A DNA stretch of 64,000 nt from Deltaproteobacteria bacterium RBG_13_43_22 (lineage in GTDB: Bacteria; Desulfobacterota; RBG-13-43-22): NCBI GenBank assembly GCA_001797675.1, contig MGQB01000001.1, positions 321,531-385,530 of the forward strand. Reading direction: 5' to 3'. Positions 1-64,000 of the stretch are shown here, one piece after another. How positions within the stretch are numbered: the first letter of the stretch is position 1; every line of letters starts with the position of its first letter. The position numbers and the translations under genes were made by a program. The notes beneath the pieces are model-generated. The model had not been told where the DNA came from and ran no database searches. It saw only the letters and a program-made list of their open reading frames with translations.

Positions 1-68
1 ATGACCACATCGATATTTTTCAGGTTATGTTCCCTGGCCCCTTTGACCAGGATCCGGTCTAAGGCCAT
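1..68 (-). CDS. uvrA: UvrA excinuclease subunit A, N-terminal 22 codons only (gene continues beyond window start)
   Basis: Reverse-complement of 1..68 reads MALDRILVKGAREHNLKNIDVV, matching the UvrA N-terminal consensus (I.VRGAR.HNLKNI). The ATG overlaps the pdxA stop (TGATG). Confidence 0.55.
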   Translation of the reverse strand, partial: MALDRILVKGAREHNLKNIDVV

Positions 69-1078
69 CAGGGTTTCCTCCGGGCAAAAGCGGAGGCCAG
101 CAAAATAGACTGAATCAGGCTGTCCGGGTTGGCGATCCCTTTACCGGCGATATCAAAGGCCGTGCCGTGGTCCACCGAAGTGCGGATAAAGGGCAGGCCC
201 ATGGTGATATTGACGGCCTTATCGAAATGGAGAAGTTTTAGAGGGATGAGCCCCTGATCGTGATAGTGGGCCACCACCGCATCGTAACGGCCTTGGGCGG
301 CCCAATAAAAAAGGGTATCCGGTGGATAAGGGCCGGAGACGTTCATCCCCTGATCCCGGGCCGCCTGGATTGCCGGGCTAATAATCGTTTTTTCTTCCGA
401 ACCGAAGGCTCCCTGTTCTCCGGCATGTGGATTAAGCCCGGCCACGGCTATATGGGGAGCTTTGATCCCAAAAAAACCAGTCAAAGTGAAATGAGTCAGT
501 TCAATACTCCGGAAAATTTTTGTAGTATCCAATCTCCGAATGGCTTTTTTAAGGGAGAGGTGGATGGTCACCAGGCTGACCTTTAATTGCTCTCCGGCCA
601 GCATCATGCCAAAGGCCCTGGTTCGGGATAATTTTGCCAGTAACTCAGTATGGCCGGTAAAAGAGGGACGAAAGCGGCGGATCATTTCCTTGCTGACAGG
701 GCAGGTGACCAGGGCCTCAACCTGGCCTTTTAAAGCCGACTTTGCGGCCAGATGGATATATTGTATGGTCTGAGGCCCCCATTGAGGATCCGGTCGGCCC
801 GGGATCCATTGATCGACAGGCAAACAGGAGGCCTCATACAGCAGGGGTGATTCTTTCATGTCTTTGGCCTGTTCAATTGTTCGAATCGATTGGATATGAA
901 ACGACTTCCCCAATCTCCGGGCGGATGCTTCCAAGACCCGCCGGTCTCCGATAATCAGGGGGCGACAGGCTTTCAGGACCAGAGGATTATCCAGGGACTT
1001 GAGGATAATCTCCGGTCCGATTCCGGCCGGATCTCCCATGGTGATAGCTATAAGGGGTTTTTTCATTTTGGCTTTCAA
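68..1078 (-). CDS. pdxA: 4-hydroxythreonine-4-phosphate dehydrogenase PdxA
   Basis: 336 aa protein with PdxA family motifs (ITMGDPAGIGPEI, GHTELLA, GLNPHAGE, HGTAFDIAGKG). Confidence 0.85.
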   Translation of the reverse strand: MKAKMKKPLIAITMGDPAGIGPEIILKSLDNPLVLKACRPLIIGDRRVLEASARRLGKSFHIQSIRTIEQAKDMKESPLLYEASCLPVDQWIPGRPDPQWGPQTIQYIHLAAKSALKGQVEALVTCPVSKEMIRRFRPSFTGHTELLAKLSRTRAFGMMLAGEQLKVSLVTIHLSLKKAIRRLDTTKIFRSIELTHFTLTGFFGIKAPHIAVAGLNPHAGEQGAFGSEEKTIISPAIQAARDQGMNVSGPYPPDTLFYWAAQGRYDAVVAHYHDQGLIPLKLLHFDKAVNITMGLPFIRTSVDHGTAFDIAGKGIANPDSLIQSILLASAFARRKP

Positions 1079-1332
1079 AAATTAAAATTTGAATTAATCA
1101 TTTTAACCGAAAAGCTTTTTTTTCTCAAGTCCAATTTAAAAATGAAAAGAGGCAAGAAGCTATGGGCAAGGGGCTATGGTTAGTGTGAAAATACCCTATT
1201 TCATCCCCTTCCCTCCCCCCTCGGAGAGGGAGGGTTAGGGAGGGGGGGATATTTTCATGCTTCGTGGCGCCCCCAAGGGGCAAGAAAGGATTGTTAGTTA
1301 AATAACACCTCGGGCCTATGGCTTAATTTTCT

Positions 1333-1839
1333 TTAAGCCAGAAATTCCCGGCTGTCTCCCACGATGCTTTCCAAAGGCAGGGCGATCAGTCCTGTTCTGG
1401 CTAATTCCTTGATTTTAAAAGGGGCCAAGGCCATCAGCAGGGTGTTGACTCGGCGTTCGTTGCCGGAAAATTCCAGCGTGGCCGTTTGATCGGATATGTC
1501 CACAATGGCGGCCCCGAAGGAATTGGCCACTTGGATCAATTCAACGCGTTTTTCCGGCGGCAAATAGACGGTCATCAGGATCAATTCCCGGGTGATGGAT
1601 TGGGAATATTTCAAATCAATGACGCCGATGACATCAATCAATTTCCTGAGCTGCTTGGTCACCTGTTCCAGGATCGACTCGTCTCCGGTGACCACCATCG
1701 TAATCCGGGTGATGTCCGTCCTTTCGGTGACCCCGGCTACAATACTTTCAATATTATAAGCCCGCCGAGCGAAGAGGCCGGCCACATGGGACAGGACCCC
1801 GGGGTGGTTTCGAACCAAAACTGAAATGACCTGACGCAT
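1333..1839 (-). CDS. ilvN: Acetolactate synthase small (regulatory) subunit
   Basis: 168 aa protein with ACT-domain N-terminus (VLVRNHPGVLSHVAGLFARRAYNIESI). Sits immediately downstream of ilvB. Confidence 0.9.
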   Translation of the reverse strand: MRQVISVLVRNHPGVLSHVAGLFARRAYNIESIVAGVTERTDITRITMVVTGDESILEQVTKQLRKLIDVIGVIDLKYSQSITRELILMTVYLPPEKRVELIQVANSFGAAIVDISDQTATLEFSGNERRVNTLLMALAPFKIKELARTGLIALPLESIVGDSREFLA

Positions 1840-1841
1840 AA

Positions 1842-3530
1842 TTATTGCTCCTCGATAAATTCGCTGATGCCTTTTCCGGCCGGGACCATGGGAGTGACAT
1901 TTTCTTCCGGGGCCACCCTAAAGTCGATTAAATAGGGTTCAGGATACGACAAAGCCTCTTCCAGGGCCGGGATGACCTCTTCCGAGGTTCGAACGACCTT
2001 TCCTTTGATCCCATACCCTTCGGCAACTTTGACAAATTCTGGGTTGAATTCAAAATGGGTCTGGGAATAGCGTTTGTCGCAAAAAAATTCCTGCCATTGG
2101 CGGACCATGCCCAGATAGCCGTTATTGAAGAGACATATCTTGACCGGGATATTATAGGTCCGGGCCGTAGCCAGTTCCTGGATGTTCATCTGAAAACTGC
2201 CGTCTCCGGAAATCACGACCACGGTTTTGTCCGGGCAACCCACCTGGGCCCCGATGGCCGCCGGGAAACCAAAACCCATAGTTCCCAATCCCCCTGAAGA
2301 AATAAAGGATCTGGGTTTGGTCGAGGTGATATATTGGGCCGCCCACATCTGGTGCTGTCCTACATCGGTGGCTACAATCAGTTCAGGGGTTTTTAAAGCA
2401 TTAACGCATTCCAAAATATATTGGGGCTTGAGTTCCCCTTCTTTCTTATAATGCAGGGGAAACTCCTTCCTCCACTGAGCGATCCGGTCCAGCCACTTTT
2501 TCCGTTCGATAAATTTGATTTTCCCCTGGATTTGTCCAAGGACGGTTTTCAAATCGCCCACGATAGGAATGTCTATATTGACCCTTTTACCGATTTCCGC
2601 CGGATCGATATCCACATGGATGATCCTGGCCTGGGGGGAAAATTTATTGACATCACCGGCTACCCGGTCATCAAATCGCACCCCCAAGGCCAGGACCAGG
2701 TCCGAATGATAAACGGAATAGTTGGCATAGCGGGTCCCGTGCATACCGAGCATGCCCAGGGAAAGGGGATCGTCTTCCGGGAAACTTCCCTTTCCCATCA
2801 GGGTGGTGGTAATCGGGATATTGGCCGAGCGGATAAAGGCCGCCAGTTCTTCGGTAGCCCCGGCCGAGATGACGCCGCCCCCCACATAGGCTACCGGTCT
2901 TTCGGCTTCCTTGACGGCCCGGATCATGGCCTCGATCTGTTTGGGATGCCCTTTAACCGTCGGATGGTAACTGGGGAGCTGAACTTCCTTGACCGGTTTG
3001 TATTTGGTGCGGGCCTCCTGGATGTCCTTGGGTATGTCCACCAAGACAGGCCCGGGCCGGCCGGTCCGGGCGATATAAAAGGCCTCTTTAAGAATCCGGG
3101 CTAGATCGTTTAAGTCTTTGACCAGGTAATTATATTTGGTGATCGGGATACTGATCCCGTAAATATCGGCTTCTTGAAAGCTGTCGTTACCGATCATGGA
3201 GGTGGCGACTTGTCCGGTCAAGGCCACCATCGGCACGGAGTCCATATAGGCATTGGCCAGACCGGTTACCAGATTGGTCGCTCCCGGCCCGGAGGTGGCG
3301 ATACAGACCCCCACCTTTCCGGTGGCCCGGGCATAGCCGTCGGCCGCATGGGCCGCGCCCTGTTCATGGCGGGTGAGGATGTGCCGAATAGGGCAATGAT
3401 AAAGGGCGTCATAAAGGGGGATGACCGCTCCTCCGGGAAAACCAAAGAGGACATCCACCCCTTCTTCCTGTAAAACTTCGACGATAATTTCAGAACCTTT
3501 TTTTAATCCCGAAGACATAATGCTAGGCAT
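1842..3530 (-). CDS. ilvB: Acetolactate synthase large subunit (ThDP-dependent)
   Basis: 562 aa protein with a ThDP-binding motif (GDGSFQMNIQELAT) and AHAS-type N-terminus. Confidence 0.9.
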   Translation of the reverse strand: MPSIMSSGLKKGSEIIVEVLQEEGVDVLFGFPGGAVIPLYDALYHCPIRHILTRHEQGAAHAADGYARATGKVGVCIATSGPGATNLVTGLANAYMDSVPMVALTGQVATSMIGNDSFQEADIYGISIPITKYNYLVKDLNDLARILKEAFYIARTGRPGPVLVDIPKDIQEARTKYKPVKEVQLPSYHPTVKGHPKQIEAMIRAVKEAERPVAYVGGGVISAGATEELAAFIRSANIPITTTLMGKGSFPEDDPLSLGMLGMHGTRYANYSVYHSDLVLALGVRFDDRVAGDVNKFSPQARIIHVDIDPAEIGKRVNIDIPIVGDLKTVLGQIQGKIKFIERKKWLDRIAQWRKEFPLHYKKEGELKPQYILECVNALKTPELIVATDVGQHQMWAAQYITSTKPRSFISSGGLGTMGFGFPAAIGAQVGCPDKTVVVISGDGSFQMNIQELATARTYNIPVKICLFNNGYLGMVRQWQEFFCDKRYSQTHFEFNPEFVKVAEGYGIKGKVVRTSEEVIPALEEALSYPEPYLIDFRVAPEENVTPMVPAGKGISEFIEEQ

Positions 3531-4134
3531 CCCTTCTGCTGTCTAAAGCCATCTTGATCGTCCAGTTATCCATATATTTGAGATCCCCTCCCATGGGAAT
3601 CCCATAAGCAATCCTCGTTAATCTGATTTCCGGCCTTCTGGTCTTGATCTGTTCCACTAAAAAGGAAACGGTGGCTTCTCCCTCCGTGGTAGGATTGATC
3701 GCCAGAACGATTTCGGAAATTTTTTCCTTCTCAAGTCGTTCCAATAACTCCCGGATACGTAAATCCTTTGGGCCGACCCCGTCGATAGGAGACAAGGTCC
3801 CTTGAAGCACATGATACTTTCCTTTGAGGCCACCGGCCTTTTCCAGGGCCAGCAGATCACCGGGTCCTTCCACCACACACAAGATCCCTGATTCCCGACT
3901 ATGGTTTTCGCAAAGAGGACAGGGGTCTGCCTCGGTTAAATTAAAACAGACCGAACAGGAACGGATCTTCTCCTTAACGTCCGTCAGGGTGCGGGCCAAT
4001 TCGGCTACTTCCGCTTGGGGTCGTCGAAGGATATGCAAGGCCAGACGGGTGGCCGTTTTCTCACCCAATCCCGGAAGGCGGGAAAGAGAAGCAATCAACC
4101 GGGCCAAGGGTGGGGGATAGACCGCTGTTCCCAT
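3523..4134 (-). CDS. recR: Recombination protein RecR
   Basis: 203 aa protein with HhH motif (LPGLGEKTATRLALHIL), C4 zinc finger (CSVCFNLTE..CPLC) and Toprim domain. Confidence 0.9.
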   Translation of the reverse strand: MGTAVYPPPLARLIASLSRLPGLGEKTATRLALHILRRPQAEVAELARTLTDVKEKIRSCSVCFNLTEADPCPLCENHSRESGILCVVEGPGDLLALEKAGGLKGKYHVLQGTLSPIDGVGPKDLRIRELLERLEKEKISEIVLAINPTTEGEATVSFLVEQIKTRRPEIRLTRIAYGIPMGGDLKYMDNWTIKMALDSRRDA

Positions 4135-4136
4135 AA

Positions 4137-4448
4137 TTAAAATAGCCCGGGGATTTTAAGTCCCCCGGTAACCTTGGCCATTTCCGTGGCAGCCATTTCC
4201 TGGACCTTGCGCAGAGCGTCATTCACAGCGGCCTGGATCAGGTCCTGGAGCATCTCCACATCTTCCGGATTGACGACTTCTGGTTCTATCTTGACCGAAA
4301 GGATCTCCTGGCGGCCGTTGGCTGTTACGGTCACCATACCGCCCCCGGAGGAAGCCTCTACGGTTTTATTGCCCATTTCTTCTTGGATCTGGGCCAATCG
4401 ATTTTGCATCATCTTAGCCTGGTTCATAATGTTGCCTAAGTTTTTCAT
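4137..4448 (-). CDS. ybaB: Nucleoid-associated protein YbaB/EbfC
   Basis: 103 aa protein whose N-terminus ([18 protein letters not shown]) is typical of YbaB. Conserved recR-ybaB gene pair. Confidence 0.85.
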
Positions 4449-4653
4449 AGACCTTTCTCCTGTTTCCTGTTTCCCTGAACTTTTTTAATCAAAAGTCATT
4501 TTTTTTGTATTTTAAAAAAAAATCCATGAATTGTAAAGTATTCTTTGGTAGTTTCAAAACGTCTCGAAAAGGGAGCGCTTCGCTGGCAGGTCGATTCTTT
4601 TCCTGTTGCCTCCCTCCGCTCACCATCAAACTGGGGGAGGTTCAGGAGCCGTT

Positions 4654-5688
4654 TTAACGGAATACCTGCTTAAAGGCCTGCAGGGTTTTATCGACATCGG
4701 CATCGGAGATATCGAGATGGGTGACCAGACGGATCTGGGTCTTGCCGAAGGCATGGATTAAAACGCCCTTTCCCCTCATGGCCTCAGCTACCTGCAAAGG
4801 CGTTTTCCCGCTATCGGTCACATCAAAGATGACGATATTTGTTTCCACTTGGCCGGGATCGATGGAGACCCCCGGGCATTTGGAAAGACCGAGAGCCAGG
4901 TGTTTGGCCCGATCATGATCTAATTTTAGTCTTTCCAAATGATGGTCCAAGGCATAGATCCCCGCAGCCGCCAGGATTCCGGCCTGACGCATCCCCCCGC
5001 CGAACATTTTACGAAACCGGTGGACACGAGCAATAAAGTCCGAAGAACCGGCCACCAGGGACCCGACAGGGGCCCCCAATCCTTTTGAAAGGCAAACCGA
5101 TACAGAATCAGCCCATTGGGCATATTCTCCCGGTCCGACCCCCGAGGCCGCCGATGCGTTCCAAAGTCTCGCTCCGTCCAGATGGACCAGAAGGTCTTTG
5201 GATTTGGCCAGTTTGAAGATCTCGGATATGTTTTTTATGGGATAAACGGATCCGCCTCCCCGATTATGGGTGTTTTCGAGACAGACAAGCCTAGATACCG
5301 GAAAGTGGGCGTCAAAAGGTCGTATGGCTCCCTCGACCTGAGAAACATCCAGGATACCGCGGGTCCCCGGGAGACAGCAGAATTGGACTCCCGATAAAGC
5401 GGCCCCTGCCCCGCCTTCAAAATTGTAGGCATGGGAAAAATTTTCGAGGATAACCTCGTCTCCTGGTTGCGTGTGAGACTTAACGGATAACTGGTTAGCC
5501 ATCGTCCCGGAGGGAACAAAAATGGCCCTCTCCTTTCCCAGCAGTCCGGCCACTTTTTCCTGCAGGGTGTTAACCGTAGGGTCTTCCCCATAGACGTCAT
5601 CGCCTACCTCGGCCTTGGCCATCGCCTTTCGCATAGCCGGTGTGGGCTTGGTGACCGTATCACTTCTCAGATCGATCAAGGTCTTCAT
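4654..5688 (-). CDS. ltaE: Low-specificity L-threonine aldolase (PLP-dependent)
   Basis: [17 protein letters not shown]-terminus and beta-eliminating lyase fold. The ATG at 5688 is preceded by AGGAGG. The ORF track's 5712 start is a short upstream extension. Confidence 0.75.
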
Positions 5689-5776
5689 TTTTCCTCCTAT
5701 GGATTGACCCATTTAAAAGTTGCGGAGACTTGTTAATTAAAAAAAAGAAAGAATCGGAGCTGACAGAAAGAAGAAC

Positions 5777-6433
5777 TTAAAATGATTCTTTTTTATAAGC
5801 CATCCCGATGAGCGGGTAAACGACCATACCGGAGAGGACGGCAATATCCTCGGCCGACAGGTATTTCGAGATGCTGGCATCAAAGAGAAGGTTGCCGTCG
5901 GGCGGAAATTCATCGTCTCCGGCCCAGAGAATCAGACAGACGGAAATTCGGGGGAAAACCTGAAAGCCCAGGGAGGCATCCCCTTCTTCCCGTTGTACTC
6001 CGCCCAGGCCGGTTCCCAGTTCGATTAGCAGTCCTGGATTTTTCCCAAAGGTCTGAACCAGAGGATCCTTGGCCCTTTTGGCAAAAGCCGAATAATAAAA
6101 TTCCCCGGAAGGGATTTCGCGGAAGGTGACCCAGGTATTGGTCAGAGGAGCACCCGTGGCCTGAATCAGGTAATGCATGATCAGTCCCTGTTCCTGGAGC
6201 GAGAGTTCTTTTGTGCCTTCAGGGGTAATCACTTCCCCCTCAGGCCAAGTGATTTGGATCTTCCGGTTGAGAAAAGGTAATTCAAGGACGGCCCCTTTTG
6301 TTTCCAGCTGATAAACCGTTCCACTGTTCCGGGCCAGGGCTTGCGGGTCTTTTTGTTTGAATGCCTCCCGGGCAATCTCCAGAGTGTTCTTATAATCGTC
6401 TACTCGGGGCATCGGGCTTCCTTTTGGCTGCAT
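5777..6433 (-). CDS. Conserved hypothetical protein (possibly DUF3786-like)
   Basis: 218 aa ORF in consistent coding context. It overlaps the cysKS 3' end by 34 nt. No recognisable catalytic motifs. Confidence 0.4.
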   Translation of the reverse strand: MQPKGSPMPRVDDYKNTLEIAREAFKQKDPQALARNSGTVYQLETKGAVLELPFLNRKIQITWPEGEVITPEGTKELSLQEQGLIMHYLIQATGAPLTNTWVTFREIPSGEFYYSAFAKRAKDPLVQTFGKNPGLLIELGTGLGGVQREEGDASLGFQVFPRISVCLILWAGDDEFPPDGNLLFDASISKYLSAEDIAVLSGMVVYPLIGMAYKKESF

Positions 6434-8784
6434 TGGGTGCAGATGGTCTTGTCTTTGAGATCGATCAGACGATAGCCCCGGGCGCAGATCTGATCCCGCA
6501 GCCGGTCGGCCTCGGCGAACTCTTTCCGCCGGCGGGCCGTTTCCCGGCGATTTAACAGGTTTTGCACTTCCACCGGCAACCCCGTTTCCGGGAAGTCCAG
6601 GATCTGCAATACTGAATTGACATTTCGCAGGACCTGGTCGATTTCCGTAAATTCCGAGGCTGAGATCCTTTTTCCCACCAGGATGGGATTGATGGCCCGG
6701 ACTAGTTTGAATAAGGCCGACAGGGCCAGGGCAATGTTCAGGTCATCATCCATAGCCTCCTTAAACTGGGTCTTAAAAAGGAAAAGGGTTTCTCCCACCT
6801 CGGCGGTTTCCTCCGAACCGGGCTGAACCGTATAGAGTTTTTGAATAAATTCATCCAGACGTTTTAAGGTCTTCCGTGAGGCCTCCAGGGACTTCAGGGT
6901 AAAGGCCAGGGGTTTACGGTAGTGGGTGGAAAGGAGCCAGTAGCGGATCTCGCGTCCGGTAAACCCCTGCTCCAGGATATCCCGCAAGGTCCGGGCATTG
7001 CCGGCGGCCCTGGACATCTTCTTTCCATCCACCATGACCAATTCGCTGTGCAGCCAATAATTGACGAATTTTTTCCCGCTGGCGGCTTCGCTGATGGCGA
7101 TTTCATTTTCATGATGGGGGAAAATCAGATCCACGCCGCTGGTATGGATGTCAAAGGTCTCTCCCAGGTATTTCTGGGCCATGGCTGAACACTCGATATG
7201 CCACCCCGGACGGACATTACCCCATTCGCTGGCCACATAAATTCCTTTTTTCAGTTCCGCCAGATTGGAGCGCTTGAGCAGCGTAAAGTCCCTGGGGTTG
7301 TCCTTCTCATATTCATCCAGGTCCACGGTTTTTCCCACCTGGATCTGTTTTAAATCCACCCGGGAAAGACGGCCGTAATCCTTAAACCGGGAGATGTCAA
7401 AATATAAGGATCGGAGTTTTTCATAGGCAAAGCCTTTGTTCAGTAACGTCCGGGTCAGGGCGAGCATGTCTTCCACATGTTCACTGGCCTTGGGATAATG
7501 GGCGGCCCGCTTGATTCGCAGGGTATCGATGTCTTTTAAGAATTCTTCCGCATAATAACCGGTAAACTCGTTTAAAGGCTGCCCTGCGGCCTCGGCCCCA
7601 AAAATGGTCCGATCATGCAAATCAGTGATATTCATGATATGGAAAACTTCCAGGCCCTTGAATTCCAGATAACGGCGCAGCAGGTCGGCCATAACAAACC
7701 GTCGGCAAGGACCCAGATGAAGCAGATTATCCACCGTCGGACCGCAGGAATAGATGGAGACTTTCCCTTCTTTTATCGGGACAAAAGCTTCTTTTTCCCG
7801 GGTCAGGGTATTATAAAAGACCAAGCCGGCCTTTTCCTTTTCCGCAAACAGGGTTGTGCTCAGATACCGTTCTCCTCCGTCCGGGCAGATGACCACGATC
7901 AGCCCTTTTTTCATATTTTGGGCCTGATGCAGGGCTGCGGCGACAGCCGCTCCGGAACTCATCCCCACCAGGAGCCCTTCTTCCCGGGCCATCTTCCGGG
8001 CGATATCAAAGGCTTCCTCGTCTTCCACATGCATTACTTCGTCCAGGATGCTTTTATCATAGATCCCCGGTTTATAGGATTCTTTCATGTTTTTGAGTCC
8101 CTGTATCTTATGGCCCAGATAAGGTTCCACCCCGATGATTTTAATGGCCGGATTCAATTCTTTCAGCCGCCGGGTCATACCCATCAGGGTTCCGGTGGTC
8201 CCCATGGTGGCCACGACCATGGTCACCTTACCTTTGGTTTGTTCCCAGATTTCCAGCCCTGTGCCCTGGTAATGGGCGTCGATATTGTCCGGATTGTTAA
8301 ATTGATCGAGAAGGCAGTATTGGTCCGGATGCTCCCGGGCCATCTGATACACCGTTTCGATGGAACCGTCGGTCCCCTGGTGGGCCGGGGTCAAAAGGAG
8401 CCTGGCCCCGTAAGCCTTGAGGATCTTTTGCCGTTCCACACTGGCCGATTCAGGCATGGTCAACAGGAGAGGATAACCTTTGACGGCCGCCACCATGGCC
8501 AAACCGATTCCGGTGTTTCCGGAAGTGGCTTCGATGATGGTCTTGCCTCTGGTCAGGACTCCGCTTTTTTCCGCGGACTCGATCATAGACAGGGCGATGC
8601 GGTCCTTGACCGATCCCCCGGGATTAAAGGATTCTATTTTAGCCCAGAGGGTTACCTTTTTATTGGGATTCAACCGGTTCAATCGGACCAGGGGTGTATG
8701 ACCGATCAGTTTTAGGATGTCGGGATAAGCCTGTTTCATGACCTTACTGCTTTCTTTTGGTTTTCTTTTTATTGATTCGTTCAT
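6400..8784 (-). CDS. Fusion protein: cysteine synthase (O-acetylserine sulfhydrylase, PLP) N-terminal domain plus cysteinyl-tRNA synthetase-like C-terminal domain
   Basis: Residues 16-320 match CysK/CysM (GHTPLVRLN, PGGSVKDR, GNTG, SSGAAV). Residues 325-794 align end to end with CysRS, including zinc ligands (YSCGPT, WHIECSAM, HHENE) and the anticodon-binding region (DDDLNIALALSALF). The class-I motifs are altered: HIGH reads HLGP and KMSKS reads KMSRA. The probable start is the internal ATG at 8739 (MKQAYPDILKLIGHTPLV). Confidence 0.8.
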   Translation of the reverse strand: MNESIKRKPKESSKVMKQAYPDILKLIGHTPLVRLNRLNPNKKVTLWAKIESFNPGGSVKDRIALSMIESAEKSGVLTRGKTIIEATSGNTGIGLAMVAAVKGYPLLLTMPESASVERQKILKAYGARLLLTPAHQGTDGSIETVYQMAREHPDQYCLLDQFNNPDNIDAHYQGTGLEIWEQTKGKVTMVVATMGTTGTLMGMTRRLKELNPAIKIIGVEPYLGHKIQGLKNMKESYKPGIYDKSILDEVMHVEDEEAFDIARKMAREEGLLVGMSSGAAVAAALHQAQNMKKGLIVVICPDGGERYLSTTLFAEKEKAGLVFYNTLTREKEAFVPIKEGKVSIYSCGPTVDNLLHLGPCRRFVMADLLRRYLEFKGLEVFHIMNITDLHDRTIFGAEAAGQPLNEFTGYYAEEFLKDIDTLRIKRAAHYPKASEHVEDMLALTRTLLNKGFAYEKLRSLYFDISRFKDYGRLSRVDLKQIQVGKTVDLDEYEKDNPRDFTLLKRSNLAELKKGIYVASEWGNVRPGWHIECSAMAQKYLGETFDIHTSGVDLIFPHHENEIAISEAASGKKFVNYWLHSELVMVDGKKMSRAAGNARTLRDILEQGFTGREIRYWLLSTHYRKPLAFTLKSLEASRKTLKRLDEFIQKLYTVQPGSEETAEVGETLFLFKTQFKEAMDDDLNIALALSALFKLVRAINPILVGKRISASEFTEIDQVLRNVNSVLQILDFPETGLPVEVQNLLNRRETARRRKEFAEADRLRDQICARGYRLIDLKDKTICTQCSQKEARCPE

Positions 8785-9119
8785 ATAAAGCGATCTGTTC
8801 GGAAATTGAGAGCTTCTTATGAGCCGCTTTTTGGGGAGACCGGCACAGGCGACAACGATCCTGAGAACAGCCCTGACAAAAACGGCAGTCCGGACAAGGA
8901 CGTTTTTTCAAAACAACGGGGGCAAGGTTCAAGGGGCAAGGTTGAGGATTCAAGGGTCGAGGTTCAATCAATTGATAAGGAGGAAATACTTTTTTATGTT
9001 CCTTTTCCCTTTGGCCTATTGCCTCTTGCCTATCGCCTATTTCTTGTTTGCTTTTACTTCGCACCTTGCACCTTATCCCTTAAACCCTGGCCCTTTCCCC
9101 TTTCGCCTATTGCCTGTTT

Positions 9120-10949
9120 TTATTCCACCGTTACACTCTTGGCCAGGTTGCGGGGCTGATCTACGTCGGTCCCCCGCAAGACGGCAATATGATAAGCCAG
9201 CAATTGCATGGGGATAGAATAAATAATCGGGGAAAGCCCCCATCCCACCCTGGGGAGGCGGATTTGTTCCTGGGCTTTAAATTCCTGCCGAGTCCCTTTT
9301 TCTTCATCCGTAAAAGAGATAATGATCCCTCCGCGGGCCCTCACCTCTTCCATATTGCTGAACACCTTCTCCTGAATATCGTTTTGGGGGACCAGAAAAA
9401 CCGTGGGCATCTTCTCATCAATCAGAGCGATGGGACCATGTTTCATTTCACCGGCCGGATATCCTTCGGCATGGATATAAGAGATTTCTTTTAATTTCAA
9501 GGCCCCTTCCAGGGCAATGGGGTAATGGATGCCCCGGCCCAGAAATAAAAAATCCTGGGCCTGAAAATACTTCTGGGCAATAGCCTGAATCTGGTCTTCC
9601 CCCTCCAAAACCTGCTCGATTCCATGGGGGATGCGTAGCAATTCCTGGATCATGGCCAGCCGGTCTTTCCGGGTAATCTTTTTAAGAGTTTGACCGAAAT
9701 ATAGAGTCATCAGAAAAAGGGCCGTCAACTGGGTGGTAAAGGCCTTGGTCGAGGCCACTCCTATTTCCGGGCCGGCATGGGTATAGATCACCCCGTCGGC
9801 CTCCCGGGCAATACTGCTCCCTACGACATTACAGACAGCCAAAACCCTGGCCTTTTTCTTTTTGCCCTCCCGTAAGGCGGCCAGGGTATCGGCCGTCTCT
9901 CCGGATTGGGAAATCAGGATCAGCAGGGTCTTGGGATTGACGATCGGATTCCGGTAACGGTATTCCGAGGCATAATCCACGGCTGTGGGGATGCGGCAAT
10001 ATTCTTCCAGAAGAAATTTGCCGACCAGGGCTGCATGCCAGGCCGTTCCGCAGGCAACGATATGGACCTGATCGATCTCTTTTAATTCCTCGGCGGTCAA
10101 GCCGATTTCCGGCAGGAGGACCTCCCCTTTTTCCGGTGAAACCCGGCCGCGAAAGGTATCGATAATCGCCTGGGGTTGTTCGAAGATCTCTTTCTGCATG
10201 AAATGTTTATAGCCGGCCTTTTCGGCCATGACCGGGCTCCAGGTGATCTTCTGGACTTCCTTTTTAATTATTTTCTTTTTTAAAGAAAGGATCCGGGGAA
10301 AGGGTTTCTCAATTACAGCCATTTCTCCGTCTTCGAGATAAATGACCCGGCTGGTATGATGGAGAAAGGCCAGAACGTCGGAGGCAATAAAAAATTCCCC
10401 TTCCCCAATCCCCACGATCAAGGGACATTCTTTTCGGACGGCCACGATCCGATCCGGGTCCTGGCTGTCCATGATAACCAACGCATAAGAGCCTCGGATC
10501 TTTTCCTGGGCCGTTTGAACGGCTTGAACCAAATCCTGACCTTTTATATATTTGTCGATTAGATGAGCGACAATCTCAGAATCGGTTTCCGATGAAAATT
10601 GACAACCTTCAGCCGAGAGTTGTTTTTTAAGATCCAGATAATTTTCGATGATCCCGTTATGGACCAGAGCGATCCGTCCGGCTACATGGGGATGGGCATT
10701 GGTCTCCGAGGGCCGGCCGTGGGTGGCCCAGCGGGTATGTCCGATACCGATCCGGCCGGAAACAGGGCTTTGGGAAAGAAGACGGCCCAATTCACTGAGT
10801 TTGCCCTGGCTCCGACGCACCTCAAAGTGTTCGTTTTGGATCAGGGCGATTCCAGCCGAATCATAGCCCCGGTATTCCAATTTTTTTAACCCTTCAAAAA
10901 TGACCTCAACGGGATTTTGAGGACCGAGGTATCCGATAATACCGCACAT
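9120..10949 (-). CDS. glmS: Glutamine--fructose-6-phosphate aminotransferase
   Basis: 609 aa protein with MCGIIGY Ntn-amidotransferase start, two SIS domains and the C-terminal VTVE typical of GlmS. Confidence 0.95.
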   Translation of the reverse strand: MCGIIGYLGPQNPVEVIFEGLKKLEYRGYDSAGIALIQNEHFEVRRSQGKLSELGRLLSQSPVSGRIGIGHTRWATHGRPSETNAHPHVAGRIALVHNGIIENYLDLKKQLSAEGCQFSSETDSEIVAHLIDKYIKGQDLVQAVQTAQEKIRGSYALVIMDSQDPDRIVAVRKECPLIVGIGEGEFFIASDVLAFLHHTSRVIYLEDGEMAVIEKPFPRILSLKKKIIKKEVQKITWSPVMAEKAGYKHFMQKEIFEQPQAIIDTFRGRVSPEKGEVLLPEIGLTAEELKEIDQVHIVACGTAWHAALVGKFLLEEYCRIPTAVDYASEYRYRNPIVNPKTLLILISQSGETADTLAALREGKKKKARVLAVCNVVGSSIAREADGVIYTHAGPEIGVASTKAFTTQLTALFLMTLYFGQTLKKITRKDRLAMIQELLRIPHGIEQVLEGEDQIQAIAQKYFQAQDFLFLGRGIHYPIALEGALKLKEISYIHAEGYPAGEMKHGPIALIDEKMPTVFLVPQNDIQEKVFSNMEEVRARGGIIISFTDEEKGTRQEFKAQEQIRLPRVGWGLSPIIYSIPMQLLAYHIAVLRGTDVDQPRNLAKSVTVE

Positions 10950-11076
10950 AATAGGCTCCTTTCCGCAACGGCATTCTTTTGGCCAATAAGGGGCAAAGGC
11001 TCAACCATGCGTTAATCCAAGGTAAAGGTCGGGGTTCGGAATGGTGAGTTTAAGCTCCGAACTGATTACTCCAAAC

Positions 11077-12078
11077 TCAAACCGGCCCCTTTGAATCCTT
11101 CGCCCTAACCAGGCTTTTGTTGGTCCAGGAAAACGGAGGGACAATAGTCCCATCCTTAATCATAGCTGATTCTATAACAACATGAGAAGAAATGACACAG
11201 TTAGAACCGATCCGGGTCTTCCCCCGAATCAGCGTGAAGGGACCGATGACCGTATCAGATCCAATTTGGACCGAACTTTCAATATAAGTGGTCATCGGAT
11301 CGATAATATTGACCCCCCGGAGCATCCAGTCCTTGAGGATTCTTTGTCGAAGCACCTGACTGGAACGGGACAGTTCAGACCGGTCGTTGATCCCCAGGAC
11401 CTCTTCCGACTTGGGGTGAAAAATTGTCGACATGGGCAATTCCCGTTCCCGGGCCATTTGAACGAGGTCGGTCAGATAATATTCCTTTTGACTGTTTTTT
11501 CGCGTCAATCCGGAAAGGGATGAAAAAAGGAAGGCCGAATCGAAGCAATAAATCCCGGTGTTGATTTCCCGAATTTGCCTTTGCTGAGCTGTAGCATCTT
11601 TCTCTTCGACAATTTTAAGCAGGTGCCCTTGCGGGTCCCGGATAATCCGGCCGTATCCTTTTGGATTCTCCAATTCAGTGCTGATGAGGGTTAAAGCGGC
11701 CTTCCCGCGCCTATGGACTTGAAGCAATTTTTTCAAGGTTTCCTTTTCGATCAGAGGGACATCTCCGTAAAGGACCAACACCGTGCCCCGAAACGTTTTC
11801 ATTTTTTTTTGGGCCAGTTGAAGGGCATGTCCGGTTCCTAACTGGGGAACCTGGTTGACAAAAATTCCCGGCCAGTCCCTGAAGGCCGCAACGACTTTTC
11901 CCGATCGATGGCCCACAACCAGGAGACTTTTTTGGGGTCTCAAACTCCCGGCCGCGTCCAACACATAACTCAGCATCGGTTTCCCCACCAGAGGGTGGAG
12001 CACCTTCGGAAGGTCCGATTTCATCCGGGTCCCCTTCCCGGCGGCCAGGATAACCACAGCTAAAGATTTTCTCGTCAT
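11077..12078 (-). CDS. GlmU-like sugar-1-phosphate uridyltransferase, short form lacking the C-terminal acetyltransferase active-site region
   Basis: N-terminus (VVILAAGKGTRMKSDLPKVLHPLVGKPM) matches the GlmU pyrophosphorylase domain. Only about 70 aa of left-handed beta-helix follow before the stop, giving 333 aa against about 456 aa for GlmU. It sits directly upstream of glmS. Confidence 0.7.
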   Translation of the reverse strand: MTRKSLAVVILAAGKGTRMKSDLPKVLHPLVGKPMLSYVLDAAGSLRPQKSLLVVGHRSGKVVAAFRDWPGIFVNQVPQLGTGHALQLAQKKMKTFRGTVLVLYGDVPLIEKETLKKLLQVHRRGKAALTLISTELENPKGYGRIIRDPQGHLLKIVEEKDATAQQRQIREINTGIYCFDSAFLFSSLSGLTRKNSQKEYYLTDLVQMARERELPMSTIFHPKSEEVLGINDRSELSRSSQVLRQRILKDWMLRGVNIIDPMTTYIESSVQIGSDTVIGPFTLIRGKTRIGSNCVISSHVVIESAMIKDGTIVPPFSWTNKSLVRAKDSKGPV

Positions 12079-12369
12079 TGAAATTGAAATTCCTTTTTTT
12101 TCTCAATTTTTAATGATTATTGGGGGAAAAGGCAAGTCAAAAGACTGATAGATGGATAAAAAAACCCAAAAATTCAGGGAAACAGGATAATTATCTCGAA
12201 ACAATTCCATCACCGATCTTTTTTATCAACGCAACAAAGATGACAATAAATCAAAAAAATGGTATAGGAAATCCCAGACGAGCCTCGAATTTTTATCCTC
12301 AGGGTTAGAAAGGGAAAGGTCATGAAGAAAAGGACTTTGATTTAAAAAAAGAAGAGGAAATATTTTTTA

Positions 12370-13083
12370 ATGTTCAAAATAATTTTTTGTTTGTCGGTAC
12401 TGGTCTGGGCTTTTACGGCAAACGGATCCACAGAGGCCGAATTAAAAAAGATGACTTCCAATCTCCACTGGCTGGGGCATGATGCCTTTCGGATCGACGG
12501 GGATGGGGTGGTGATCTATCTGGATCCTTTTATGATTAAAGAAGGTCCCAAGGCCGATCTGATCCTGATTACTCATGATCATCCGGATCATTGTTCGCCG
12601 GCCGATGTGGCCAAAATTCAGAAGCCCGAGACCGTTATTGTCACCGTGGCCCAGGCCGCAGCTAAACTCAAGGGCCAGATCAAGACGGTAAAACCGGGAG
12701 ACGAATTAACGATTCAAGGAATCTCCATAAAGAGCATCCCGGCCTACAACGTGAATAAATTTCGCAGCCCCGGTGTACCCTTCCATCCCAGGGAATCGGG
12801 CTATGTCGGTTTTATAATAACGGTTAAAGGACAGCGTATTTACCATGCCGGAGATACGGACTTTATTCCGGAAATGAAGGGAATTGGGGCGGATATCGCC
12901 CTTCTACCTGTAAGCGGCATCTATGTCATGACCGCTGAAGAGGCGGTTGAAGCCGCCACGGCCATAAAACCCAAGCTGGCCGTCCCCATGCATGTGGGCG
13001 GTCCGGCGGGTTCTCTTTCCGTTGCCGGAACTTTTAAGGAAAGGGCTGCGGTTCCAGTGATGGTGCTGCCTGTAGAGAAATAG
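12370..13083 (+). CDS. Secreted metallo-beta-lactamase-fold hydrolase
   Basis: Signal peptide (MFKIIFCLSVLVWAFTANG) followed by an HxHxDH motif (ITHDHPDHC). Confidence 0.7.
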   Translation: MFKIIFCLSVLVWAFTANGSTEAELKKMTSNLHWLGHDAFRIDGDGVVIYLDPFMIKEGPKADLILITHDHPDHCSPADVAKIQKPETVIVTVAQAAAKLKGQIKTVKPGDELTIQGISIKSIPAYNVNKFRSPGVPFHPRESGYVGFIITVKGQRIYHAGDTDFIPEMKGIGADIALLPVSGIYVMTAEEAVEAATAIKPKLAVPMHVGGPAGSLSVAGTFKERAAVPVMVLPVEK

Positions 13084-13188
13084 ATAAAAAATCAGGCTAT
13101 AGGCAATGGGCTATAGGGATAGGCCATAAAACGTTCTTACTTCTTTATAACCCATTTTCTCGTGCCTATTTCCTTTTGCCTGACTTTT

Positions 13189-14403
13189 TTAATAAATCAC
13201 CTCTTCCTTTTCAAGCTCCGCCATCTCTTCCCCGGACAGGCCGAGCATCTGCCCAAAAATTTCTTCGTTGTGCTCCCCAAGCAATGGAGAATGACGCTGT
13301 ATCCGGGCCGGGGTTTCCGAAAACCGCCAGGGAGGGCCGACAACCCAATCCTTTCCCATAACAGGATGATCTACTTGGAAATATACTCCCCGTGCTTGTA
13401 GGTGAGGATCCTGAAAGAGCCCTTCCGAACTCAATGACGGGGCAGAACCTACCCCTGCTTCTTGTAATACTTTGGTGACTTCATAATAATCCCGGTCCAT
13501 GGTCCATTGGTTAATAATCTCGTCCAGTACCCCCTGATTTTTAAGTCTGCCTTTAGAAGAAGAAAACCTGGCATCCTCCATCAATTCCGGCTTCCCCATG
13601 ACCCGGCAAAGGGCCTGCCATTCCTCATCAGTGGCCACGGCAATACTGACCCAGTTATCCTCCCCTTGGCAGCGGTAGCAATTATGAGGCGCCAGGACCT
13701 CATCCTTATTGCCTTTTCGCCCGGCCACCCTGTGGTTCATGAAATAATCCAAAAATAAATCTCCGGCCAGAACCGCAATGGTCTCCTGAGAGGCCAAGTC
13801 GATATACTGTCCTTCCCCGGTCCTCTGACGATAGATCAAGGCGGCCAGTATAACAAAGGTTGAGGTGGTTGCGCTGCGAAGATCCATGGACCCCATAAAG
13901 TTGCTGGGCGGCCAGTCCTCATAGCCGGTAATATGGGAAACACCACCCAGGGCGGCAAAAGTCGGGGCGTAACCCACATATTCTCTCTCCGGTCCGGTTT
14001 GGCCGCAAGACGACGAGGAAAGGTAAATCAGGTCGGATTTGATATCCCTCAACACCTCATATCCCAAACCTAACCTCGGGATTACGCCGGGTCTCATATT
14101 CTCCATGACCACATCGCTTACCCGTACCAGTTGTTTGGCGATTTCAACCGCCTTCGGTTTGGACAAGTTCAGAGTAACGCTTTTTTTGTTCAGATTAAGA
14201 TTATTGAAAACGGAAGATTCATTCGGGCCTGAAAATCTTCTGCCGGTACTGAAGGAAAGATTTCTGGCGTGGTCCAGTCTCCTTCGACTTTCTACTTTAA
14301 TGACCTCGGCTCCAAGAAACCCCAACAAACAGGTGGCATAAGGGCCGGCCCAGGCCGAGGTGAATTCCGTAACACGAATTCCCGCTAACGGTCCATTATT
14401 CAT
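13189..14403 (-). CDS. CoA-transferase family III (CaiB/BaiF/Frc-like)
   Basis: 404 aa protein with N-terminal motif LAGIRVTEFTSAWAGPYATCLLGFLGAEVIKVE typical of family-III CoA-transferases. Confidence 0.8.
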   Translation of the reverse strand: MNNGPLAGIRVTEFTSAWAGPYATCLLGFLGAEVIKVESRRRLDHARNLSFSTGRRFSGPNESSVFNNLNLNKKSVTLNLSKPKAVEIAKQLVRVSDVVMENMRPGVIPRLGLGYEVLRDIKSDLIYLSSSSCGQTGPEREYVGYAPTFAALGGVSHITGYEDWPPSNFMGSMDLRSATTSTFVILAALIYRQRTGEGQYIDLASQETIAVLAGDLFLDYFMNHRVAGRKGNKDEVLAPHNCYRCQGEDNWVSIAVATDEEWQALCRVMGKPELMEDARFSSSKGRLKNQGVLDEIINQWTMDRDYYEVTKVLQEAGVGSAPSLSSEGLFQDPHLQARGVYFQVDHPVMGKDWVVGPPWRFSETPARIQRHSPLLGEHNEEIFGQMLGLSGEEMAELEKEEVIY

Positions 14404-14533
14404 TCATGGCTCCTTTATAAATCCCAAATTAGGTTTTTTAAAACGAAACAAAACGATTTTGAAATATTTTGGTTAACGGTTAAAATCGATTGTTTCAATC
14501 AACAACAACCCGAAACACGAAACCCGCAACGGG

Positions 14534-15748
14534 TTAAAAAACCCCCTCGTTTTTAAGGGCGGCCAGTTCTTCGTTGGAATATCCCAAATGACGGCCATAG
14601 ATCTCCTCATTGTGTTCACCCAGCATAGGGGCGGCCTGGACCAGTTGCCAGGGTGTTTTTGAAAAACGATAGGCCGAGGAAGGAAAGGGGATTTTTCCCA
14701 AGACCGGGTGCTCCAAATCAACAAAAAAATTTCTGGCCTTGAATTGTTCCGAATGATAAATGTCCTCCGCAGTATTTACCGGCGCGATGGGGCAGCTTAA
14801 AGCCTGCCCCCTGCGGAATATCTCTTCTTTGGTATGTTGCATGGTCCACTCCATAATCCATTCATTGATTTGGCCGGCATTCTCTGACCGGACTAAAGCA
14901 TTTTGACAACCATCCTCTTTGGCCCACTCCGGATCGCCGATTAGTTTAACCAGGGCCTGCCATTGATGCTCCTCCGGCATTACAACCACGATATAGCCGT
15001 CCTTACAAGGCATGATACCGCCGGGCATCCGTCTGACCTGATCGCCACCCCGGCTTATGACCACCTGGTCGTTAGCGAAGGTAACACTCTCCACCCGCTG
15101 CATGGACATCAGGGCCTCCTGTTTCGACATTTCGATGTACTGTCCCTTGCCGGTCAGGACCTTCCAATAGAAAGCGGCGGTGACGGCTACTACAGCCACG
15201 AGTCCTACGTCAAATCCGCTGCTGTGACCGCCGACCTTGACCGGTGGACGGTCCATGTCCAGAGCGGGGATGGGCAGCAAATATCCCTGGCCGCTGACGT
15301 GAACGGTGTTGAGTTGGTAGGCCTTATAATCCTTAAAGGGACCGCGATCTCCATAGGGGGTGATGGATATCATGATCAGACCGGGATTAAGGCTCTTGAG
15401 CTTTTCATAGCCCAGATCCAAGGCCTCCAGTTCACCCGGGGGCCGGTCCTCAATGAGCACATCCGTTTTTTCAACCAGTTTTTTAAAGATCTTTTTCCCT
15501 TCCGGTTTTTTAACGTCCAGCGTCAGGCCTTTTTTATTGCTGTTCAAATAGAGAAACAGTCCGCTTTTTTCCTGATGGGGGATATCTCCCGGGAACGGAC
15601 CCCGTCTTCTGGAATCATCACCGGTGTGGGGCGGCTCAATTTTAAGAACCTCGGCGCCCATATCGGCTAATAGTTTGGAACAATAGGGTCCGCTGACCAT
15701 ATTACAATATTCTACGATCTTCATGCCCTCCAGGGCCCTTGGGGTCAT
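14534..15748 (-). CDS. CoA-transferase family III (paralog)
   Basis: 404 aa protein with LEGMKIVEYCNMVSGPYCSKLLADMGAEVLKIEPP. Tandem paralog of the 13189..14403 gene. Confidence 0.8.
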   Translation of the reverse strand: MTPRALEGMKIVEYCNMVSGPYCSKLLADMGAEVLKIEPPHTGDDSRRRGPFPGDIPHQEKSGLFLYLNSNKKGLTLDVKKPEGKKIFKKLVEKTDVLIEDRPPGELEALDLGYEKLKSLNPGLIMISITPYGDRGPFKDYKAYQLNTVHVSGQGYLLPIPALDMDRPPVKVGGHSSGFDVGLVAVVAVTAAFYWKVLTGKGQYIEMSKQEALMSMQRVESVTFANDQVVISRGGDQVRRMPGGIMPCKDGYIVVVMPEEHQWQALVKLIGDPEWAKEDGCQNALVRSENAGQINEWIMEWTMQHTKEEIFRRGQALSCPIAPVNTAEDIYHSEQFKARNFFVDLEHPVLGKIPFPSSAYRFSKTPWQLVQAAPMLGEHNEEIYGRHLGYSNEELAALKNEGVF

Positions 15749-15867
15749 TGACTTCCTCCTTCAAACAAAATAATTCTCCGTCACATCGAAAATCTTTTCC
15801 GTGTGCCCGTTTTTGATGGTTGGCGATGCCTGCTTATCGTTCTTGTTTATAAGATTACCCCTCTTTT

Positions 15868-18123
15868 TTATACGGCCTCAACTCTGCATCGAATATAACG
15901 GTGATAAGGGGTCCCGGCCAGGCGATCCCGATGAGTGTTTTTAGCCAACCTGTTCGCATTCGCTCCATATACTTTCCCCTGATGCACCAGGCCGAATCCA
16001 TGGGGTATCACCAGGTAACCGGGCCTGGTCACTTCCGTGACTTCAAGTTCGATTGTTTCTTCCCCGGCTTCGGTGGTCACTTTAACCATCTGGCCGTCAC
16101 TGAATCCGAACTTCGCCGAATCCTTCGGGTGCATAGTCGCCGTACAAGCCCGTTTCCCTTTGTTCCAGTCGGGATCGCGCATCTGCGTATTGGCATTCAC
16201 ATCCCAGTGCCGTCCGGAGGACATGACCAATGGGTATGCTTCCCCGTCTTCACTCAGTCGGTTCAGTTCCGGTACCGGTTCAATTTCCTCAAGCCATTGT
16301 CCCATCTCGGGTACATCCAGGTTGATACGTCCATCCTCGGTAGCCAATGACTTAAAATGGTCCCATGTTTTAGAATCGACTGAACCAATCCACAAACCTT
16401 CGGGATGTTCAAGGGTCGCTTTAAAAATATCTTCCCCAAGAGTGGGGGTTGGCTTGAGCCCTTCCCGTTCGGCTATTTCCTGAAATGAGGTCGGCAGGCT
16501 TTGCAAAGACCCCCAAAGGGATGCCAAATGAACCGAATCCAATTTTTTCCCCAGGGTTTTCCCCAAAATATAGGGCAAACTTCTTACGACCGCAGGATTA
16601 GTTTTTAAATATTGTGTCAGAGCCATCCCAAATTTTAACCGGTCTCCGCTATCGACTGCTCTATACAGTGTTTCAGGAATGTCGGGGACCAAACCCAAAC
16701 GGTCGGCTATTCGCAGGAATATTTCTCCGGCTTCGAGTCGTTCTCCTTCCGGGGTGAGGGCCGGATGTCGAACCTGCATGAATATCTTTGGGAAATCTCT
16801 TCTCATGCCCCCATCCCAGGATTCATACCCTGACCGGACTGGAAGAATATAATGGGATAGGGTGGCCGTTTCGGTCATGGCCAATTCCATGGTAACCAAA
16901 AGGTCCAGACGTTTGAAGGCCTTTTCATAGACGGAGGTATCGGCATAGGATCTTAGTGGGTTGGCGGTGCTCACAATCACTGCACGAAGTCGTTCGGGGT
17001 GGTCCGACAATATCTCTTCGGGCATCGCATTCGGGGGATAAACATTGTTGATGGCCGGAAAATTCGTCACCAGGGTTCGCCACATACGAGCCTCGCGTTC
17101 ATCGGGAGTTTCCTTTTTTCTCCTGCCATCGCGCGTATTAGCTGGAAAAATATTACCACCCTCAACCCCAATCCGCCCGCTGACCGCCCGAAGCACATTC
17201 TCAAGATAGGAGATAAGCGTGCTGTGACGGTTCAAAAGTACACCCAGGTCGCTGTGATGGCTGGATTTACGGGTTGTAAACAGCCGGCAGATCTCTTTCA
17301 CCTTACCATAATCCAGTTCGCAGACCTCAAGGGCGGCTTTGGCGTCAAAACCGGCAAACCAGCTCTGAATCTTATCGAAGCCGTTAACGTGTTTTTCGAT
17401 ATATTCCTGGTCGTGCCACCCTTCTTTAAGAATGATGGATATCATCGCCCGGTAGAAAAGGGCATCCGTTCCCGGGCGGATGGGCAGGTGAATATGGGCG
17501 ATCTTGGCCGTCTCTGACAGGCGCGGATCAACGACCACCAACAACTTATCCGGGTCCTTACTGAATTTTGTGAGTACCCGGCGGGCCTGGGGGGTGTGAT
17601 GGCTCATCATCGGATTCCAGCCCACGAGTAAAAGCATATCGGTTTCATCAAGGTCCGGGTGGGTATGGAGGTTCTGATCGCCATAGGTTTTTCCATCCAC
17701 CCAAAATCTGCCGGTAAGCTCTTGAGCCAGGGCGGTATAAAAATACTGAGACCCCAACCCCCGAAGCAGATTAAACGCAAAGGGACCCTGCGCCGGACAA
17801 CCGATACTGCCGTTTCCCATCATCAAGGCCAGAGATCGCGGACCGTGTTCATTGACCATGTCGGAGAGTTTTGCGGCGATTTCGTCAATGGCCTGCTCCC
17901 AGGAGATTCTTTCAAATGAACCCCCCACCCTCTTAAGCGGATGCATCAGACGGTCGGCATGGTGCTGATAGAATTTGATGTTCAACCCCTTGCGGCAGGC
18001 ATACCCCTCGCTGAGCGGGTTGTCCTTGTCTCCGCGCACCTTAATGATTTGATTGTTCTCGACTCGAACCTCGAGTCCGCACTGATTGCCTCATAATACA
18101 CAGGATGTCTTTTTCCATTCCAT
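15868..18123 (-). CDS. Molybdopterin (MopB/DMSO reductase family) oxidoreductase, predicted selenoprotein with in-frame UGA at codon 11
   Basis: The ORF track starts at GTG 18039 (RGDKDNPLSEGYACRKG). The in-frame upstream sequence encodes MEWKKTSCVL-TGA-GNQCGLEVRVENNQIIKV, completing the N-terminal C-x2-[C/U]-x3-C-x27-C Fe-S motif of MopB proteins. The ATG at 18123 is preceded by a GAGGAGG ribosome-binding site. The TGA lies at 18091-18093. No Tat signal is present, so the protein is cytoplasmic. Confidence 0.75.
18058..18093 (-). promoter_or_regulatory. UGA codon plus SECIS-like stem-loop (GACUCGA-GGU-UCGAGUC) beginning 13 nt downstream of the UGA
   Basis: On the minus strand: TGA GGCAATCAGTGCG GACTCGA GGT TCGAGTC GAG. 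A perfect 7-bp stem with GGU in the apical loop, as in bacterial SECIS elements. Confidence 0.55.
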
Positions 18124-18207
18124 GGTAAAATCCTCCTCTTAATGGGATGATCTGGAGTGTGTCTTGGTTTTGATTAAATAGAATTTTAATCGGGCCTGTC
18201 CGTCATA

Positions 18208-18223
18208 GGTTTGTAGGCAAACA
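18208..18223. promoter_or_regulatory. Second related half-palindrome GGTTTGTAGGCAAACA (13/16 match to the 18700 site), candidate operator upstream of the MopB selenoprotein gene
   Basis: Located in the 5' leader/promoter region of the MopB gene (ATG 18123). Shares the TTTGTA..CAAACA half-sites with the 18700 palindrome. Confidence 0.4.
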
Positions 18224-18267
18224 TTAGAGTGATAACCATCCTTCCCCGTCCTTTCCCCGGCCTTTCC

Positions 18268-18690
18268 TTAGACGATCTCTAAAAGCAATCGCCGTAAAAG
18301 GATCCGTTCTTCCAGGGTGAATCGGGAAAGCAAAATTTCATTGGCTTTTTCCCGTTCTTTAACCAGTCTTTTTCTTAAATCATTCGCTTTCTTTGAGGGG
18401 AGGAGTCGAACAATCCGTTTATCCCCCTTATCCCGCTGCTTCTTTATCCAGCCACCCTCGTCCATCCGGTCAAGGATCCCGGAAAGAGTGGCCTTATCAA
18501 TACTGAGCAGTTCACCCAGTTCAGCAGCTTTTATTTTTTCCTTTTGCCAAAGAACCTCCAACACCAAATATTGAATATTGGTCAATTTGTAGGGTTTGAG
18601 GCGGGTCTGAACAAGTCCATGGGCCTTCTGATAGGCCTTGGCCAGGAGAAAAATATAGCAATCCGTATTGATCAGTAAATTTTCAGGCAT
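18268..18690 (-). CDS. MarR family transcriptional regulator
   Basis: 140 aa winged-helix protein (LTNIQYLVLEVLWQKEKIKAAELGELLSIDKATLSGILDRMDEGGWIKKQRDKGDKRIV). Confidence 0.85.
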   Translation of the reverse strand: MPENLLINTDCYIFLLAKAYQKAHGLVQTRLKPYKLTNIQYLVLEVLWQKEKIKAAELGELLSIDKATLSGILDRMDEGGWIKKQRDKGDKRIVRLLPSKKANDLRKRLVKEREKANEILLSRFTLEERILLRRLLLEIV

Positions 18691-18699
18691 AGCATGATT

Positions 18700-18715
18700 T
18701 GTTTGTATACAAACA
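18700..18715. promoter_or_regulatory. Perfect 16-bp palindrome TGTTTGTATACAAACA, candidate MarR operator
   Basis: Lies 10 bp upstream of the MarR start codon, in the divergent promoter region shared with the ACD-like gene. Confidence 0.5.
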
Positions 18716-18982
18716 TATCAAGGGGTTTACTCTAAGTCAATCCCAAAATCGGCCCATCCTGCAGCCGGTTTACGATTTTCCGAAAACCTGGATGTTTTGA
18801 ACCGTTCGGTAGAGTGGATCGCCGATGACCTTGATCCCGGATTTCTTATTTTTTCATTGACTCCGGTCCCTGATCCGATTAAATTTATTTCCTTCTCAAA
18901 AGAAACGTTATCACCTATTTCAAGAGGGTTATCAAAGGATACCGTTAGACTTCAGAAGAATTTGTATTAAAGGGACGTTTAT

Positions 18983-20425
18983 ATGTCTGAGCCTATTTTG
19001 CAGGAGTTACATTATCTTTTTCACCCCAAAAACATCGCCGTGGTCGGCGCATCCCCCAAGTCCGACCCCATGATGATGAATCAGGGGAACAACTATATCA
19101 AAGGTTCCATTGAACAGAATTTTTCAGGGAAAATATTTCCGGTTCACCCAGGGGCCAAAGCCATCCTTGGATTTCAGGCCTTTCCACGAGTCCGGGATAT
19201 CCCTGATTCGGTGGATCTGGTCATCTTCACCGTTCCGGCTGAGGCGTCTGTGGAGGTCATGAAGGATTGTGTCGAAAAAGGGGTGAAATTCGTCCATCTC
19301 TATACGGCGGGCTTCGGCGAATCCGGGCGGGAAGCTTTCGTGAAAATGGAAAAAAAACTGATCGATATGGCCCGAAAGAACGGCATACGGATTGTCGGAC
19401 CGAATTGTATGGGAATCTACTGCCCGGAAGGTGGTTTGGCTTTTCAGCCCTTTTTTCCTACGACACCCGGTCCGGTGGGATTTTTTTCCCAGAGCGGTCA
19501 AATGGCCGGGATGTTTGTCATGAATGCCGCGGCCCAAGGTTTGAGGTTCAGTAAGGTAGTCAGTTTTGGAAATGCCAGGGATTTAAAAGCCCATGATTTT
19601 CTAAACTACCTGGCCCAGGATGAGAAAACAAAAATCATCGGATCCTACCTGGAAGGATTGGAAGACGGAAGGTCCTTTATAGAAGCAGCCCGGAAAATAA
19701 CGCAAAAAAAGCCCATGGTTATTTTTAAAGGCGGGTTGACCGAAGGAGGATCCCGGGCGGCCATGTCTCATACGGCGGCGATCGCCGGTTCGTCCCGGAT
19801 TTGGAGGGCCTTATGCCGTCAGGCCGGGATCATTTCCGTGACCTCTCTGGAGGAGTTGGTTTTCACGCTTTCCGCTTTACAGAGGATGCCGTTACCCGGA
19901 GGAAAGAACATGGTCATTCTCGGCGGGGCCGGAGGCGGAAGCGTCACCATGACCGATCAAGCCGAAGCCGAAGGGCTTAAAGTACCCCAGCTTTCACCAG
20001 AGACTATCCGGCAGCTCGAAACCATCGTGCCCCCTCAGGGCACGAGTGTGAAAAATCCCCTGGACGTGGGAAGGCGTTTTTTCGCCGAGGGGAATTTTCC
20101 CAAAATTCTGGAACTGCTCCGGGACGATCCCAACGTCGATGCCCTGATCTTCATGCAGCCCATTGCCATGTTCAGTCGATTTGGCGGCCGGGCCGGAATA
20201 AGCATGCTCCTAAAAATGACCATTGCCGGGCAAAAAATTTTAAAGAAACCAATGGTTCTTGTGGTAGAAAAAAATGACGGGTTCGGCGGTGACCGTATTG
20301 TGAAAGAAGCAATTGAGCGGTATCATGCCGCCCATCTGGCCACCTTTCCCGATTTTCGGCTGGCCGTCCGGGTGACCGGTTATCTGGCCGAATATCAGGC
20401 CTTCTTGGATCGGCAGGAAGGTTAA
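18983..20425 (+). CDS. Acyl-CoA synthetase (NDP-forming) alpha-like, CoA-binding/ligase-CoA domain protein
   Basis: 480 aa protein with N-terminal CoA-binding Rossmann motif (NIAVVGASPKSDP..IFPVHPGAKAILGFQAFPRVRDIPDSVDLVIFTVPA..RIVGPNCMGIY), as in ADP-forming acetyl-CoA synthetase alpha subunits. Confidence 0.7.
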   Translation: MSEPILQELHYLFHPKNIAVVGASPKSDPMMMNQGNNYIKGSIEQNFSGKIFPVHPGAKAILGFQAFPRVRDIPDSVDLVIFTVPAEASVEVMKDCVEKGVKFVHLYTAGFGESGREAFVKMEKKLIDMARKNGIRIVGPNCMGIYCPEGGLAFQPFFPTTPGPVGFFSQSGQMAGMFVMNAAAQGLRFSKVVSFGNARDLKAHDFLNYLAQDEKTKIIGSYLEGLEDGRSFIEAARKITQKKPMVIFKGGLTEGGSRAAMSHTAAIAGSSRIWRALCRQAGIISVTSLEELVFTLSALQRMPLPGGKNMVILGGAGGGSVTMTDQAEAEGLKVPQLSPETIRQLETIVPPQGTSVKNPLDVGRRFFAEGNFPKILELLRDDPNVDALIFMQPIAMFSRFGGRAGISMLLKMTIAGQKILKKPMVLVVEKNDGFGGDRIVKEAIERYHAAHLATFPDFRLAVRVTGYLAEYQAFLDRQEG

Positions 20426-20549
20426 ATCCGGGAGAAAACAAGGTTGATAGGCTGAAGACTGAAGGTTGTTAGTGCCTTTAGCCTTTACTTTCGTTCTTCA
20501 GCCTTCAGTCTTGGATCATTTCTTCTCCCAACACATTCGGATTATAAAA

Positions 20550-21998
20550 ATGGAGACACGTATGTCCTTTCAGGAACTGGAAACCATTTTACACCCCCGG
20601 TCAGTGGCCGTAGTCGGCGCTTCGGTCAATACTTTTTCATTCGGTTACAGTTATGCCCATCATCTGGTGGAGTATGGTTTTAAGGGACCGATCTACCTGG
20701 TCAATCCCAACTATCCGGAAATCGTTGGATTGAAAACCTACCCCAGTGTGCGGGATATTCCGGGACCGGTTGATTTCGCCATTTCCTGCGTCAACGCTTC
20801 TCAGGTGACCGCTATGCTGGAAGATCTGGCGGAGAAAAACGTTAAATGTGTACACTTATACACCGCCCGCTTTAGTGAAACCGGCCGGCAAGATGCCGCC
20901 GAACTGGAACAAACCGTACTGACACTGGCTCGCCGCAAAGGTATTCGCCTCATCGGCCCGAACTGCATGGGTGTTTATTATCCCCAAATGGGGCTCTCTT
21001 TCGGTTTTAATCTCCCCAAGGATTCCGGCCCCGCAGGTATGATCTCCCAATCCGGAGGCGGTGCCTCCGGTTTTGTGCATCTGGCCTCTTTGCGGGGAAT
21101 CCGGTTCAGCAAGGTCATCAGCTACGGCAATGGCCTGGATCTGACTGAATGCGATTACCTGGATTATTTTATTCAGGATAGAGAAACCAAAATCGTCCTT
21201 CTTTATGTCGAAGGGGTAAAAGACGGCCGGCGGTTTTTTGATACGCTAAGTCGGGCCGCCCGGGTCAAACCGGTGATCGTTATGAAGGGCGGCCGGGGCC
21301 AGGCCGGCTCACGGATGACCTTTTCTCACACCGCATCTTTGGCCGGTTCTTTTCCGGTTTGGGAAGCCTTGGTCAAGCAGGCCGGGGCTGTTTCGGCGGG
21401 TGATTTTGATGAGTTGATCGACCTGACAGTAGCATTTCGTTTTTTGCCGCAGGTGACCGGAAAGCGGGTCGGTGTCATCGGCGGCGGGGGCGGTCCCAGC
21501 GTTATTGCCGCCGAAGAGTGTGAAGAATCGGGACTGGAAGTGATCCCTATCCCTCAGGATATGCGTAAAGAACTCAAGGACCGGGGAGTCAACATCTGGG
21601 ACTGGATCAGCAATCCTGTGGATCTCTCGATTGTCGCCGGTTCGGGAGTTACGGATATCGATATGCTTCACCTCATGGGCAAGCATCCGGCATTCGATAT
21701 ACTCATGGCCAATGTCAACGAATGGGTCTTCATGACCCTGGCCTCGGATGAAAGATTCCTGGGTATGAAAAACCAGGTAAAAAACCATATCAGCCTGAGG
21801 GATACCTACCCTAAACCTTTCGTGGTGATCTTCGGGGAACGGGGGGTCATCACTGGGGAACAGGATAACTGGCGCTGGAAAGTGATTGCCGAAGCGCGGG
21901 AAGAGTTGATCGGGGCCGGGATGGCCACTTTTCCGACTTTCAGACGGGCGGCCATCGCCGTACGAAAAGTGCAGGAGTACTTCGCCGGATTGGATTAA
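20550..21998 (+). CDS. Acyl-CoA synthetase (NDP-forming) alpha-like paralog
   Basis: METRMSFQELETILHPRSVAVVGAS...RLIGPNCMGVYYPQ. The start is moved to the ATG at 20550, in register with the paralog's N-terminus. The ORF track's 20466 start is an upstream extension. Confidence 0.7.
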   Translation: METRMSFQELETILHPRSVAVVGASVNTFSFGYSYAHHLVEYGFKGPIYLVNPNYPEIVGLKTYPSVRDIPGPVDFAISCVNASQVTAMLEDLAEKNVKCVHLYTARFSETGRQDAAELEQTVLTLARRKGIRLIGPNCMGVYYPQMGLSFGFNLPKDSGPAGMISQSGGGASGFVHLASLRGIRFSKVISYGNGLDLTECDYLDYFIQDRETKIVLLYVEGVKDGRRFFDTLSRAARVKPVIVMKGGRGQAGSRMTFSHTASLAGSFPVWEALVKQAGAVSAGDFDELIDLTVAFRFLPQVTGKRVGVIGGGGGPSVIAAEECEESGLEVIPIPQDMRKELKDRGVNIWDWISNPVDLSIVAGSGVTDIDMLHLMGKHPAFDILMANVNEWVFMTLASDERFLGMKNQVKNHISLRDTYPKPFVVIFGERGVITGEQDNWRWKVIAEAREELIGAGMATFPTFRRAAIAVRKVQEYFAGLD

Positions 21999-22112
21999 GG
22001 TTTTACAGCCCATCGGCCCCTAATAGCCAGTTTGATCAGCAGCACAAAAAGTTCGTCCTGATCTTGTAATACATTTTTTCTCCGCGCTGCTCATTCAGCA
22101 ATAGGATGAATC

Positions 22113-22634
22113 ATGATTTTATCCGGATTGGAAATTTGTTCAAAAATCGGCAAAGAAATTATTATTGACCCCTTTGACCGGGCCAAAGTCAATCCGAACA
22201 GCTACAACCTGTCCTTACATAATGAATTGATCACCTATACCGATTTTCCTTTGGATATGAAAAGAGAGAATCCTTTTACCGAGATCACCATACCGGAAGA
22301 TGGATTAGTGTTGGTGCCTAATCGTTTATATCTGGGAAGGACCGTGGAATATACGGAAACCCACGGTTATGTCCCCATGTTGGAAGGTCGATCTTCCATT
22401 GGGCGGCTCGGTATTTTTGTGCACGTTACCGCCGGATTCGGCGATGTCGGATTTAAAGGGTATTGGACCCTGGAAATTTTTTGCGTTCAACCGGTCCGAA
22501 TCTATACGGGGGTCGAGGTCTGCCAGATTTATTACCACACCATCGAAGGGCCGTATGAACCCTATTCAAGCCGGAAGTACCAGAACAACCGGGGCATTCA
22601 ACCCAGTTTTCTGTTTAAGGATTTTAAAAAATAG
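22113..22634 (+). CDS. dcd: dCTP deaminase
   Basis: 173 aa protein with C-terminal ICQIYYHTIEG...YSSRKYQNNRGIQPS typical of Dcd. Confidence 0.9.
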   Translation: MILSGLEICSKIGKEIIIDPFDRAKVNPNSYNLSLHNELITYTDFPLDMKRENPFTEITIPEDGLVLVPNRLYLGRTVEYTETHGYVPMLEGRSSIGRLGIFVHVTAGFGDVGFKGYWTLEIFCVQPVRIYTGVEVCQIYYHTIEGPYEPYSSRKYQNNRGIQPSFLFKDFKK

Positions 22635-22661
22635 GATCAAACCGGTCAAAAGGATATTTCA

Positions 22662-22716
22662 AATGTGATTAGAATTCAATTTAAAGGCCCAAAGCTTGCT
22701 GCCCAGGAAGTTACTT
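22662..22716 (-). pseudogene. 3'-terminal remnant (last ~17 codons) of a gtrA-like gene
   Basis: Reverse strand reads LSNFLGSKLWAFKLNSNHI*. This matches the C-terminus of the intact GtrA-like gene at 25790..26263 and is part of the 22517..22716 duplicated junction. Confidence 0.5.
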
Positions 22717-23400
22717 AATAAATGCGGTCTATAGGATGCAGAGGGAGCAGTTCGTCCAAACTTTGGAAGTCTGCCTCTTCTTTTCCCCTTATCCCCTTCT
22801 ATTTGTAAAGTCCAGACCTGCAAAGTCCTATTTTTCTCCTTGACCTTGCTTTTTTCTTTCTTTATATTCTTTCCATCAAAAAGCAAATTCTATCAAATCA
22901 AATATCGGAACGTACGATTCTTCCAAAAAAATTATAGAAAAATCAGATTGTTTCACATTAATCGGAAAAGATTCCAATGCCTGACAGGAAATCCTGCTGC
23001 TAAAAGAGGAATTCCCGGTTCCGGCGCTCATCCCTATTCCTATTTTATTGCAATTATTACTTAAAGTTATGATCAAGCAGGCAATTGGCTGTCAACGTTT
23101 TTATCATTGGGTGAACCCGTTCCGCATTCCGGGTTTAAACTGAAAAAACCCTGAGATAGGAGGAGACCATATGTTCGACCTGATGTCATGGAAAAAAAGA
23201 GACCCCAGAGCCTCGCCCGTTTTCGGGGGGAACTCGACAACCGGTTCAATTAAGAGGACCGATAATCATTACAGCAAGAAGATTTATCGATTGAGCTCCG
23301 GCTTAAATCCGATTTTTACCAGACGAGAGGTATAAATCTCGACGGGAAAGAGGTGACAGCCGGCAGGTGATCATCAACCATTTTGCAAAGGAGGATTAAA

Positions 23401-25155
23401 ATGGCAGAGACCAAACCTCAACCCACCTCAGACGACATCGTTGTCGACCAAGCTAAGGGAGACATTTCCGATTTGTGGAAAAAAGAGGACTACTGGGCCA
23501 TATGGCTCGGTTTTCTAATTCTGGCTGTGGGTCTTTTGATTTTTCTTCCGCGGCCGCCTGCAAAAATGGATGAGCAGTTCGCCAAATACAATGCCGCCAT
23601 GAAAGAGGAAGCGGCTAAAGCCCCTTTTAAAACCGTCGCTTGGCATGAAGCTTCCATGGCTAAAAAAAAGATTCGGGTCAGCAACGAAGGGTATGCAAAA
23701 AACATTAAAAATTTTCTGGCTGCGCCGGATCGATGGAAAGCCAACCCCGTCGATTCTCTGTATCGGAGCAAGGAAGCGGCCGATGCCATGAACGCCAAGG
23801 CGTTGCCCGGTTTTGAAAAAACAAAGGCAGCGGCAGGGGCGGCCCTTGCGTCGGCAAAAGCGGCTGAAAAGGATGCTGCAGATGCAGGTTTCAAAGACAA
23901 TGATCGAAATGAGAAGGCGAAGGAAAGCATTGCCGGATGGTTGAAAGCCGATCAGGCAGCTTCCAAAGCCAAGGCCAAAACAGCGAACAAGCCTTACAAC
24001 CGGATTCCGTATCTTATCGGCATTTCGATTATACTGGCGGTGCTGTTCGGCATCGGGAGTTCCATCATGGGAAATTCCTTTACAGCGTTCGTGAAAGGCT
24101 TCTTCTTTGTTTTCTTTCTGGCTGTTTTGGCCTACATGGCGGAAATGCAGGAAACTATCCGGTACTACGGGTTCGGGTTTCCGCTATGGGCCATCGTCTT
24201 CGGAATGCTGATCAGCAATACCATCGGTACGCCTAAATGGATCAAACCCGCCGTACAGACCGAATACTACATCAAAACCGGTCTGGTCCTGCTGGGGGCG
24301 GAGGTTCTATTCGGAAAAATTCTCGACATCGGCATCCCGGGCATCTTCGTGGCCTGGGTGGTCACCCCTATCGTGCTGATCTGCACATACTGGTTCGGGC
24401 AGCGGGTGTTGAATTTCCCGTCAAAGACGTTGAATATCACCATTTCCGCCGATATGTCGGTCTGCGGGGTGTCGGCAGCCATCGCCACAGCATCCGCTTG
24501 CCGGGCCAAAAAGGAAGAGTTGACCCTGGCCATCGGCCTTTCCATGGTGTTCACAGCCATTATGATGGTGGCCATGCCGGCGTTTATAAAGGCCGTGGGC
24601 ATGAATCACGTTTTGGGCGGAGCCTGGATGGGAGGCACCATCGATTCCACCGGGGCGGTGGCCGCGGCAGGGGCTTTCTTGAGCGACCGGGCACTCTATG
24701 TAGCGGCCACAGTGAAAATGATCCAGAATATTCTCATCGGCATCATCGCATTCGGTGTGGCGGTGTACTGGTGCGCTCGCGTGGAGTGTGCGCCGGGCCA
24801 GCAGGTGAGATGGATGGAGATCTGGTATCGTTTTCCAAAGTTCGTTCTCGGTTTTATAGCGGCCTCGATCATCTTCTCCCTGATCGACGGGGCTATGGCA
24901 AAAGATGCCGCTGCTGCGGTGCTGGATCAGGGTGTGCTGCGCGGTTTCAGCCGGCTGCTGAGGGAATGGTTCTTTGCGCTGGCTTTTACCTCCATCGGCC
25001 TTGCCACCAATTTCAGGGAGCTGGCCAAATATTTTAAAGGGGGCAAGCCGCTCATCCTTTATGTCTGCGGCCAGTCTTTCAACCTGATCCTGACGTTGCT
25101 GGTGGCCTATATCATGTTTTTTATCGTATTTCCTGAGATTACCTCGAGAATCTAA
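23401..25155 (+). CDS. Membrane protein: N-terminal TM plus Ala/Lys-rich extracytoplasmic domain fused to a YeiH/UPF0324 (putative sulfate exporter family) 10-TM domain
   Basis: The ATG at 23401 is preceded by AGGAGG. The C-terminal ~380 aa carry the YeiH-type SVCGVSAAIATASA motif and multiple TM helices. The ORF track's TTG start at 23383 is an upstream extension. Confidence 0.65.
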   Translation: MAETKPQPTSDDIVVDQAKGDISDLWKKEDYWAIWLGFLILAVGLLIFLPRPPAKMDEQFAKYNAAMKEEAAKAPFKTVAWHEASMAKKKIRVSNEGYAKNIKNFLAAPDRWKANPVDSLYRSKEAADAMNAKALPGFEKTKAAAGAALASAKAAEKDAADAGFKDNDRNEKAKESIAGWLKADQAASKAKAKTANKPYNRIPYLIGISIILAVLFGIGSSIMGNSFTAFVKGFFFVFFLAVLAYMAEMQETIRYYGFGFPLWAIVFGMLISNTIGTPKWIKPAVQTEYYIKTGLVLLGAEVLFGKILDIGIPGIFVAWVVTPIVLICTYWFGQRVLNFPSKTLNITISADMSVCGVSAAIATASACRAKKEELTLAIGLSMVFTAIMMVAMPAFIKAVGMNHVLGGAWMGGTIDSTGAVAAAGAFLSDRALYVAATVKMIQNILIGIIAFGVAVYWCARVECAPGQQVRWMEIWYRFPKFVLGFIAASIIFSLIDGAMAKDAAAAVLDQGVLRGFSRLLREWFFALAFTSIGLATNFRELAKYFKGGKPLILYVCGQSFNLILTLLVAYIMFFIVFPEITSRI

Positions 25156-25476
25156 ATGCAAAATACAGATCGACAACCGGACGGGCCCGCGGGCCCGTCC
25201 GCAAAGCTTAAATCCTGGCTTTACTTGCTCATCGGAGTCGCTATTCTGTGGGTGTTCATGCAGTGGGTGGGACCACTTATTTTCCAACTGCCCGGGTTTT
25301 CATCCATGGCGCGGTTGATCAAGGAACAAAACATCCACACCACGGGGTTCTTCTATACCGATATCGAAGAGTTTGCCCTTGCGGAATCGGTTATCAGGGA
25401 CCGGTTGGCCTATGCGCCTCAGATGGAGTCTCCGGCGGGAATTAGGGTGGAAGCCTTTGATAAACAAACCCCTTAA
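25156..25476 (+). CDS. Small membrane protein, translationally coupled to the YeiH-like gene
   Basis: The ATG directly abuts the upstream TAA (TAAATG). One predicted TM helix (LYLLIGVAILWVFMQWVGPLIF). Confidence 0.35.
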   Translation: MQNTDRQPDGPAGPSAKLKSWLYLLIGVAILWVFMQWVGPLIFQLPGFSSMARLIKEQNIHTTGFFYTDIEEFALAESVIRDRLAYAPQMESPAGIRVEAFDKQTP

Positions 25477-25533
25477 GGCCCTTAGCGGCGCACACGGCAT
25501 TTGCTGGTTTTGGTTCAGAGATGACGAGTGGAA

Positions 25534-25745
25534 GTCTGCCAGATTTATTACCACACCATCGAAGGGCCGTATGAACCCTATTGAAGCTCCCTGCACCAAG
25601 GTGCAGGGAATCTTCCAGGCAAGGAAAGGGTTTATTTGTTGTAGTTCGCTCGCTAACCCACGCAGCAAGCTGCGGGGAATGCGCTCGCTATTCCTGTTCA
25701 AGCCGGAAGTACCAGAACAACCGGGGCATTCAACCCAGTCTTCTG
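25534..25745 (+). pseudogene. Duplicated 3' fragment of dcd (last ~25 codons) interrupted by a dispersed repeat element
   Basis: 25534-25582 and 25700-25745 are near-identical to dcd 22517-22612. The 115-bp element is inserted between ...GAACCCTATT and CAAGCCGG. Confidence 0.55.
25581..25700 (+). repeat. Dual-hairpin dispersed repeat element, copy A (short form, ~118 bp)
   Basis: TTGAAGCTCCCTGCACCAAGGTGCAGGG...CCCACGCAGCAAGCTGCGGGG...CCTGTTCA. Near-identical copies at 30137, 35231 and 47551. Confidence 0.7.
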
Positions 25746-25789
25746 AATAAAGATTTAAAAAATAGGGTCTGACCGGGCAAAAGGATATT

Positions 25790-26263
25790 TTAATTATGAT
25801 TAGAATTCAATTTAAAGGCCCAGAGCTTGCTGCCCAGGAAGTTGCTTAAGGTGGTTATAAAAATGGCGGCCAATTGGGCGATGATCTTGTGCCAATGCTG
25901 AAGATCGACCAGAAACCATAAGACGGCTATATTGATTCCGTAGCTGACCAGGGTAACCATCGCATATTTCAGATATTGGTCGCGGATGGCCTTGATTCCC
26001 TGCTCGTGGGTTTTAAAAGTCCAGCGCAGATTCAGGAAAAAATTGCTGGACATGGCCGTTAAAAAAGAGAAGGTGGCTGCCAGCAGATAATGAACGTTCA
26101 GCAGGTAAATGGAGCCTGAATAAACGGCCAGATTAACCAATACCCCGCTGCTGCCCACCAGGGCGAAGCGGACAAACTGATTTCCGGTGTGGCCGCTGGT
26201 AATCAGACTATTGACCATATAGGCCCAATTGAGTTTCTCGGCATATCCCTTGAAGCGACTCAA
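25790..26263 (-). CDS. GtrA-family polysaccharide-synthesis membrane protein
   Basis: 157 aa protein with 4 TM helices and a GtrA-like N-terminus (VRFALVGSSGVLVNLAVY). Confidence 0.7.
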   Translation of the reverse strand: MSRFKGYAEKLNWAYMVNSLITSGHTGNQFVRFALVGSSGVLVNLAVYSGSIYLLNVHYLLAATFSFLTAMSSNFFLNLRWTFKTHEQGIKAIRDQYLKYAMVTLVSYGINIAVLWFLVDLQHWHKIIAQLAAIFITTLSNFLGSKLWAFKLNSNHN

Positions 26264-28581
26264 CGGCCCTCCAAAAACGGCGCCAGATGGACCTGCAGCC
26301 GTTCCTTATTTTTTTCCAGGGACAAATCCTTAAGCCTTTCCTTTTGACCGGCAATAAGGCTTTCTCGAAGCTCCCGATCCTCCAGTACCAGCGACATCAG
26401 TTCAGCAATGGCTTCGAAGTTTTTTTCGGGAATACCGATCCCGGCTCCTCCCAAAGTTTCAGGAATGCCCCCGGTCAGGTAAGCCATCACCGGCAGACCG
26501 AAAAACATGCTTTCCATCAAGGGGACACAAAATCCTTCGTGTTCGCTTAAACAAAGGTAGAGATGAGAGGCAGTATAATAGGTGATGAGTTCCCGGATAG
26601 AGGCAAAACCGGCAAATAGAACTTTTTCGGTTATGGCCAAATCTTCAACCATCCTTTTAACGGCCCGGCTGTAGTTGCGTACCCCGCTGTCCGTGCCGAC
26701 CAGAATCAGGCGGCTTTCGGGAAGAAGGCGTTTTTGAAAAAGATAAAAAACCTTGATCAGGTCCTCGATTTTTTTCTGAGGTACCAGCCGGCCTACATGA
26801 AGGATGTTGATCTTTCCGTCCTGAAGACTTTTCTTCAGGGGCGCCTCTTGGGCCAGATAATAATTATTGAAATCCAAAAAAATGGGTAGTACCCCGGTCT
26901 TCCTAAATCCCGCCCGTTCCAACTCCTGACGGTTAAAGTCGGACACGCCCAGAGCCAGGTCGAAATAGGGGGCCAGCTTTCTCAATTCCTCATACCCCCA
27001 GGCACAGCGCCTTTCCACTTCGGCATTGATCCCTTTGAAGAAGTGCGCAGGCGTGATATTGTGATAGATCAAAATCTTTCGATCCGGAAGCCGTTTGACA
27101 AACTCCGAAAGTTCGGAACCGATGGAGAAATGAAAGATCAAGATTTTATCGGGACCGCTGATTTCCTTATATTCCTGGAAAGGTCGTGCTGTACCGATTA
27201 ATCTGGAATGGACGTGCTGGGCGTAAATTTCAGAGTCATAACCCCAGTCTTTCAAGGCCTTTTGGATGCCCAGGACATCGTTGCCGATAGCGTCCCCATA
27301 ACTGAAATCAGGGAGCATCTGGTGAATAGCGATGTTGGACTGCTTTGGCCGGGTATTCATGGAATTCTCCTTTGGTCCGGGGTCCCTGGTGCCTTTTTCC
27401 AGAACCGGCCCGGTTTGATGGATCAATTGAATATACCGCCCGCTGATCAAATCCCAATGAAAATGGGACCAAACATATTCACGGCCGTTTCGGGCCATTT
27501 CCTCGGCCAGGTCGGGCTGAGCCCTCATTTCAAGGAGGCATTCTTCAAACTCCAGGTAATCTTTAAAAAACAATCCCCCCTGACTGTTTTGGCAGTGTTC
27601 TACGGTTACCGGACAATGGGCATTGACCAGGACCGGGGTCCCGCACAGCCAGGATTCCATAATGACAATGGAAAAACTTTCCATTACCGAAGGCTGGCAA
27701 AAAAGTTCAGCCCCGCCATAGGCATCATATTTATCTTGTCTGGAGACAAAGCCCAGGTCCAGAATGTCTTTCTGACCGTCGAGAGGGATCTGTACCGGCA
27801 GGTTACCGATTAAAACAAGCTTCAGATCGGAAGGATTCCGTTTTTTAAACAGGACAAAATAATGTATCAACAAAGGGGTGTTTTTCCCGGCGTCTCTTCG
27901 GCCGGCATAGAGAAGATAAGGGTCCTTTATTTGAAACTTCCGGCGAAATCTTTCCGGATCAGTCTGGATCTCCGTATCAATCCCTTCACCGAAAAGAAGG
28001 GCCTGGTCTTTAGTCAAACCATACAAACGCTGACCCAGGTTTTGCTCAAACCGGGTATGAAAAATCATGCCCCGCACCCGGTGAAACAAATCTCCCAGGA
28101 TTTCCATATGGGCATACCCTTCATCGTGAAGGCAGGGGATAATGTAAGAACGATCCGGAAATATCCGAGCCCCATAATAAGTGGTACTGAAAAGGTAGGG
28201 GATAAAGAATAAAAGCGTGTCAGAGCCATGACGCCGGATGTATTGGTAAAGCAAAGGGCTGTTGATCATGTGCTGGAAGAAGAGGTCTTCTTCCTGGCGG
28301 GAAAGTTTCTCTCCGGCCATGATCCGCCGGTTCAGGGAACTGAAAAGTTCCCCGTTTCGGGGACTGACCGGGAACCGTTTGACCGGGACACCGTTGACTT
28401 GAGCCTCTCCGGCCGGATAATCATTCCGCGACCAGTCTCCTTCAAAGTCTTTAACGCAGGTCGTCCAGACCTCCACCGGAATCCCTCTTTGATGGAGGTT
28501 TTCTACGGTTCTCCGGGCCTCGGCTTCAGCCCCTCCAGGGATATCCGGCCCGTACCAGGGGCAGATAAAGGCAATTTTCAT
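26260..28581 (-). CDS. Tandem (double) GT4-family glycosyltransferase
   Basis: 773 aa protein with two glycosyltransferase-group-1 halves (MKIAFICPWYGPDIPGGAE... and a second ...HVGRLVPQKKIEDLI...FCVPLMESMFFGLPVMAY). Confidence 0.8.
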   Translation of the reverse strand: MKIAFICPWYGPDIPGGAEAEARRTVENLHQRGIPVEVWTTCVKDFEGDWSRNDYPAGEAQVNGVPVKRFPVSPRNGELFSSLNRRIMAGEKLSRQEEDLFFQHMINSPLLYQYIRRHGSDTLLFFIPYLFSTTYYGARIFPDRSYIIPCLHDEGYAHMEILGDLFHRVRGMIFHTRFEQNLGQRLYGLTKDQALLFGEGIDTEIQTDPERFRRKFQIKDPYLLYAGRRDAGKNTPLLIHYFVLFKKRNPSDLKLVLIGNLPVQIPLDGQKDILDLGFVSRQDKYDAYGGAELFCQPSVMESFSIVIMESWLCGTPVLVNAHCPVTVEHCQNSQGGLFFKDYLEFEECLLEMRAQPDLAEEMARNGREYVWSHFHWDLISGRYIQLIHQTGPVLEKGTRDPGPKENSMNTRPKQSNIAIHQMLPDFSYGDAIGNDVLGIQKALKDWGYDSEIYAQHVHSRLIGTARPFQEYKEISGPDKILIFHFSIGSELSEFVKRLPDRKILIYHNITPAHFFKGINAEVERRCAWGYEELRKLAPYFDLALGVSDFNRQELERAGFRKTGVLPIFLDFNNYYLAQEAPLKKSLQDGKINILHVGRLVPQKKIEDLIKVFYLFQKRLLPESRLILVGTDSGVRNYSRAVKRMVEDLAITEKVLFAGFASIRELITYYTASHLYLCLSEHEGFCVPLMESMFFGLPVMAYLTGGIPETLGGAGIGIPEKNFEAIAELMSLVLEDRELRESLIAGQKERLKDLSLEKNKERLQVHLAPFLEGR

Positions 28582-28719
28582 CTTGGTTTGTCTGGCCTGT
28601 TTAGTCTGTTTAGTTTTTTGGGTCTATTTATTTTATTTCGTTTAGTGTGCGTCGTAAGGCATAAGGTATAAGAGTCATTGCACCTATTGCCCATAGTCTA
28701 TTGCCTATTGCCTGTTTTT

Positions 28720-29997
28720 TTATTTATATCCCACCACCGCATAATCCTGAAATCCATATATCAGGGCATTGAGACTTCGGACGTTCTCGTTTAAGATCCG
28801 GGCCAGTTCATCCTCATAAGAATCATCCTCCCGGCGGACCATCTCTTTGAGTTTCATCTCTTCGGGAAAAGGAGAGACATAGAGGAGTTCCATCTGCCTA
28901 AATCCAAAAGATTCCCAGAGATAGCGGGCCGCCTCGGGATGGATCGGATTTTTATGGGAAAGATCCAGATAAAAGGCCCCGCTGAAAGTACTTAGACACT
29001 GGGGATTAATAGTCTCCGCCAGCAGGATACCGCCCGGACGCAGTTTGGCAAAACTGACCCTGACCAGTTCCCGAAGCGCTTCCGGTTCCAGGTGTTCAAT
29101 AACCTGGGACAAAAAAATCCCGCCCAAACTCTGGTCCGGTAAACCCCTTAAATGGACCAGGCCGTCTTGGTGAACGGCCTCCAGGCCTTTTGCCCGGCAT
29201 TGGCGGACCATTTCCTGGTTGGTATCCACCCCCGAAGCCGGTATTCCGGCCTCTTTTAAAAGCTCTAGGAATTCCCCCCGGCCGCATCCAATATCCAAAA
29301 CCGGCCCCCGGTCTTTAAAATAGGAAAGAAAATTCTTCTGTTTCCACTTTACGGCCTCTTCACTGCCCCGATGCAACTCTTCGAAACGCACATATTCCGG
29401 TTCCCTGATTTTTGATTTCAGGTCATCCAGCCGGCTGTCCAGTTCAACCACCGGGTTTTTTATGGTTTTAATTTGGGATAAAACCTCTTCAAAAACATTT
29501 TTTTGTGTCTTGAGTTCCTGGGGGATTGCTTCAAGGGATTGGGTTACCTGTTCTCCCCTTTTTTGCAAAAGGGTCATTTCTTTTTCCAGGATAGACCAGC
29601 GATAACGAAAATCCAGGGTCATCTGATTTAGAAGGCGCACCAATTCCACGTTGAACTCCACCTGGCGTTTGAGGACCATCTGGATGTAAGGCTCGGTCAG
29701 TTTACGAAGGATTTTTTTGAATCCGGTAACCAGGGAACCGAGGACCTTGCGGTGAGAGGAGATTTCCGGGGGCCTTCCGGTGTCGCAGAGATAATTAATC
29801 TGGGACAACTGATATTGAATATCCCCTTCCTGCGGATCCGAATCTTCGGATTGTATCTGAAGGGTCATCCGATCGATTCTTTCCAACTCCTCGGAGGAAT
29901 ATTGACCGATCTTTTTTTTCTCTTCGATACGGGAGCGGACCTGCTCCATAATGCGACCCATGTCTACTTTTGGTTTCTCCTGGTTTTCGTGTTCCAT
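28720..29997 (-). CDS. Class I SAM-dependent methyltransferase with N-terminal coiled-coil region (WbdD-like candidate polysaccharide chain terminator)
   Basis: SAM motif VLDIGCGRGEFLELL in the C-terminal half. The N-terminal ~200 aa are heptad-rich and predicted coiled-coil. Adjacent to wzt/wzm. Confidence 0.7.
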   Translation of the reverse strand: MEHENQEKPKVDMGRIMEQVRSRIEEKKKIGQYSSEELERIDRMTLQIQSEDSDPQEGDIQYQLSQINYLCDTGRPPEISSHRKVLGSLVTGFKKILRKLTEPYIQMVLKRQVEFNVELVRLLNQMTLDFRYRWSILEKEMTLLQKRGEQVTQSLEAIPQELKTQKNVFEEVLSQIKTIKNPVVELDSRLDDLKSKIREPEYVRFEELHRGSEEAVKWKQKNFLSYFKDRGPVLDIGCGRGEFLELLKEAGIPASGVDTNQEMVRQCRAKGLEAVHQDGLVHLRGLPDQSLGGIFLSQVIEHLEPEALRELVRVSFAKLRPGGILLAETINPQCLSTFSGAFYLDLSHKNPIHPEAARYLWESFGFRQMELLYVSPFPEEMKLKEMVRREDDSYEDELARILNENVRSLNALIYGFQDYAVVGYK

Positions 29998-30136
29998 AAA
30001 AAATCTTTCAATTAAGATTTGAAGTTATATCTGACTCAATCCCTGGTCCGAGTTGCGGGCAGTTAAAAAAGGACTTGGTTTCTTAACCCGTAATGCGTAA
30101 CCCGTAACAAGGTTTTTCATCTATTTTGTTATGCTT

Positions 30137-30258
30137 ATTGAAGCTCCCTGCACCAAGGTGCAGGGAATCTTCCAGGCAAGGAAAGGGTTTATTTGTTGTA
30201 GTTCGCTCGCTAACCCACGCAGCAAACTGCGGGGAATGCGCTCGCTATTCCTGTTCAA
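30137..30258 (+). repeat. Dual-hairpin dispersed repeat element, copy B (short form)
   Basis: About 97% identical to copy A. Intergenic between the methyltransferase and wzt. Confidence 0.7.
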
Positions 30259-31492
30259 CTATCCAGCGATGGGGGATTCGATAGATCCCGGCGTCTTTTT
30301 TAGTCGAGCGGACGGCAAAGGACATACAACCGCTTTGATAATCGTAATTGTGGCCGTCGTGGGCATGAACCGCCACATCCAGCAAATAATTCCCTTCTAT
30401 CAAATGAACCTGCTCGAGCTTGATCTTGATTTGACCGGTTTCTTGAAAGGGAGGCAGCACCACCTCATCCAGGTCGGTGTTGGTCCCATAGCAACAGGTC
30501 CCTTTCCCGTCAAAAACACCTACGCCGAAAACGCAATCCAGAGTGGGACGATTAACTTGAAAATCCATCTCCACCAATATATCCTCTCCGTCTTGAAAGA
30601 CGTGTCTTTCCTGACCCCGGCTGTCACGGAGACGGACCCGGATAATTTCGATGTCTCCGTTACCCCACCGGTCTTTGGAAATCAATCTTTCTGTTCCGCT
30701 GGAGGCTGCTTTTGATTGTTCTTCTTTATAGCGTTCGTCATCCCTTCGGGCCACCGCTTGCCGGTAGGCGTCTATCACCTGACGGGGTTCTCCCTGGGCC
30801 TGGATACAACCCGAGTCCAGCCAGAGGGCCTGATCGCAAAACCGTTCCACGGTGGGCAGATCATGGGTCACCAGGACGATCGTCTTCCCCGACTTCTTGA
30901 AAGTCGTCATCCGGTCAATACATTTCCGGGAAAAGGATTCGTCTCCCACGGCCAGGACCTCATCGACCAGCAAAATATCCGGATCGACATTGACGGCCAC
31001 GGAAAACCCCAGGCGGACATACATGCCCGAGGAATAGGTCCGGACCGGTACATCAATAAAAGACTCCAACTCGGCAAAACGAACGATCCGGTCAAACCGT
31101 TTTTCAATTTCTTTGCGGCTCAATCCCAGAATGGTCCCGTTGATAAACACATTCTCCCGGCCGGTGAACTCCGGATGAAATCCGGCTCCTAATTCGATTA
31201 AAGAAGAAACCCGCCCGTTCATCTGAACCGTCCCGGAATCCGGTTTATAAATTCCGGTCATGACCTTGAGGAGTGTGCTTTTACCGGATCCGTTCCGGCC
31301 GATGACCCCCAGACTGATTCCCTGGGAAATTTCCAGATTCAGGTCCTGAAAAACAACCCTGGTTTCTTCTTTGGGTCGGCCCTTTCGTGAAAAGGGATTC
31401 AGGAACAGGGATTTTAAGGTAATGTAGTCGCGGCGCAAGGTGGTTTGTTTAAATCCTTTGGAGATCCCTTTTAAGATGACGGCTGGGGGCAT
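30245..31492 (-). CDS. wzt: O-polysaccharide ABC transporter ATP-binding protein Wzt with C-terminal carbohydrate-binding extension
   Basis: Walker A (GRNGSGKST), LSGG-like and Walker B motifs, plus a ~160 aa C-terminal extension as in Wzt/TagH. Confidence 0.85.
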   Translation of the reverse strand: MPPAVILKGISKGFKQTTLRRDYITLKSLFLNPFSRKGRPKEETRVVFQDLNLEISQGISLGVIGRNGSGKSTLLKVMTGIYKPDSGTVQMNGRVSSLIELGAGFHPEFTGRENVFINGTILGLSRKEIEKRFDRIVRFAELESFIDVPVRTYSSGMYVRLGFSVAVNVDPDILLVDEVLAVGDESFSRKCIDRMTTFKKSGKTIVLVTHDLPTVERFCDQALWLDSGCIQAQGEPRQVIDAYRQAVARRDDERYKEEQSKAASSGTERLISKDRWGNGDIEIIRVRLRDSRGQERHVFQDGEDILVEMDFQVNRPTLDCVFGVGVFDGKGTCCYGTNTDLDEVVLPPFQETGQIKIKLEQVHLIEGNYLLDVAVHAHDGHNYDYQSGCMSFAVRSTKKDAGIYRIPHRWIVEQE

Positions 31493-31498
31493 GGATGG

Positions 31499-32287
31499 TT
31501 ATACCTTCTCTGGAAAGGTTTCTTTATACCGTTCAAAAAAGAACATGCCGATTCCCAACAAAATCAGAGAAAGGGCCATAAAAACTAAAAGAATTCTTAG
31601 GTCCGGTGCGCGGTTATAAAAAAAAATGTCCTGATAAGACAAGGTGATTTGGGTCATGGGAATGAGTTTCACCCATTTATTAAAAGGGGGCGGTACCTGG
31701 GAAAGGGGATAGAGAATGGGGGTTAAAAAAAACAAAAGGGTTAAAAAATTAGCCAGGATATGTTGGACATCCCTGAAAAAGACATTGATAGTAGCCAGTA
31801 TCAAAACCAAACCTTCGATAAACAACAAATGGAGAAAAAGGATCAACGGCAGCCAGAGCAGGGGCCACCCTTGATAGACCCCCATAGCCCAAAGGAAACC
31901 AAAAAGAATCGGCAAACTCAACAGGTAGTTTAACAAGTTGGCTAAAATTTTAACTATCGGCAGGACCTGACTGGGAAAGAGGACCTTGGTAACAAGGCTG
32001 CCGCCGGCGGTAATCGAGTTGGTCCCCTCCAATAAAGAGGAAGAAAACCAGATCCAGGGGAGTAACCCGACAAACATGAATCCGGCATAATGTTCCATCC
32101 GAATTCTAAGATAAAAATTAAAAACCAGAGCATAGACCCCCAAGAGCAAAAGGGGATTTAGAAAAGTCCATAAGAACCCAAGGAAAGACCCTCGATAACG
32201 GGCTTTCAGTTCCCGGATCACGAGACTGTTCACCAGACTTCGGTAGCGAATCAATTCCTGAATATGTTGACGGATCAATGGGAACAT
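31499..32287 (-). CDS. wzm: ABC-2 type polysaccharide export permease Wzm
   Basis: 262 aa protein with 6 TM helices (ABC-2 family), immediately upstream of wzt. Confidence 0.8.
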   Translation of the reverse strand: MFPLIRQHIQELIRYRSLVNSLVIRELKARYRGSFLGFLWTFLNPLLLLGVYALVFNFYLRIRMEHYAGFMFVGLLPWIWFSSSLLEGTNSITAGGSLVTKVLFPSQVLPIVKILANLLNYLLSLPILFGFLWAMGVYQGWPLLWLPLILFLHLLFIEGLVLILATINVFFRDVQHILANFLTLLFFLTPILYPLSQVPPPFNKWVKLIPMTQITLSYQDIFFYNRAPDLRILLVFMALSLILLGIGMFFFERYKETFPEKV

Positions 32288-32413
32288 GTTTTTGACTCTA
32301 GGAATTCAGAAGCCAGAATTAAAACACAACAACGAGTTCGAATTACAAAGGCATTGGGAAGACATTTTTCATTCTCTATTCTGGATTCTGACTCCTGTCT
32401 TCTGGCTTCTGTT

Positions 32414-33811
32414 TTAATACGCTTCCTTGCTGAATACTCCCTTCCAAAGGGTCTTGATTAATATTTTTGAGTCCAAAGGGAGGGACCAGTTTTCAATATA
32501 ATACAGATCAAACTCGATTCGTTTTTCCAAAGAGGTGTTCCCCCGCCAGCCGTTAATTTGGGCCCATCCGGTCATCCCGGCCTTCATTTTATGGCGCAGC
32601 ATGTATTTGGGAATCTTGTCTTTGAAACTTTGAATCAACTCCGGACGCTCCGGCCGGGGGCCGACCAAGCTCATTTCCCCTTTGATAACATTAAAAAGTT
32701 GCGGCAGTTCATCCAAACTGAATCTTCTGATGATCCGTCCCACCAGGGTTCTTCTGGGGTCTTCTTTTTTTGCCCAAACCGGTCCGGTCTCCTTTTCCGC
32801 TCCGACCACCATGGAGCGAAACTTAAGCATTTCAAAGACACGACCATCCAGCCCCATCCGTATCTGACGATACAAGACCGGGCCTTTCGATGTGACTTTG
32901 ATGGTCAGGGCAATCAACAAGAGTAAAGGGGAAAACAAAATCAGAACCAGACAGGCCAGAAGGATGTCGAAGGACCTTTTCAGAATTCGATTCCAGCCGA
33001 CCATGGGGGATTCCCTTAAATTGATAAAGGGCAGGCCCTCAAATTCCTCAATCCCGCCCCGAAGACTGATAAACCGATATAAATCAGGAACAATCTTGAT
33101 ATCCACCATCTCGTCCCGAATCCGGTTCAGCAACTCTTCCAGTTTCTGATGAGCGGTTAAGGACAAAGCGAATATGACCAGATTGATCCCCTGATCTTGG
33201 ATCACCTGATCGATCTCTTCATACAATCCGAGCACCTCGATCCCCTGAATATGGGTTCCCACCTTTTGAGGCACCTGGGTTAAAAACCCACTGATCGTCA
33301 GGCCTAATTCAGGATGCTTCCGGATGGTTTCAGCGACACCCTGGGCTAATTCTCGAACTCCAACGATTAAGACCCGTTCTGATCTGAGATGCTTTTTTTG
33401 CAGGAAGAGGTAATAGCCTTTAAAAAAAAGACGGCTTAGAGAAAGAAACAGAAGACTCAGGAGACCAAAAAGGAGGAAGACCAAGCGTGAAAATTCGGTC
33501 CTTTTAAAGAAAAAGGTCAGAAAAACCAGGATCATCAAAGCGATGAAGTTGGCCTTAAACAGGGTCATGATTTCCTGGGTTCGATTAAAAAAACGGCGGT
33601 ACACCCCGGTTAGATGAAGGGTACCTATCCAGATGGTCAGAACAAAAACAAGCAGGATCAAATAATCGCTGAGGAGAGGGATGCCCTTGGTTACCGGGAT
33701 GAAGGGGGCATAAAATCTGAGATAAAAAGCAGCAATCCAACAAGCCGTGAGAATAAAGAGATCGTTAAAAAGAAGTAGGGATTGAAATAACTGCAATCTT
33801 TTTTTAAACAT
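32414..33811 (-). CDS. Undecaprenyl-phosphate hexose-1-phosphate transferase (WbaP/bacterial sugar transferase family)
   Basis: N-terminal TM bundle. The C-terminal catalytic domain carries DELPQLFNVIKGEMSLVGPRPERP and YYIENWSLPLDSKIL. Confidence 0.8.
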   Translation of the reverse strand: MFKKRLQLFQSLLLFNDLFILTACWIAAFYLRFYAPFIPVTKGIPLLSDYLILLVFVLTIWIGTLHLTGVYRRFFNRTQEIMTLFKANFIALMILVFLTFFFKRTEFSRLVFLLFGLLSLLFLSLSRLFFKGYYLFLQKKHLRSERVLIVGVRELAQGVAETIRKHPELGLTISGFLTQVPQKVGTHIQGIEVLGLYEEIDQVIQDQGINLVIFALSLTAHQKLEELLNRIRDEMVDIKIVPDLYRFISLRGGIEEFEGLPFINLRESPMVGWNRILKRSFDILLACLVLILFSPLLLLIALTIKVTSKGPVLYRQIRMGLDGRVFEMLKFRSMVVGAEKETGPVWAKKEDPRRTLVGRIIRRFSLDELPQLFNVIKGEMSLVGPRPERPELIQSFKDKIPKYMLRHKMKAGMTGWAQINGWRGNTSLEKRIEFDLYYIENWSLPLDSKILIKTLWKGVFSKEAY

Positions 33812-33878
33812 GTTTTAAAGGCCTCTTTACGGCTTAAAGGAGAAGGGGAGATCAGGCAGGAGAAAAAAAGGGCCTTTC

Positions 33879-34241
33879 TCAGTCCCCTCGAGCCTTTTCC
33901 ATGGCTTCTTCTCTTTTCTTGCAGTCTATACAGTGGGTAGTGACCGGACGGGCCTTTAAGCGCTGCTCGGAAATATCCTCGCCGCATTTTTCACAGATCC
34001 CAAAGCTCCCATCCTCGATCCGTTCCAGGGCTTCCTCAATCTTTAAAATGAGCTTTCGTTCCCGTCCCCTTATCCTGAGCAGAAAATTACGATCCGATTC
34101 CAGTGTGGCCCGGTCCGTCGGATCAGGGAAATTTTCTTTGGAATCAGTCATTCCACTGACCGTTTTTTGAGCTTCCAGAATCAAGACATTCCTTTGTTCC
34201 TTCAGGAGTTTCTTGAAATAGGCAATTTTTTTGGCGTTCAT
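33879..34241 (-). CDS. dksA: DksA/TraR-family C4 zinc-finger RNA polymerase-binding regulator
   Basis: 120 aa protein with coiled-coil N-terminus and CEKCGEDI...CIDC zinc finger. Confidence 0.8.
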   Translation of the reverse strand: MNAKKIAYFKKLLKEQRNVLILEAQKTVSGMTDSKENFPDPTDRATLESDRNFLLRIRGRERKLILKIEEALERIEDGSFGICEKCGEDISEQRLKARPVTTHCIDCKKREEAMEKARGD

Positions 34242-34275
34242 TACTCCTCTCCTATCTCTTGACTCACTTCTTTAC

Positions 34276-34824
34276 CTAAGCAAATATATTACTTAGATAA
34301 ACACCACTCTTCCCCCCTGATTTTCTAATCAACCCGATATCCGTAATCCGAATCCCTCGATCTATAGCCTTGCACATATCATAAATCGTTAGGGCGGCTG
34401 TGGCCACGGCTGCCAAGGCCTCCATTTCCACCCCGGTTCTGTCCTTGGCCTGCACTTTAGCCCGTATATCCACCCGGGGAGGTTCTTTTAACAAGGAAAA
34501 GGATAGTTCCACCCCGGTAATCTGAAGCGGATGGCACATGGGAATGAGATCATGGGTTTTTTTGGCTGCCATAATGGCCGAGACCTTAGCGACACTCAGG
34601 ACATCCCCTTTTTCTATTTGATTATCCTCTATTTTCTTTAAGGTTTCCGCCTGGAGCAGAACCGTTCCAGCGGCTATGGCTTCCCGCTGAGTTATCCTCT
34701 TGGTACTGACATTAACCATCCTGACCCGGCCCTTCGAATCCACATGGGTCCATTCCTTCACACCCCGGGAAGAATTCCGGTTGTCAGTTTGATTAGGGAA
34801 ACTATTCCCGGCCTTTTTCCGCAC
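34276..34824 (-). CDS. moaC: Cyclic pyranopterin monophosphate synthase MoaC
   Basis: MoaC core (MVNVSTK..TQREAIA..AKKTHDLIPMCHPL..TGVEMEAL). The annotated N-terminal ~35 aa extension is probably an over-called start. Confidence 0.8.
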   Translation of the reverse strand: MRKKAGNSFPNQTDNRNSSRGVKEWTHVDSKGRVRMVNVSTKRITQREAIAAGTVLLQAETLKKIEDNQIEKGDVLSVAKVSAIMAAKKTHDLIPMCHPLQITGVELSFSLLKEPPRVDIRAKVQAKDRTGVEMEALAAVATAALTIYDMCKAIDRGIRITDIGLIRKSGGKSGVYLSNIFA

Positions 34825-34833
34825 TATCCTTTC

Positions 34834-35052
34834 CTAATCTTTTTTCTTTACAAGGGGTAACTCTTTTTCGAATGGGAAATCCACTTTCCCGGCAGCGATT
34901 TCCCGGAGGGCGACAACCACTTCCTTATTCTTGGTCTGGACCCTTTGAGGATCTCCGGCCCGCAATTGCTTAACCCTTTGAAATGCTAAATGAATTAATG
35001 AAAACCGATTAGGAACTTGCTCAAGGCAATCTTCAACGGTAACTCTGGCCAC
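34834..35052 (-). CDS. rpoZ: DNA-directed RNA polymerase subunit omega
   Basis: 72 aa protein MARVTVEDCLEQVPNRFSLIHLAFQRVKQLRAG, canonical RpoZ. Confidence 0.8.
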   Translation of the reverse strand: MARVTVEDCLEQVPNRFSLIHLAFQRVKQLRAGDPQRVQTKNKEVVVALREIAAGKVDFPFEKELPLVKKKD

Positions 35053-35230
35053 GTTTGATCCTCCCCAAAGAATTATTCTAAATTAAATTAGGAAATATAA
35101 CTCATTCTGAGGGAAATGTAAATTGTTTTCTTCAAAAACCTATCCGCTTTAAATTGAATAACTTCCCTTGCAAAGATATCTTCTTTTTTCTATAATTTAT
35201 GGTAAAAGAGCTTTATCTATCAAAAATCAA

Positions 35231-35398
35231 TTGAAGCTCCCTGCACCAAGACTTCGGCGAGCTCAGTCGAGTCGGTGCAGGGAATCTTCCAGGCAAGGAA
35301 AAGGTCTATTTATTGTATTTCGCTCGCTAACCCACGCAGCAAGACTTCGACGAGCTCAGTCGAGACGCTGCGGGGAATGCGCTCGCTACACCTGTTCA
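35231..35398 (+). repeat. Dual-hairpin dispersed repeat element, copy C (long form, ~168 bp: both hairpin loops carry the same ~21-nt extension ACTTCGRCGAGCTCAGTCGAG)
   Basis: Same ends and spacer as copies A, B and D, but each hairpin loop is extended by an almost identical 21-nt palindromic insert. Confidence 0.7.
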
Positions 35399-35419
35399 GC
35401 AAAGGCCCAATAAAAGCCG

Positions 35420-36949
35420 ATGATCGCTAAAATTTTCAGTAGTGCCATCTCAGGGATTGATGCCTATATCGTTCAGGTTGAAGTCGATATTGCCAGGGGG
35501 TTACCGGCCTTTTCCACGGTTGGATTGCCGGAAGGGGCTGTCCGGGAAAGTAAAGATCGGGTCAAATCGGCCATTAAGAATTCAGGTTTTGAATTCCCCA
35601 GCCACCGAATTACCGTTAATCTGGCTCCGGCCGATATAAAAAAAGAAGGGTCGGCCTTTGACCTTCCTATAGCCATAGGTATTCTTACGGCTGAAGATTT
35701 AATTTCTTCCACCATCGTGTCGTCATACCTTATTTTAGGGGAGCTTTCTCTGAATGGGGAAATTAAGCCGATTCGAGGCACATTGCCCACCGCTTTATCG
35801 GTTAAGGATAACGGCTTTCGTGGACTGATTGTCCCCGAGGCCAATGCTCTTGAGGCCTCCGTGGTAGAAGGGATTGAGATCATTCCGGCGCAAACGCTTG
35901 GACAGGTGACTGAATTTCTTAGAGGCCTCTCACCGATCCAACCATTAAACCAGGAACCAAAACGGCCCTTTTCTCTTCTTCAGGATTATCCTTTTGATTT
36001 CAATGAGGTGAAAGGCCAGGAACAGGTCAAACGGGCACTGGAAATTGCAGCCGCCGGAGGTCATAACATCATTATGGTCGGACCTCCCGGTTCCGGAAAA
36101 ACCATGCTGGCCCAAAGGCTGCCCTCTATTTTGCCCGACCTGACTTTCGAAGAGGCCTTGGAAACCTCGAAAATTTACAGTGTCATCGGTCTGATGCCGA
36201 GAGATCAGGCCCTGATTACTTCCCGGCCCTTTCGATCCCCTCATCATACGGTTTCCGACGCCGGTCTGATTGGAGGCGGGCAAGTCCCCCGCCCCGGTGA
36301 AGTCAGCCTGGCCCATAACGGGGTTCTGTTTTTGGATGAATTACCTGAATTCAAAAAAAATGTCTTGGAGGTTCTTCGTCAGCCCCTCGAAGACGGTCGG
36401 GTGACCATTTCCCGGGCCATCACTTCCCTGACCTATCCGGCCCGCTTTATGCTGGTGGCGGCCATGAATCCCTGCCCCTGCGGGTTTCTCTCGGATCCCC
36501 AGCGGGAATGTCATTGCACCTATCCGCAGATCCAGCGCTATAAATCAAAAATATCCGGTCCCCTGTTGGACCGTATCGATCTCCACGTAGAGGTCCCTTC
36601 GGTGAAATTCAAAGAACTGGCTGGCCAGTCCGATGGAGAATCCTCGAACACCATCCGGGAACGGGTCAAAGCCGCCCGGGAAAGGCAAAAAACCCGCTTT
36701 CACAGCAAAACCCTTTTTTGTAACGCCCAGATGGGACCGAGGCTGATCAAAAAATATTGCACCCTGTCTCCGGACTCCCAAAACCTTCTGGAACAGGCCA
36801 TGGAATATCTGGGATTAAGTGCCCGGGCCTATCATCGCATATTAAAGATCTCCCGAACCATTGCGGATTTGGAGAATAGCGAGGATATTGCTCCTCATCA
36901 TATCTCGGAAGCCATCCAATACCGGAATTTGGACCGCCGTCTCCTTTAA
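35420..36949 (+). CDS. comM: YifB/ComM family Mg-chelatase-like AAA+ ATPase
   Basis: 509 aa protein with Lon-like N-terminus, Walker A (GPPGSGKTM) and a C-terminal Mg-chelatase ChlI-like domain. Confidence 0.85.
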
Positions 36950-37057
36950 TCAATGCCTCCACAACCTCCTAAATACCGGTCTCATCCCAAACCAAAAAAA
37001 TCGATAAACTATTTGGTCTGGTTTTTCGTCTTCCTGATGGCCTTTATGTTGATCACC
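36936..37057 (+). repeat. Direct repeat DR1: duplicated copy of the comM 3' end, mrcA promoter/RBS and mrcA codons 1-36
   Basis: About 92% identical over ~122 bp to 38651..38771, including the mrcA ATG context (ATGCCTCCACAA...CTATTTGGTCTGGTTTTTCGTCTT). Flanks the macB-like insertion. Confidence 0.7.
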
Positions 37058-37139
37058 ACCAATACCCCCCCGATAATCCATTTCAAGGATGGGGTGGTTA
37101 TGGATCCGGCCCGAGGGACCGGATAATAGGGTAAGTCCT

Positions 37140-38366
37140 ATGAAACCCATTTCAAGTCTCAAGGTGGCCCTTCGTGCCTTGCGGATCAACAAGATGCGCT
37201 CTTTTTTGACCATGCTGGGCATTATCATCGGTGTCGGAGCGGTCATTGTCATGGTGGCCTTAGGTTCCGGAGCCAGGGAAATGATCGCCCAGGTGATCGC
37301 CAATATGGGGTCGAATCTGCTTATTGTGGTTCCCGGTGCGACTACGGCCGGCGGGGCCCGTATGGGAGAAGGCAGCGCCCCCACTCTGACTTCCGATGAC
37401 GCCAAAGCCATCAAGGAGGAATGCCCGGCCGTCAAGACCGTAGCCGCCTTTTGGGGCGGGGTTACCCAAGTGGTTTATGGCAATCAAAATTGGAATACCA
37501 GTGTTTCCGGGATGACACCGTCTCATTTTGAAATCCGGGATTGGCCCATTGCCTCCGGCCGGAATTTTTCCGACCAGGAAGTCTACGGTGCGGTAAAAGT
37601 AGCCATAATCGGGAAATCAGTGGTTGAAAACCTCTTCGGATCGGAGGACCCGCTCGGGCAGATCATCCGGATTAAAAAAATACCTTTTACCGTTATCGGT
37701 GTCCTTTCTTCAAAAGGACAAACCCCGATGGGAACAGACCAGGACGATGTCGTTTATATCCCCTTGACCACCTCGCAAAAAAGAATCTTCGGAAGCCAGC
37801 TTCCCAACCGGGTTCGGCTGATCATGGTTCAGGCTAAAGATATCAGCCTGATGAATGATGCCGAAAACCAGGTCAACGACCTTTTAACGGAGAGACATCA
37901 TGTTCAGAATGGACAACTGGTTGATTTCACCATCCGGAACCTGACCGAACTCCTGGCCACGGCTGAAAAATCAGCCGGGGTTATGTCCCTTCTGCTGGGT
38001 TCTATCGCCCTGGTTTCCCTGCTGGTGGGAGGCATCGGGATTATGAATATCATGCTGGTTTCGGTTACGGAGCGCACCCGTGAAATCGGCATCCGCATGG
38101 CCGTGGGCGCCCGTGGAATCGATATCCTCCTTCAATTTCTGACCGAATCGGTGGTCATAAGCCTGGTGGGAGGACTGATCGGGATCGCCTTAGGGGCCCT
38201 GGGTGCCCAGGTGATCTCAAAATTCACCGGATGGAACGTCTTTATTTCAGTTTGGGCCCTGTTGATCTCTTTTTCTTTTGCCGCCGCCGTGGGTATCTTT
38301 TTCGGCTATTACCCGGCCCTCAAGGCCTCCCGCCTGAATCCGATCGATGCCTTGAGGTATGAATAG
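37140..38366 (+). CDS. MacB-like ABC transporter permease (MacB periplasmic domain plus FtsX), no adjacent ATPase
   Basis: 409 aa from the ATG at 37140 (MKPISSLKVALRALRINKMRSFLTMLGIIIGV). Four TM helices and a C-terminal FtsX motif region. The ORF track's 37089 start is an upstream extension. Confidence 0.75.
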   Translation: MKPISSLKVALRALRINKMRSFLTMLGIIIGVGAVIVMVALGSGAREMIAQVIANMGSNLLIVVPGATTAGGARMGEGSAPTLTSDDAKAIKEECPAVKTVAAFWGGVTQVVYGNQNWNTSVSGMTPSHFEIRDWPIASGRNFSDQEVYGAVKVAIIGKSVVENLFGSEDPLGQIIRIKKIPFTVIGVLSSKGQTPMGTDQDDVVYIPLTTSQKRIFGSQLPNRVRLIMVQAKDISLMNDAENQVNDLLTERHHVQNGQLVDFTIRNLTELLATAEKSAGVMSLLLGSIALVSLLVGGIGIMNIMLVSVTERTREIGIRMAVGARGIDILLQFLTESVVISLVGGLIGIALGALGAQVISKFTGWNVFISVWALLISFSFAAAVGIFFGYYPALKASRLNPIDALRYE

Positions 38367-38650
38367 GATCGACAGGACACCGAAGTCCAGATCTTTCTTT
38401 TCTCCCCGTTGTTCAATGAAAAGTAAAGCCTCATCCCTTTTCTGACCACTTAGCTTATCTCCATCCGCCGCACCGGCTGCGTCTGACAGCACCCTCCCGC
38501 AGTGGCTCTTTTATGCCCCTCCTTTAGAGTCGTTCCCAAAATTCGGCGGACCCTGATTATTCTTTCTCCAAGGCCTTCGTTTGTGGTATCATTCGGCTCA
38601 TATTCAAGAAACTCGATGACCTTGGGAATATAATACTGAAATTTAGATCG

Positions 38651-38771
38651 GCGTCTACTTTAATCAATGCCTCCACAAACCTCTAAATACCGGTCTCATC
38701 CCAAACCAAAAAAATCGATAAACTATTTGGTCTGGTTTTTCGTCTTTCTGATGGCTTTTATGCTGTTCACC
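38651..38771 (+). repeat. Direct repeat DR2 (native mrcA promoter and 5' end)
   Basis: Partner of DR1. Here it continues into the intact mrcA ORF. Confidence 0.7.
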
Positions 38772-40925
38772 TCTTTTCTGGCCGGCTTTTATTATCTGTC
38801 CCTGCTGTATCAATTACCGAACATAAAAACCCTGAACGATTACAATCCCCCACTGGCCACCCGGATTTTAGCCGCCGATGGAACGGTAATCGGATACCTT
38901 TTTAAAGAAAAAAGGACCCTGGTTCCCCTATCCGAATTACCCCCCCGTTTGATCCAGGCCTTTGTCGCATCGGAGGATGCCCGGTTTTTCAAGCATCGCG
39001 GTTTGGATTTTTGGGGTATCATTAGGGCCCTGTGGAAAAATATCTGGGCCGGCGAGATTGTCCAGGGCGGAAGCACCATAACCCAACAGGTTACCAAATC
39101 TCTGCTTCTTTCCCCTGAAAAAACCCTTTCCAGAAAGATCAAAGAGGCCGTCCTGGCCTATCGTTTGGACCAGAATCTTTCCAAAGCGGATATTCTCTAT
39201 ATCTATCTGAATCAGATTTATCTGGGGCATGGGGCTTATGGGGTGGAATCAGCGGCCCAGACCTATTTCGGGAAAAAAGCCCAGGACCTCACCCTGACCG
39301 AAAGTGCCCTGCTGGCCGGTCTTCCTCAAGCCCCCAGCCGGTATTCGCCCTTGCTGAATCCCCAAAAGGCCTTGGAAAGGCAGCGATATGTCCTCAAGAG
39401 AATGACCGAAGAGGGTTATATTTCCGAATCCGAGGCCCAAGCCGCTGCTGAAACCCCAATCTTTTATGCCAACATTCAAGACCCTAATTTGACTTTAGCC
39501 CCCCATTTTACAGATCTGGTTCGAAAATATTTATTTCAGACCTGGGGTTCGGAATTTGTATTGAAGGCCGGACTGGTGGTACAAACCACTTTGGACCCCT
39601 CTTTCCAGAAGGCAGCCCTGGAAGCCGTGCTCAAGGGAACACAGGCCGTTCAAAGTCGACATATATACACCAAAACCTTCGAAAAGGTTCCTCTGGAAAA
39701 AATACACGAATATTGTCCTAAACTGGACCAGCCCATCCCTAAAGAAAACAAGAAACGGCCTGAATTTTCCACCGGGGTTGTCGTTCAAGTGGATCCTATC
39801 GCCCAAACCGCTAAAGTTTGTATGGGCCAGGAGTGGGCGGTCTTGCCCCTGTCCAAGCCGGTTGTTTCTGCCTCCCAGATCAAAGGACAAAAGGATGATG
39901 AAGAACTGGCTAAAAATGAAACCTCTCCCCCGCCTTTAATGATTGGAGACGTCGTTCGTCTGCGTTGGGATCCGGTCCGCTACTCGCTGACGATCTTAGA
40001 TCAGAACCAGGTGGAAGCCGCCCTTCTTTGTGTCGAAGCCCGAACCGGATCAGTAAAGGCTCTGGTCGGGGGGAAAAATTACAACCAGACCGAATTTAAT
40101 CGAGCGGTGCAATCCAAACGTCAGCCGGGTTCCTCTTTTAAGCCGATTATTTATGCTGCCGCCATTGAAAAAGGGCTTACTCCGGCCATGATCGTTATGG
40201 ACAGCCCCCTCTATTTCGGAGGACCTCCTGCCTGGGTCCCGCAGAATTTCGACCATAAGTTTCTGGGACCAACCACCTTAAGAACCGGTCTAATCCAGTC
40301 TAGAAATATTGTTTCCATTAAGATCCTCCAACGAATCGGAATTCAATATGCCATTAACTTCGCCCAGCGGCTCGGCATTTCCTCCCCCTTATATCCCAAT
40401 CTATCCCTGGCCCTGGGTTCTTCCGGGATATCCTTATGGGAGATGGTTACGGCTTATAGCTGTTTCCCCAACTTGGGACAACGAGTACCCCCATATTATA
40501 TTCAACAAATCACCGATCGATATAAGCGAACCATCTATGCCTATCCTCCTAAAGCAGAACAGGTCATGCAAATTAATACCGCCTACACGATGAATCAGCT
40601 TCTTGAAGCCGTCGTCAAAGAAGGGACCGGCTGGAAGTTAAAGTCCCTCGGAAAACCCGTTGCCGGCAAGACCGGTACCACCAACGATTTTCGAGATGCC
40701 TGGTTTATCGGCTTCACACCCCAATATACGGCCGGAGTATGGGTAGGGATTGATGATCTAACCCCTTTAGGATCTGGGGAAACCGGAGCCCAGGCGGCCA
40801 GTCCAATCATTTTGGATTTTTTTCAGAAAGCCCTGTCCCAAACGGCGCCACAAGAATTTCCGGTTCCAAAAATCCAAGAAAAAGAGTCAGATTCATTTCA
40901 GGACGTGCAGGAAGAGGCTGAATAA
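38667..40925 (+). CDS. mrcA: Penicillin-binding protein 1A (bifunctional transglycosylase/transpeptidase)
   Basis: GT51 motifs (EDARFFKHRG, GGSTITQQVTK), a transpeptidase SxxK motif (SSFKP) and a KTG motif (KTGTT). Confidence 0.9.
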   Translation: MPPQTSKYRSHPKPKKSINYLVWFFVFLMAFMLFTSFLAGFYYLSLLYQLPNIKTLNDYNPPLATRILAADGTVIGYLFKEKRTLVPLSELPPRLIQAFVASEDARFFKHRGLDFWGIIRALWKNIWAGEIVQGGSTITQQVTKSLLLSPEKTLSRKIKEAVLAYRLDQNLSKADILYIYLNQIYLGHGAYGVESAAQTYFGKKAQDLTLTESALLAGLPQAPSRYSPLLNPQKALERQRYVLKRMTEEGYISESEAQAAAETPIFYANIQDPNLTLAPHFTDLVRKYLFQTWGSEFVLKAGLVVQTTLDPSFQKAALEAVLKGTQAVQSRHIYTKTFEKVPLEKIHEYCPKLDQPIPKENKKRPEFSTGVVVQVDPIAQTAKVCMGQEWAVLPLSKPVVSASQIKGQKDDEELAKNETSPPPLMIGDVVRLRWDPVRYSLTILDQNQVEAALLCVEARTGSVKALVGGKNYNQTEFNRAVQSKRQPGSSFKPIIYAAAIEKGLTPAMIVMDSPLYFGGPPAWVPQNFDHKFLGPTTLRTGLIQSRNIVSIKILQRIGIQYAINFAQRLGISSPLYPNLSLALGSSGISLWEMVTAYSCFPNLGQRVPPYYIQQITDRYKRTIYAYPPKAEQVMQINTAYTMNQLLEAVVKEGTGWKLKSLGKPVAGKTGTTNDFRDAWFIGFTPQYTAGVWVGIDDLTPLGSGETGAQAASPIILDFFQKALSQTAPQEFPVPKIQEKESDSFQDVQEEAE

Positions 40926-40933
40926 AAAATGAA

Positions 40934-40975
40934 AAGCCCCTTGACCACCATTGCTGATGGCCAAGGGGCTTTTCG
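40934..40975 (+). terminator. Rho-independent terminator (likely bidirectional) between convergent mrcA and the CBS-domain gene
   Basis: AAGCCCCTTG...CAAGGGGCTTTTC: a 10-bp GC-rich stem followed by a T-run, with an A-run on the other side. Confidence 0.6.
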
Positions 40976-40997
40976 AACTGCTTGGACTGGAAAAAGA

Positions 40998-41666
40998 TTA
41001 CACGTCTTGAAGCGTATCTTTAACCATATAAAGAAGGATAAAGTTTTTGTCCAGCTCTTCGGATAAGGCTTTTAATTTGTGCTCAGGTATTTCCTTGATC
41101 CGGATATACACGTGACGGCAATTCTCCTCACACATATCATAAGAGGTCAGGATACTGACCATTCGGCCTCCATGTTTTCGTATCACATCGGACACCTCTT
41201 TTATGGAGCCCGGCCGATCCTCCAGGTTAAAAGCAAATTGGATACCCCCTCGATAAATACCGGTCAGGGAAATCAGGACTTTGAAGATATCCCCCTGAGT
41301 GATGACTCCGACCACCTTTCCTTTGTCGTTGACGACCGGCAGTCCTGAAATCCTATGTTCCAGCATCTTAACGGCCGCCTTTTCCACCGTTTCTTCCGGC
41401 CCAACGCTGACTAAATTTTTGTTCATAAGATCTTTTATTTTTAATTCCGAAAGCAGGTAATACAGTTCATGAATATCTAAAGTGGTAGCCTTGGAAGGGG
41501 ATGCTTCTTTAATATCCCGATCAGTAATCATTCCAACCAGTTTCCCTTTACGCATGACCGGTAGGCGTCGGATATTATTTTCCTTCATTATCTGAGAGGC
41601 CTTCATCATGGAAGTATCTTCATCTACGGTTATGACATCGCTGGTCATCCATCCTTTAACTAACAT
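40998..41666 (-). CDS. CBS-pair plus ACT domain protein
   Basis: Two CBS motifs (VITVDEDTSMMKASQIMKENNIRRLPV; NLVSVGPEETVEKAAVKMLEHRISGLPV) followed by an ACT-like C-terminus. Confidence 0.7.
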   Translation of the reverse strand: MLVKGWMTSDVITVDEDTSMMKASQIMKENNIRRLPVMRKGKLVGMITDRDIKEASPSKATTLDIHELYYLLSELKIKDLMNKNLVSVGPEETVEKAAVKMLEHRISGLPVVNDKGKVVGVITQGDIFKVLISLTGIYRGGIQFAFNLEDRPGSIKEVSDVIRKHGGRMVSILTSYDMCEENCRHVYIRIKEIPEHKLKALSEELDKNFILLYMVKDTLQDV

Positions 41667-42019
41667 GGTTATCCTCCGCTGGTAAGAATTAAAAGCTCTG
41701 ACATCCCCAAATTACAACATCATGTTTGAATCCCCAATTCTTAGAAAATTTTATAGCAATTACCAACATTGTCAAGTTTTTTTTGGAACAAAGAGGGGTG
41801 TTTTTAAACCCCCTTTACAGAATGCAGTTCACCTCAGGAAGATTCCTTAGATAGTCCTGGGATCGTTTTCCTCTATTTCTTTTCATGCCTTCCTTCAAGA
41901 CCAAAGGGATTTAAAGAAAAGGGGCTTCCCCAAACCGCCGCCTCTTTGTATTGACCATGCCTTTCCCTTGAACTCTCAAATCATTCTATCATCGCCAATC
42001 CTATTGGTGATGAATCAAT

Positions 42020-42670
42020 TTAACTTTCCTCCCGGTTGTGATCGATCCAGTAAGCCCAGGCTACCAACAGCCATTGAAGGAAACCGATATAGACAATCGG
42101 TTTCACCGCCGGCGGCGGGGGACCGAAAAGATTGCCGAGATAAGTCATTATTAAAAAAGCCACTAATCCCCATAAGGCCCATCGGCCGGTTTTATTTTTG
42201 GCTTTGGTTGAGGTTGCATAAAGATAAACCCCGACAACAAACAACCCCCCTTCGACCAGGAGGGTCCCGATCAGGGAATTCCACAGACCAAGTCCCACTT
42301 TGGTATCCAGGCCGGGCAGCAAGGGCAGGTCCGGGCGATGGGTGAACAAATCCAGGATCCAGTGACCGACCACCAGAAGTCCAAGCCATAGGGCTGTTTT
42401 CAAATCTTTTTTGATGACCCAATAGATCCCTCCGAACAGCAACCCCCAGATAAGCACTGAAAGTAACCCATGGGAAATGGGATAATGGGTAAAATTAAGG
42501 GGGGTAACCGCCGTATTGCCGGGCTCGATCAACATCTGTTCCCAACCCAGTAAAAGCAGAAGCGGAAAAAGCAGATCGATGAACTGCGTTGCCAAAAACA
42601 AGGTTCCCAATGACGCTTTGGGTGCAACCTTCTTGGCTGCAAAACCCAGGGCATAATGACCGATATACAT
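42020..42670 (-). CDS. Integral membrane protein, possibly DUF457/YdjM-like metal-dependent hydrolase
   Basis: 216 aa protein with 5-6 TM helices and conserved His residues (HYPISHG, VGHWILDLFTHRPD). Confidence 0.4.
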   Translation of the reverse strand: MYIGHYALGFAAKKVAPKASLGTLFLATQFIDLLFPLLLLLGWEQMLIEPGNTAVTPLNFTHYPISHGLLSVLIWGLLFGGIYWVIKKDLKTALWLGLLVVGHWILDLFTHRPDLPLLPGLDTKVGLGLWNSLIGTLLVEGGLFVVGVYLYATSTKAKNKTGRWALWGLVAFLIMTYLGNLFGPPPPAVKPIVYIGFLQWLLVAWAYWIDHNREES

Positions 42671-42691
42671 GCCGTTTCCTTTCCATGTTTT

Positions 42692-43435
42692 TTATTGGCT
42701 TTCGATACGGAAAGCATACTGGATAACATCGGACGGACACCCGTCGATGCAGGTTCCGCAAAGGATACATTCGGAATTTTCCATTCTATCTTGATGGACC
42801 ATAGTTTCTACCGGAAGGCTCATCGGGCAGTTTTCGGTGCAGGTATGACAGTGCGTGCATTTCTCGGGTTCTGCTTGAAGCCGAAGAGAGGCCCAATGAA
42901 AAAGGTTTCTAATCTTCCTGCCAATTATCATAAAGGGGGCCATCCAGCAAAGATGATGGCAGAACGACCTTTTCCCGAAAATAAACGACGGCAGGACGAT
43001 TAAGAGGAGAACCACCAAATAGGCGATGAGGGCGGGAAGATCTCCGATAGAAAAGCCGTAATGGGTCTGGTAAAAAAAATCGACCTGGGAATATCCTCCC
43101 CCTATGATGGCCAGAATGACTATAGTACCTACCCAGGGGATCCAGATCAACCACTTGATAGAATCCCCTTTAAGGACCCTTTTCTCTCGGGCTGAAAATA
43201 GGGCCTCCTGACAGCCGGCACCCGGACAGACCCATCCGCAATAAGCCCGTCCAAGAAGCAAAGCGCTGAGAAACAGGAGCAGAAACAGGATGAAACTCCC
43301 GTTGATAATACCGCCCTGGGTGGCTTGAATAATCATTACCGGGGACAGATAATAGAAGAGTGCCGGAAACAAAAAAAATGAAGACAGAATAATTCCTTGT
43401 CTCAGCTTTTGTCTGGATTTCATGGTTCGACTCAA
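42692..43435 (-). CDS. Membrane-bound 4Fe-4S ferredoxin-type protein (NapH/MauN/CcoG-like)
   Basis: GRAYCGWVCP motif plus two CxxCxxCxxxCP clusters (CTHCHTCTENCP; CILCGTCIDGCP), with TM helices. Confidence 0.6.
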   Translation of the reverse strand: MSRTMKSRQKLRQGIILSSFFLFPALFYYLSPVMIIQATQGGIINGSFILFLLLFLSALLLGRAYCGWVCPGAGCQEALFSAREKRVLKGDSIKWLIWIPWVGTIVILAIIGGGYSQVDFFYQTHYGFSIGDLPALIAYLVVLLLIVLPSFIFGKRSFCHHLCWMAPFMIIGRKIRNLFHWASLRLQAEPEKCTHCHTCTENCPMSLPVETMVHQDRMENSECILCGTCIDGCPSDVIQYAFRIESQ

Positions 43436-43519
43436 AAAAGAAGTTTATTCGTTCAGCAGTTTTCCGGAAACCGATCGATCACTCGGTTGAGAATCTGATC
43501 CAACCGAGTCCTGCCCCTT

Positions 43520-43903
43520 TTAAGGGGCATAGCTGGACCGGGCTTGTATGCCCCAACGCCCGTCTTTCCTGGTAACGATCCACAGGGAATGATGAACCGC
43601 ATATCTGGAACCGTCCGCCTGGTAGCGGCTGAATTGGATATTAAAATGCACCTTCACCGGTGAAGCATGGATGACTTCCACCGAATCCAGAGTGCTATGG
43701 TGCCATCCCTCGTGCTTGGTCAGGTAGTTGAGTACCGAATCAAGGGGCAGGTATTCAGAGGCGTTTTGAACGATAGCGACCTGGCCTTTGTCGTTGATGC
43801 GGATATGAGGAAAATGATGGGTGTTCAGGTGTGCTTCACCGTCATGGGCGTTAAAGGCGTCAAAAAAGGCCTTAATGGCTTTGGCGGCTTCGACTTCAGA
43901 CAT
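43520..43903 (-). CDS. NTF2-like/SnoaL-like small protein
   Basis: 127 aa protein. Its N-terminus (AIKAFFDAFNAHDGEA) is typical of the SnoaL/NTF2 fold. Confidence 0.4.
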   Translation of the reverse strand: MSEVEAAKAIKAFFDAFNAHDGEAHLNTHHFPHIRINDKGQVAIVQNASEYLPLDSVLNYLTKHEGWHHSTLDSVEVIHASPVKVHFNIQFSRYQADGSRYAVHHSLWIVTRKDGRWGIQARSSYAP

Positions 43904-44126
43904 GGGCTCTCCTCCAAAATATTAATTATCTCGAAATAATGACTACTTTTCCGGGTAGCTACTAACCAACAATAATAGAAATTATTTGCTTACGAGTGGC
44001 GGGTTACGAGTTACCCGTTTTAAAGAAAGGGTTTCGATTTACAAACCCGCAACCCGTAAATAATTATTGGTGGAGATAAATTCTCGGACTTAACCAATTA
44101 AGAATCTACACTAAGACCGTTAATAA

Positions 44127-44528
44127 CTATTCCCACTTTCCCAAAAGGGCAAATACGGATTCAGGAATGCGTACCAATTTACCTTCCTGATCCAAACAGG
44201 CATGGACCGTGTATCCTTGAACCAAAAGATCGTTCTCCTGGTTCAAAATTCTATAGTCAAAGCGCATAGAGGCCTTGCGAACGAACCCCACACCGGTATT
44301 GATCAATAAAATATCATCATAGCGGGCCGATTTACTATATTTGCAAAAGGCCTCGGTAACCGGCAATAAATAGCCCATGGCCTCTATCTCGGCATAGGGA
44401 AGGCCCAAATGGCGGATCAATTCGGAACGGCCGATTTCAAACCAGCGCAGATAATTGGCATAATAGGCCATTTTCATGGAATCCACATCACCGTAAATAA
44501 CCCGGTAAGTCGTCTGAAAAAATTTCAT
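44127..44528 (-). CDS. Acyl-CoA thioesterase, 4HBT/YbgC family
   Basis: 133 aa protein with a hotdog-fold motif (YRVIYGDVDSMKMAYYANYLRWFEIGR). Confidence 0.75.
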   Translation of the reverse strand: MKFFQTTYRVIYGDVDSMKMAYYANYLRWFEIGRSELIRHLGLPYAEIEAMGYLLPVTEAFCKYSKSARYDDILLINTGVGFVRKASMRFDYRILNQENDLLVQGYTVHACLDQEGKLVRIPESVFALLGKWE

Positions 44529-44820
44529 TTGGTTACTCCTGAACTCGAAAAAAGTGAAGGCCGAGGAATCCTCTTTTCAGTGTTGTCCACTTAAATGCCC
44601 TTAGCTTCTCTGCCGGGCCAAATCTCAAATTATGTTTCAGGAGCAGGCCCCTGGGGGCCTCCAGGACCAAAGCTGGAAATTGACCCAGGTGAAGGCTCTA
44701 TTCCCGATTAACTTAGCTTTTGGGCCGGGTTGGGGCGAGAGATTACCTTTTGGACAACTTTGAAAAGAGGACCCCTCGGCCCCTGTACACTGGAGGTTAA
44801 CTTTTAAATGGTTATCATCC

Positions 44821-46044
44821 CTAACGGACTCCTAAAAACCAGGGCATCAGTTGATCCCCATTTATAAAAGCGACCTCTCCCTCAAAAGCCGATCTTTCCG
44901 AAAAACCCCTTTTTCGAACCGGCCGGGACCGGTCTTCAGAGCAGAAGATCGAAAAAGGGACCGGTTCCCTGGTGTGGGTCATCACCTGGACAGGCGTGAA
45001 ATGATCGGTAACAATCATCAGGGAATAGGCTTCAAAATGGTTCAATCCTTCCAGGACCGGCCCCACGACCTCCCGATCGAAGGCTTCAATGGCCTGGATC
45101 TTCTTTTCCCGGCTTCCTTCATGAGAAGCCTCATCCGGGGCCTCCACATGAACATAGACCAGGTCTTTCTCGGCCAGGAAGGCCAAGGCCTTTTCAGCCT
45201 TCCCCCGGAAATTGGTGTCTAAATATCCGGTTATCCCTTCCACAAAAATGGATTCCAACCCGGCAGACAATCCTATCCCTTTCAAAAGATCCACGGCGGA
45301 AATCACTCCCCCTCGAAGGCCGAATCTTTTCAGGAAAGAGGGCATGGCCGGAGTTTTTCCTTGACCCCACAACCAAATGGAATTGGCTGGAACCAGGCCT
45401 CGGCCCTGCCTTGACTGATTAACCGGGTGTTGGCTCAAAAAGGACCAGGAACGGCGCATAAGATCCACAATCGGTCCCAACTCCCCCTGGGTATTCAAAT
45501 AGCCCGTCACATCCTGCCCGGTCAGGTCATGCGGCGGTGTGGTCTTGACCGATGGATCAGCCCCGGTCCAGACCAGGATATGCCGATAACTGACCCCTGG
45601 ATAGAAAGATAAATTGGGGTGAGCTAAGAATCCCTTGAGGTCGTTGATTAAAATCTTGGCTTCTTCCGTAGAAATATGCCCGGCGCTGTATGAGTTCATC
45701 CTTACCGTCTCATTTTCCCGGTGGTCCAGGCAAACCAGATTACAGCGGAAGGCCACGTCCTCTTCCTTTAGTCGGATCCCCATACTAACCGCTTCCAAGG
45801 GCGCACGGCCTGAATGGTAGACCAATGGGTCATATCCCAGGAGGGAAAGATTGGCAATATCACTTCCCGGTTCACAGGCTGAGGGTACGGTTTGGGCCCA
45901 CCCCATAATCCCCCGGGAGGCCGCGGTATCCATATTGGGCGTATGAGCCGCTTCCAAGGGAGTCTTTCCGTCCAGGGCCTCCTGAGGGTAATCCCCCATC
46001 CCGTCCCCGACCAAAATAATATATTTTCTGTCTTTCGATTTCAT
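44821..46044 (-). CDS. Cofactor-independent phosphoglycerate mutase, archaeal-type (ApgM family), candidate non-orthologous homoserine kinase
   Basis: 407 aa protein. The N-terminus (YIILVGDGMGDYP) and metalloenzyme domain are typical of ApgM. Located immediately downstream of hom. Confidence 0.75.
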   Translation of the reverse strand: MKSKDRKYIILVGDGMGDYPQEALDGKTPLEAAHTPNMDTAASRGIMGWAQTVPSACEPGSDIANLSLLGYDPLVYHSGRAPLEAVSMGIRLKEEDVAFRCNLVCLDHRENETVRMNSYSAGHISTEEAKILINDLKGFLAHPNLSFYPGVSYRHILVWTGADPSVKTTPPHDLTGQDVTGYLNTQGELGPIVDLMRRSWSFLSQHPVNQSRQGRGLVPANSIWLWGQGKTPAMPSFLKRFGLRGGVISAVDLLKGIGLSAGLESIFVEGITGYLDTNFRGKAEKALAFLAEKDLVYVHVEAPDEASHEGSREKKIQAIEAFDREVVGPVLEGLNHFEAYSLMIVTDHFTPVQVMTHTREPVPFSIFCSEDRSRPVRKRGFSERSAFEGEVAFINGDQLMPWFLGVR

Positions 46045-46144
46045 AAAAAAATACAGATCTCTTTAGATGGATCAAAGTTACGGGTTGGGTGTTTCGGGTT
46101 TGAAAACCAAAAGCCTTTAACCGGCAACCCGTAACCCGTCACTT

Positions 46145-47449
46145 TTAATTTTCCACCCGGACAATCACCGTTCGATCGGTTATCACCGCTAGACGGTCAA
46201 TCTCCTGGATGGCCTTCTGAACGTCTGATTCTCTGGCCTCGTGGGTCATCATGACAATAGGAACGGATCCTTCAATCTCTCTGCCTTTTTGGATCACCGA
46301 GGCCACACTGATTTGATTGGCCCCAAGGATGCCGGCGATGGTCGAAAGGACCCCGGGTCGATCCAGGGCGGAAAATCGAAAATAATAGTGGGTCATCACT
46401 TCCTGAAAGGGTTTAAAGGACAAACCTTTTTCTTTAAATCGTTGAATCGAAAGATTCTGGGGTATTCTTTGGGCAATCCCCTTGTTGATATTTCGTCCCA
46501 TATTGACCAGGTCACTGACTACCGCGCTTCCGGTCGGCATCATTCCGGCGCCCTGTCCGTAGAGCAAAATATCCCCCACCGAATCTCCTTTGATATGAAG
46601 GGCATTATAGGCCCCTTGAACATTGGCCAACATATGGCTTTTAGGGATCATGGTCGGGTGGACCCGGGCTTCCAACAGACTCCCCTCCTTTCGGCAGATA
46701 GCCAGAAGTTTGATGGAGTATCCGAATTCCCTGGCAAAGGCAATGTCCAATGCCCCGATTCGAGTGATGCCTTCCACAAATACCGCTTCGGGGTTTAATG
46801 GAGCTCCATAGGCCAGATACATCAAAATGGAAAGTTTATGAACCGTGTCCAACCCTTCTACATCCAGGGTCGGATCGGCCTCGGCATAGCCCATTTGTTG
46901 GGCCTCCTTTAGGGCCGCTGAATAAGGCAGTTCTTGTTCGGTCATCCGGGTCAGGATAAAATTGGAGGTCCCATTGAAGATCCCAAAAATGCTTTCAATT
47001 TCATTGGCCACCAACCCCTGTTGCAGGGCCAGAATAACCGGGATACCACCGCAGACGCTGGCTTCAAAGCCGACATCCAATTTACTGTCCATGGCCTTCT
47101 TGAAAATCTCATTCCCTTTGTGAGCCAGCAAGGCCTTGTTGGCCGTAACCACATGTTTCCCTTTTTCCAAAGCCTTTAAAATAAAACTACGGGCCGGTTC
47201 CAGACCCCCGATCAATTCTATGACAATGGATATATCCGGATCTTCAAGAATTTGTTCCACTTGATCCGTCAGAACCCCTTTGGGAACCGGGACACCCCGA
47301 TCCCGATTCAAATCCTGATCGGCGATCCGTTTTAATTTTATCGGAACCCCGACCAGGGAACTAAGAAGGTCGCCTTTTTCACGTAAAATCTTTACCACCC
47401 CGGTTCCTACGGTGCCAAAACCGATTAAACCTACCTGAATTTCTTTCAT
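46145..47449 (-). CDS. hom: Homoserine dehydrogenase
   Basis: 434 aa protein with NAD-binding motif (GLIGFGTVG), catalytic domain and a C-terminal ACT domain. Confidence 0.9.
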   Translation of the reverse strand: MKEIQVGLIGFGTVGTGVVKILREKGDLLSSLVGVPIKLKRIADQDLNRDRGVPVPKGVLTDQVEQILEDPDISIVIELIGGLEPARSFILKALEKGKHVVTANKALLAHKGNEIFKKAMDSKLDVGFEASVCGGIPVILALQQGLVANEIESIFGIFNGTSNFILTRMTEQELPYSAALKEAQQMGYAEADPTLDVEGLDTVHKLSILMYLAYGAPLNPEAVFVEGITRIGALDIAFAREFGYSIKLLAICRKEGSLLEARVHPTMIPKSHMLANVQGAYNALHIKGDSVGDILLYGQGAGMMPTGSAVVSDLVNMGRNINKGIAQRIPQNLSIQRFKEKGLSFKPFQEVMTHYYFRFSALDRPGVLSTIAGILGANQISVASVIQKGREIEGSVPIVMMTHEARESDVQKAIQEIDRLAVITDRTVIVRVEN

Positions 47450-47550
47450 GATCCCCTCACACGATTCTATAGGTTGGATTCAAAGATCCTTTTTAAACCC
47501 TCATGCCCGCCTGGACGGGTGCTACAAAACACAATGATTAAATTTTAGGA

Positions 47551-47670
47551 TTGAAGCTCCCTGCACCAAGGTGCAGGGAATCTTCCAGGCAAGGAAAGGG
47601 GTTATTTGTTGTAGTTCGCTCGCTAACCCACGCAGCAAGCTGCGGGGAATGCGCTCGCTATTCCTGTTCA
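47551..47670 (+). repeat. Dual-hairpin dispersed repeat element, copy D (short form)
   Basis: About 98% identical to copy A. Intergenic between hom and the aminotransferase. Confidence 0.7.
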
Positions 47671-47777
47671 AGGGACCACGGGGTCAAGGACCGCGGGGCG
47701 GAGTGAAAGACATGGAAGTTAAAACCCTCGAACCCTTGAATCCTGGAACCCTTGAACCCTATTTTGAATTTTAGCTA

Positions 47778-48953
47778 TTACCCTTTATTTAAGGCCTTTT
47801 TGATGCCCCTAACGGCCTGTTGGATTCGGTGAGAGTTTTCGACCAGAGCGAACCGGACATATTCATCCCCGTATTCACCAAAACCCCGGCCGGGCGCTAC
47901 GGCCACTTTTCCCTCGCGGATAAGAAACTTGGAAAATTCCACCGAACCCATTTTTCTGAAGGGTTCCGGGATCCTGGACCAGACAAACATCGTCCCTTTG
48001 GGTTTCTCCATCTTCCAACCGATCCGGTTAAGCCCCTGAATCAGGGTATCCCTTCTTTCTTTATAGGTGCTGACGATCTCCTGTACACATTCCTGAGGCC
48101 CGTTTAAGGCAATAATGGAGGCGATCTGGATCGGCTGAAAGACCCCATAATCCAAATAGCTTTTAATTCGGGTCAGGGCATGAATCAATTGTGGATTCCC
48201 GACAGCAAACCCCACCCGCCAGCCGGCCATGCTGTAACTTTTGGATAAAGAAAAGAGTTCCACCCCGACATCCTTAGCCCCGGGAATCTGCAAAAAGCTG
48301 GGGGCCTTGTACCCGTCAAAAACCAGATCGGCATAGGCGAAGTCATGGACGACCATCAGGTGATGCTCTTGGGCAAAGGCCACGATATTCTTAAAAAAAT
48401 CCTTATCCACCACCATGGTGGTGGGGTTGTGGGGAAAGGAGATGATCAGCATTTTCGGACTAGGCCAGGTCTGCTTGGTGGCGGCTAGCAGGTCCTCAAA
48501 GAAATCCCGATCATGACTCATGGGGATACTTCTCAAGTCCCCTCCGGCAATGATAACCGAAAAGGGGTGAATCGGGTAGGTGGGGTCAGGCGCAAAGACC
48601 ACATCGCCGGGACTGGTGGTGGCCAAAATCAAATGAGATATCCCCTCTTTGGCCCCTATGGTCACAATGGCTTCGGTTTCCGGGTCCAGCTCCACCTGGT
48701 AACGCCGCTTATACCAATCACAGATGGCTGTTCGGAGCCGGGTGATCCCTTTGGAAGCCGAATATCGGTGGTTATGGGATTTAAGAGAGGCTTCCCGGAG
48801 TTTATCCACGATATGTTTAGGAGTGGCCAAATCCGGATTCCCCATCCCCAGATCGATAATATCTTCCCCCTGACGCCGTAATTCCATTTTCAGGGTGTTG
48901 ACTGTAGCAAAAACATAAGGGGGGAGGCGGGTCATGCGTCTGAATTCTTCCAT
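47778..48953 (-). CDS. PLP-dependent aminotransferase class I (AlaA/aspartate aminotransferase-like)
   Basis: 391 aa protein with fold-type I motifs ([20 protein letters not shown]). Confidence 0.8.
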
Positions 48954-49128
48954 ATCAATCTCCTCTTTTTTATGGTAAAATAGACATTAAACTAAAAATA
49001 CCCTTAAAGTCAAAATTTTTCCTCCGGATTTTTTGTAGGTATTGACAATCACGCTAAAGGGATTTAGAATTCTTCTACCTTTTTATTATCCTAACGGGTT
49101 AACCAAAGAATTATGGAAGGGAGAGATC

Positions 49129-49458
49129 ATGGGTGAAAAAAATATTACCGAAGTAACCGATGAAAATTTCCAAACGGAAATTTTGGAAAGTTCCACGCCG
49201 GTTCTGGTTGATTTTTGGGCCGTCTGGTGCGGTCCCTGCAAGGCGATTGCCCCGACCGTGGAAGAATTAGCCGTTCAATTTCAAGGGCAGGTCAAAATAG
49301 GCAAATTGAATGTGGATGAAAATCCTAAAACACCAGGCCAGTATGGGATTCGAGCCATCCCCACCCTGATCCTCTTTAAAAACGGAACCGTAGTCGAACA
49401 GATCACCGGAGCAGTTTCCAAAAGCACCCTGGAAACCGCTATCAAAAAGACCCTTTAG
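49129..49458 (+). CDS. trxA: Thioredoxin
   Basis: WCGPCK active site. The ATG at 49129 is preceded by GGAAGGGAG. The ORF track's 49042 start is an upstream extension. Confidence 0.9.
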   Translation: MGEKNITEVTDENFQTEILESSTPVLVDFWAVWCGPCKAIAPTVEELAVQFQGQVKIGKLNVDENPKTPGQYGIRAIPTLILFKNGTVVEQITGAVSKSTLETAIKKTL

Positions 49459-49465
49459 TGCGTCT

Positions 49466-50389
49466 GTGGAACATCCTGTTTACGATCTTATAATCGTGGG
49501 GGGAGGTCCAGCCGGACTAACCGCAGGGCTGTACGCCCGGCGTTCCCGTCTTAACACCCTTCTCATAGAGAAGCTCATCCCCGGGGGCCAGGTTTTGACC
49601 ACCGACTGGGTGGACAATTACCCCGGGTTTCCCGAAGGAATTTCCGGGTTTGACCTGGTGGAAAAGATGCGCCGGCAGACCGAACGGTTTGAATTGCCGG
49701 TTATCAATGATGAAATCCTCTCCCTGTCTCTGCAAGATCCGGATAAAATCATCAAGGGAACCCAAGGAACTTATACGGCCAAGGCCTTGATTATCGCCAG
49801 CGGGGCTGCCCATAAAAAACTGGGGGTCCCCGGAGAGGATCTTCTTGGCGGCAAAGGGGTTTCTTATTGCGCCACCTGTGACGGCCCCTTTTTCAGGGAT
49901 CAGGAAATCGCCGTGGTCGGCGGCGGGGACACCGCCGTTCAAGAAGCCCTTTATTTGACCCGTTTTGCAAAAAAAATTTATCTGATCCATCGAAGGGATC
50001 AGCTTAGGGCCACCCGAATCCTTCAAGAGAAAGCCCTGGCCCATACGGCTATTCAACCGGTTTGGAATTCTATGGTGGAATCCATCCAGGGCACAGATCA
50101 AGTGGAGGGTGTTAGTATCAAGAATAAAGACGGTTCTTCCGGCCGGACGCTTTCGGTTGAAGGGGTTTTTATTCTGGTCGGGACCCTGCCCAATACCGAG
50201 TGGTTGAAACCGGTGGTACCGTTGGACCCTCAAGGATTTATTCAAACCGATCCCCATATGGCAACTCCCATCCCGGGAATCTTTGCCGCCGGAGATGTTC
50301 GCCAAAAGCTGTTAAGACAAATATCTACGGCCGTTGGAGATGGGGCCACCGCCGTTTTCGCCGCTGAAAGATACCTGGAGGCCTTATGA
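49466..50389 (+). CDS. trxB: Thioredoxin-disulfide reductase
   Basis: FAD motif (GGGPAGLTAG), redox CATC motif and NADPH motif (GGGDTA). Confidence 0.9.
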   Translation: MEHPVYDLIIVGGGPAGLTAGLYARRSRLNTLLIEKLIPGGQVLTTDWVDNYPGFPEGISGFDLVEKMRRQTERFELPVINDEILSLSLQDPDKIIKGTQGTYTAKALIIASGAAHKKLGVPGEDLLGGKGVSYCATCDGPFFRDQEIAVVGGGDTAVQEALYLTRFAKKIYLIHRRDQLRATRILQEKALAHTAIQPVWNSMVESIQGTDQVEGVSIKNKDGSSGRTLSVEGVFILVGTLPNTEWLKPVVPLDPQGFIQTDPHMATPIPGIFAAGDVRQKLLRQISTAVGDGATAVFAAERYLEAL

Positions 50390-51117
50390 AGGAATTTACC
50401 CTGTTTACCCGATCTCCAATAAAACACACCCTGTTTTTATTAATCATGGCCTGGATCTTATTATCCCTGGCGGGATGTGGGTTGTACGAGTGGTTCAAAA
50501 GCAAAGATTCCAAAGAACTGGAAAAGACCGCTGAAGCCTTGATTATGGAAGGTCTGGATGCCTACCAGCGGAAAAAATATGAAAAGGCCGCTGACGCCTT
50601 TCAGAAACTGAAAGATCGTTTTCCTTACAATCAATATGCCATCGTGGCCGAGCTGAAATTGGCCGACAGTTATTTTTTGAAGAAGGATTATCTTTTGGCT
50701 GCCACGGCCTATAAGGAATTCGAAAAAATGCACCCCACCAATGAAATCACCCCCTATGTGATTTTTCAAACGGCCCTGTGTTACTTTAAACAGATGCCCA
50801 CGATCGACCGGGACCAGAGTTACGCTTTTCAGGCGGTTCAGGAATTTGAACGATTGATCAAAAACTATCCCCAGAGCGAATATGTCTCCCAAGCCCAAAC
50901 CCATCTGATAACCGCCCAAAAAAACCTGGCCTTCCATGAATTTGCTATAGGGGAATACTACTTTAATGAAAAAAAATATGAGGCTGCTCTGGGCAGGTTT
51001 GAAATTATCGCGCAACAGTTCCCCGACGCCGCTCACCCGCCTAACTTAAAAAAATATATCGAGATCTGCAAGGAAAAACTGGCTCAAGCCCAGGCTCAAA
51101 AATCAAAAACCCCTTGA
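50386..51117 (+). CDS. bamD: Outer-membrane protein assembly factor BamD (TPR lipoprotein)
   Basis: Lipobox (LSLAGC) followed by TPR repeats. ATGA overlap with the trxB stop. Confidence 0.7.
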   Translation: MKEFTLFTRSPIKHTLFLLIMAWILLSLAGCGLYEWFKSKDSKELEKTAEALIMEGLDAYQRKKYEKAADAFQKLKDRFPYNQYAIVAELKLADSYFLKKDYLLAATAYKEFEKMHPTNEITPYVIFQTALCYFKQMPTIDRDQSYAFQAVQEFERLIKNYPQSEYVSQAQTHLITAQKNLAFHEFAIGEYYFNEKKYEAALGRFEIIAQQFPDAAHPPNLKKYIEICKEKLAQAQAQKSKTP

Positions 51118-51308
51118 TGCCGGATATTTTGGGAGATGTTTTCTTGTTACCATTCGGGAGAAGAAAAACGAAAGGGTAAATATTCTTATCTTTTTCTACC
51201 TGGTTGGATTAGGTTCATTTAACCGGAATCCGCAATCGGAAATCCAAATTTGAAAGTGGCGCCCAAAATACGTTGAGTTTAGGGCAGCCATGAACCTTAC
51301 CTGGTTCA

Positions 51309-51401
51309 TGGCGGAGAGAGAGGGATTCGAACCCTCGGTAGAGGTTTCCCCCTACACTCGCTTAGCAGGCGAGCACCTTAAGCCTACTCGGTCATCTCTC
51401 C
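51309..51401 (-). tRNA. tRNA-Ser (anticodon GCU)
   Basis: Reverse-complement folds as GGAGAGA acceptor stem, anticodon loop CUGCUAA, long variable arm, T-loop GGTTCGAAT and a genomically encoded CCA. Confidence 0.85.
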
Positions 51402-51517
51402 GTAATGCAGTCGCAGTCCTTTTCCAACAAAACCCTCTTCCCTCTTAGAACACTCCTAAGCAACATCTCAGGGTTTGTGGATTCCGAAATCCGCAATCCG
51501 ATATCGGAAATAATGGA

Positions 51518-51609
51518 TGGCGGAGGGAGAGGGATTCGAACCCCCGTTCCCCGGAAGGAAAGCGGTTTTCAAGACCGCCGCCTTAAACCACTCGGCCATC
51601 CCTCCCTCC
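51518..51609 (-). tRNA. tRNA-Ser (anticodon UGA)
   Basis: Reverse-complement folds as GGAGGGA acceptor stem, anticodon loop CUUGAAA, long variable arm, T-loop GGTTCGAAT and an encoded CCA. Confidence 0.85.
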
Positions 51610-51951
51610 TTAAATTAGTATCTTTTTACCATTCTCCTCTCTTTCTGTCAACCACAAGCAATTTTACCTTGGCAGGAAATTTTCTTCACCGGTCCCGGTT
51701 TCTTGGACAAAAGATCCCGCTGAAACCCGGGAAGTTTTTTTGGTGGTGGTCTTTGACAATTTATCCATATTAGACGAATTTCGGTTTTGCTCCATATCAT
51801 AAGAAACGATGTCCTTTTTATCGATAATTATTGGTTAATATGACAATTTTCCCTATTACCAATATTTAAAGTATGTTATAATATATAATATAGATACATT
51901 GGGAAATAGAGAACTTCGTATGTTAATTGTTAGCCGTTACGAACATTAATT

Positions 51952-52329
51952 ATGACCGAACAGTCATCCCCAAGCTCTCGCAATATCCCATTGCCGATTC
52001 AGCGGGAGGTGCGGCGGCGCTGCGGCTTTGGCTGCGTTATTTGTGGCATGCCGCTATATGAATTCGAGCACATGCTTGGTTGGGCCAAGGTCCAAAGGCA
52101 TGTCACAGAGGAAATCACTCTATTGTGCGATCAACATCACCGAGAACGCACGGCAGGCCTTCTTCCAATTGAGGCCGTAAGCGAGGCAAACGCCAATCCC
52201 TACAATTTGCGCGGGGAGTATCAAAACCCTATGACCTCCATTTCGCGGGGAATAAATGCGAAGCTGTACTCGGTTCGAATACCTTCACCTTTGAGTATCT
52301 CGGCGTGCCAACATTTACCGTCCCTGTAG
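51952..52329 (+). CDS. HNH-family endonuclease-like protein
   Basis: RRCGFGCVIC...YEFEHMLGW...LLCDQHHRE matches the HNH C-x2-C / E-H / C-x2-H architecture. Sits in an AT-rich islet next to the tRNA-Ser genes. Confidence 0.5.
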   Translation: MTEQSSPSSRNIPLPIQREVRRRCGFGCVICGMPLYEFEHMLGWAKVQRHVTEEITLLCDQHHRERTAGLLPIEAVSEANANPYNLRGEYQNPMTSISRGINAKLYSVRIPSPLSISACQHLPSL

Positions 52330-52387
52330 GTGTTGATGGCGTACCTCTCCTAGCCTTTCTGCTTGATGATGATCACCTGCTTCTGCT

Positions 52388-52801
52388 TTGCGACTCTTCG
52401 ACGAGGTAAATAATCCGGTCCTTCAGATCATCAACAATCAACTCATTTACTCAGTTGCACCTTGGGACATTCATCTCGTCGGCACGAATCTGGTAATTAG
52501 GGATGCACCACGAAAAATACTCGTGGATATCACGTTTGGCGTACCGAACAGGATCGTGATTAATCGAGGTCGATTTCTCTTCAATGGCGTGGAGATCTTG
52601 TTAACGCCAGAGTATTTTCTTGTCGTTAACAACGCGACGATGATGTCTCAATGTCATATGGAGAATTGTCATGGAGGAATCATCATCGGCTCGCAAGATT
52701 TTGGGGGCGGAACGGCATTCCGAATCGCCGGGGTTTCGCGGTACCTCGGCGACCGGACTGCGGCAATTCAGTGGGCCGAACAATCGCTTGGTAACGGCTA
52801 A
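52388..52801 (+). CDS. Hypothetical protein (no canonical ATG start; possibly a decayed or frameshifted partner of the HNH gene)
   Basis: 137 aa ORF opening at TTG. The next frame is open across the gap to the HNH ORF. No recognisable motifs. Confidence 0.3.
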   Translation: MRLFDEVNNPVLQIINNQLIYSVAPWDIHLVGTNLVIRDAPRKILVDITFGVPNRIVINRGRFLFNGVEILLTPEYFLVVNNATMMSQCHMENCHGGIIIGSQDFGGGTAFRIAGVSRYLGDRTAAIQWAEQSLGNG

Positions 52802-52941
52802 CCCCCAATTCGAGAAGGATGCTTCGCGAGCAGCACTTCGTGCGCTCGCTCGCGCCTCTCAATTGGACCGTTCGCCATAATTAACTTGACACTGCCAAAT
52901 ATTAAGCGTACCATATGTGGTACGTTTAGGAGGTGAAAGAT

Positions 52942-53184
52942 ATGACAGCATTGTCCGCATCAGAAGCAAGAAAGCGTTTATATACTCTGGTGGATGAAGT
53001 AAAAGAGACCCACCAACCGGTACAAATCGTCGGCAAGAGAAGTTCTGCGGTTCTTGTATCCGAAGAAGACTGGAAAGCAATTGAAGAAACACTCTTCCTT
53101 ACGTCAATTCCCGGCATGAGGGAATCCATTAAGAAGGGTCTTAAGACACCCGTAGAAAAGTGCTCGAAGGAGCCCGGCTGGTGA
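52942..53184 (+). CDS. yefM: Type II antitoxin, Phd/YefM family
   Basis: MTALSASEARKRLYTLVDEV...PVQIVGKRSSAVLVSEEDWKAIEETL is canonical YefM. An AGGAGG ribosome-binding site lies 8 nt upstream of the ATG at 52942. Confidence 0.8.
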   Translation: MTALSASEARKRLYTLVDEVKETHQPVQIVGKRSSAVLVSEEDWKAIEETLFLTSIPGMRESIKKGLKTPVEKCSKEPGW

Positions 53185-53444
53185 GTTGGCGATTGAGGTA
53201 TACCAAACAGGCTCAAAAAGACGCAAAGAAAATCGCACAGTCTGGTCTTAAGCCCCAATCATCAAAGCTATTAGAAATAATCCAAAATAATCCTTACCAA
53301 AACCCTCCGCCTTACGAGAAGCTGGTCGGTGATCTCACTGAGGCGTTGTCCCGAAGAATCAATATTCAACATCGTCTTATCTATCAGGTTCTTGAAGACA
53401 TCAAAACTGTGAAAGTGCTACGTATGTGGACACATCATGAATAA
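53181..53444 (+). CDS. yoeB: Type II toxin, YoeB/Txe (RelE superfamily)
   Basis: C-terminus (RRINIQHRLIYQVLEDIKTVKVLRMWTHHE) matches YoeB (RRITEEHRLVY...RYHY). The GTG start overlaps the yefM stop (GTGA). Confidence 0.75.
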   Translation: MSWRLRYTKQAQKDAKKIAQSGLKPQSSKLLEIIQNNPYQNPPPYEKLVGDLTEALSRRINIQHRLIYQVLEDIKTVKVLRMWTHHE

Positions 53445-53527
53445 AACGGCGAACAAGTCATTCCACCGGATCGGCCAAAAGGCGGGCCTCCCGGTGAACT
53501 CGCCGTTGACCTGAGGTGTTTCCAACT

Positions 53528-54709
53528 TTATTTTCTTTTTACAATCCTGAGCCCGTCCTTGATCTGATTGGAGGGATGGAGAAAGACCTCCTCCCCTTCC
53601 TTCAATCCTTTTACGATCTCCGCCTCAAAGGTTCCCTGTCGGCCCACTTCGACCACACGCCGCCTGGCCCGGCCCTCCTGGTTAACGAAAACCGCCCAAT
53701 TCTGTCCAATCCTGAAAAGTGCACTGGCGGGAATTTTCAGGACCTCTTCTCCCTTCCAGATAACGATCCGGGCCTCGACCCGAAAACCGTCTCCCAGGGA
53801 AGCCGGCGGGTCCACAAAGTCGGCAATGACATTGACCCGTTTTTCTTCCACACCCAAAGCCGACACCTTGGTAAACCCCCAGGGTTCCACCAGCCTCACC
53901 CTGGCCTCAAGCGGTTGATTCCCTCCCCAGTTGTCCAGCAAAACCGTATGGCCCGGTTTGACCTTAACGGCCTCCGTAGTCAGCAGGTCGATCACCACTT
54001 CGAGTTGAGAAGGATTCCCAAGCACCAACAGCGGTGTTCCGGGTGCGACGACCTGCTCGTTTTTTTCCAGGACTTTGAGCACCCGACCGGACACAGGAGA
54101 ACGAACAGCGATGGTTTGAGGCTCTCCTTTTACTTCTTCCAGGGCCAGCAGACCGGCCTGGATGGCCTTAACCTCAAAGGCCGCGGCCTGGGCCTTCATT
54201 TGGACGGCACGGAGTTCCTCATTTCGCAGCTTTTCCGCATCCCTGGAGAATTCCATTTCCTGCTGGGTGGCCAAACCGTTTTTTTGCAGCTGCTCCATCC
54301 GCTGTCTCTCCCGCCGGGACTTTTCAACATTAATCCGGGTCTGCTCGATCAGGACCTCCGTTTCCCGGTGCAAGGCTTCGGCGGCCTGGAGCCTGGCCCG
54401 AATCTCGGTCGATTCCCGCCTTCCCAGGGGCAGGGGGTGGATCACGGCGATCGATTGATTGAATCCCACGGGATCCCCTTCTTTAAGTCGGATACGGGTC
54501 AATCGACCGGCTACAGGAGAAGCAACGATAAAGCGATCCTTGGCCCGGGTTTCACCTTCCTCATCCACCGTGACCATCAAAGGGCCTTTCTGGGCCCGTT
54601 GCAGATCCACTTCGACCGGAGAAGGAAGAAAGACCCAAATGATAACGCCTAATAAAATGACGGCCGAAATGATATAGAGTAGTCCCTTTTTTCTGTTTTT
54701 TTTCATCAT
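53528..54709 (-). CDS. HlyD-family periplasmic adaptor (DevB/MacA-like) of the ABC efflux system
   Basis: Start moved to the ATGATG at 54709 (MMKKNRKKGLLYIISAVILLGVIIW) with a GAGG ribosome-binding site. The upstream ORF-track extension runs through a structured repeat. Coiled-coil and beta-barrel adaptor domains are present. Confidence 0.75.
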   Translation of the reverse strand: MMKKNRKKGLLYIISAVILLGVIIWVFLPSPVEVDLQRAQKGPLMVTVDEEGETRAKDRFIVASPVAGRLTRIRLKEGDPVGFNQSIAVIHPLPLGRRESTEIRARLQAAEALHRETEVLIEQTRINVEKSRRERQRMEQLQKNGLATQQEMEFSRDAEKLRNEELRAVQMKAQAAAFEVKAIQAGLLALEEVKGEPQTIAVRSPVSGRVLKVLEKNEQVVAPGTPLLVLGNPSQLEVVIDLLTTEAVKVKPGHTVLLDNWGGNQPLEARVRLVEPWGFTKVSALGVEEKRVNVIADFVDPPASLGDGFRVEARIVIWKGEEVLKIPASALFRIGQNWAVFVNQEGRARRRVVEVGRQGTFEAEIVKGLKEGEEVFLHPSNQIKDGLRIVKRK

Positions 54710-54727
54710 AGATGACCTCACATTGTT

Positions 54728-54925
54728 CACCGCAAAGACGCAAAGGGCGCAAAGGGCGCAAAGAAGAACCTTTATCAATTGCCGGTGAGAGGCCGGCAAT
54801 CGATAAACTACGCTACCCTCCGGGTAATTATTCGGCCAGAAGCCAAAGTTGCTTTGTTCAATCCCGAATTTCACGGGATTGAACAAAAAAATGGTTTTCT
54901 TAGCGTTCTTTGCGTCTTTGCGGTG
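54728..54925. repeat. ~200 bp inverted-repeat-bounded structured element between the permease and adaptor genes
   Basis: Terminal inverted repeats CACCGCAAAGACGCAAAG...(GGGCGCAAAG x2) and CTTTGCGTCTTTGCGGTG. Two internal perfect hairpins (TTGCCGG..CCGGCAA; GTTCAATCCCG..CGGGATTGAAC). Confidence 0.45.
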
Positions 54926-54998
54926 AAAGATTTTTACCAATAAAAAATTAAAAACTATCAACCAGTTGACGTGATTGAACCAATTTCCAAATCCGAAA

Positions 54999-57362
54999 TT
55001 ACTCCCTGGTCTTCAACACGGCGATGAGATCCAAGTGTTTTAACCGTCGGCGAACGAAGAGACCGGAAATAAAAGCAGCCAGGACAGTGACGCCCAATGA
55101 ATAAATTACACTTTTCCCGGTCAGAACCAGCGGGAAACGGTAAAGCTCCGTTTCCAGGGCCTTGGACATGAGCCAGCAAAAATAATATCCGATGATCAGC
55201 CCGACGGGAAGGGCCGTTAAGGTGAGGAAGGCCTGTTCCCCCAGGAGAATACGGGCGATCTCCTGCTCGGTGAACCCCAGGACCCTGAGGGAGGCCATTT
55301 CATGACCCCGTTCCGAAAGAGAGATCCGGGCGCTGTTATAAACCAGTCCGAAGGCAATGACCGAGGCGAAAATGATCAAGACGAACGTTGAAATATACAT
55401 GCTCTGGGCAATGGTGTCCCGAAAGCCCTGAACCATGTGTTTACGGAAGGCTACCCCGGCTACGGCCGGAACCTTTTTGATTTTGGTAAAAAAGTCCGGT
55501 TCCTGAAGGGGGTCCACGGTTAAAAAAGCCCCGGAAACAGCCGGGCCTTCATGCATATGTTTATTTAAAGACCGGAGGTCCATATAAGCGGAGATCCCCA
55601 GCAGTTCATCAATAATTCCGGCAACGGGTATGGTCAGGACCGGTCGTTTCCCCTCCAGGACTTCGACCGACAGTAAATATCCGGGCCTGACCTGGAGTGA
55701 ATCGGCCAACTGTTTGGTCAGCACCAGACCCTCTGATGGAAGGTTCACCGGCCGCAGGTCCTTGTCCAGAAGCTGTCTCAATCGGCCGGTGGGTGATATC
55801 CCCTGGATGCCGATCCGCCTGCTGCGATGTTCGAAGCGCAGGCGGGCGGGAACCAGACGAAAGGACTCCACACTGCGCACTCCGGGCAAACGGGTGGTGT
55901 CATAACGGGCACCCGAACCGACAGGATGGTTAAAAATCAGCATGGCATCCTCCCGCTGGATGGTCTCAAACTGGACCCGTATCAGGTACTCAACGGAATC
56001 GAAGCTGTATCGCCCCACCAGGAGAATGGCCACGGCAAAGGCGATACCGAGCAGGGTAAAACCGGCCTTGGCCCGGTTTCGCCCCAGGTTGCGGATAATC
56101 ATGCGCAACGCCGGCGAGATAAACCGCTGGAGACCGATTCGTTCAATCAATCCCGGACGAAAACGGGCCGGGGGTTCAGGGCGCATAGCCTCGGCCGGAG
56201 GCAGGGAAACGGCCTTCCGGACCGAAAGTAGGGCCCCCAACCCGGCGGCCGCAAAGCTGATGAAAATGACCAGCACCAGCAAGTCCGGACGAATTCGGGA
56301 ATAAAAAACCGGGAAACGATAAAACTGCTGATAGATTTCGGCGATCAAACTCCCCAGCCAGAGCCCCAGAACGGTGCCCGGTAAGGACCCGGCGAAAATC
56401 ACCACCAGGGCAAACTTCAGGTAGTGAAAACCAATGGCGCTGCTGCTGTAACCGAAAGCCTTCAACAGGGCGATCTGGTTGCGCTGCAGGATGATCAGGC
56501 GGGACAGAACGATGTGAATCAGGAAAACGGCGACGCCCAAAAAGATGGAAGGGACGATCATACCGGAAACCCGGTTCTGGGCGATCTCATCGGACAGGAA
56601 ACGGTTGGAAAGCTGGTCGCTCCGTCCATAGGCCCCCAGTCCCCCATAGGGTTCGAGAACACGATCCAGCCGGGCAATGACCTCGGCTTCCTGGGTTCCG
56701 GGGGCCAGGGTCAAGGACAGATCGTTAAAGGCCCCTTTCATTTGAAAGGCCGGCCCCATGGCCTCCCGGCTCATCCACAAGACCCCGAACCGTTTGCTGT
56801 CCGGCAGTATGGTGCCGCTGGGAATTTCAATGACATATTCCGGGGAAAGGGCCACCCCGACAATGAGCAGGTGCTCCCAGCGGCCGTTGATAATCGCCCC
56901 CAGCGTGTTCCCGGGTTTGAGCTGATTGGCCTGGGCGAAGGCCTCACTGATGATGACCTCGTTTCTTCTTCCGGGTTCGATGGTTCGGCCTTGCCGCAAG
57001 GCCAGGTCGTTGAGTAAAGGTTTGCCTGATCCCGGGATAGAAACCAGCCGGCCCGTAGCCGGTTCCTTCAAACCGGGTACGTCCAGGATCACTTCAAAGA
57101 CAATCCGCGTTTGAAGGGCCGTGACGCCGGGGATGGCGGCGATAGACGAAGTCAAGGATTCAGGTGCCCGTTTAAGCTGGGCAAAGACCTCGGCGAAACG
57201 GTATTCGCTGTAATAGGCCGACTGGGAAACCACCAGGGACTGAAAGGTGTTGTGCATGGTTACAAAGGCCGAAAGACCGCAAAGCACCACCAGGGCCACG
57301 GCTATGGCCTGTCCCCGGTAGTGGATGAGGTCGCGGAGAAGTTTTCGGTCAAGGGAGGTCAT
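54999..57362 (-). CDS. ABC efflux permease with duplicated FtsX domains (DevC/MacB-like, 787 aa)
   Basis: Two MacB-periplasmic-plus-FtsX 4-TM modules. ABC ATPase upstream and HlyD adaptor downstream. Confidence 0.8.
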   Translation of the reverse strand: MTSLDRKLLRDLIHYRGQAIAVALVVLCGLSAFVTMHNTFQSLVVSQSAYYSEYRFAEVFAQLKRAPESLTSSIAAIPGVTALQTRIVFEVILDVPGLKEPATGRLVSIPGSGKPLLNDLALRQGRTIEPGRRNEVIISEAFAQANQLKPGNTLGAIINGRWEHLLIVGVALSPEYVIEIPSGTILPDSKRFGVLWMSREAMGPAFQMKGAFNDLSLTLAPGTQEAEVIARLDRVLEPYGGLGAYGRSDQLSNRFLSDEIAQNRVSGMIVPSIFLGVAVFLIHIVLSRLIILQRNQIALLKAFGYSSSAIGFHYLKFALVVIFAGSLPGTVLGLWLGSLIAEIYQQFYRFPVFYSRIRPDLLVLVIFISFAAAGLGALLSVRKAVSLPPAEAMRPEPPARFRPGLIERIGLQRFISPALRMIIRNLGRNRAKAGFTLLGIAFAVAILLVGRYSFDSVEYLIRVQFETIQREDAMLIFNHPVGSGARYDTTRLPGVRSVESFRLVPARLRFEHRSRRIGIQGISPTGRLRQLLDKDLRPVNLPSEGLVLTKQLADSLQVRPGYLLSVEVLEGKRPVLTIPVAGIIDELLGISAYMDLRSLNKHMHEGPAVSGAFLTVDPLQEPDFFTKIKKVPAVAGVAFRKHMVQGFRDTIAQSMYISTFVLIIFASVIAFGLVYNSARISLSERGHEMASLRVLGFTEQEIARILLGEQAFLTLTALPVGLIIGYYFCWLMSKALETELYRFPLVLTGKSVIYSLGVTVLAAFISGLFVRRRLKHLDLIAVLKTRE

Positions 57363-57368
57363 GCGGTC

Positions 57369-58082
57369 CTACCAACTTAAATCTTTGGGAGAGGCTTTTG
57401 TCAGATTTTGCTGCAGATCAATAATCCTGCCGCTGCTGATGCGGATGACCCGGTCGGCCATGGAAGCGATGGCCGCATTGTGGGTAATAACGGCCGTGGT
57501 GGTGCCCAGCTGCTCATTGACCTGCTGAAGGGCCTCCAAAACCCGGATGCCGGTGGTGATGTCCAGGGCGCCGGTGGGTTCATCACACAGCAGGACATCT
57601 GGGCGTTTGACAATCGCCCGGGCAATGGCGATACGCTGTTGCTCGCCTCCGGAAAGCTGGGCCGGGAAATGGTGGAGCCGGTCCCCCAGGTCGACTAAAT
57701 TCAGGGCCTCTGCTGGCTCCATGGGATTTTCGGCAATCTCGGCCACCAGGGCCACATTTTCCAAAGCGGTGAGGCTGGGAATCAGGTTGTAGAATTGGAA
57801 GACGAAGCCCACATGTTCGCGCCTGAATCGGGTCAGCTCTTTATCGTCGTATCGGGAAAGGTTGTGATCGAAATAAAAAACCTCGCCGGCAGTAGGCACA
57901 TCCAGGCCGCCCAGGATGTTGAGCAGGGTGGACTTACCGCTTCCGGAAGGCCCCAGAAGAACCGCGAATTCCCCTTCAAAGAGATCCAGATCCACGCCGT
58001 TTAAGGCGCGCACCTCCACCTCACCCACCTGATAGAACTTGGTGACTCCATGGATATGAAAGACGGCCTTGGGGTTTTTCAC
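57369..58082 (-). CDS. ABC transporter ATP-binding protein (MacB/LolD-type)
   Basis: Walker A (GPSGSGKST), signature (LSGGEQQR) and Walker B (LLCDEPT). Confidence 0.9.
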
Positions 58083-58231
58083 CTGAGGGAGTATTTCCTT
58101 AGAGAATCAGTTCATAGGGTTAACTTTTTAATAATATTATCGGAATGATTATTTTCTGTCAAATTAATTGAAAATGGTTGATCGGTTAGTCGTTGAGACA
58201 AAACCTCTTTCAAAATCCAACCAGCGCCAAC

Positions 58232-58262
58232 AAAAAAAAGGCAAGTCCGAAGGACTTGCCTT
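58232..58262 (-). terminator. Rho-independent terminator downstream of atpC
   Basis: On the minus strand: GGCAAGTCC-TTCG-GGACTTGCC followed by T8. Confidence 0.7.
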
Positions 58263-58291
58263 TTCAGGAGTAATTGATGTGCGGTTAAAAG

Positions 58292-58708
58292 TTACCGGCC
58301 CTTTTCGGCAATGCGCAGGCGCAGCAGGGACCGCTTTAAGGCCGATTCCGCCCGCAGGAAATCAATGGCCTCGGTCCTGGCTATGGCCAGACGTTTTTCC
58401 GCCCGTTCCCTGGCCCGTGTGGCCCGGTCGATGTCAATCTCCCTCGCCCGTTCAGCCGCCTCGGCCAGAATGGTGACTTTATTATCGGAAACCTCGGCAA
58501 ACCCGCCGGTAACCGCCAAATATTCCAGTTGATTGTCTTTGCGATAACGCAGCTCTCCGGGCTGAAGGGTGGTCAGGAAGGGGATATGATTGGGCAGGAT
58601 GCCGAATTCCCCCAAGGCACCCGTGGCCATGACAATATCCACCTTCTCTTGGACCACCAGCCGGTCCGGGGTAACCACTTCTAATTCTAACTCCAGTTTT
58701 TCGGCCAT
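58292..58708 (-). CDS. atpC: F0F1 ATP synthase epsilon subunit
   Basis: 138 aa protein. [12 protein letters not shown]...[14 protein letters not shown] is canonical. Confidence 0.9.
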
Positions 58709-58735
58709 TTTCTTTTTTCCGTCTCTTATAGTTTG

Positions 58736-60199
<1,464 letters not shown>

Positions 60200-60317
60200 T
60201 TATACAATAAATTTAGGGTTCAAAGATTCCGGGATTCAAGGGTTCAAGTTTTTATTCAATTGGTTTTTGATTTATCACTTGAATCCTTGAACCCTTGGCT
60301 CCTTGAATCCTTTTTAA

Positions 60318-61187
60318 TTATTTCTTTAAAGCCTCAGCCCCGCCGACGATATCCATCAGTTCCTTGGTAATCGCGCTCTGGCGGGCCTTGTTATAAATTA
60401 AGGACAAGCTTGTAATCAGTTCCTTGCAATTACGAGTGGCATTGTCCATAGCCGTCATCCGGGCGGCCTGTTCGCTGGCCGCGTTTTCCAGCATGCCCCG
60501 GTAGATTTGAACATTGATATAACGGGGCAACAAGTCGTTGAAAATACCTTCCACCGACGGTTCATAGAGATATTCCAGTCCTTGTTCTTCTTCCCCTTTT
60601 TGGGTCAAAGGGGCGATGGGCAGGAGGCGAAGCACTTTGGGCCTCTGAACCCCCATATTGATAAATTCTCCGTAGAGGATATGGACCTCATCCGATCCGC
60701 CGGCCAGGAAGTTTTCAATCACATCCCGGCCGATACCGGCGGCTGTAACCATATCAAAGGAATTGAAAATATCTGTGTACCGGGAGCGAACGTCATATTT
60801 CCTGCGCTTATAATATTCGGCCCCTTTTTTACCCACCGGAACCAAAGTTGTTTCCACCTGTTCCTGTTTCCGGGCTTTAATAAACTTTTCCCCGGTATTG
60901 ATCAGGTTGACATTGAAACTTCCGCACAGACCCCGGTCCGCGGTAAGCGAAATCAATTCCACTTTTTTCACCGGCCTCTGGGCCATCAATGGGAAGGCCT
61001 CGGGATCGATCCGGGAGGAAAGATTATTGATGACTTCCAGAAATTTTCCGGCATAGGGGCGAAAATTTTCCATCCGGATCTGGGCGCCCCGCAGTTTGGC
61101 CGCCGCCACCATGTTCATGGCCTTGGTAATCTGCTGAGTCTTTTTGACTCCCCCGATTTTTCTTCTGATATCCTGAAGTGTCGCCAT
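60318..61187 (-). CDS. atpG: F0F1 ATP synthase gamma subunit
   Basis: 289 aa protein. N-terminus (MATLQDIRRKIGGVKKTQQITKAM) and C-terminus (AITKELMDIVGGAEAL) are canonical. Confidence 0.9.
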   Translation of the reverse strand: MATLQDIRRKIGGVKKTQQITKAMNMVAAAKLRGAQIRMENFRPYAGKFLEVINNLSSRIDPEAFPLMAQRPVKKVELISLTADRGLCGSFNVNLINTGEKFIKARKQEQVETTLVPVGKKGAEYYKRRKYDVRSRYTDIFNSFDMVTAAGIGRDVIENFLAGGSDEVHILYGEFINMGVQRPKVLRLLPIAPLTQKGEEEQGLEYLYEPSVEGIFNDLLPRYINVQIYRGMLENAASEQAARMTAMDNATRNCKELITSLSLIYNKARQSAITKELMDIVGGAEALKK

Positions 61188-61261
61188 GTTTAAGACTCTC
61201 TATTATTTTCAGCCTTCAGCCTTCAGCCTTCAGCCTGATTTTTTTTGCTATGCGCTATAAG

Positions 61262-62779
61262 CTATTTACTTTGTGCCTGGAATTGAGTCTTGAATTCCCC
61301 AATGGCCTTTTTCAATTTTTCTTCCAATTCCGGGCTGATTTCCTTCTTTTCTTTGATCTCGGAAAGAAGGGCCTGATGTTTGGATTCCAGAAAGGCGATC
61401 ATTTGGGGTTCAAAATCCTTCAGCACATCAACCGGGAGATCATCCAGAAAGCCCCTGGCCCCGGCAAAGAGGCTGGTAATCATCTTTTCCATGGGCATGG
61501 GTTGATACTGGGGCTGTTTCAGGATTTCCACCAGGCGGACCCCGCGGTTCAACTGGGCCTGGGTAGACTTATCGAGCTCACTCCCGAACTGGGCAAAGGC
61601 CGCCAGTTCCCGGTACTGGGCCATGTCCAACCGCAGGCTTCCGGCCACCTGTTTCATGGCTTTGACCTGGGCATTGCCGCCGACCCGGGAGACGGAAAGA
61701 CCGACGTTGATGGCCGGACGGACCCCGGAGAAGAACAGACTCGGTTCCAGATAAACCTGGCCGTCGGTAATGGAAATAACGTTGGTCGGAATATAGGCCG
61801 AAACGTCGCCCGCCTGGGTTTCAATGATGGGCAAAGCGGTTAAACTGCCGCCGCCCAGGTCTTCTCGAACCTTGGCCGCCCGTTCGAGCAGACGGGAATG
61901 GTTGTAAAAAATATCCCCGGGAAAGGCCTCCCGTCCGGGAGGACGACGAAGGAGCAGAGAAAGCTGCCGATAGGCCACGGCCTGTTTAGACAGATCATCA
62001 TAGATGACCAGGGCATGGCGGCCCGAATCCCGGAAATATTCTCCCATGGTGCAGCCGGCAAAGGCGGCGACATACTGCATGGGGGCCGGGTCGCTGGCAC
62101 AGGCGGCCACCACCACGGTTTTCTCTAAGACCCCGTTGCGCCGGAAGGCCTCAACCACCTGGGCCACGGTGGATTTCTTCTGGCCGATGGCCACATAGAT
62201 ACAAAAAATATCCGAATCTTTCTGGTTGATGATGGCGTCTACGCACAGGGCGGTTTTACCGATCTGGCGGTCGCCGATGATCAGTTCCCGCTGGCCCCGG
62301 CCGATGGGGGTCATGGCGTCAATGGCCTTATACCCGGTATACATGGGCTCCTTGACCGGCTGGCGATCGATAACCCCGGGGGCCTTCAGCTCGATCTTCC
62401 TGAATTCCTTGGCATTGAGCGGGCCCAGACCGTCGATGGGTTGTCCTACGGCGTCAATAACCCGGCCCAGGATAGCCTCGCCCACCGGGACTTCAGCAAT
62501 TCGGCCGGTCCGTTTGACCACATCCCCTTCCTTAATATGGAAGTCTTCCCCCAGGATGGCGCAACCGACATTGTCTTCCTCCAGGTTCAGGGCAATGCCG
62601 TAAATACCCCCGGGAAACTCCAGGAGCTCCATGGCCATGGTCTTTTCCACCCCATAAACCCGGGCAATACCATCCCCGACGGAAAGCACGGTTCCCGTCT
62701 CGCTGAGTTCCACTTTTTTATCAAAATCTTGAATCTGCTGTCTTATGACCTGACTGATTTCTTCGGCTCTGATTTCCAT
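61262..62779 (-). CDS. atpA: F0F1 ATP synthase alpha subunit
   Basis: Walker A (GDRQIGKT). 505 aa. Confidence 0.95.
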
Positions 62780-62781
62780 AC

Positions 62782-63333
62782 TTAGACACCCTCACCCCTT
62801 CTTAAGGATTCCTTTAAACTCTTAAGTTGAGTTCGTAAACTTCCATCCAAGGTCAAATCCCCCACCTGGGCGACAATCCCGCCGATAATGGAAGGGTCTT
62901 GATTGACCGTAACCACCACTTCTTTTTGAACGACCTCTTTCAAGGCCGCCTGAATTCTTTGAATAATATCATCGCTAAGCCGGACCGCTGCGGTGACCAT
63001 GGCCCTCTTGATATTGGAAAGATCATCGGTCAATTGGGCATAGTAGATACTGATATCTTCCAGATAACGGATGCGACCCTTGGTCAAGAGAAGTTGAATA
63101 AAATTGTTAACGGTTGGGGAGAACCCGGCCTTTCCCAATATCGCTTTCAATAGTTTATCCCGACTGGCAAAATCATAGATCGGACTTTGGAGGATATAAC
63201 GGGCCTGGGTTTCTCTCTTCAATAACTCACTGAAGGCGTTCAACTCTTCCCCATACTGCAGATAGTTTCCATCTTCTTTTCCCAGGGAGAGGAGCGCCCT
63301 TGCATATCTTCGGGAAATAGTAAAATTTCTCAA
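62782..63333 (-). CDS. atpH: F0F1 ATP synthase delta subunit (OSCP)
   Basis: 183 aa protein in conserved operon position, with OSCP-like helices. Confidence 0.85.
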
Positions 63334-63993
63334 TTAATGGGTCACCACCTTTGCTAAATATTCACCGATTAAAAGTTTCTGGTCGTTCTCGGTGATGTTC
63401 TTTTTCAATAGTTCTTCGGCCATCCGGACGGCCGTTTCAGACATTTCCTGCCTCAGGGATTGGCCGGCCTTCTGTATTTCCTGCTGGATGGTATTTTGGG
63501 CCTGATCGACGATTCGTGAAGCCATTTTTTGGGCGTTGTCTATGATCTTCTGCTTTTCTTTTTCCGCCTCGGCCTTATATTCGGCCAGGATGGCCTCTCG
63601 TTCCTCTTTGATATTGGAAATCCGTTTTTCCAGGGCCTGAAATTCCCGGTTGGCCTCTTCTTTTTTGGCCTCTAAATCCTGCAATTCTTTTTGGATGGAA
63701 TCCCGTCGGTTGGCCAAAAATTGTTTCAAGGGTTTCCTAAGCAGGAAAAAAAGGACCCCGAAAAAGATGATAAAATTAATTGACCGGTATAAAAGGTCCA
63801 ACAACCGGGCGGTTGTTTCCCCGCCGTGGGCTGCAGCAGCCCCGTGTTCGGTGGCCCCGCCTTCACCGCCTGAAGAGGCATAGGCCAATCCCCCATAAAG
63901 AATCAGAAAGACAATTAAAGGGAGATTGGTTACGATGTATTTTAACAAGGTATGACAAAAGGTTTTTAAAGAAGAAAAATGAGGAGAAAACAT
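63334..63993 (-). CDS. atpF: F0F1 ATP synthase b (or b') subunit with N-terminal extension; start uncertain and may lie outside the window
   Basis: Single TM (INFIIFFGVLFFLL) followed by a long charged coiled-coil typical of subunit b. The window ends 7 nt upstream of the called start. Confidence 0.65.
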   Translation of the reverse strand: MFSPHFSSLKTFCHTLLKYIVTNLPLIVFLILYGGLAYASSGGEGGATEHGAAAAHGGETTARLLDLLYRSINFIIFFGVLFFLLRKPLKQFLANRRDSIQKELQDLEAKKEEANREFQALEKRISNIKEEREAILAEYKAEAEKEKQKIIDNAQKMASRIVDQAQNTIQQEIQKAGQSLRQEMSETAVRMAEELLKKNITENDQKLLIGEYLAKVVTH

Positions 63994-64000
63994 TTAAATG

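What the first reader, a model, noticed from the sequence alone, without database searches (positions are those of the whole stretch)
6400..8784. Cysteine synthase fused to a cysteinyl-tRNA synthetase whose HIGH and KMSKS motifs are altered
- A single 794-aa ORF joins a complete CysK/CysM PLP domain to a complete CysRS. The CysRS retains its zinc ligands, anticodon-binding domain and C-terminal extension.
- The class-I signature motifs read HLGP (not HIGH) and KMSRA (not KMSKS). In canonical CysRS the second His of HIGH and the second Lys of KMSKS contact ATP.
- Two readings are possible. One is a functional fusion that channels newly made cysteine to tRNA charging. The other is a CysRS paralog repurposed as a cysteine ligase, as with MshC in mycothiol synthesis.
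- glmS and a uridyltransferase-only glmU homolog lie immediately upstream, which is suggestive for an amino-sugar-cysteine conjugate.
Basis: partly seen in the sequence, partly recalled or inferred. Interest (0 to 1): 0.65.

Follow-up and report, generated by a model that had tools for sequence, protein, structure and literature searches.

The report
Cysteine synthase fused to retired CysRS
This gene joins an intact cysteine-making enzyme to a copy of the cysteine-tRNA charging enzyme whose ATP site has decayed while its tRNA-anticodon and cysteine-binding sites are kept, so it is probably a cysteine/tRNA-Cys-binding module of a biosynthetic enzyme, although hundreds of sulfate-reducer genomes label it "cysteine--tRNA ligase".

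Summary
One ORF (6400-8784, minus strand; likely start 8739, 779 aa) encodes a complete CysM-type cysteine synthase fused to a complete CysRS-like half that reads HLGP and KMSRA.

- **Spread:** relatives occur in at least 588 species representatives, mostly Thermodesulfobacteriota.
- **What is kept:** in 78 species the CysM catalytic residues and the anticodon-reading residues (E. coli R423, R427, D436, R439, D451) are invariant, and the zinc/cysteine pocket is mostly kept.
- **What has decayed:** the ATP motifs are unconstrained. The first His of HIGH survives in 43/78 and the second Lys of KMSKS in 4/78. Both vary within the window's own lineage.
- **Selection:** both halves are under purifying selection (dN/dS about 0.07-0.15).
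- **A normal cysS exists alongside:** a relative with an 84% identical fusion carries a normal 492-aa cysS (HVGH, KMSKS) on the same contig.
- **Split forms:** in some genomes the two halves are adjacent genes.

So this is a distinct CysRS paralog, not the housekeeping enzyme and not MshC. The glmS/glmU link is local to this lineage.

My best reading is inferred, not shown. The CysM half makes cysteine, and the retired CysRS half binds cysteine and/or tRNA-Cys to control it, as HisZ or GCN2 do. I found no published description.

The parts
6400..8739 (-). Fusion gene, likely form of 779 aa plus stop. An alternative upstream ATG at 8784 would give 794 aa.
   Evidence: ORF list and translation. 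Public gene calls use the 779-aa form. Most homologs are 779 aa.
7879..8715 (-). CysM-type cysteine synthase (PLP) domain, aa 24-302. It contains the PLP lysine K60, the TSGNTG loop at 87-92, Q161, GTTGT at 195-199 and S276.
   Evidence: Pfam PALP 257.8 bits. TIGR01138 cysM above cut-off. Best solved relatives are CysM 2jc3/2bhs. These catalytic residues are kept in all 78 species representatives; only the third position of GTTGT alternates S/T.
6877..7785 (-). CysRS-like catalytic (Rossmann plus CP) domain, aa 334-636. The zinc/cysteine pocket is kept: C347, T387, W528, C532, H557, E561.
   Evidence: Pfam tRNA-synt_1e 317 bits. PDB 8qhp 345 bits and 1li5 310 bits. Fold TM 0.93 to 8qhp. Pocket conservation.
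7708..7719 (-). Remnant of the HIGH motif, reading HLGP (aa 356-359).
   Evidence: Relatives in the same lineage read PLGP, HLGM, HVGV, HLGN and HLGS. Other orders read NLSM, NLLL, HLGE and HPGE.
7006..7020 (-). Remnant of the KMSKS motif, reading KMSRA (aa 589-593).
   Evidence: Relatives read KMSQA, KMSYA, KISPA, KVDEQ and KMSSD, or have a shortened loop. The second Lys is kept in 4/78.
6598..6768 (-). DALR_2 helical part of the anticodon-binding domain, aa 673-729, including D680, D681 and N683.
   Evidence: Pfam. D348, D349 and N351 equivalents are kept in 75-76 of 78.
6460..6546 (-). C-terminal anticodon-reading segment, aa 747-775. It carries R747, R751, F756, D760, R763 and D775, equivalent to E. 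coli R423, R427, W432, D436, R439 and D451.
   Evidence: Translation. R, R, D and R are invariant in 78/78, D451 in all 75 sequences that reach that position, and the aromatic residue in 78/78. R427, W432, D436 and R439 are the anticodon-contact residues in 1U0B (PMC13449415).
6403..6447 (-). Lineage-specific C-terminal tail with three conserved cysteines (C-T-x-C-x6-C-P-E).
   Evidence: Conserved in the window and in L009-L013 only. AlphaFold confidence here is below 50.
8744..8911 (-). Possible partner: a conserved, unannotated small ORF of about 55 aa with a six-cysteine motif CPDCRFCQGCSQDRCRLC. Its stop lies 4 nt before the fusion's ATG.
   Evidence: Present in all 8 loci of the window's lineage and in 0 of 74 others. 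No Pfam or NCBIfam family.
5777..6433 (-). Possible partner: a DUF3786 gene whose start overlaps the fusion's stop.
   Evidence: Pfam DUF3786 193.5 bits. The same arrangement is seen in relatives of this lineage only.

Best explanation
The gene encodes a working CysM-type cysteine synthase. Its C-terminal half is a CysRS paralog that no longer charges tRNA.

Shown here:
- The CysM half has every catalytic residue.
- The CysRS-like half is under purifying selection.
- Its ATP-handling loops (HIGH, KMSKS) have lost constraint.
- Its zinc/cysteine pocket is largely kept.
- Its GCA-anticodon-reading residues are invariant.
- A separate, normal cysS exists in a close relative.

Inferred:
- The CysM half makes cysteine from an activated serine and sulfide.
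- The retired CysRS half does not activate cysteine. It binds cysteine and/or tRNA-Cys, charged or uncharged.
- Through that binding it tunes the attached synthase.

This is the logic by which the HisRS paralog HisZ controls HisG, and by which the HisRS-like domain of GCN2 senses tRNA.
For: **Paralog status**
- L010 carries the fusion (84% identical to the window's) and a canonical 492-aa cysS on one 27-kb contig. That cysS has HVGH, KMSKS and KIIA and follows ispD-ispF.
- Canonical cysS of this lineage sits in a dnaG-rpoD-ispDF housekeeping cluster.
- The fusion, split and decayed forms make one clade, 93/100 bootstraps.
- The fused half is only 36-37% identical to the resident canonical enzyme.

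**ATP site relaxed**
- 161 sites are at least 97% conserved in 116 canonical enzymes of the same phylum. Among them the HIGH block (Y33-H40) and the KMSKS block (M267-N273) are variable in 121 fusions.
- In 78 species, H37 is kept in 43, G39 in 51, H or N at position 40 in 12, and K269 in 4.
- Variation occurs within the window's own lineage: PLGP, HLGM, HVGV; KMSQA, KMSYA, KISPA.

**The half is still functional**
- dN/dS is 0.07-0.15 for the CysRS-like half and 0.05-0.10 for CysM.
- Many sites switched to a new conserved residue: I74T 99%, P108A 100%, E111Y 100%.

**Binding sites kept**
- C28 76/78, C209 71/78, H234 77/78, W205 78/78.
- R423, R427, D436 and R439 78/78, and D451 in all 75 sequences that reach it.

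**The two halves work together**
- They also occur as adjacent genes 2-4 nt apart.

**Analogy**
- HisZ lacks adenylation activity and mediates histidine feedback on HisG (PMC9437257).
Against: - No experiment exists, and regulation is inferred only from which sites are kept.
- The whole genome of the window could not be searched, so a canonical cysS is shown in a relative, not in this organism.
- E. coli CysRS K266A and K269A mutants still supported cell-free translation (PMC5660078). KMSRA alone therefore does not prove inactivity.
- New conserved basic residues next to both motifs (K588, R362) could compensate.
- The cysS model TIGR00435 still scores above its cut-off.
- The AlphaFold pTM of 0.64 gives no defined contact between the domains.
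- About 9 of 78 species have lost a zinc-binding cysteine. This weakens cysteine sensing as the universal role and favours tRNA binding.
Confidence: 0.5

Rival explanations
1. It is a truly bifunctional enzyme. The CysRS half is a second, still active cysteinyl-tRNA synthetase with an unusual ATP site, and it charges tRNA-Cys with cysteine made next door.
For: - TIGR00435 scores above its cut-off.
- The cysteine pocket and the anticodon head are conserved.
- K269A E. coli CysRS still supports translation.
- Possible compensating residues K588 and R362 exist.
- The closest relatives with canonical motifs are cysS genes next to or fused to cysM. L038 has HIGN, KMSKS and MKAGAR; P0126 is from a Nanoarchaeota MAG.
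Against: - The first His of HIGH is lost in 35 of 78 species, including the closest species representative L009 (PLGP).
- The second Lys of KMSKS is kept in 4/78. Its position takes R, Q, Y or P within the window's own lineage (plus W) and E, A, S or D elsewhere. The loop is shortened in some members.
- The CP1 motif AGAR that reads the first acceptor base pair is changed to VGKT (PMC5389517).
- A normal cysS co-occurs.
Confidence: 0.15
2. It is a tRNA-dependent enzyme. The retired CysRS half holds tRNA-Cys or Cys-tRNA-Cys as a substrate. The protein then either uses Cys-tRNA as an activated cysteine donor, as cyclodipeptide synthases use aminoacyl-tRNAs, or changes the amino acid on the tRNA, as SepCysS and SelA do.
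For: - Anticodon-contact residues are invariant while the ATP motifs are lost. Cyclodipeptide synthases show the same pattern; as class-I synthetase relatives that use aminoacyl-tRNAs this is cited (PMC2922099), while their lack of the ATP motifs is my own knowledge.
- A PLP enzyme is fused to a tRNA-binding module.
- Desulfobacterales have unusual tRNA-Cys species and another CysRS paralog (PMC5389517).
Against: - The carboxylate-binding TSGNTG loop of CysM is invariant. From general knowledge of CysK/CysM, this fits a free amino acid substrate, not an ester on tRNA.
- No conserved partner enzyme was found in the neighbourhood.
- SepRS is not known to be general in these bacteria (PMC5424206 and PMC8762117).
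Confidence: 0.15
3. It is an MshC-like ATP-dependent ligase that joins cysteine to an amino sugar made by the neighbouring glmS/glmU genes.
For: - It is a CysRS paralog with the zinc/cysteine pocket.
- glmS and a truncated glmU lie directly upstream.
Against: - TIGR03447 scores 183.7 bits against a cut-off of 485.
- MshC structures score 115 bits against 310-345 for CysRS.
- MshC keeps HIGH and KMSKS and needs ATP.
- glmS/glmU neighbours occur in only 6 of 83 loci.
- The anticodon domain is retained and invariant.
Confidence: 0.03
4. It is a cysteine persulfide synthase, using the ATP-independent side activity reported for CysRS.
For: - E. coli and mammalian CysRS make cysteine persulfide without ATP or tRNA (PMC5660078).
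- These are sulfide-rich organisms, and a PLP domain is attached.
Against: - The lysines reported as essential for that activity are not kept. KIIK reads RTIF here: K73 is R in 60% of fusions and I74 is T in 99%. K269 is kept in 4/78.
- This reading does not explain the invariant anticodon-reading residues.
Confidence: 0.04

Closest known systems
Canonical bacterial cysteinyl-tRNA synthetase (CysRS, EC 6.1.1.16; e.g. E. coli 1li5/1u0b, 8qhp)
   Same: - Same fold and domain order: Rossmann, CP, SC-fold, helical domain, C-terminal anticodon domain.
- About 40% identity.
- Zinc ligands, W205, T68 and the anticodon-contact residues are kept.
   Different: - The HIGH and KMSKS loops and the CP1 AGAR motif are not conserved.
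- It is fused to CysM.
- It forms a separate clade.
- It co-exists with a normal cysS.
HisZ, the HisRS paralog that is the regulatory subunit of ATP-phosphoribosyltransferase HisG
   Same: It is a synthetase paralog without aminoacylation that is attached to the biosynthetic enzyme of its own amino acid. HisZ mediates feedback by that amino acid (PMC9437257).
   Different: - HisZ is class II, is a separate subunit and has no anticodon domain (own knowledge).
- Here the module is class I, is usually fused, and keeps an invariant anticodon-reading head.
- A regulatory role here is inferred, not tested.
HisRS-like domain of the kinase GCN2
   Same: It is a catalytically dead synthetase-like domain fused to an enzyme and used to sense tRNA (own knowledge; review PMC13580269 was listed but not read).
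   Different: - GCN2 is eukaryotic.
- It is thought to bind many uncharged tRNAs.
- It controls a kinase, not a biosynthetic enzyme.
MshC, the cysteine:GlcN-Ins ligase of mycothiol synthesis
   Same: It is a CysRS paralog with a zinc-bound cysteine pocket.
   Different: - MshC keeps a HIGH motif and KMSKS, needs ATP and is about 410 aa. It lacks the anticodon domain and is actinobacterial (own knowledge).
- The window protein fails the MshC model cut-off.
CysRS* of some Desulfobacterales (Mukai et al., PMC5389517)
   Same: It is a second CysRS homolog in the same bacterial group, with a changed CP1 motif.
   Different: - CysRS* lacks the anticodon-binding domain.
- It sits next to selB*/selC*.
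- It is proposed to charge a special tRNA-Cys(UCA).
- The fusion keeps the anticodon domain and has a different gene context.
Adjacent or fused cysM-cysS with canonical motifs (L038, a Methanosarcinales-binned contig; P0126, a Nanoarchaeota MAG)
   Same: - The same pairing of a CysM-type gene with a CysRS.
- L038 CysRS is 53% identical to the window's CysRS half, and its relative L074 is 57% identical.
- It shares the CP-domain insertion ELKRGIYY and the DFTLLKR motif.
   Different: - These keep HIGN, KMSKS and MKAGAR and are probably working synthetases.
- They look like the starting state from which the retired form arose.
Cystathionine beta-synthase (PALP catalytic core plus a C-terminal regulatory module)
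   Same: It is a CysK-family PLP core carrying a C-terminal ligand-binding regulatory domain (own knowledge). CBS structures are among the sequence matches of the N-terminal half.
   Different: The regulatory module of CBS is a CBS-domain pair that binds S-adenosylmethionine, not a synthetase relative.

Membership tests
Canonical CysRS (housekeeping cysteine--tRNA ligase) | Overall sequence and fold match to the cysS model | tested here: met
   TIGR00435 412.9 bits against cut-off 340. 8qhp 345 bits. TM 0.93.
Canonical CysRS (housekeeping cysteine--tRNA ligase) | Conserved HIGH (H-x-G-H/N) ATP motif | tested here: not met
   HLGP in the window. In 78 species H37 is kept in 43, G39 in 51, and H or N at position 40 in 12. 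All are 100% conserved in 116 canonical enzymes.
Canonical CysRS (housekeeping cysteine--tRNA ligase) | Conserved KMSKS loop | tested here: not met
   KMSRA in the window. K269 is kept in 4/78 and the loop is variable or shortened. It is 100% conserved in the canonical set.
Canonical CysRS (housekeeping cysteine--tRNA ligase) | Zinc ligands and cysteine pocket (C28, C209, H234, E238, W205, T68) | tested here: met
   All are present in the window. Family counts are 76, 71, 77, 67, 78 and 73 of 78.
Canonical CysRS (housekeeping cysteine--tRNA ligase) | Anticodon-binding domain with GCA-contact residues | tested here: met
   DALR_2 and CysS_C are found. R427, D436 and R439 are kept in 78/78, and W432 is aromatic in 78/78 (PMC13449415).
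Canonical CysRS (housekeeping cysteine--tRNA ligase) | Is the cell's source of Cys-tRNA-Cys (sole cysS) | tested here: inconclusive
   There is no second cysS in the 64-kb window. A relative with an 84% identical fusion has a canonical cysS on the same contig. The window's whole genome could not be read.
Canonical CysRS (housekeeping cysteine--tRNA ligase) | ATP-dependent aminoacylation of tRNA-Cys | not testable with these tools
   Needs enzyme assays.
MshC (mycothiol cysteine ligase) | Match to the MshC model | tested here: not met
   TIGR03447 183.7 bits against cut-off 485.1. MshC structures score 115 bits.
MshC (mycothiol cysteine ligase) | Retained HIGH and KMSKS for cysteine adenylation | tested here: not met
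   MshC has 289-KMSKS-293 and a HIGH-motif His. The fusion family does not keep them.
MshC (mycothiol cysteine ligase) | Conserved link to amino-sugar genes | tested here: not met
   glmS/glmU are neighbours in 6 of 83 loci only. They are absent in L001 and L002.
CysM/CysK cysteine synthase (O-acetylserine sulfhydrylase family) | Match to the family model and fold | tested here: met
   TIGR01138 400.7 bits against 394.2, and TIGR01136 400.2 bits against 344. CysM 2jc3 scores 282 bits with TM 0.95.
CysM/CysK cysteine synthase (O-acetylserine sulfhydrylase family) | PLP lysine, Asn loop TSGNTG, Q142, phosphate loop, S272 | tested here: met
   All are present in the window and kept in 78 of 78 species; one phosphate-loop position alternates S/T.
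CysM/CysK cysteine synthase (O-acetylserine sulfhydrylase family) | Substrate pair (O-acetylserine or O-phosphoserine; sulfide, thiosulfate or a thiocarboxylate) | not testable with these tools
   One split-form locus has a ThiF gene next to it. This is a hint only.
CysRS* (Desulfobacterales UGA-Cys system) | No anticodon-binding domain; next to selB*/selC* | tested here: not met
   The anticodon domain is present. No such neighbours were found. The definition is from PMC5389517.
Regulatory synthetase paralogs (HisZ-like logic; an analogy, not homology) | Loss of catalytic motifs with the ligand site kept, and physical coupling to the cognate biosynthetic enzyme | tested here: met
   (motifs and binding sites). 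(fusion or adjacent genes).
Regulatory synthetase paralogs (HisZ-like logic; an analogy, not homology) | Allosteric control of the enzyme by the ligand | not testable with these tools
   Needs enzyme kinetics with cysteine, tRNA-Cys and Cys-tRNA-Cys.

The most novel reading that the evidence does not exclude
The retired CysRS half is a specific tRNA-Cys reader built into a metabolic enzyme. There are two forms of this reading.
1. The enzyme is switched by the charging state of tRNA-Cys. This would be a bacterial, single-tRNA counterpart of GCN2 acting directly on a biosynthetic enzyme.
2. More radically, the protein works on tRNA-bound amino acid. It would either use Cys-tRNA-Cys as an activated donor or make cysteine on the tRNA with a fold-type-II PLP enzyme. 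That would be a third route beside SepCysS and SelA.

The probability given is for the catalytic, tRNA-substrate version.
Probability: 0.13. Interest if true: 0.9.

Novelty: new variant of a known kind. Interest (0 to 1): 0.66.

Why it matters
- **Annotation.** Hundreds of Thermodesulfobacteriota genomes name this gene cysteine--tRNA ligase. It passes the cysS model that NCBI uses for naming. The same model is, to my knowledge, used as a phylogenetic marker. Treating the gene as a working synthetase, or as a duplicated marker, is probably wrong.
- **Synthetase evolution.** A 2022 review lists only MshC and CysRS* as CysRS paralogs (PMC9437257). This would be a third and widespread one. It shows a clear order of events: a cysM-cysS pair, then fusion, then loss of the ATP site, with the anticodon reader frozen.
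- **Cysteine homeostasis.** If the module senses cysteine or tRNA-Cys, it would reveal how sulfate reducers control cysteine synthesis. It would also give a compact, natural, tRNA-specific protein sensor.
- **Testability.** It can be tested in cultured organisms. The fusion was found in the Desulfonema magnum 4be13 genome. A MAG of Desulfosudis oleivorans also carries it; its type strain Hxd3 was not examined.

Tried and rejected
- **Regulatory RNA upstream.** Rfam found nothing in the window except two tRNA-Ser genes, and nothing in 8600-9300 at E up to 1. The purine/pyrimidine-rich intergenic stretch folds no better than shuffles (z = -1.2) and is not conserved.
- **Second cysS or cysK in the window or loci.** There is none in the window. 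Only L010 among 88 loci had a second cysS. No second cysK-like gene was found near any fusion.
- **Contig-length fingerprint.** I tried to prove co-occurrence in complete genomes (8.03-Mb D. magnum, 6.48-Mb, 3.42-Mb and 1.68-Mb contigs). Only the 27,069-bp L010 contig matched between the fusion and canonical lists. A shared length of 2,365 bp is a coincidence, because the contig is too short for both genes. Extending P0294 and P0290 by 10 kb showed housekeeping neighbours but no fusion.
- **Organism names for canonical relatives.** None were returned.
- **Conserved operon partners.** Neighbours differ between orders. A 335-aa downstream protein conserved in 32 Desulfobacterales loci has no Pfam family.
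- **SepRS/SepCysS link.** Two surveys report bacterial SepRS/SepCysS mainly in Parcubacteria and Chloroflexi, with only a rare SepRS-like gene in Deltaproteobacteria.
- **Literature.** Eight searches found no description of a CysM/CysK-CysRS fusion.
- **Structure model.** Each half is confident (mean pLDDT 87), but pTM is 0.64 and no coordinates are available. The relative position of the two active sites could not be examined.
- **Correction to an early idea.** I first took loss of the second His of HIGH as diagnostic. Many genuine CysRS read HIGN, so I dropped it.

Full report
**1. The observation**

The minus strand carries an ORF from 8784 to 6400, 794 aa from the first ATG.

- Pfam finds a PLP-enzyme domain (PALP, aa 24-302), then the class-I CysRS catalytic domain (334-636), the DALR_2 helical domain (673-729) and the CysRS C-terminal anticodon domain (734-771).
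- NCBIfam scores cysS TIGR00435 at 412.9 bits (cut-off 340) and cysM TIGR01138 at 400.7 bits (cut-off 394.2). The MshC model reaches only 183.7 bits (cut-off 485.1).
- HLGP (nt 7708-7719) and KMSRA (nt 7006-7020) align with HIGH and KMSKS of solved CysRS structures.
- The likely start is the ATG at 8739, giving 779 aa. Public gene calls and most homologs start there, and a conserved small ORF ends at 8744.

**2.

An exhaustive search of 1.84 billion representatives with the CysRS half, followed by an alignment of the best 150, shows that many ordinary standalone CysRS read HIGN plus KMSKS. Loss of the second His alone is therefore normal for CysRS. What is unusual here is a Pro at that position and an Arg in place of the second Lys.

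**3. The family**

- The 120 best database matches are all fusions of about 770-795 aa, 58-94% identical. Sources name them cysteine--tRNA ligase in Deltaproteobacteria/Thermodesulfobacteriota MAGs.
- In one genome per species (GTDB), at least 588 stretches encode a relative. The best 80 include Desulfonema magnum 4be13 (complete genome), a Desulfosudis oleivorans MAG, and many Desulfobacterales and Desulfobulbales.
- The window's own lineage is L009 (91%), L010 (84%), L011 (80%), L012 (78%) and L013 (77%).

**4. Which sites are kept**

I compared 121 fused CysRS halves with 116 canonical CysRS from the same phylum at similar depth (mean pairwise identity 0.57 and 0.62). In the canonical set, 161 sites are at least 97% conserved. 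In the fusions they behave as follows.

- 74 are kept. These include C28, G29, T31, T68, W205, H206, C209, D229, H234, H235 and K266, and in the anticodon domain D348, D349, N351, R423, R427, D436, R439 and D451. In the wider 78-species sample below, D229 proved variable.
- The HIGH block (Y33, D34, C36, H37, G39, H40) and the KMSKS block (M267 to N273) are variable.
- Many other sites switched to a new, strongly conserved residue: I74T 99%, R77G 90%, P108A 100%, E111Y 100%, R168T 92%, G225T 95%, Q241I 98%.

Counts in 78 species representatives:

| Group | Site | Kept |
|---|---|---|
| ATP site | H37 | 43/78 |
| ATP site | G39 | 51/78 |
| ATP site | H or N at position 40 | 12/78 |
| ATP site | K266 | 56/76 |
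| ATP site | K269 | 4/78 |
| Adenosine site (role from memory) | D229 | 26/78 (E 36, N 12) |
| Zinc/cysteine pocket | C28 | 76/78 |
| Zinc/cysteine pocket | C209 | 71/78 |
| Zinc/cysteine pocket | H234 | 77/78 |
| Zinc/cysteine pocket | E238 | 67/78 |
| Zinc/cysteine pocket | W205 | 78/78 |
| Anticodon reader | R423, R427, D436, R439 | 78/78 each |
| Anticodon reader | D451 | 75/75 |
| Anticodon reader | W432 (aromatic) | 78/78 |
| CysM | PLP lysine, TSGNTG, Q142, S272 | 78/78 each |
| CysM | phosphate loop GT[ST]GT | 78/78 (third position S 47, T 31) |

- R427, W432, D436 and R439 are the residues that contact the GCA anticodon in the E. coli complex 1U0B (PMC13449415).
- The motifs vary even inside the window's own lineage: HLGP, PLGP, HLGM, HVGV, HLGN, HLGS, and KMSRA, KMSQA, KMSYA, KISPA, KISRA.
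- Desulfobulbales read NLSM or NLLL with KMSSD. Desulfobacterales read HLGE or HPGE with KVDEQ.
- The CP1 motif that reads the first acceptor-stem base pair (PMC5389517) is M-x-AGAR in canonical enzymes and I-x-VGKT here.

**5. It is not a decaying gene**

dN/dS between the window and its five closest relatives is 0.05-0.10 for the CysM half and 0.07-0.15 for the CysRS-like half.

**6. A normal cysS exists alongside**

- The 64-kb window has no second CysRS homolog.
- L010 is a 27,069-bp contig of a MAG whose fusion is 84% identical to the window's. It carries a 492-aa cysS 6.4 kb downstream, after ispD-ispF, with HVGH, KMSKS, KIIA and all zinc ligands.
- The database holds exactly this protein on a contig of that length.
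- Its relatives (55-77% identical, most 486-500 aa) lie in a dnaG-rpoD-NIF3-ispDF-cysS housekeeping cluster.
- The fused half is only 36-37% identical to this resident enzyme.

**7. Origin**

- In a neighbour-joining tree, fused, split and further decayed forms make one clade (93 of 100 bootstraps). It is separate from canonical CysRS, including those of Desulfobacterota, which group with the E. coli type.
- Split forms exist. P0127 (484 aa) and P0277/P0125 (468 aa) are each preceded by a separate PALP gene of about 300 aa with a 2-4 nt gap.
- Some members are more decayed and have lost a zinc-binding cysteine.
- The closest relatives with intact motifs are L038 and L074. Their CysRS is 53-57% identical to the window's CysRS half and they carry HIGN and KMSKS; L038 also keeps MKAGAR.
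- In L038 cysM (296 aa) and cysS (464 aa) are separate genes 3 nt apart, on a contig with archaeal neighbours.
- A fused form with intact motifs occurs in a Nanoarchaeota MAG.
- The simplest history is a cysM-cysS pair, then fusion. The ATP site then decayed in bacteria that already had another cysS.

**8. Gene neighbourhood**

- glmS/glmU precede the fusion in 6 of 83 loci and DUF3786 follows in 5, all in the window's lineage.
- More distant members have unrelated neighbours.
- Nothing links the family to amino-sugar metabolism.

**9. Structure**

- AlphaFold2 with 92 sequences gives mean pLDDT 87 and pTM 0.64.
- The halves match CysRS (8qhp, TM 0.93) and CysM (2jc3/2bhs, TM 0.95).
- No solved structure covers both halves.

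**10. Mechanism**

Shown:
- an intact CysM;
- a selected CysRS-like half without a conserved ATP site;
- a mostly conserved zinc/cysteine pocket;
- an invariant anticodon reader;
- a separate normal cysS in a close relative.

Inferred:
- The CysM half makes cysteine.
- The other half no longer activates cysteine. It binds tRNA-Cys and/or cysteine and thereby controls or localises the synthase.
- The closest analogies are HisZ with HisG (PMC9437257) and the HisRS-like domain of GCN2.
- The anticodon residues are more conserved than the zinc ligands, so I weight tRNA-Cys binding above free-cysteine sensing.

Rivals:
- A still active second CysRS. This is possible because K269A E. coli CysRS still supports translation (PMC5660078), and because new basic residues flank the motifs.
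- A tRNA-substrate enzyme.
- An MshC-like ligase.
- A persulfide synthase.

The last two fit the data poorly.

**11. Novelty**

- Eight full-text searches found no description of this fusion.
- A 2022 review lists only MshC and CysRS* as CysRS paralogs.
- CysRS* lacks the anticodon domain and sits by selB*/selC*, so it is a different protein.

**12. Limits**

- No biochemistry was possible.
- The window's whole genome was not searchable.
- Co-occurrence with a normal cysS is directly shown once.
- The tree is neighbour-joining only.
It agrees with the 1li5 alignment printed.

Noticed in passing
window 8744-8911 (-): A conserved, unannotated small ORF lies just upstream of the fusion. It reads LKKRPCPDCRFCQGCSQDRCRLCRSPQKAAHKKLSISEQIALYERINKKKTKRKQ*, with six cysteines (CxxCxxCxxCx4CxxC) and a basic tail. 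Variation falls at third codon positions. It is present in all 8 loci of the window's lineage and in none of 74 other fusion loci. It has no Pfam or NCBIfam family, and the start codon is uncertain (TTG at 8911).
   Followed up: partly
window 6403-6447 (-): In the same lineage only, the fusion ends in a tail with three conserved cysteines (C-T-x-C-x6-C-P-E) in place of the usual G-T-x-W ending. It may go together with the six-cysteine small ORF.
   Followed up: partly
window 5777-6433 (-): A DUF3786 gene starts inside the last codons of the fusion, which suggests translational coupling. The arrangement is kept only in the window's lineage. The one paper that mentions DUF3786 is on an unrelated subject.
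   Followed up: partly
window 11077-12078 (-): The glmU homolog has only 333 aa and covers positions 1-325 of the 452-position GlmU profile. The C-terminal acetyltransferase part is therefore missing. The same short form occurs in 6 related loci, so it is not a sequencing truncation.
   Followed up: partly
window 8912-9119: The intergenic stretch after glmS has purine-rich repeats (AATAGGCGAAAGG...) followed by a pyrimidine-rich partial complement. It folds no better than shuffled sequence (z = -1.2), is not conserved in relatives, and has no Rfam match.
   Followed up: yes
L006 6553-7293: In one split-form locus a ThiF-family (E1-like) gene directly follows the PALP and CysRS-like gene pair. 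This could point to a thiocarboxylate sulfur donor, as in Mycobacterium CysM/CysO. It was seen once only.
   Followed up: no
L042 12467-13477, L050 12499-13512 and 30 other Desulfobacterales loci: A protein of about 335 aa (MKPIYFPFTYISEP...) lies downstream of the fusion on the same strand in 32 loci. It has no Pfam family.
   Followed up: partly
L038 9992-12280: On a Methanosarcinales-binned contig with archaeal neighbours (RFC-like ATPase, GatA/GatB, HcyBio), cysM and a canonical-motif cysS are separate genes 3 nt apart. This CysRS is the closest intact-motif relative of the bacterial retired form, which suggests transfer between archaea and sulfate reducers.
   Followed up: partly
window 13189-15748 (-) and 15868-18039 (-): Two tandem family-III CoA-transferase genes (404 aa each) lie next to a molybdopterin oxidoreductase gene (723 aa). 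They are unrelated to the finding.
   Followed up: no

Follow-up and report, generated by a model that had tools for sequence, protein, structure and literature searches.

What does the MarR-associated cluster in this 64-kb window (the whole stretch of DNA that was analysed) amount to: one catabolic pathway under one regulator, as a preliminary description proposed, or something assembled from parts? And what does the in-frame UGA of its molybdenum or tungsten enzyme encode? All six genes named in that description are present, and their Pfam domains agree with the families claimed. On the minus strand lie two family-III CoA-transferase genes of 404 aa each, CoAT2 (14534..15748; PF02515, E=1.8e-94) and CoAT1 (13189..14403; PF02515, E=5e-106), the first and second genes of a conserved tandem pair, together with the gene for a MopB-superfamily Mo/W-bisPGD enzyme of 751 aa (15868..18123; PF04879, PF00384, PF01568; Sec11, with UGA read through) and a MarR-family regulator of 140 aa (18268..18690; PF01047, E=4e-15). 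On the plus strand are ACD1 (18983..20425, 480 aa; PF13380, PF13607, PF19045), an NDP-forming acyl-CoA synthetase of the alpha type, and its paralog ACD2 (20562..21998; PF13380, PF13607), whose ORF opens at 20466 and whose length of 478 aa is taken from the gene call in L001. The marR gene is indeed divergent from the ACD genes; it was also said to be divergent from MopB, but it lies on the same minus strand, 144 nt upstream. The absence of a Tat signal from MopB, and with it a cytoplasmic location, is borne out, since the FeS motif begins at residue 8 and leaves no room for one.

The gene order in relatives suggests an answer to the first question. In three of them, about 270 bp separate ACD2-ACD1 from a divergent CoAT2-CoAT1, and neither marR nor MopB is present (L084, 85% identity; L083, 84%; L123, 75%). 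Because the two operons are directly divergent there, we interpret marR-MopB as an insertion of about 3.1 kb into the divergent promoter region. The inserted segment, inferred from the alignment edges, would span 15776..18845 and carry marR, MopB and both of the operators discussed below. At its left edge, window positions 15775..15700 align with L084 at the ribosome-binding site and start of its CoAT2, and at its right edge positions 18846-18863 align with a conserved ACD-side element in all three relatives, where these anchors are only about 110 bp apart. A promoter scan places a promoter-like site, TTGACT-17-TAAATT, with this element (18846..18885, plus strand). We found no terminal repeats or mobility genes at the insertion, and it is parsimony alone that would favour insertion over repeated loss.

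The MopB side of the comparison points the same way. In at least 12 genome loci a marR ortholog precedes MopB on the same strand, and the nearest MopB relatives (80-83% identity) have different gene contexts. No family-III CoA-transferase adjoins the MopB ortholog at any of the 80 genome loci or the 34 metagenome Sec-type loci. The idea of a single MarR-controlled catabolic module does not survive this neighbourhood check: at 0 of 114 other MopB loci is there a CoA-transferase, and the CoAT/ACD unit and marR-MopB occur apart in related genomes. We therefore think it likely that two unrelated modules make up the region, older divergent CoA-ester operons and an inserted marR-mopB cassette with its own operators and a selenocysteine-containing MopB. 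Distant ACD-like genes (35% identity) adjoining MopB in L015 and L034 do count against this two-module reading.

Could the six genes nonetheless have become one MarR-controlled pathway after the insertion, in this lineage only, with the Mo enzyme acting on a CoA ester or acid that the CoA-transferases and ACD-like ligases handle? MopB, CoAT2 and CoAT1 are all on the minus strand. The terminator scan found nothing in the 119 nt between MopB and CoAT2, and a weak terminator-like site in the 130 nt between CoAT2 and CoAT1. A MopB-CoAT2-CoAT1 operon is thus possible but unproven, and, the first gap being terminator-free and the ancestral CoAT promoter region displaced, MarR could now control the CoA-transferases by read-through. 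Moreover, an AT-rich palindrome found upstream of ACD1 in relatives is missing here, suggesting remodelled regulation, and the ACD-like neighbours in L015 and L034 would also fit. However, about 0.7% of flanking ORFs are ACD-like, the chance level we estimate for these genomes, the three relatives keep the CoAT/ACD module without MopB, and the recurrent partners of MopB are regulators, FmdE, ferredoxin-like and FabK-like proteins rather than CoA enzymes. Taken with the lack of CoA-transferases at other MopB loci, this makes a six-gene pathway improbable.

Within the two-module reading, the older module would consist of the divergent ACD2-ACD1 and CoAT2-CoAT1 operons. The link that the preliminary description drew between the CoA-transferases and the ACD-like proteins holds, as the two kinds of gene are conserved as a unit across relatives, and the CoAT2 ortholog is followed by the CoAT1 ortholog in all five ortholog loci read. 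CoAT1 and CoAT2 (the latter 100% identical to A2Y79_13680 of Deltaproteobacteria bacterium RBG_13_43_22) share 31% identity and probably form a heteromeric family-III CoA-transferase. Both find their best PDB match in benzylsuccinate CoA-transferase (CoAT1 in subunit 9fn0_B, 1.9e-64; CoAT2 in 9fn0, 1.5e-54), CoAT1 has an Asp at the canonical spacing ahead of TGxGQ, and both fall under every NCBIfam equivalog cut-off in the profile search. ACD1 and ACD2 are 37% identical and keep the phosphohistidine motif, as SHTAAIAGS and SHTASLAGS respectively; ACD1 is closest in the PDB to 2csu (2.5e-80), reaches 366 of the 567 bits required by TIGR02717, and has no ATP-grasp domain. As described earlier, an ATP-grasp beta subunit is absent, both from the cluster genes and from the 10 other window ORFs scanned. 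The CoAT and ACD pairs may thus cooperate on acyl-CoA esters, the transferase swapping CoA between acids and the synthetase coupling one thioester to ATP together with an ATP-grasp partner whose gene lies elsewhere, a scheme that would resemble CoA-transferase/succinyl-CoA-synthetase cycles.

How might the inserted cassette be regulated? Sites of the form TGTTTG-N4-CAAACA with at most one mismatch occur only twice in the 64 kb, against 0.13 expected. Palindrome 1 (18695..18720, core TGTTTGTATACAAACA at 18700-18715) is a perfect 16-mer with arms reaching 13 nt; it lies 10 nt upstream of the marR start and overlaps a marR promoter-like site at 18740..18712. Palindrome 2 (18208..18223, TGTTTGCCTACAAACC on the minus strand) has one mismatch. 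Both are where they had been placed, but palindrome 2 sits between marR and MopB and not in a divergent promoter. A related GTTYGTATACRAAC palindrome is found upstream of marR and/or MopB in seven other loci: palindrome 1 has counterparts in L007, L019, L031, L032 and L039, and palindrome 2, at the same position, in L019, L031, L043 and L070. Their behaviour is operator-like and their placement is kept in orthologous loci, consistent with the proposal that they are MarR operators. We infer that MarR binds both 16-bp palindromes, one over its own promoter and one ahead of mopB, and that a ligand or oxidant would release it and so induce the enzyme. Some 150 bp separate palindrome 1 from the ACD promoter-like site, which again speaks against a pathway in which all six genes answer to MarR. 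The Cys11 of MarR, in the motif D-C-[YI]-[IV]-F near the N-terminus, is invariant in 12 of 12 orthologs.

The induced enzyme would be a cytoplasmic Mo/W-bisPGD protein with the N-terminal [4Fe-4S] motif C-x2-U-x3-C-x27-C. Its in-frame UGA (18091..18093, minus strand) falls on codon 11, where C-x2-C-x3-C-x27-C has its second Cys, and not at the Mo-ligand position. TGA recurs at codon 11 in 7 other genome loci and in 34 metagenome loci, and every other ortholog has TGY (Cys) there. Sec and Cys forms are interleaved in one clade, and the N-terminal peptide M-x-WKKT-x-C-x-L is kept in orthologs. The UGA would be decoded as selenocysteine by way of a SECIS-like hairpin, GACUCGA-GGU-UCGAGUC (18061..18077, minus strand), that begins 13 nt downstream. 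Among the 29 distinct UGA-bearing sequences, all 29 have a hairpin with at least 6 of 7 pairs, as against 9 of 71 Cys-type sequences (Fisher p=1e-17); the hairpin energies separate likewise (-9.1 vs -6.1 kcal/mol, p=1e-7), and a GTT codon is enriched in the Sec forms (25/29 vs 8/71). Over 18 distinct sequences 95% of the hairpin cells are paired, with one compensatory pair; covariation is modest, the observed score being reached by 36 of 500 shuffles. Elsewhere UGA keeps its use as a stop codon, in 4 of 37 window genes.

Were the UGA instead a true stop, the gene would be a pseudogene or would yield a truncated enzyme from GTG 18039 (Val29) without the FeS domain. Gene callers do annotate a 723-aa product, and selA, selB, selD and tRNA-Sec are all absent from the 64-kb window. 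Against this stand a strong Shine-Dalgarno sequence, AGGAGGA, and an ATG (18121..18138, minus strand), read from the sequence with the UGA 10 codons downstream. Moreover, those upstream codons and the rest of the FeS motif are kept in frame throughout the UGA-bearing set, orthologs carry Cys at the same position, and the hairpin is tied to the UGA. We thus regard a true stop as highly improbable, and the earlier identification of MopB as a selenoprotein is upheld by the recurrence of UGA and hairpin in orthologs.

Sec11 most likely ligates the proximal cluster. Sister sequences swap Cys and Sec freely, which suggests an equivalent role, the family keeps all four FS0 Cys positions without variation, and the match to the Pfam Fe4S4 domain runs end to end. 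A less likely alternative is that Sec11 is not a simple ligand and forms a redox-active Cys8-x2-Sec11 selenylsulfide relay, or has a direct catalytic role at the proximal cluster or next to it. The CxxU pattern is a classic redox motif (Table 1, PMC13188914), Sec197 of M. maripaludis HdrA has now been proposed to lie in a Cys-Sec bridge (PMC13518236), and the canonical Mo ligand is a Glu in this MopB. Moreover, the MopB-family enzymes Xsr1A-3A of Salmonella are sulfate reductases that work without Moco, their FS0 [4Fe-4S] cluster being reported as the catalytic site (PMC13524816). Xsr is thus a precedent for chemistry at the very cluster that bears Sec here, though any functional parallel is speculative: the Xsr proteins are DmsA paralogues that lie outside the cytoplasm, come with B and C subunits and have a Ser ligand.

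With Sec11 taken as a cluster ligand, what reaction would the enzyme catalyse? At the canonical Mo-ligand position it has Q134-E135, and this QE is invariant in 77 orthologs. The invariant Glu leads us to reject both formate dehydrogenase (FDH) and acetylene hydratase as identities for MopB. Profile searches, which had been suggested for subclassification, reached no curated NCBIfam cut-off, so that no characterised enzyme is assigned. An AF2 model of ortholog P0005 (confidence low around residues 121-137) shows the MopB fold, acetylene hydratase being its top hit (TM-score 0.70/0.72), and the spacing G-x10-E-x12-G is that of FDH and acetylene hydratase. Recurrent neighbours of MopB (an AcuR-like TetR and other regulators, FmdE, a FabK-like protein, an aldo-keto reductase, MoeA-like and ferredoxin-like proteins) give a hint, the weakest step of our account, that the enzyme might reduce a small electrophile or xenobiotic.

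How does each part compare with known systems? Among BbsEF, Frc, SUGCT and YfdW, the family-III enzymes compared with the CoAT pair, BbsEF likewise has adjacent genes for diverged subunits; here, however, no bss or bbs genes lie nearby and the equivalog cut-offs are missed. Archaeal ADP-forming acyl-CoA synthetases (ACD alpha: 2csu, 4xyl) share their domain order and SHTAxxAGS motif with ACD1 and ACD2, which differ in being a conserved paralogous pair with no beta subunit, either fused or among the ORFs scanned. With thiol-sensing MarR proteins of the OhrR type, our MarR has in common an N-terminal Cys in helix 1 and a palindromic operator over its own promoter; OhrR is its best NCBIfam match (4e-14), yet at 52 bits against a cut-off of 200 the likeness is far under that cut-off. 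Its Cys lies some two residues off the OhrR position.

For MopB itself, the best PDB sequence matches are FDH catalytic subunits (FdhF/FdhH, F420-dependent FDH, HDCR FdhF; 9t1s_L at 4.9e-54, 7qv7_S, 1aa6), with which it shares the fold, the N-terminal [4Fe-4S] domain, a cytoplasmic location and membership of a Sec-using family. Identity, however, is only about 20%, TIGR01591 gives 222 bits against a cut-off of 666, and FDH has Sec/Cys-His at the Mo ligand where MopB has Gln-Glu, its own Sec being part of the FeS motif. Acetylene hydratase of Pelobacter acetylenicus (2e7z, E=1.9e-52) is also a single-subunit cytoplasmic MopB protein with an FS0 cluster; its Cys141 aligns with Glu135, and the residue after the second FeS Cys is Asp there and Gly or Ala in the present family. 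Nothing in this comparison of sequence and model points to hydratase chemistry. The Asp13 of acetylene hydratase, after the second FeS Cys, reaches the active site, so that this loop lies near the metal. A prokaryotic selenoprotein inventory of May 2026, covering 119 families and subfamilies, lists no MopB protein whose Sec lies in the FeS motif. The known MopB-fold selenoproteins FdhA and FwdB (motif UHxP) likewise exchange Sec for Cys between orthologs and have a SECIS hairpin past the UGA, while the position of Sec, and likely its role, differ from those in the MopB described here.

Our analysis indicates that the noteworthy item in this region is an unlisted selenoprotein subfamily within an uncharacterised, Glu-type clade of the MopB superfamily, and that it is carried on a putatively self-regulated two-gene cassette. 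The preliminary description had read the region as one MarR-controlled catabolic module joining CoA-transferases, a Sec-containing MopB enzyme and ACD-like ligases. That reading stands in part: the selenoprotein call and the pairing of regulator with operator are both supported and sharpened, while the unified module is not supported. ORF listing and Pfam searches recover the same genes, namely, on the minus strand, the family-III CoA-transferases CoAT1 (13189-14403) and CoAT2 (14534-15748), the MopB-superfamily protein (15868-18123) and the MarR regulator (18268-18690; PF01047, 55.8 bits) and, on the plus strand, the ACD-alpha-type proteins ACD1 (18983-20425) and ACD2 (20562-21998). What has to be corrected is the orientation of marR, which had been taken to be divergent from the MopB gene; it lies co-directionally on the minus strand, 144 nt upstream, and is divergent from the ACD genes only. 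The flanking genes are housekeeping or unrelated (glmS, glmU, dCTP deaminase, a YeiH-like membrane protein and a secreted metallo-beta-lactamase-fold protein). Elsewhere in the window, a 794-aa ORF (6400-8784, minus strand) encodes a complete cysteinyl-tRNA synthetase joined at its N-terminus to a PLP-dependent PALP (cysteine-synthase-like) domain, and a DUF3786 gene comes after this ORF.

The MopB frame starts with the ATG at 18123, preceded by a strong Shine-Dalgarno sequence (AGGAGGA), and its codon 11 (18093..18091, minus strand) is UGA. This codon stands for the second cysteine of the motif C8-x2-[U11]-x3-C15-x27-C43 in the Pfam Molybdop_Fe4S4 domain, and not at the metal-ligand position used by formate dehydrogenases. 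UGA also terminates 4 of the 37 window genes, so it has not been reassigned; as a stop it is rare in the host organism (TAA 24, TAG 9 and TGA 4 over the 37 gene ends). When we compared 80 genome loci with MopB orthologs (57-80% identity), seven further loci had TGA at the same codon and all others had Cys. A pattern scan of metagenome contigs gave 37 matches, 34 of which are orthologs that have TGA in frame at this codon and a reading frame conserved to either side of it; the distinct UGA-bearing sequences number 29. In a neighbour-joining tree all Sec forms fall in one clade, where 24 of the 36 tips are Sec and 12 are Cys; the two forms interleave there, and sister pairs differ in carrying Sec or Cys. 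The 60 tips outside this clade are all Cys.

The nucleotides after the UGA point the same way. All 29 Sec forms can fold a hairpin of 7-8 bp, placed in either of two registers, with its loop (GGU or GGA) starting 17-20 nt after the UGA. This stem-loop lies shortly downstream of the UGA, its small apical loop opens with G residues, and it fits the bacterial SECIS consensus as described in PMC13188914. At least six of seven pairs are present in 29/29 Sec forms versus 9/71 Cys-type sequences (Fisher p=1e-17) and 0/16 close Cys-type relatives, and the mean hairpin energy is -9.1 versus -6.1 kcal/mol (p=1e-7), with the caveat that both p-values overstate independence because the sequences are related to one another. 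The loop comes from a Val codon, which is GTT in 25/29 Sec forms versus 8/71 Cys forms. Across the 18 distinct sequences with the main register, pairing reaches 95% of cells, compared with at most 62% in slid controls, and one pair varies among C-G, U-G and U-A; taken alone the covariation is weak, its observed score being reached in 36 of 500 shuffles. The SECIS signal comes from comparing Sec with Cys orthologs: single-sequence folding of the region is not significant on its own (z=-0.5), and an Rfam scan found no SECIS family match and only two tRNA-Ser genes. Neither a tRNA-Sec nor sel genes were found within the 64 kb window. The second register, with an 8-bp stem UGCGGACU/AGUUCGCA, a GGA loop and a position 4 nt further upstream, occurs at loci L021, L087, L090, L093, L097, L099, L108 and L117, so one coding segment supplies two alternative hairpins in different lineages. 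Judged by these sequence comparisons, residue 11 of the MopB protein is selenocysteine.

The May 2026 review of prokaryotic selenoproteins lists 119 families and subfamilies, among which the MopB-fold entries are FdhA and FwdB only, with the motif UHxP (PMC13188914); by that inventory, a MopB form with Sec in its iron-sulfur motif is unlisted. The public gene calls of Sec-type members (entries P0001, P0002, P0004, P0034, P0041, P0044 and others) begin downstream of the UGA, giving proteins of 723, 706 or 650 aa that have lost the Fe4S4 domain. Mis-annotation of the family is hence systematic, and the MopB gene described here is routinely entered as a 723-aa protein without an FeS domain.

What kind of MopB protein is it? 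Membership of the superfamily is clear from the Fe4S4, Molybdopterin and Molydop_binding profiles (54.6, 99.5 and 58.7 bits, against Pfam cut-offs of 22.7, 24 and 26.8) and from Foldseek probabilities of 1.0 to many MopB structures, and there is no close solved relative: the best profile matches are F420-dependent FDH (4.9e-54) and acetylene hydratase (1.9e-52), then HDCR FdhF. For the Cys-type ortholog P0005, AlphaFold predicts a generic MopB fold (pLDDT 76, with low confidence in the active-site loop), with 17-21% identity to every match and a best TM-score of 0.70, to acetylene hydratase. The metal-ligand loop reads A-Q-E-L-T-G, and its G-x10-E-x12-G spacing is that around the Sec/Cys of FDHs and Cys141 of acetylene hydratase; Q134-E135 at the Mo-ligand position is invariant in 77/77 genome orthologs. 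Of the subclasses proposed at the outset, identity as a formate dehydrogenase or an acetylene hydratase is rejected, given the Glu at the ligand position and the missed curated cut-offs. A formate dehydrogenase alpha subunit (FdhA/FdhF) would have Sec or Cys and then His (UHxP) where Q134-E135 stands, and no NCBIfam model reaches its cut-off for this protein, the FDH-alpha model TIGR01591 scoring 222 against 666 bits. In acetylene hydratase a Cys is the ligand to W and an Asp directly follows the second FeS Cys; here Cys141 aligns with Glu135, and Gly or Ala follows Cys/Sec11. Nitrate reductase is ruled out by ligand residues and curated cut-offs.

A search of 1.84 billion cluster representatives gives the wider setting. 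At the ligand position, Glu also stands in the full-length clusters nearest to this protein (32-51% identity); among 106 representatives (P0361-P0510), the closest have Glu, those further out mostly Asp (for example SQDCNNK and TIDQSAK) and a few Cys. The C-x2-C-x3-C spacing is kept in all of the 106 with an intact N-terminus, nearly always with Gly next. The protein thus belongs to a large uncharacterised cytoplasmic clade with an acidic residue at this position. By position, Glu135 is a candidate metal ligand, the model being unreliable at that loop. Our literature search found nothing specific on this MopB family or on a Glu ligand in MopB enzymes.

If the six genes formed one conserved cluster we would expect them to co-occur in related genomes, and they do not. 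When the window proteins were compared with all 80 genome loci, a CoA-transferase stood beside the MopB ortholog in none, and neither a CoA-transferase nor an ACD gene occurs in any of the 34 metagenome MopB loci; ACD-like genes near MopB are distant paralogues only (31-37% identity, 6/80 genome loci). The closest MopB relatives (83% and 80% identity) retain the MarR-MopB pair, next to a multihaem cytochrome or to a ferredoxin-like gene, a methyltransferase and two acyl-CoA dehydrogenases. Conversely, CoAT2 orthologs of 85%, 84% and 75% identity (loci L084, L083 and L123) lie in an arrangement with ACD2-ACD1 divergent from CoAT2-CoAT1 over about 270 bp, and marR and MopB are absent from all three loci; L084 also keeps synteny with dCTP deaminase and glmU. 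Thus, three of the five CoAT-pair loci that we read have the ACD pair without MopB, and the other two lack ACD genes. The two modules have separate ancestry. In an intergenic alignment, the CoAT2 ribosome-binding site and start (15775..15700) and a conserved element near the ACD side (18846-18863) are about 110 bp apart in the relatives versus 3.1 kb in the window, and the simplest history is that the divergent promoter region received a marR-mopB cassette by insertion. Around the proposed insertion, neither terminal repeats (direct or inverted) nor mobility genes were found. Adjacency in a single genome is misleading here: the apparent catabolic module is most simply an accident of insertion, and pathway predictions built on it would be wrong. 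An AT-rich palindrome, ATAATATTATAATTATAATATTAT, lies just upstream of ACD1 in the cassette-free L083 (~3160-3190) and L084 (~9740-9775) and is partly kept in L123 (~9740-9775). It is absent from the whole window, which indicates that control of the ACD operon has been remodelled.

The CoA-transferase and ACD genes form a module in their own right. Both transferases match the whole CoA_transf_3 profile (355 and 317 bits) and are 31% identical to each other; they fall short of formyl-CoA transferase and other named family-III equivalogs (TIGR03253, 240 versus 504 bits for CoAT1; NF003809, 238 versus 442 for CoAT2). CoAT1 has an Asp at the canonical spacing of the catalytic residue. We no longer regard CoAT2 as a degenerate subunit without this residue, since an Asp two positions further on, a candidate for the same role, is invariant among CoAT2 orthologs. 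The tandem pair resembles the heteromeric BbsEF, which is the best PDB match for both paralogues. ACD1 and ACD2 (37% identical) both have PF13380 and PF13607, with PF19045 in ACD1, and the phosphohistidine loop SHTAxxAGS (SHTAAIAGS and SHTASLAGS motifs). No ATP-grasp beta subunit or domain is fused in these proteins or their 120 closest homologs, and a scan of the cluster genes plus 10 further window ORFs found none; such a partner may lie elsewhere in the genome. By analogy with acetate:succinate CoA-transferase/succinyl-CoA-synthetase cycles, transferase and synthetase could together run an ATP-coupled turnover of acyl-CoA esters; our literature search found nothing specific on a CoAT-plus-ACD module. 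At L085 (6298-19925), one of the two CoAT-pair loci without ACD genes, 65%-identical CoAT2/CoAT1 genes sit amid a B12-dependent mutase, MeaB, two BcrAD/BadFG-type activators, two HGD-D proteins, ferredoxins and an enoyl-CoA hydratase. This neighbourhood may hint at the substrate class of the transferases, candidates being CoA esters of 2-hydroxyacyl, methylmalonyl-type or alicyclic kind.

The cassette itself appears to be controlled by its own MarR. One operator-like palindrome, TGTTTGTATACAAACA (18700-18715), lies 10 nt from the marR start and overlaps a promoter-like site (18740..18712), and a second, GGTTTGTAGGCAAACA, lies at 18208-18223. These are the sole matches with at most one mismatch in 64 kb, where 0.13 are expected. 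Some 150 bp separate the first palindrome from the promoter-like site of the ACD genes (18857-18885). The exact form TGTTTG-N4-CAAACA is not found in orthologous loci at up to two mismatches; direct inspection shows a related palindrome, GTTYGTATACRAAC, at the same positions, upstream of marR in L007, L019, L031, L032 and L039 and upstream of MopB in L019, L031, L043 and L070. These recurring palindromes are a phylogenetic footprint of a putative MarR operator, with marR and mopB as the predicted regulon. A MarR gene lies upstream of MopB on the same strand in at least 12 loci, and a Cys in helix 1 (D-C-[YI]-[IV]-F-L-L) is invariant in 12/12 MopB-linked MarR proteins (L001-L067), one of them only about 32% identical. 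The best curated match is to OhrR, the 1-Cys organic-peroxide sensor, but at 52.5 versus 200 bits (NF052638) it does not qualify, and the invariant Cys is offset from what we take to be the OhrR reactive-Cys position. Thiol-based sensing is possible. We would expect this winged-helix MarR to repress marR-mopB, and a ligand or an oxidant to release the repression. As the 119-nt gap between MopB and CoAT2 contains no terminator-like site, MarR might also affect the CoA-transferases here by read-through; the CoAT2-CoAT1 gap has a weak terminator-like hairpin. More generally, the conserved operator and its MarR offer a handle on the inducer, and thereby the substrate, of a large Glu-type MopB clade.

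The surroundings of the MopB orthologs are very variable. Recurring neighbours are MarR or else a TetR protein that best matches the acrylate regulator AcuR (below the AcuR cut-off), an FmdE-plus-zinc-finger protein, a ferredoxin-domain protein of 330-435 aa, a FabK-like FMN protein, an aldo-keto reductase with FeS motifs, MoeA-like proteins and a second MopB paralogue. The last (~26% identity) lies directly downstream of the Sec- or Cys-type gene in several loci (L011 12265-13617, L014 4143-5495, L086 605-1957, L109 4148-5497 and L110 6091-7443), often with MarR, the ferredoxin-domain protein and the FabK-like gene upstream. The enzyme would be a cytoplasmic oxidoreductase fed via its N-terminal, proximal [4Fe-4S] cluster (FS0), of which Sec11 is probably a ligand. 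Regulators and neighbours together hint at the reductive handling of a small electrophile or xenobiotic, a tentative suggestion and the weakest step in our reading.

How, then, could selenium matter at such a site? Instead of serving as a cluster ligand, Sec11 might form a selenylsulfide with Cys8, or there might be direct chemistry at the cluster. There are precedents for both: a Cys-Sec bridge has now been proposed for Sec197 of HdrA (PMC13518236), and the Xsr enzymes of the MopB family are Moco-independent and cluster-dependent (PMC13524816). In our clade Glu replaces the usual Cys/Sec/Ser/Asp ligand and the swap to Sec recurs, from which one could propose that the cluster site or the Cys8-Sec11 pair is directly catalytic, as reported for Xsr. 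We consider this unlikely, and prefer Sec11 as a ligand of FS0; if it is true, the molybdoenzyme superfamily would have its first natural case of selenocysteine at a catalytic iron-sulfur centre. The part that selenium plays at an iron-sulfur site is the question left by the recent HdrA and Xsr papers, and for that question the sister Sec/Cys pairs of this clade are a ready-made natural system.

Follow-up and report, generated by a model that had tools for sequence, protein, structure and literature searches.

A molybdopterin oxidoreductase gene of Deltaproteobacteria bacterium RBG_13_43_22 with a predicted selenocysteine at a cysteine position of its iron-sulfur cluster motif

The gene described here lies on the minus strand of the window, the whole 64-kb (64,000-nucleotide) stretch of DNA that was analysed, and covers positions 15868 to 18123, as judged from its translation, Pfam domains and orthologues. 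From the ATG at 18123 (18121-18123) to the stop at 15868 it has 751 codons, one of which, codon 11 (18091-18093), is an in-frame TGA. A ribosome-binding site, GAGGAGG, is located 8 nt upstream of the ATG (18132-18138, minus strand). ORF finders and gene callers place the start at a GTG further downstream (18037-18039, minus strand), which gives a protein of 723 aa, and this is the form found in the database entry P0001. The original prediction had reported this GTG start, the ATG with its GAGGAGG site and an in-frame TGA within the 84 nt upstream of the GTG, and all three were recovered when the DNA was read and translated; 18123-18040 is in frame and encodes MEWKKTSCVL-TGA-GNQCGLEVRVENNQIIK. 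The GTG at 18039 has no properly spaced Shine-Dalgarno sequence, and the equivalent codon in the closest relative (L005) is GTT, hence no start codon there. Between the TGA and the GTG lie 17 codons, that of Cys15 among them, which are conserved as protein. P0001 and the other shortened database entries are artefacts that the TGA causes in gene calling.

A gene for a MarR-family regulator (18268-18690, minus strand; Pfam MarR) is directly upstream of the oxidoreductase gene. A MarR homologue adjoins the orthologue in at least 20 related loci and is the only neighbour that is conserved. Downstream are two genes for family-III CoA-transferases (14534-15748 and 13189-14403, both minus strand; PF02515), and no CoA-transferase homologue was found beside the orthologues in the other loci. 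The two CoA-transferase and two CoA-ligase-like genes beside the oxidoreductase gene were rejected as a clue to function because they are not conserved with the orthologues. Regulators of the MarR or TetR type belong to the gene context, and in other clades the orthologues have Fer4, FmdE-like and NMO neighbours.

When U was replaced by C, a Pfam search found the three domains of the MopB/DMSO-reductase superfamily in the usual order, all above their gathering scores: Molybdop_Fe4S4 (PF04879, residues 1-51, 17971-18123, E = 1.1e-14), the molybdopterin oxidoreductase domain (PF00384, residues 58-473, 16705-17952, E = 2.7e-28) and the molydopterin dinucleotide-binding domain (PF01568, residues 632-742, 15898-16230, E = 6.7e-16), each on the minus strand. 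The Fe4S4 domain over residues 1-51 is complete only if the TGA is read through. It carries the FS0 motif of MopB enzymes, C-x2-C-x3-C-x(n)-C followed by x-K-G, in the form C8-x2-U11-x3-C15...C43-R-K45-G, in which the second position is predicted Sec and not Cys. This agrees with the proposal that the upstream frame supplies the missing cysteine motif and that the TGA occupies its second cysteine position. C8, C11, C15, C43, K45 and G46 are invariant in an alignment of 30 orthologues, and the motif aligns with the FS0 motifs of F420-dependent formate dehydrogenase and acetylene hydratase. The protein has no signal or twin-arginine leader.

The closest solved structures are those of F420-dependent formate dehydrogenase, acetylene hydratase (2E7Z) and HDCR FdhF. 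A fold search matched formate dehydrogenase, acetylene hydratase and Nap with a TM score of about 0.65. The search used an AlphaFold model built from the alignment of a 76%-identical Cys orthologue, with a pLDDT of 73 overall but below 50 in the N-terminal Fe-S domain, where it is unreliable, and the model served for the fold search only. At the place where related enzymes bear the Sec, Cys or Ser that ligates Mo or W, the protein has an invariant Q134-E135-L-T-G (17710-17724, minus strand). By alignment only, the Sec-His of formate dehydrogenase is opposite A133-Q134 and Cys141 of acetylene hydratase is opposite E135. Assignment as a formate dehydrogenase was rejected, since the protein reaches 222 of the 666 bits required by TIGR01591 and 94 of the 814 required by TIGR01553, and the U/C-H-x-P ligand of Mo/W is missing, with neither Cys nor Sec in the segment opposite the Sec-His of 9t1s. 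Among the best matches (sequence E = 3.3e-52, Foldseek E = 1.1e-32) is the acetylene hydratase of Pelobacter acetylenicus, a cytoplasmic MopB monomer that has a single FS0 cluster and no selenium, but this function was also rejected: its W ligand Cys141 is replaced by E135, and Asp13, which follows its second FS0 cysteine, is replaced by G12. The residue after position 11 is G, A, E or P in the relatives. The monomeric, ferredoxin- or flavodoxin-dependent assimilatory nitrate reductases NarB, NasA and NasC are likewise cytoplasmic, of about 700-750 aa, and contain FS0 and Mo-bisMGD without a leader. NasC is the second-best NCBIfam match, although its 168 bits are far under the cut-off of 1100; the Cys ligand of Mo in these enzymes is not conserved here, and the gene context is not that of nitrate assimilation. 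No model of NCBIfam release 20 reaches its cut-off on this protein. The enzyme probably reduces or hydrates a small molecule, is controlled by a MarR/TetR regulator and receives electrons from a ferredoxin-type partner.

Full-length orthologues of 745-757 aa with 63-76% identity keep the same N-terminal Fe4S4 domain and have Cys in place of the TGA; orthologues uniformly starting downstream, which the original prediction had named as evidence against the upstream frame, were absent. An unbiased scan of species-representative genomes found TGA at codon 11 in seven loci (L002, L005, L006, L009, L013, L014 and L020), and the remaining matched loci all had TGC or TGT there. A TGA-specific pattern found 35 further metagenome contigs. 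In a relaxed scan, 42 loci had the pattern C*CC and 68 had CCCC (TGC/TGT) with no other pattern, and none of these loci had TGA at one of the other three motif cysteines. Alignment of the N-termini, the check proposed earlier, thus placed Cys in 68 and TGA in 42 sequences at the same codon. The 42 TGA contigs, from Desulfobacteraceae-type genomes and metagenomes, represent 31 distinct sequences; the TGA and Cys sequences are mutually related, and these counts are therefore not independent. Three of the 42 contigs have more defects, namely a second TGA at a Leu in L085 and truncations in L099 and L108.

All 31 distinct TGA forms have an ATG, GTG or TTG start 9-10 codons upstream of the TGA, and in all 31 a purine-rich AAGGAG/GGAGG stretch precedes the start codon. 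Before the TGA, W-K-K-T-x-C-x-L is kept despite synonymous variation (AAA/AAG, ACA/ACC/ACG, TTG/TTA/CTG/CTA), and after it GNxCGLEV...C-R-K-G is kept and the reading frame is conserved. Purifying selection acts on both sides of the TGA. On a neighbour-joining tree the Cys and TGA forms are interleaved, with Cys as the root state and at least nine changes. Cys and Sec forms have switched repeatedly among the orthologues.

The TGA is followed after 13 nt by a bSECIS-like hairpin, GACUCGA-GGU-UCGAGUC (18061-18077, minus strand), which was identified by sequence, folding and comparison and lies in codons 16-22 (G-L-E-V-R-V-E). It has a 7-bp stem, a 3-nt GGU loop, a distance of 20 nt from UGA to loop and an energy of -8.0 kcal/mol. 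Published bSECIS criteria ask for an apical loop of 3-9 nt that has G in its first two nucleotides, an upper stem of 4-16 bp, a UGA-to-loop distance of 16-37 nt and an MFE of -7.5 kcal/mol or lower. The perfect 7-bp hairpin of the original prediction was found in place, and its proposed likeness to bacterial SECIS elements holds for loop, stem, spacing and energy in the window.

Such a hairpin, its triloop opening on GG at 17-20 nt past the UGA, was present in 31/31 TGA forms but in 0/15 same-clade and 6/54 other-clade Cys forms. The contiguous stem was longer in Sec than in Cys forms (Mann-Whitney p = 2e-12; the sequences are related). All 31 TGA forms have bSECIS geometry. The energy limit of -7.5 kcal/mol was reached by the bare contiguous stem in 10 of the 31 and by a 37-nt local fold in 30, not always via this hairpin. 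The hairpin occurs in two registers, both with a GG-starting triloop, which are formed from synonymous codons of one peptide. In type A, 94.7% of cells are paired (19 distinct sequences) and there is one compensatory C-G to U-A pair; this covariation is modest, its score being reached by 22 of 500 shuffles. In ten other TGA forms the hairpin is shifted, has 8 bp and carries a GGA loop (type B); this type shows wobble changes only and no compensatory pair. For single sequences, the 71-nt fold was not significant (z = -0.35), synonymous recoding with window-wide codon usage gave such a hairpin in about 16% of cases (0.16), and an earlier synonymous shuffle with a codon table from the region itself gave a per-sequence p of about 0.25. 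The hairpin alone is weak evidence and statistically not unusual, whereas the comparative evidence is strong. Because single sequences are not significant against the recoding null, the argument from the hairpin rests on the comparison of 31/31 with 0/15. An Rfam search of 17900-18200 with E up to 10 found no SECIS family, which says little because bacterial SECIS elements are diverse.

Taken as a whole, these data support the interpretation of the TGA as a selenocysteine codon, as read from sequence comparison. It is likely that the gene encodes an approximately 82-kDa cytoplasmic Mo/W-bis-pyranopterin enzyme in which UGA codon 11 specifies selenocysteine as a predicted ligand of FS0. Translation would begin at ATG 18123, and when the ribosome arrives at the UGA (18093-18091) the hairpin at 18077-18061, with its GG-starting triloop, might bring in SelB with Sec-tRNASec. 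Sec would then go in at codon 11 and translation would proceed through the remaining Fe4S4 domain. We infer this SelB-dependent decoding of the UGA from the position and shape of the hairpin.

Sec11 would replace the second Cys of C-x2-C-x3-C...C. Since it would stand at a ligand position of this motif, Sec11 is predicted to join the three remaining cysteines as a ligand of the N-terminal [4Fe-4S] cluster FS0, which transfers electrons to or from the pterin cofactor. U11 aligns with Cys12 of acetylene hydratase, and Cys12 is the FS0 ligand which has a bridging water in common with one MGD (PMC12096430). Given this equivalence, a selenium ligand would sit on the path from the cluster to the pterin, where it could tune the potential, the coupling or the robustness of the enzyme. 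With somewhat less confidence than for Sec itself, we favour the reading that Sec11 is a true cubane [4Fe-4S] ligand facing the pterin of a Mo/W enzyme, gained and lost many times as a Cys/Sec exchange in the Desulfobacteraceae.

Several known systems resemble this protein in part. FdhF/FdhA and FwdB belong to the same superfamily, have the same domain order (Fe4S4, molybdopterin, dinucleotide-binding), and likewise encode Sec by an in-frame UGA that is followed closely, within the coding region, by a SECIS hairpin; they too have Cys orthologues. In these enzymes, however, Sec lies near residue 140 (U-H-x-P) and ligates Mo/W, whereas here the UGA is codon 11 and falls in the Fe-S motif. HdrA, MvhD/VhuD/FrhD and BamF also have C-x2-U near an Fe-S cluster, occur in anaerobes including Deltaproteobacteria, and exist in both Sec and Cys forms. 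Their folds are unrelated to MopB, and in recent structures the Sec is read as forming a redox pair with Cys beside the cluster; the Cys that is replaced in the MopB protein, by contrast, belongs to the canonical ligands of a cubane. The same idea of a TGA in place of a [4Fe-4S]-ligating Cys has been proposed for predicted electron-transfer subunits and small ferredoxins, there as here by comparative genomics only, but these are other families and none is a catalytic MopB subunit or an FS0 cluster.

In the structures of HdrA and of BamF/MvhD-type proteins, Sec lies beside Fe-S clusters as a Se-S redox partner and not as a ligand, and a ligand role can therefore not be assumed from proximity alone. 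An alternative is that Sec is inserted at codon 11 but does not bind the cluster, which could then be altered, for example to a [3Fe-4S] cluster; the selenol would be a redox-active Se-S group, a ligand of another metal or a nucleophile facing the substrate. HdrA Sec197 and BamF Sec19, which cryo-EM places near Fe-S clusters and for which a redox-active selenylsulfide pair has been proposed, fit this alternative, as does the fact that only the second motif Cys is ever replaced. In acetylene hydratase, the stretch that follows the second FS0 Cys extends through Asp13 to the active site (PMC12096430), which is also compatible with a non-ligand role. In solved MopB enzymes with four motif cysteines, however, all four are cluster ligands, for example Cys9, Cys12, Cys16 and Cys46 of acetylene hydratase (PMC12096430). 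All four Cys are invariant in the Cys-form orthologues, and the free exchange of Sec and Cys among close relatives argues for an equivalent role of the two residues. We consider the non-ligand alternative unlikely and prefer Sec11 as a cluster ligand.

Read-through of the UGA by means other than a Sec system is less probable again, and we regard it as very unlikely. In this case the UGA would be read as Cys or Trp through a near-cognate or suppressor tRNA, or as Cys through a Cys-loaded tRNASec, and the hairpin would merely slow the ribosome. In its favour, the orthologues have Cys at the aligned position, with codons that differ from TGA by a single base, and the Sec machinery was found neither in the window nor in the orthologue loci: selA, selB, selD and tRNA-Sec were absent from the 64 kb (ARAGORN; Pfam on 31 ORFs), and no Sec machinery or tRNA-Sec was seen in the orthologue loci (ARAGORN on all loci). 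In-frame TGA scans of the window and of the flanks of the TGA-form loci gave no accepted further selenoprotein gene; a candidate in L098 was rejected as a histidine phosphatase ending at its normal stop. An alternative genetic code was rejected, as there is no other conserved in-frame TGA in the 64 kb and stop usage is standard, with 19 of 20 long ORFs in the window ending in TAA/TAG and one in TGA. Read-through without Sec is opposed by the SelB-element features of both hairpin registers, with a small loop opening on G-G 17-20 nt past the UGA, and by the retention of TGA at one codon across at least nine switches, which needs efficient and specific decoding. The host lineage is also known for large selenoproteomes, the Desulfobacteraceae/Desulfobacterales being among the most selenoprotein-rich bacteria (PMC1976440, PMC13326102). 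Decoding of the UGA as Sec is the better explanation.

That the TGA is a genuine stop, with a product starting at GTG 18039 or later and lacking the Fe-S domain, or that it marks a pseudogene or a sequencing error, is the least credible explanation: gene callers do give 723 aa (P0001) and other downstream starts in related TGA forms, and three TGA contigs carry the further defects described above, but the identical TGA codon occurs in 42 contigs with intact frames, the 10 codons before and 17 codons after it are conserved as amino acids with synonymous changes, the downstream start is neither conserved (L005) nor served by a properly spaced ribosome-binding site, and its product would lack three of the four cluster ligands.

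It had been suggested that a Sec at the Fe-S position may be undescribed, and this is consistent with a 2026 table of prokaryotic selenoprotein families, which lists no MopB proteins other than FdhA and FwdB, both with Sec as the Mo/W ligand (UHxP), and in which a family with Sec at the FS0 position has no entry (PMC13188914), in a literature survey that was not exhaustive. The failure of every NCBIfam model to reach its cut-off points the same way, and no catalytic MopB subunit is among the candidates in the deep-Sep supplements. Public gene calls shorten the TGA-form genes, P0001 and many others, by about 30-100 residues, so that the Fe-S domain is lost. Pipelines restricted to catalogued Sec positions may also overlook these genes.

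To our knowledge, Sec in known selenoenzymes either ligates a catalytic metal (Mo/W in formate dehydrogenase and FwdB, and Ni in hydrogenases) or takes part in thiol-type chemistry as a redox-active chalcogen. If the ligand reading is true, selenium would have a third use, in which Sec stands in for a canonical Cys ligand of a [4Fe-4S] cluster that transfers electrons. Such a use has so far been predicted only for a few ferredoxin-like proteins, while the structures of HdrA and BamF favour a Se-S role. Selenium would then serve to tune an electron-transfer cluster and neither a thiol-type redox site nor a catalytic metal, and closely related Sec and Cys isoenzymes would allow a direct comparison. 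The many close Sec/Cys pairs of one monomeric enzyme would make the effect of selenium on an Fe-S cluster directly addressable, including its potential, spin state, oxygen tolerance and coupling to the pterin.

Comparison of related sequences supports the reading of the in-frame TGA in the MopB gene as selenocysteine (Sec): TGA and Cys codons pair at one position (42 and 68 loci), a downstream hairpin accompanies every distinct TGA form (31/31), and the two states have switched at least nine times on a tree. The mechanical ORF of this gene runs from GTG 18039 to 15868 on the minus strand (723 aa). The 84 nt 5' of this GTG are in frame, and from ATG 18123 the sequence encodes MEWKKTSCVL-TGA-GNQCGLEVRVENNQIIK-V..., with 751 codons to 15868 and the TGA, read in the sequence at codon 11 (18093-18091, minus strand), as the sole stop in between. 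The ribosome-binding site GAGGAGG (18138-18132, minus strand) lies 8 nt before the ATG, and the hairpin GACUCGA-GGU-UCGAGUC (18077-18061, minus strand) begins 13 nt after the TGA. When Cys was put in for the TGA, Pfam found Molybdop_Fe4S4 at residues 1-51 (E = 1.1e-14), the Molybdopterin domain at 58-473 and Molydop_binding at 632-742. The original prediction had described the upstream frame with TGA at the second cluster Cys, the ATG with its ribosome-binding site and the 7-bp GGU-loop hairpin, and all of its statements on the sequence of this gene were correct. The protein lacks a signal or twin-arginine leader and is thus cytoplasmic.

Among the hits of a protein search were the window's own product, entered as a truncated 723-aa protein (P0001), and many orthologues of 63-83% identity. 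Full-length orthologues (745-757 aa) have the Fe4S4 domain, with the motif M-x-WKKT-x-C-V-L-C-x-N-x-C-G-L-E-V, and a large minority of entries begin at varied downstream starts without this domain. At codon 11 the orthologues had Cys or TGA, the two states that the original prediction had named. Among 80 related loci from an unbiased scan with a single genome per species, seven (L002, L005, L006, L009, L013, L014 and L020) have TGA exactly at the second motif Cys codon, L005 being the closest at 80% identity; this codon is TGC or TGT in all remaining matched loci. A TGA-specific degenerate DNA pattern matched 35 metagenome contigs, and TGA carriers total 42 loci, or 31 distinct sequences. When each of the four Cys positions was allowed to be a stop, C*CC occurred 42 times, CCCC 68 times and other patterns never.

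Every one of the 31 distinct TGA forms has ATG, GTG or TTG 9-10 codons upstream of the TGA, with AAGGAG/GGAGG before this start. Codons between this start and the TGA show synonymous variation (AAA/AAG; ACA/ACC/ACG; TTG/TTA/CTG/CTA; TGT/TGC) and the peptide W-K-K-T-[STA]-C-[VIM]-L is fixed; 3' of the TGA, the reading frame and the other two Cys ligands are conserved. The orthologues do not uniformly start downstream: the annotated GTG is GTT in L005, the upstream frame is conserved, and a product from GTG 18039 would miss three of the four cluster ligands. The conserved TGA, the upstream start, the synonymous variation and the non-conserved GTG therefore rule out, in practice, a pseudogene, a sequencing error or a true stop, the same codon being present in 42 loci with the frame conserved on both sides. 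Three of the 42 TGA contigs carry extra defects, namely another TGA in L085 (nt 1741) in place of a conserved Leu (LENV-L-RA), a TAG near the contig end of the truncated L099 (nt 5186) and loss of homology in the truncated L108 (nt 1098), and these interruptions may reflect gene decay or misassembly. Many public protein entries (P0001, P0002, P0004, P0034, P0041, P0044, P0045, P0053, P0056, P0058 and others) are N-terminally truncated to ~650-723 aa without PF04879. This is a systematic mis-annotation, caused by the in-frame TGA where the DNA was examined.

A single-sequence fold of 71 nt of the window was unremarkable alone (z = -0.35), and ~16% of synonymous recodings of C-G-L-E-V-R-V give such a hairpin. 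Across the family, 31/31 TGA forms had the hairpin, compared with 0/15 same-clade and 6/54 other-clade Cys forms, the frequency in Cys forms equalling the null rate. Sec forms had longer stems than Cys forms (Mann-Whitney p = 2e-12, for sequences that are not phylogenetically independent). The TGA forms use two registers, each built from synonymous codons of one peptide. Type A, G(G/A)CU(C/U)GA-GGU-UC(G/A)(A/G)GUC, occurs in 21 sequences including the window, with 94.7% of cells paired and one compensatory C-G to U-A pair via U-G intermediates. Type B, UGCGGACU-GGA-AGUUCG(C/U)A, spans nt +13 to +31 after the TGA in 10 sequences (L020, L082, L083, L085, L086, L089, L092, L094, L103 and L111), and its 8-bp core is paired in 10/10. 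It is a second SECIS solution 3-4 nt upstream of type A, reached purely via synonymous codons of C-G-L-E-V-R. According to published constraints, a bacterial SECIS element has a 3-9 nt loop with G at its first two positions, a 4-16 bp stem, 16-37 nt of spacing and an MFE no higher than -7.5 kcal/mol (PMC13188914). Both registers match this geometry, as had been predicted for the window, with a GG-starting triloop 17-20 nt past the UGA and an energy of -8.0 kcal/mol for the window hairpin; -7.5 kcal/mol was reached by the bare stem in 10/31 TGA forms and by a 37-nt local fold in 30/31. An Rfam search of the hairpin region matched no family.

When 94 distinct proteins were placed on a neighbour-joining tree, U and C forms were intermixed inside one clade (motif C-x-L-[C/U]-x-N-x-C), with neighbouring pairs such as L004_C/L006_U, L010_C/L013_U and L018_C/L082_U. 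Fitch parsimony required at least nine changes from a Cys root. In the other large clade (C-A-Q-N-C), the unbiased genome scan showed Cys throughout; Sec forms of this clade would have escaped the metagenome pattern. Paralogues occur: one locus, L049, holds two tandem Cys-form copies (5247 and 7992, +), and in the MAG Meg22_1618_Bin_163 a Sec form (L009) coexists with an other-clade Cys form (L025). The relatives come from Desulfobacteraceae/Desulfobacterales MAGs, a lineage very rich in selenoproteins (PMC1976440; PMC13326102). Neither the 64-kb window nor the fetched loci contained tRNA-Sec or sel genes. The window has no other conserved in-frame TGA, and its stop-codon usage is standard, TGA being a rare stop among 20 long ORFs (TAA 15, TAG 4, TGA 1).

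The UGA is almost certainly decoded to give a full-length Fe-S-containing enzyme, and codon 11 is likely to be Sec in a ligand position of the N-terminal [4Fe-4S] cluster, FS0. Translation would initiate at ATG 18123, the downstream hairpin would bring SelB with Sec-tRNASec to the UGA, and Sec would be inserted at codon 11; we infer decoding by SelB, for which the sequence signals are present. Residue 11 is the second FS0 Cys and corresponds to Cys12 of acetylene hydratase, which ligates the cluster and has a bridging water in common with one MGD (PMC12096430). Because of this match, Sec11 is predicted to be a direct [4Fe-4S] ligand on the pterin-facing side. Possibly Sec11 is instead not a cluster ligand and takes part, for example, in Se-S chemistry next to an altered cluster, and the HdrA and BamF structures suggest a non-ligand role of this type for their Sec. 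If Sec11 is a ligand, its facing the pterin side could be why the second FS0 Cys alone is replaced; that selenium affects potential, coupling or robustness is speculation.

Among solved structures, F420-dependent formate dehydrogenase, acetylene hydratase (2E7Z) and HDCR FdhF are the nearest (profile E-values 1e-54 to 1e-52, Foldseek TM ~0.65). No NCBIfam model reached its cut-off, Fdh-alpha scoring 222 bits against the 666 needed. The Sec-His of formate dehydrogenase aligns with A133-Q134, and Cys141 and Asp13, defining residues of acetylene hydratase (PMC12096430), align with E135 and G12. Both identities were rejected, because the defining residues differ and the NCBIfam scores are below cut-off. 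In the family alignment, an invariant Q134-E135-L-T-G (residues 134-138; 17710-17724, minus strand) occupies the site of the Sec, Cys or Ser Mo/W ligand of related enzymes. From the alignment, this suggests that Glu/Gln ligates Mo/W or that the protein supplies no ligand.

The gene order in the window, on one strand, is marR (18268-18690), the MopB gene and two family-III CoA-transferases; two tandem CoA_binding + Succ_CoA_lig genes resembling ADP-forming acyl-CoA synthetase alpha (18983-20425 and 20466-21998, +) are divergent from marR. MarR is the only neighbour conserved across the family, and the CoA-thioester context (CoA-transferases and CoA-ligase-like genes) was not common to the orthologous loci examined. 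Frequent neighbours in other clades are TetR and ferredoxin-domain, FmdE-like and NMO-type proteins. In the Cys-only clade, 26 loci have, immediately upstream, a ~365-435 aa protein whose C-terminus is a 2x[4Fe-4S] ferredoxin domain, and 12 have an FmdE-like protein immediately downstream, with NMO-type proteins in 20, MarR in 20 and TetR in 17 (for example L027 6580-7887, L071 10309-10926, L037 12009-13043 and L070 7246-7875); these are possible electron-transfer or maturation partners. We infer that the MopB gene of the window encodes a monomeric, cytoplasmic Mo/W enzyme under regulator control, with FS0 as its route of electron exchange with a ferredoxin-type partner. Elsewhere in the window, a 794-aa ORF (6400-8784, minus strand) combines a PALP domain (PLP-dependent, cysteine-synthase-like, residues 24-302) with a complete cysteinyl-tRNA synthetase (tRNA-synt_1e at 334-636, DALR_2 and CysS_C), unusually linking Cys biosynthesis to Cys charging in a single protein.

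A 2026 review table of prokaryotic selenoprotein families, both known and predicted, lists only FdhA and FwdB as MopB entries, with Sec as metal ligand in U-H-x-P, besides a small number of Sec sites predicted for ferredoxin-like Fe-S proteins (PMC13188914). The deep-Sep supplement has a predicted Sec in the ferredoxin motif of the FDH beta-subunit (CMHUADAPC) and no MopB catalytic-subunit candidate, and further literature yielded no mention of Sec at FS0 of such a subunit. The site therefore appears to be undescribed within the literature searched, consistent with the original prediction of an atypical and perhaps undescribed position. A Mo/W centre with Glu/Gln or no protein ligand would, if true, define an uncharacterised MopB subfamily. 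The recoding mechanism is already known, and what would be new is a position and role of Sec within a known enzyme superfamily.
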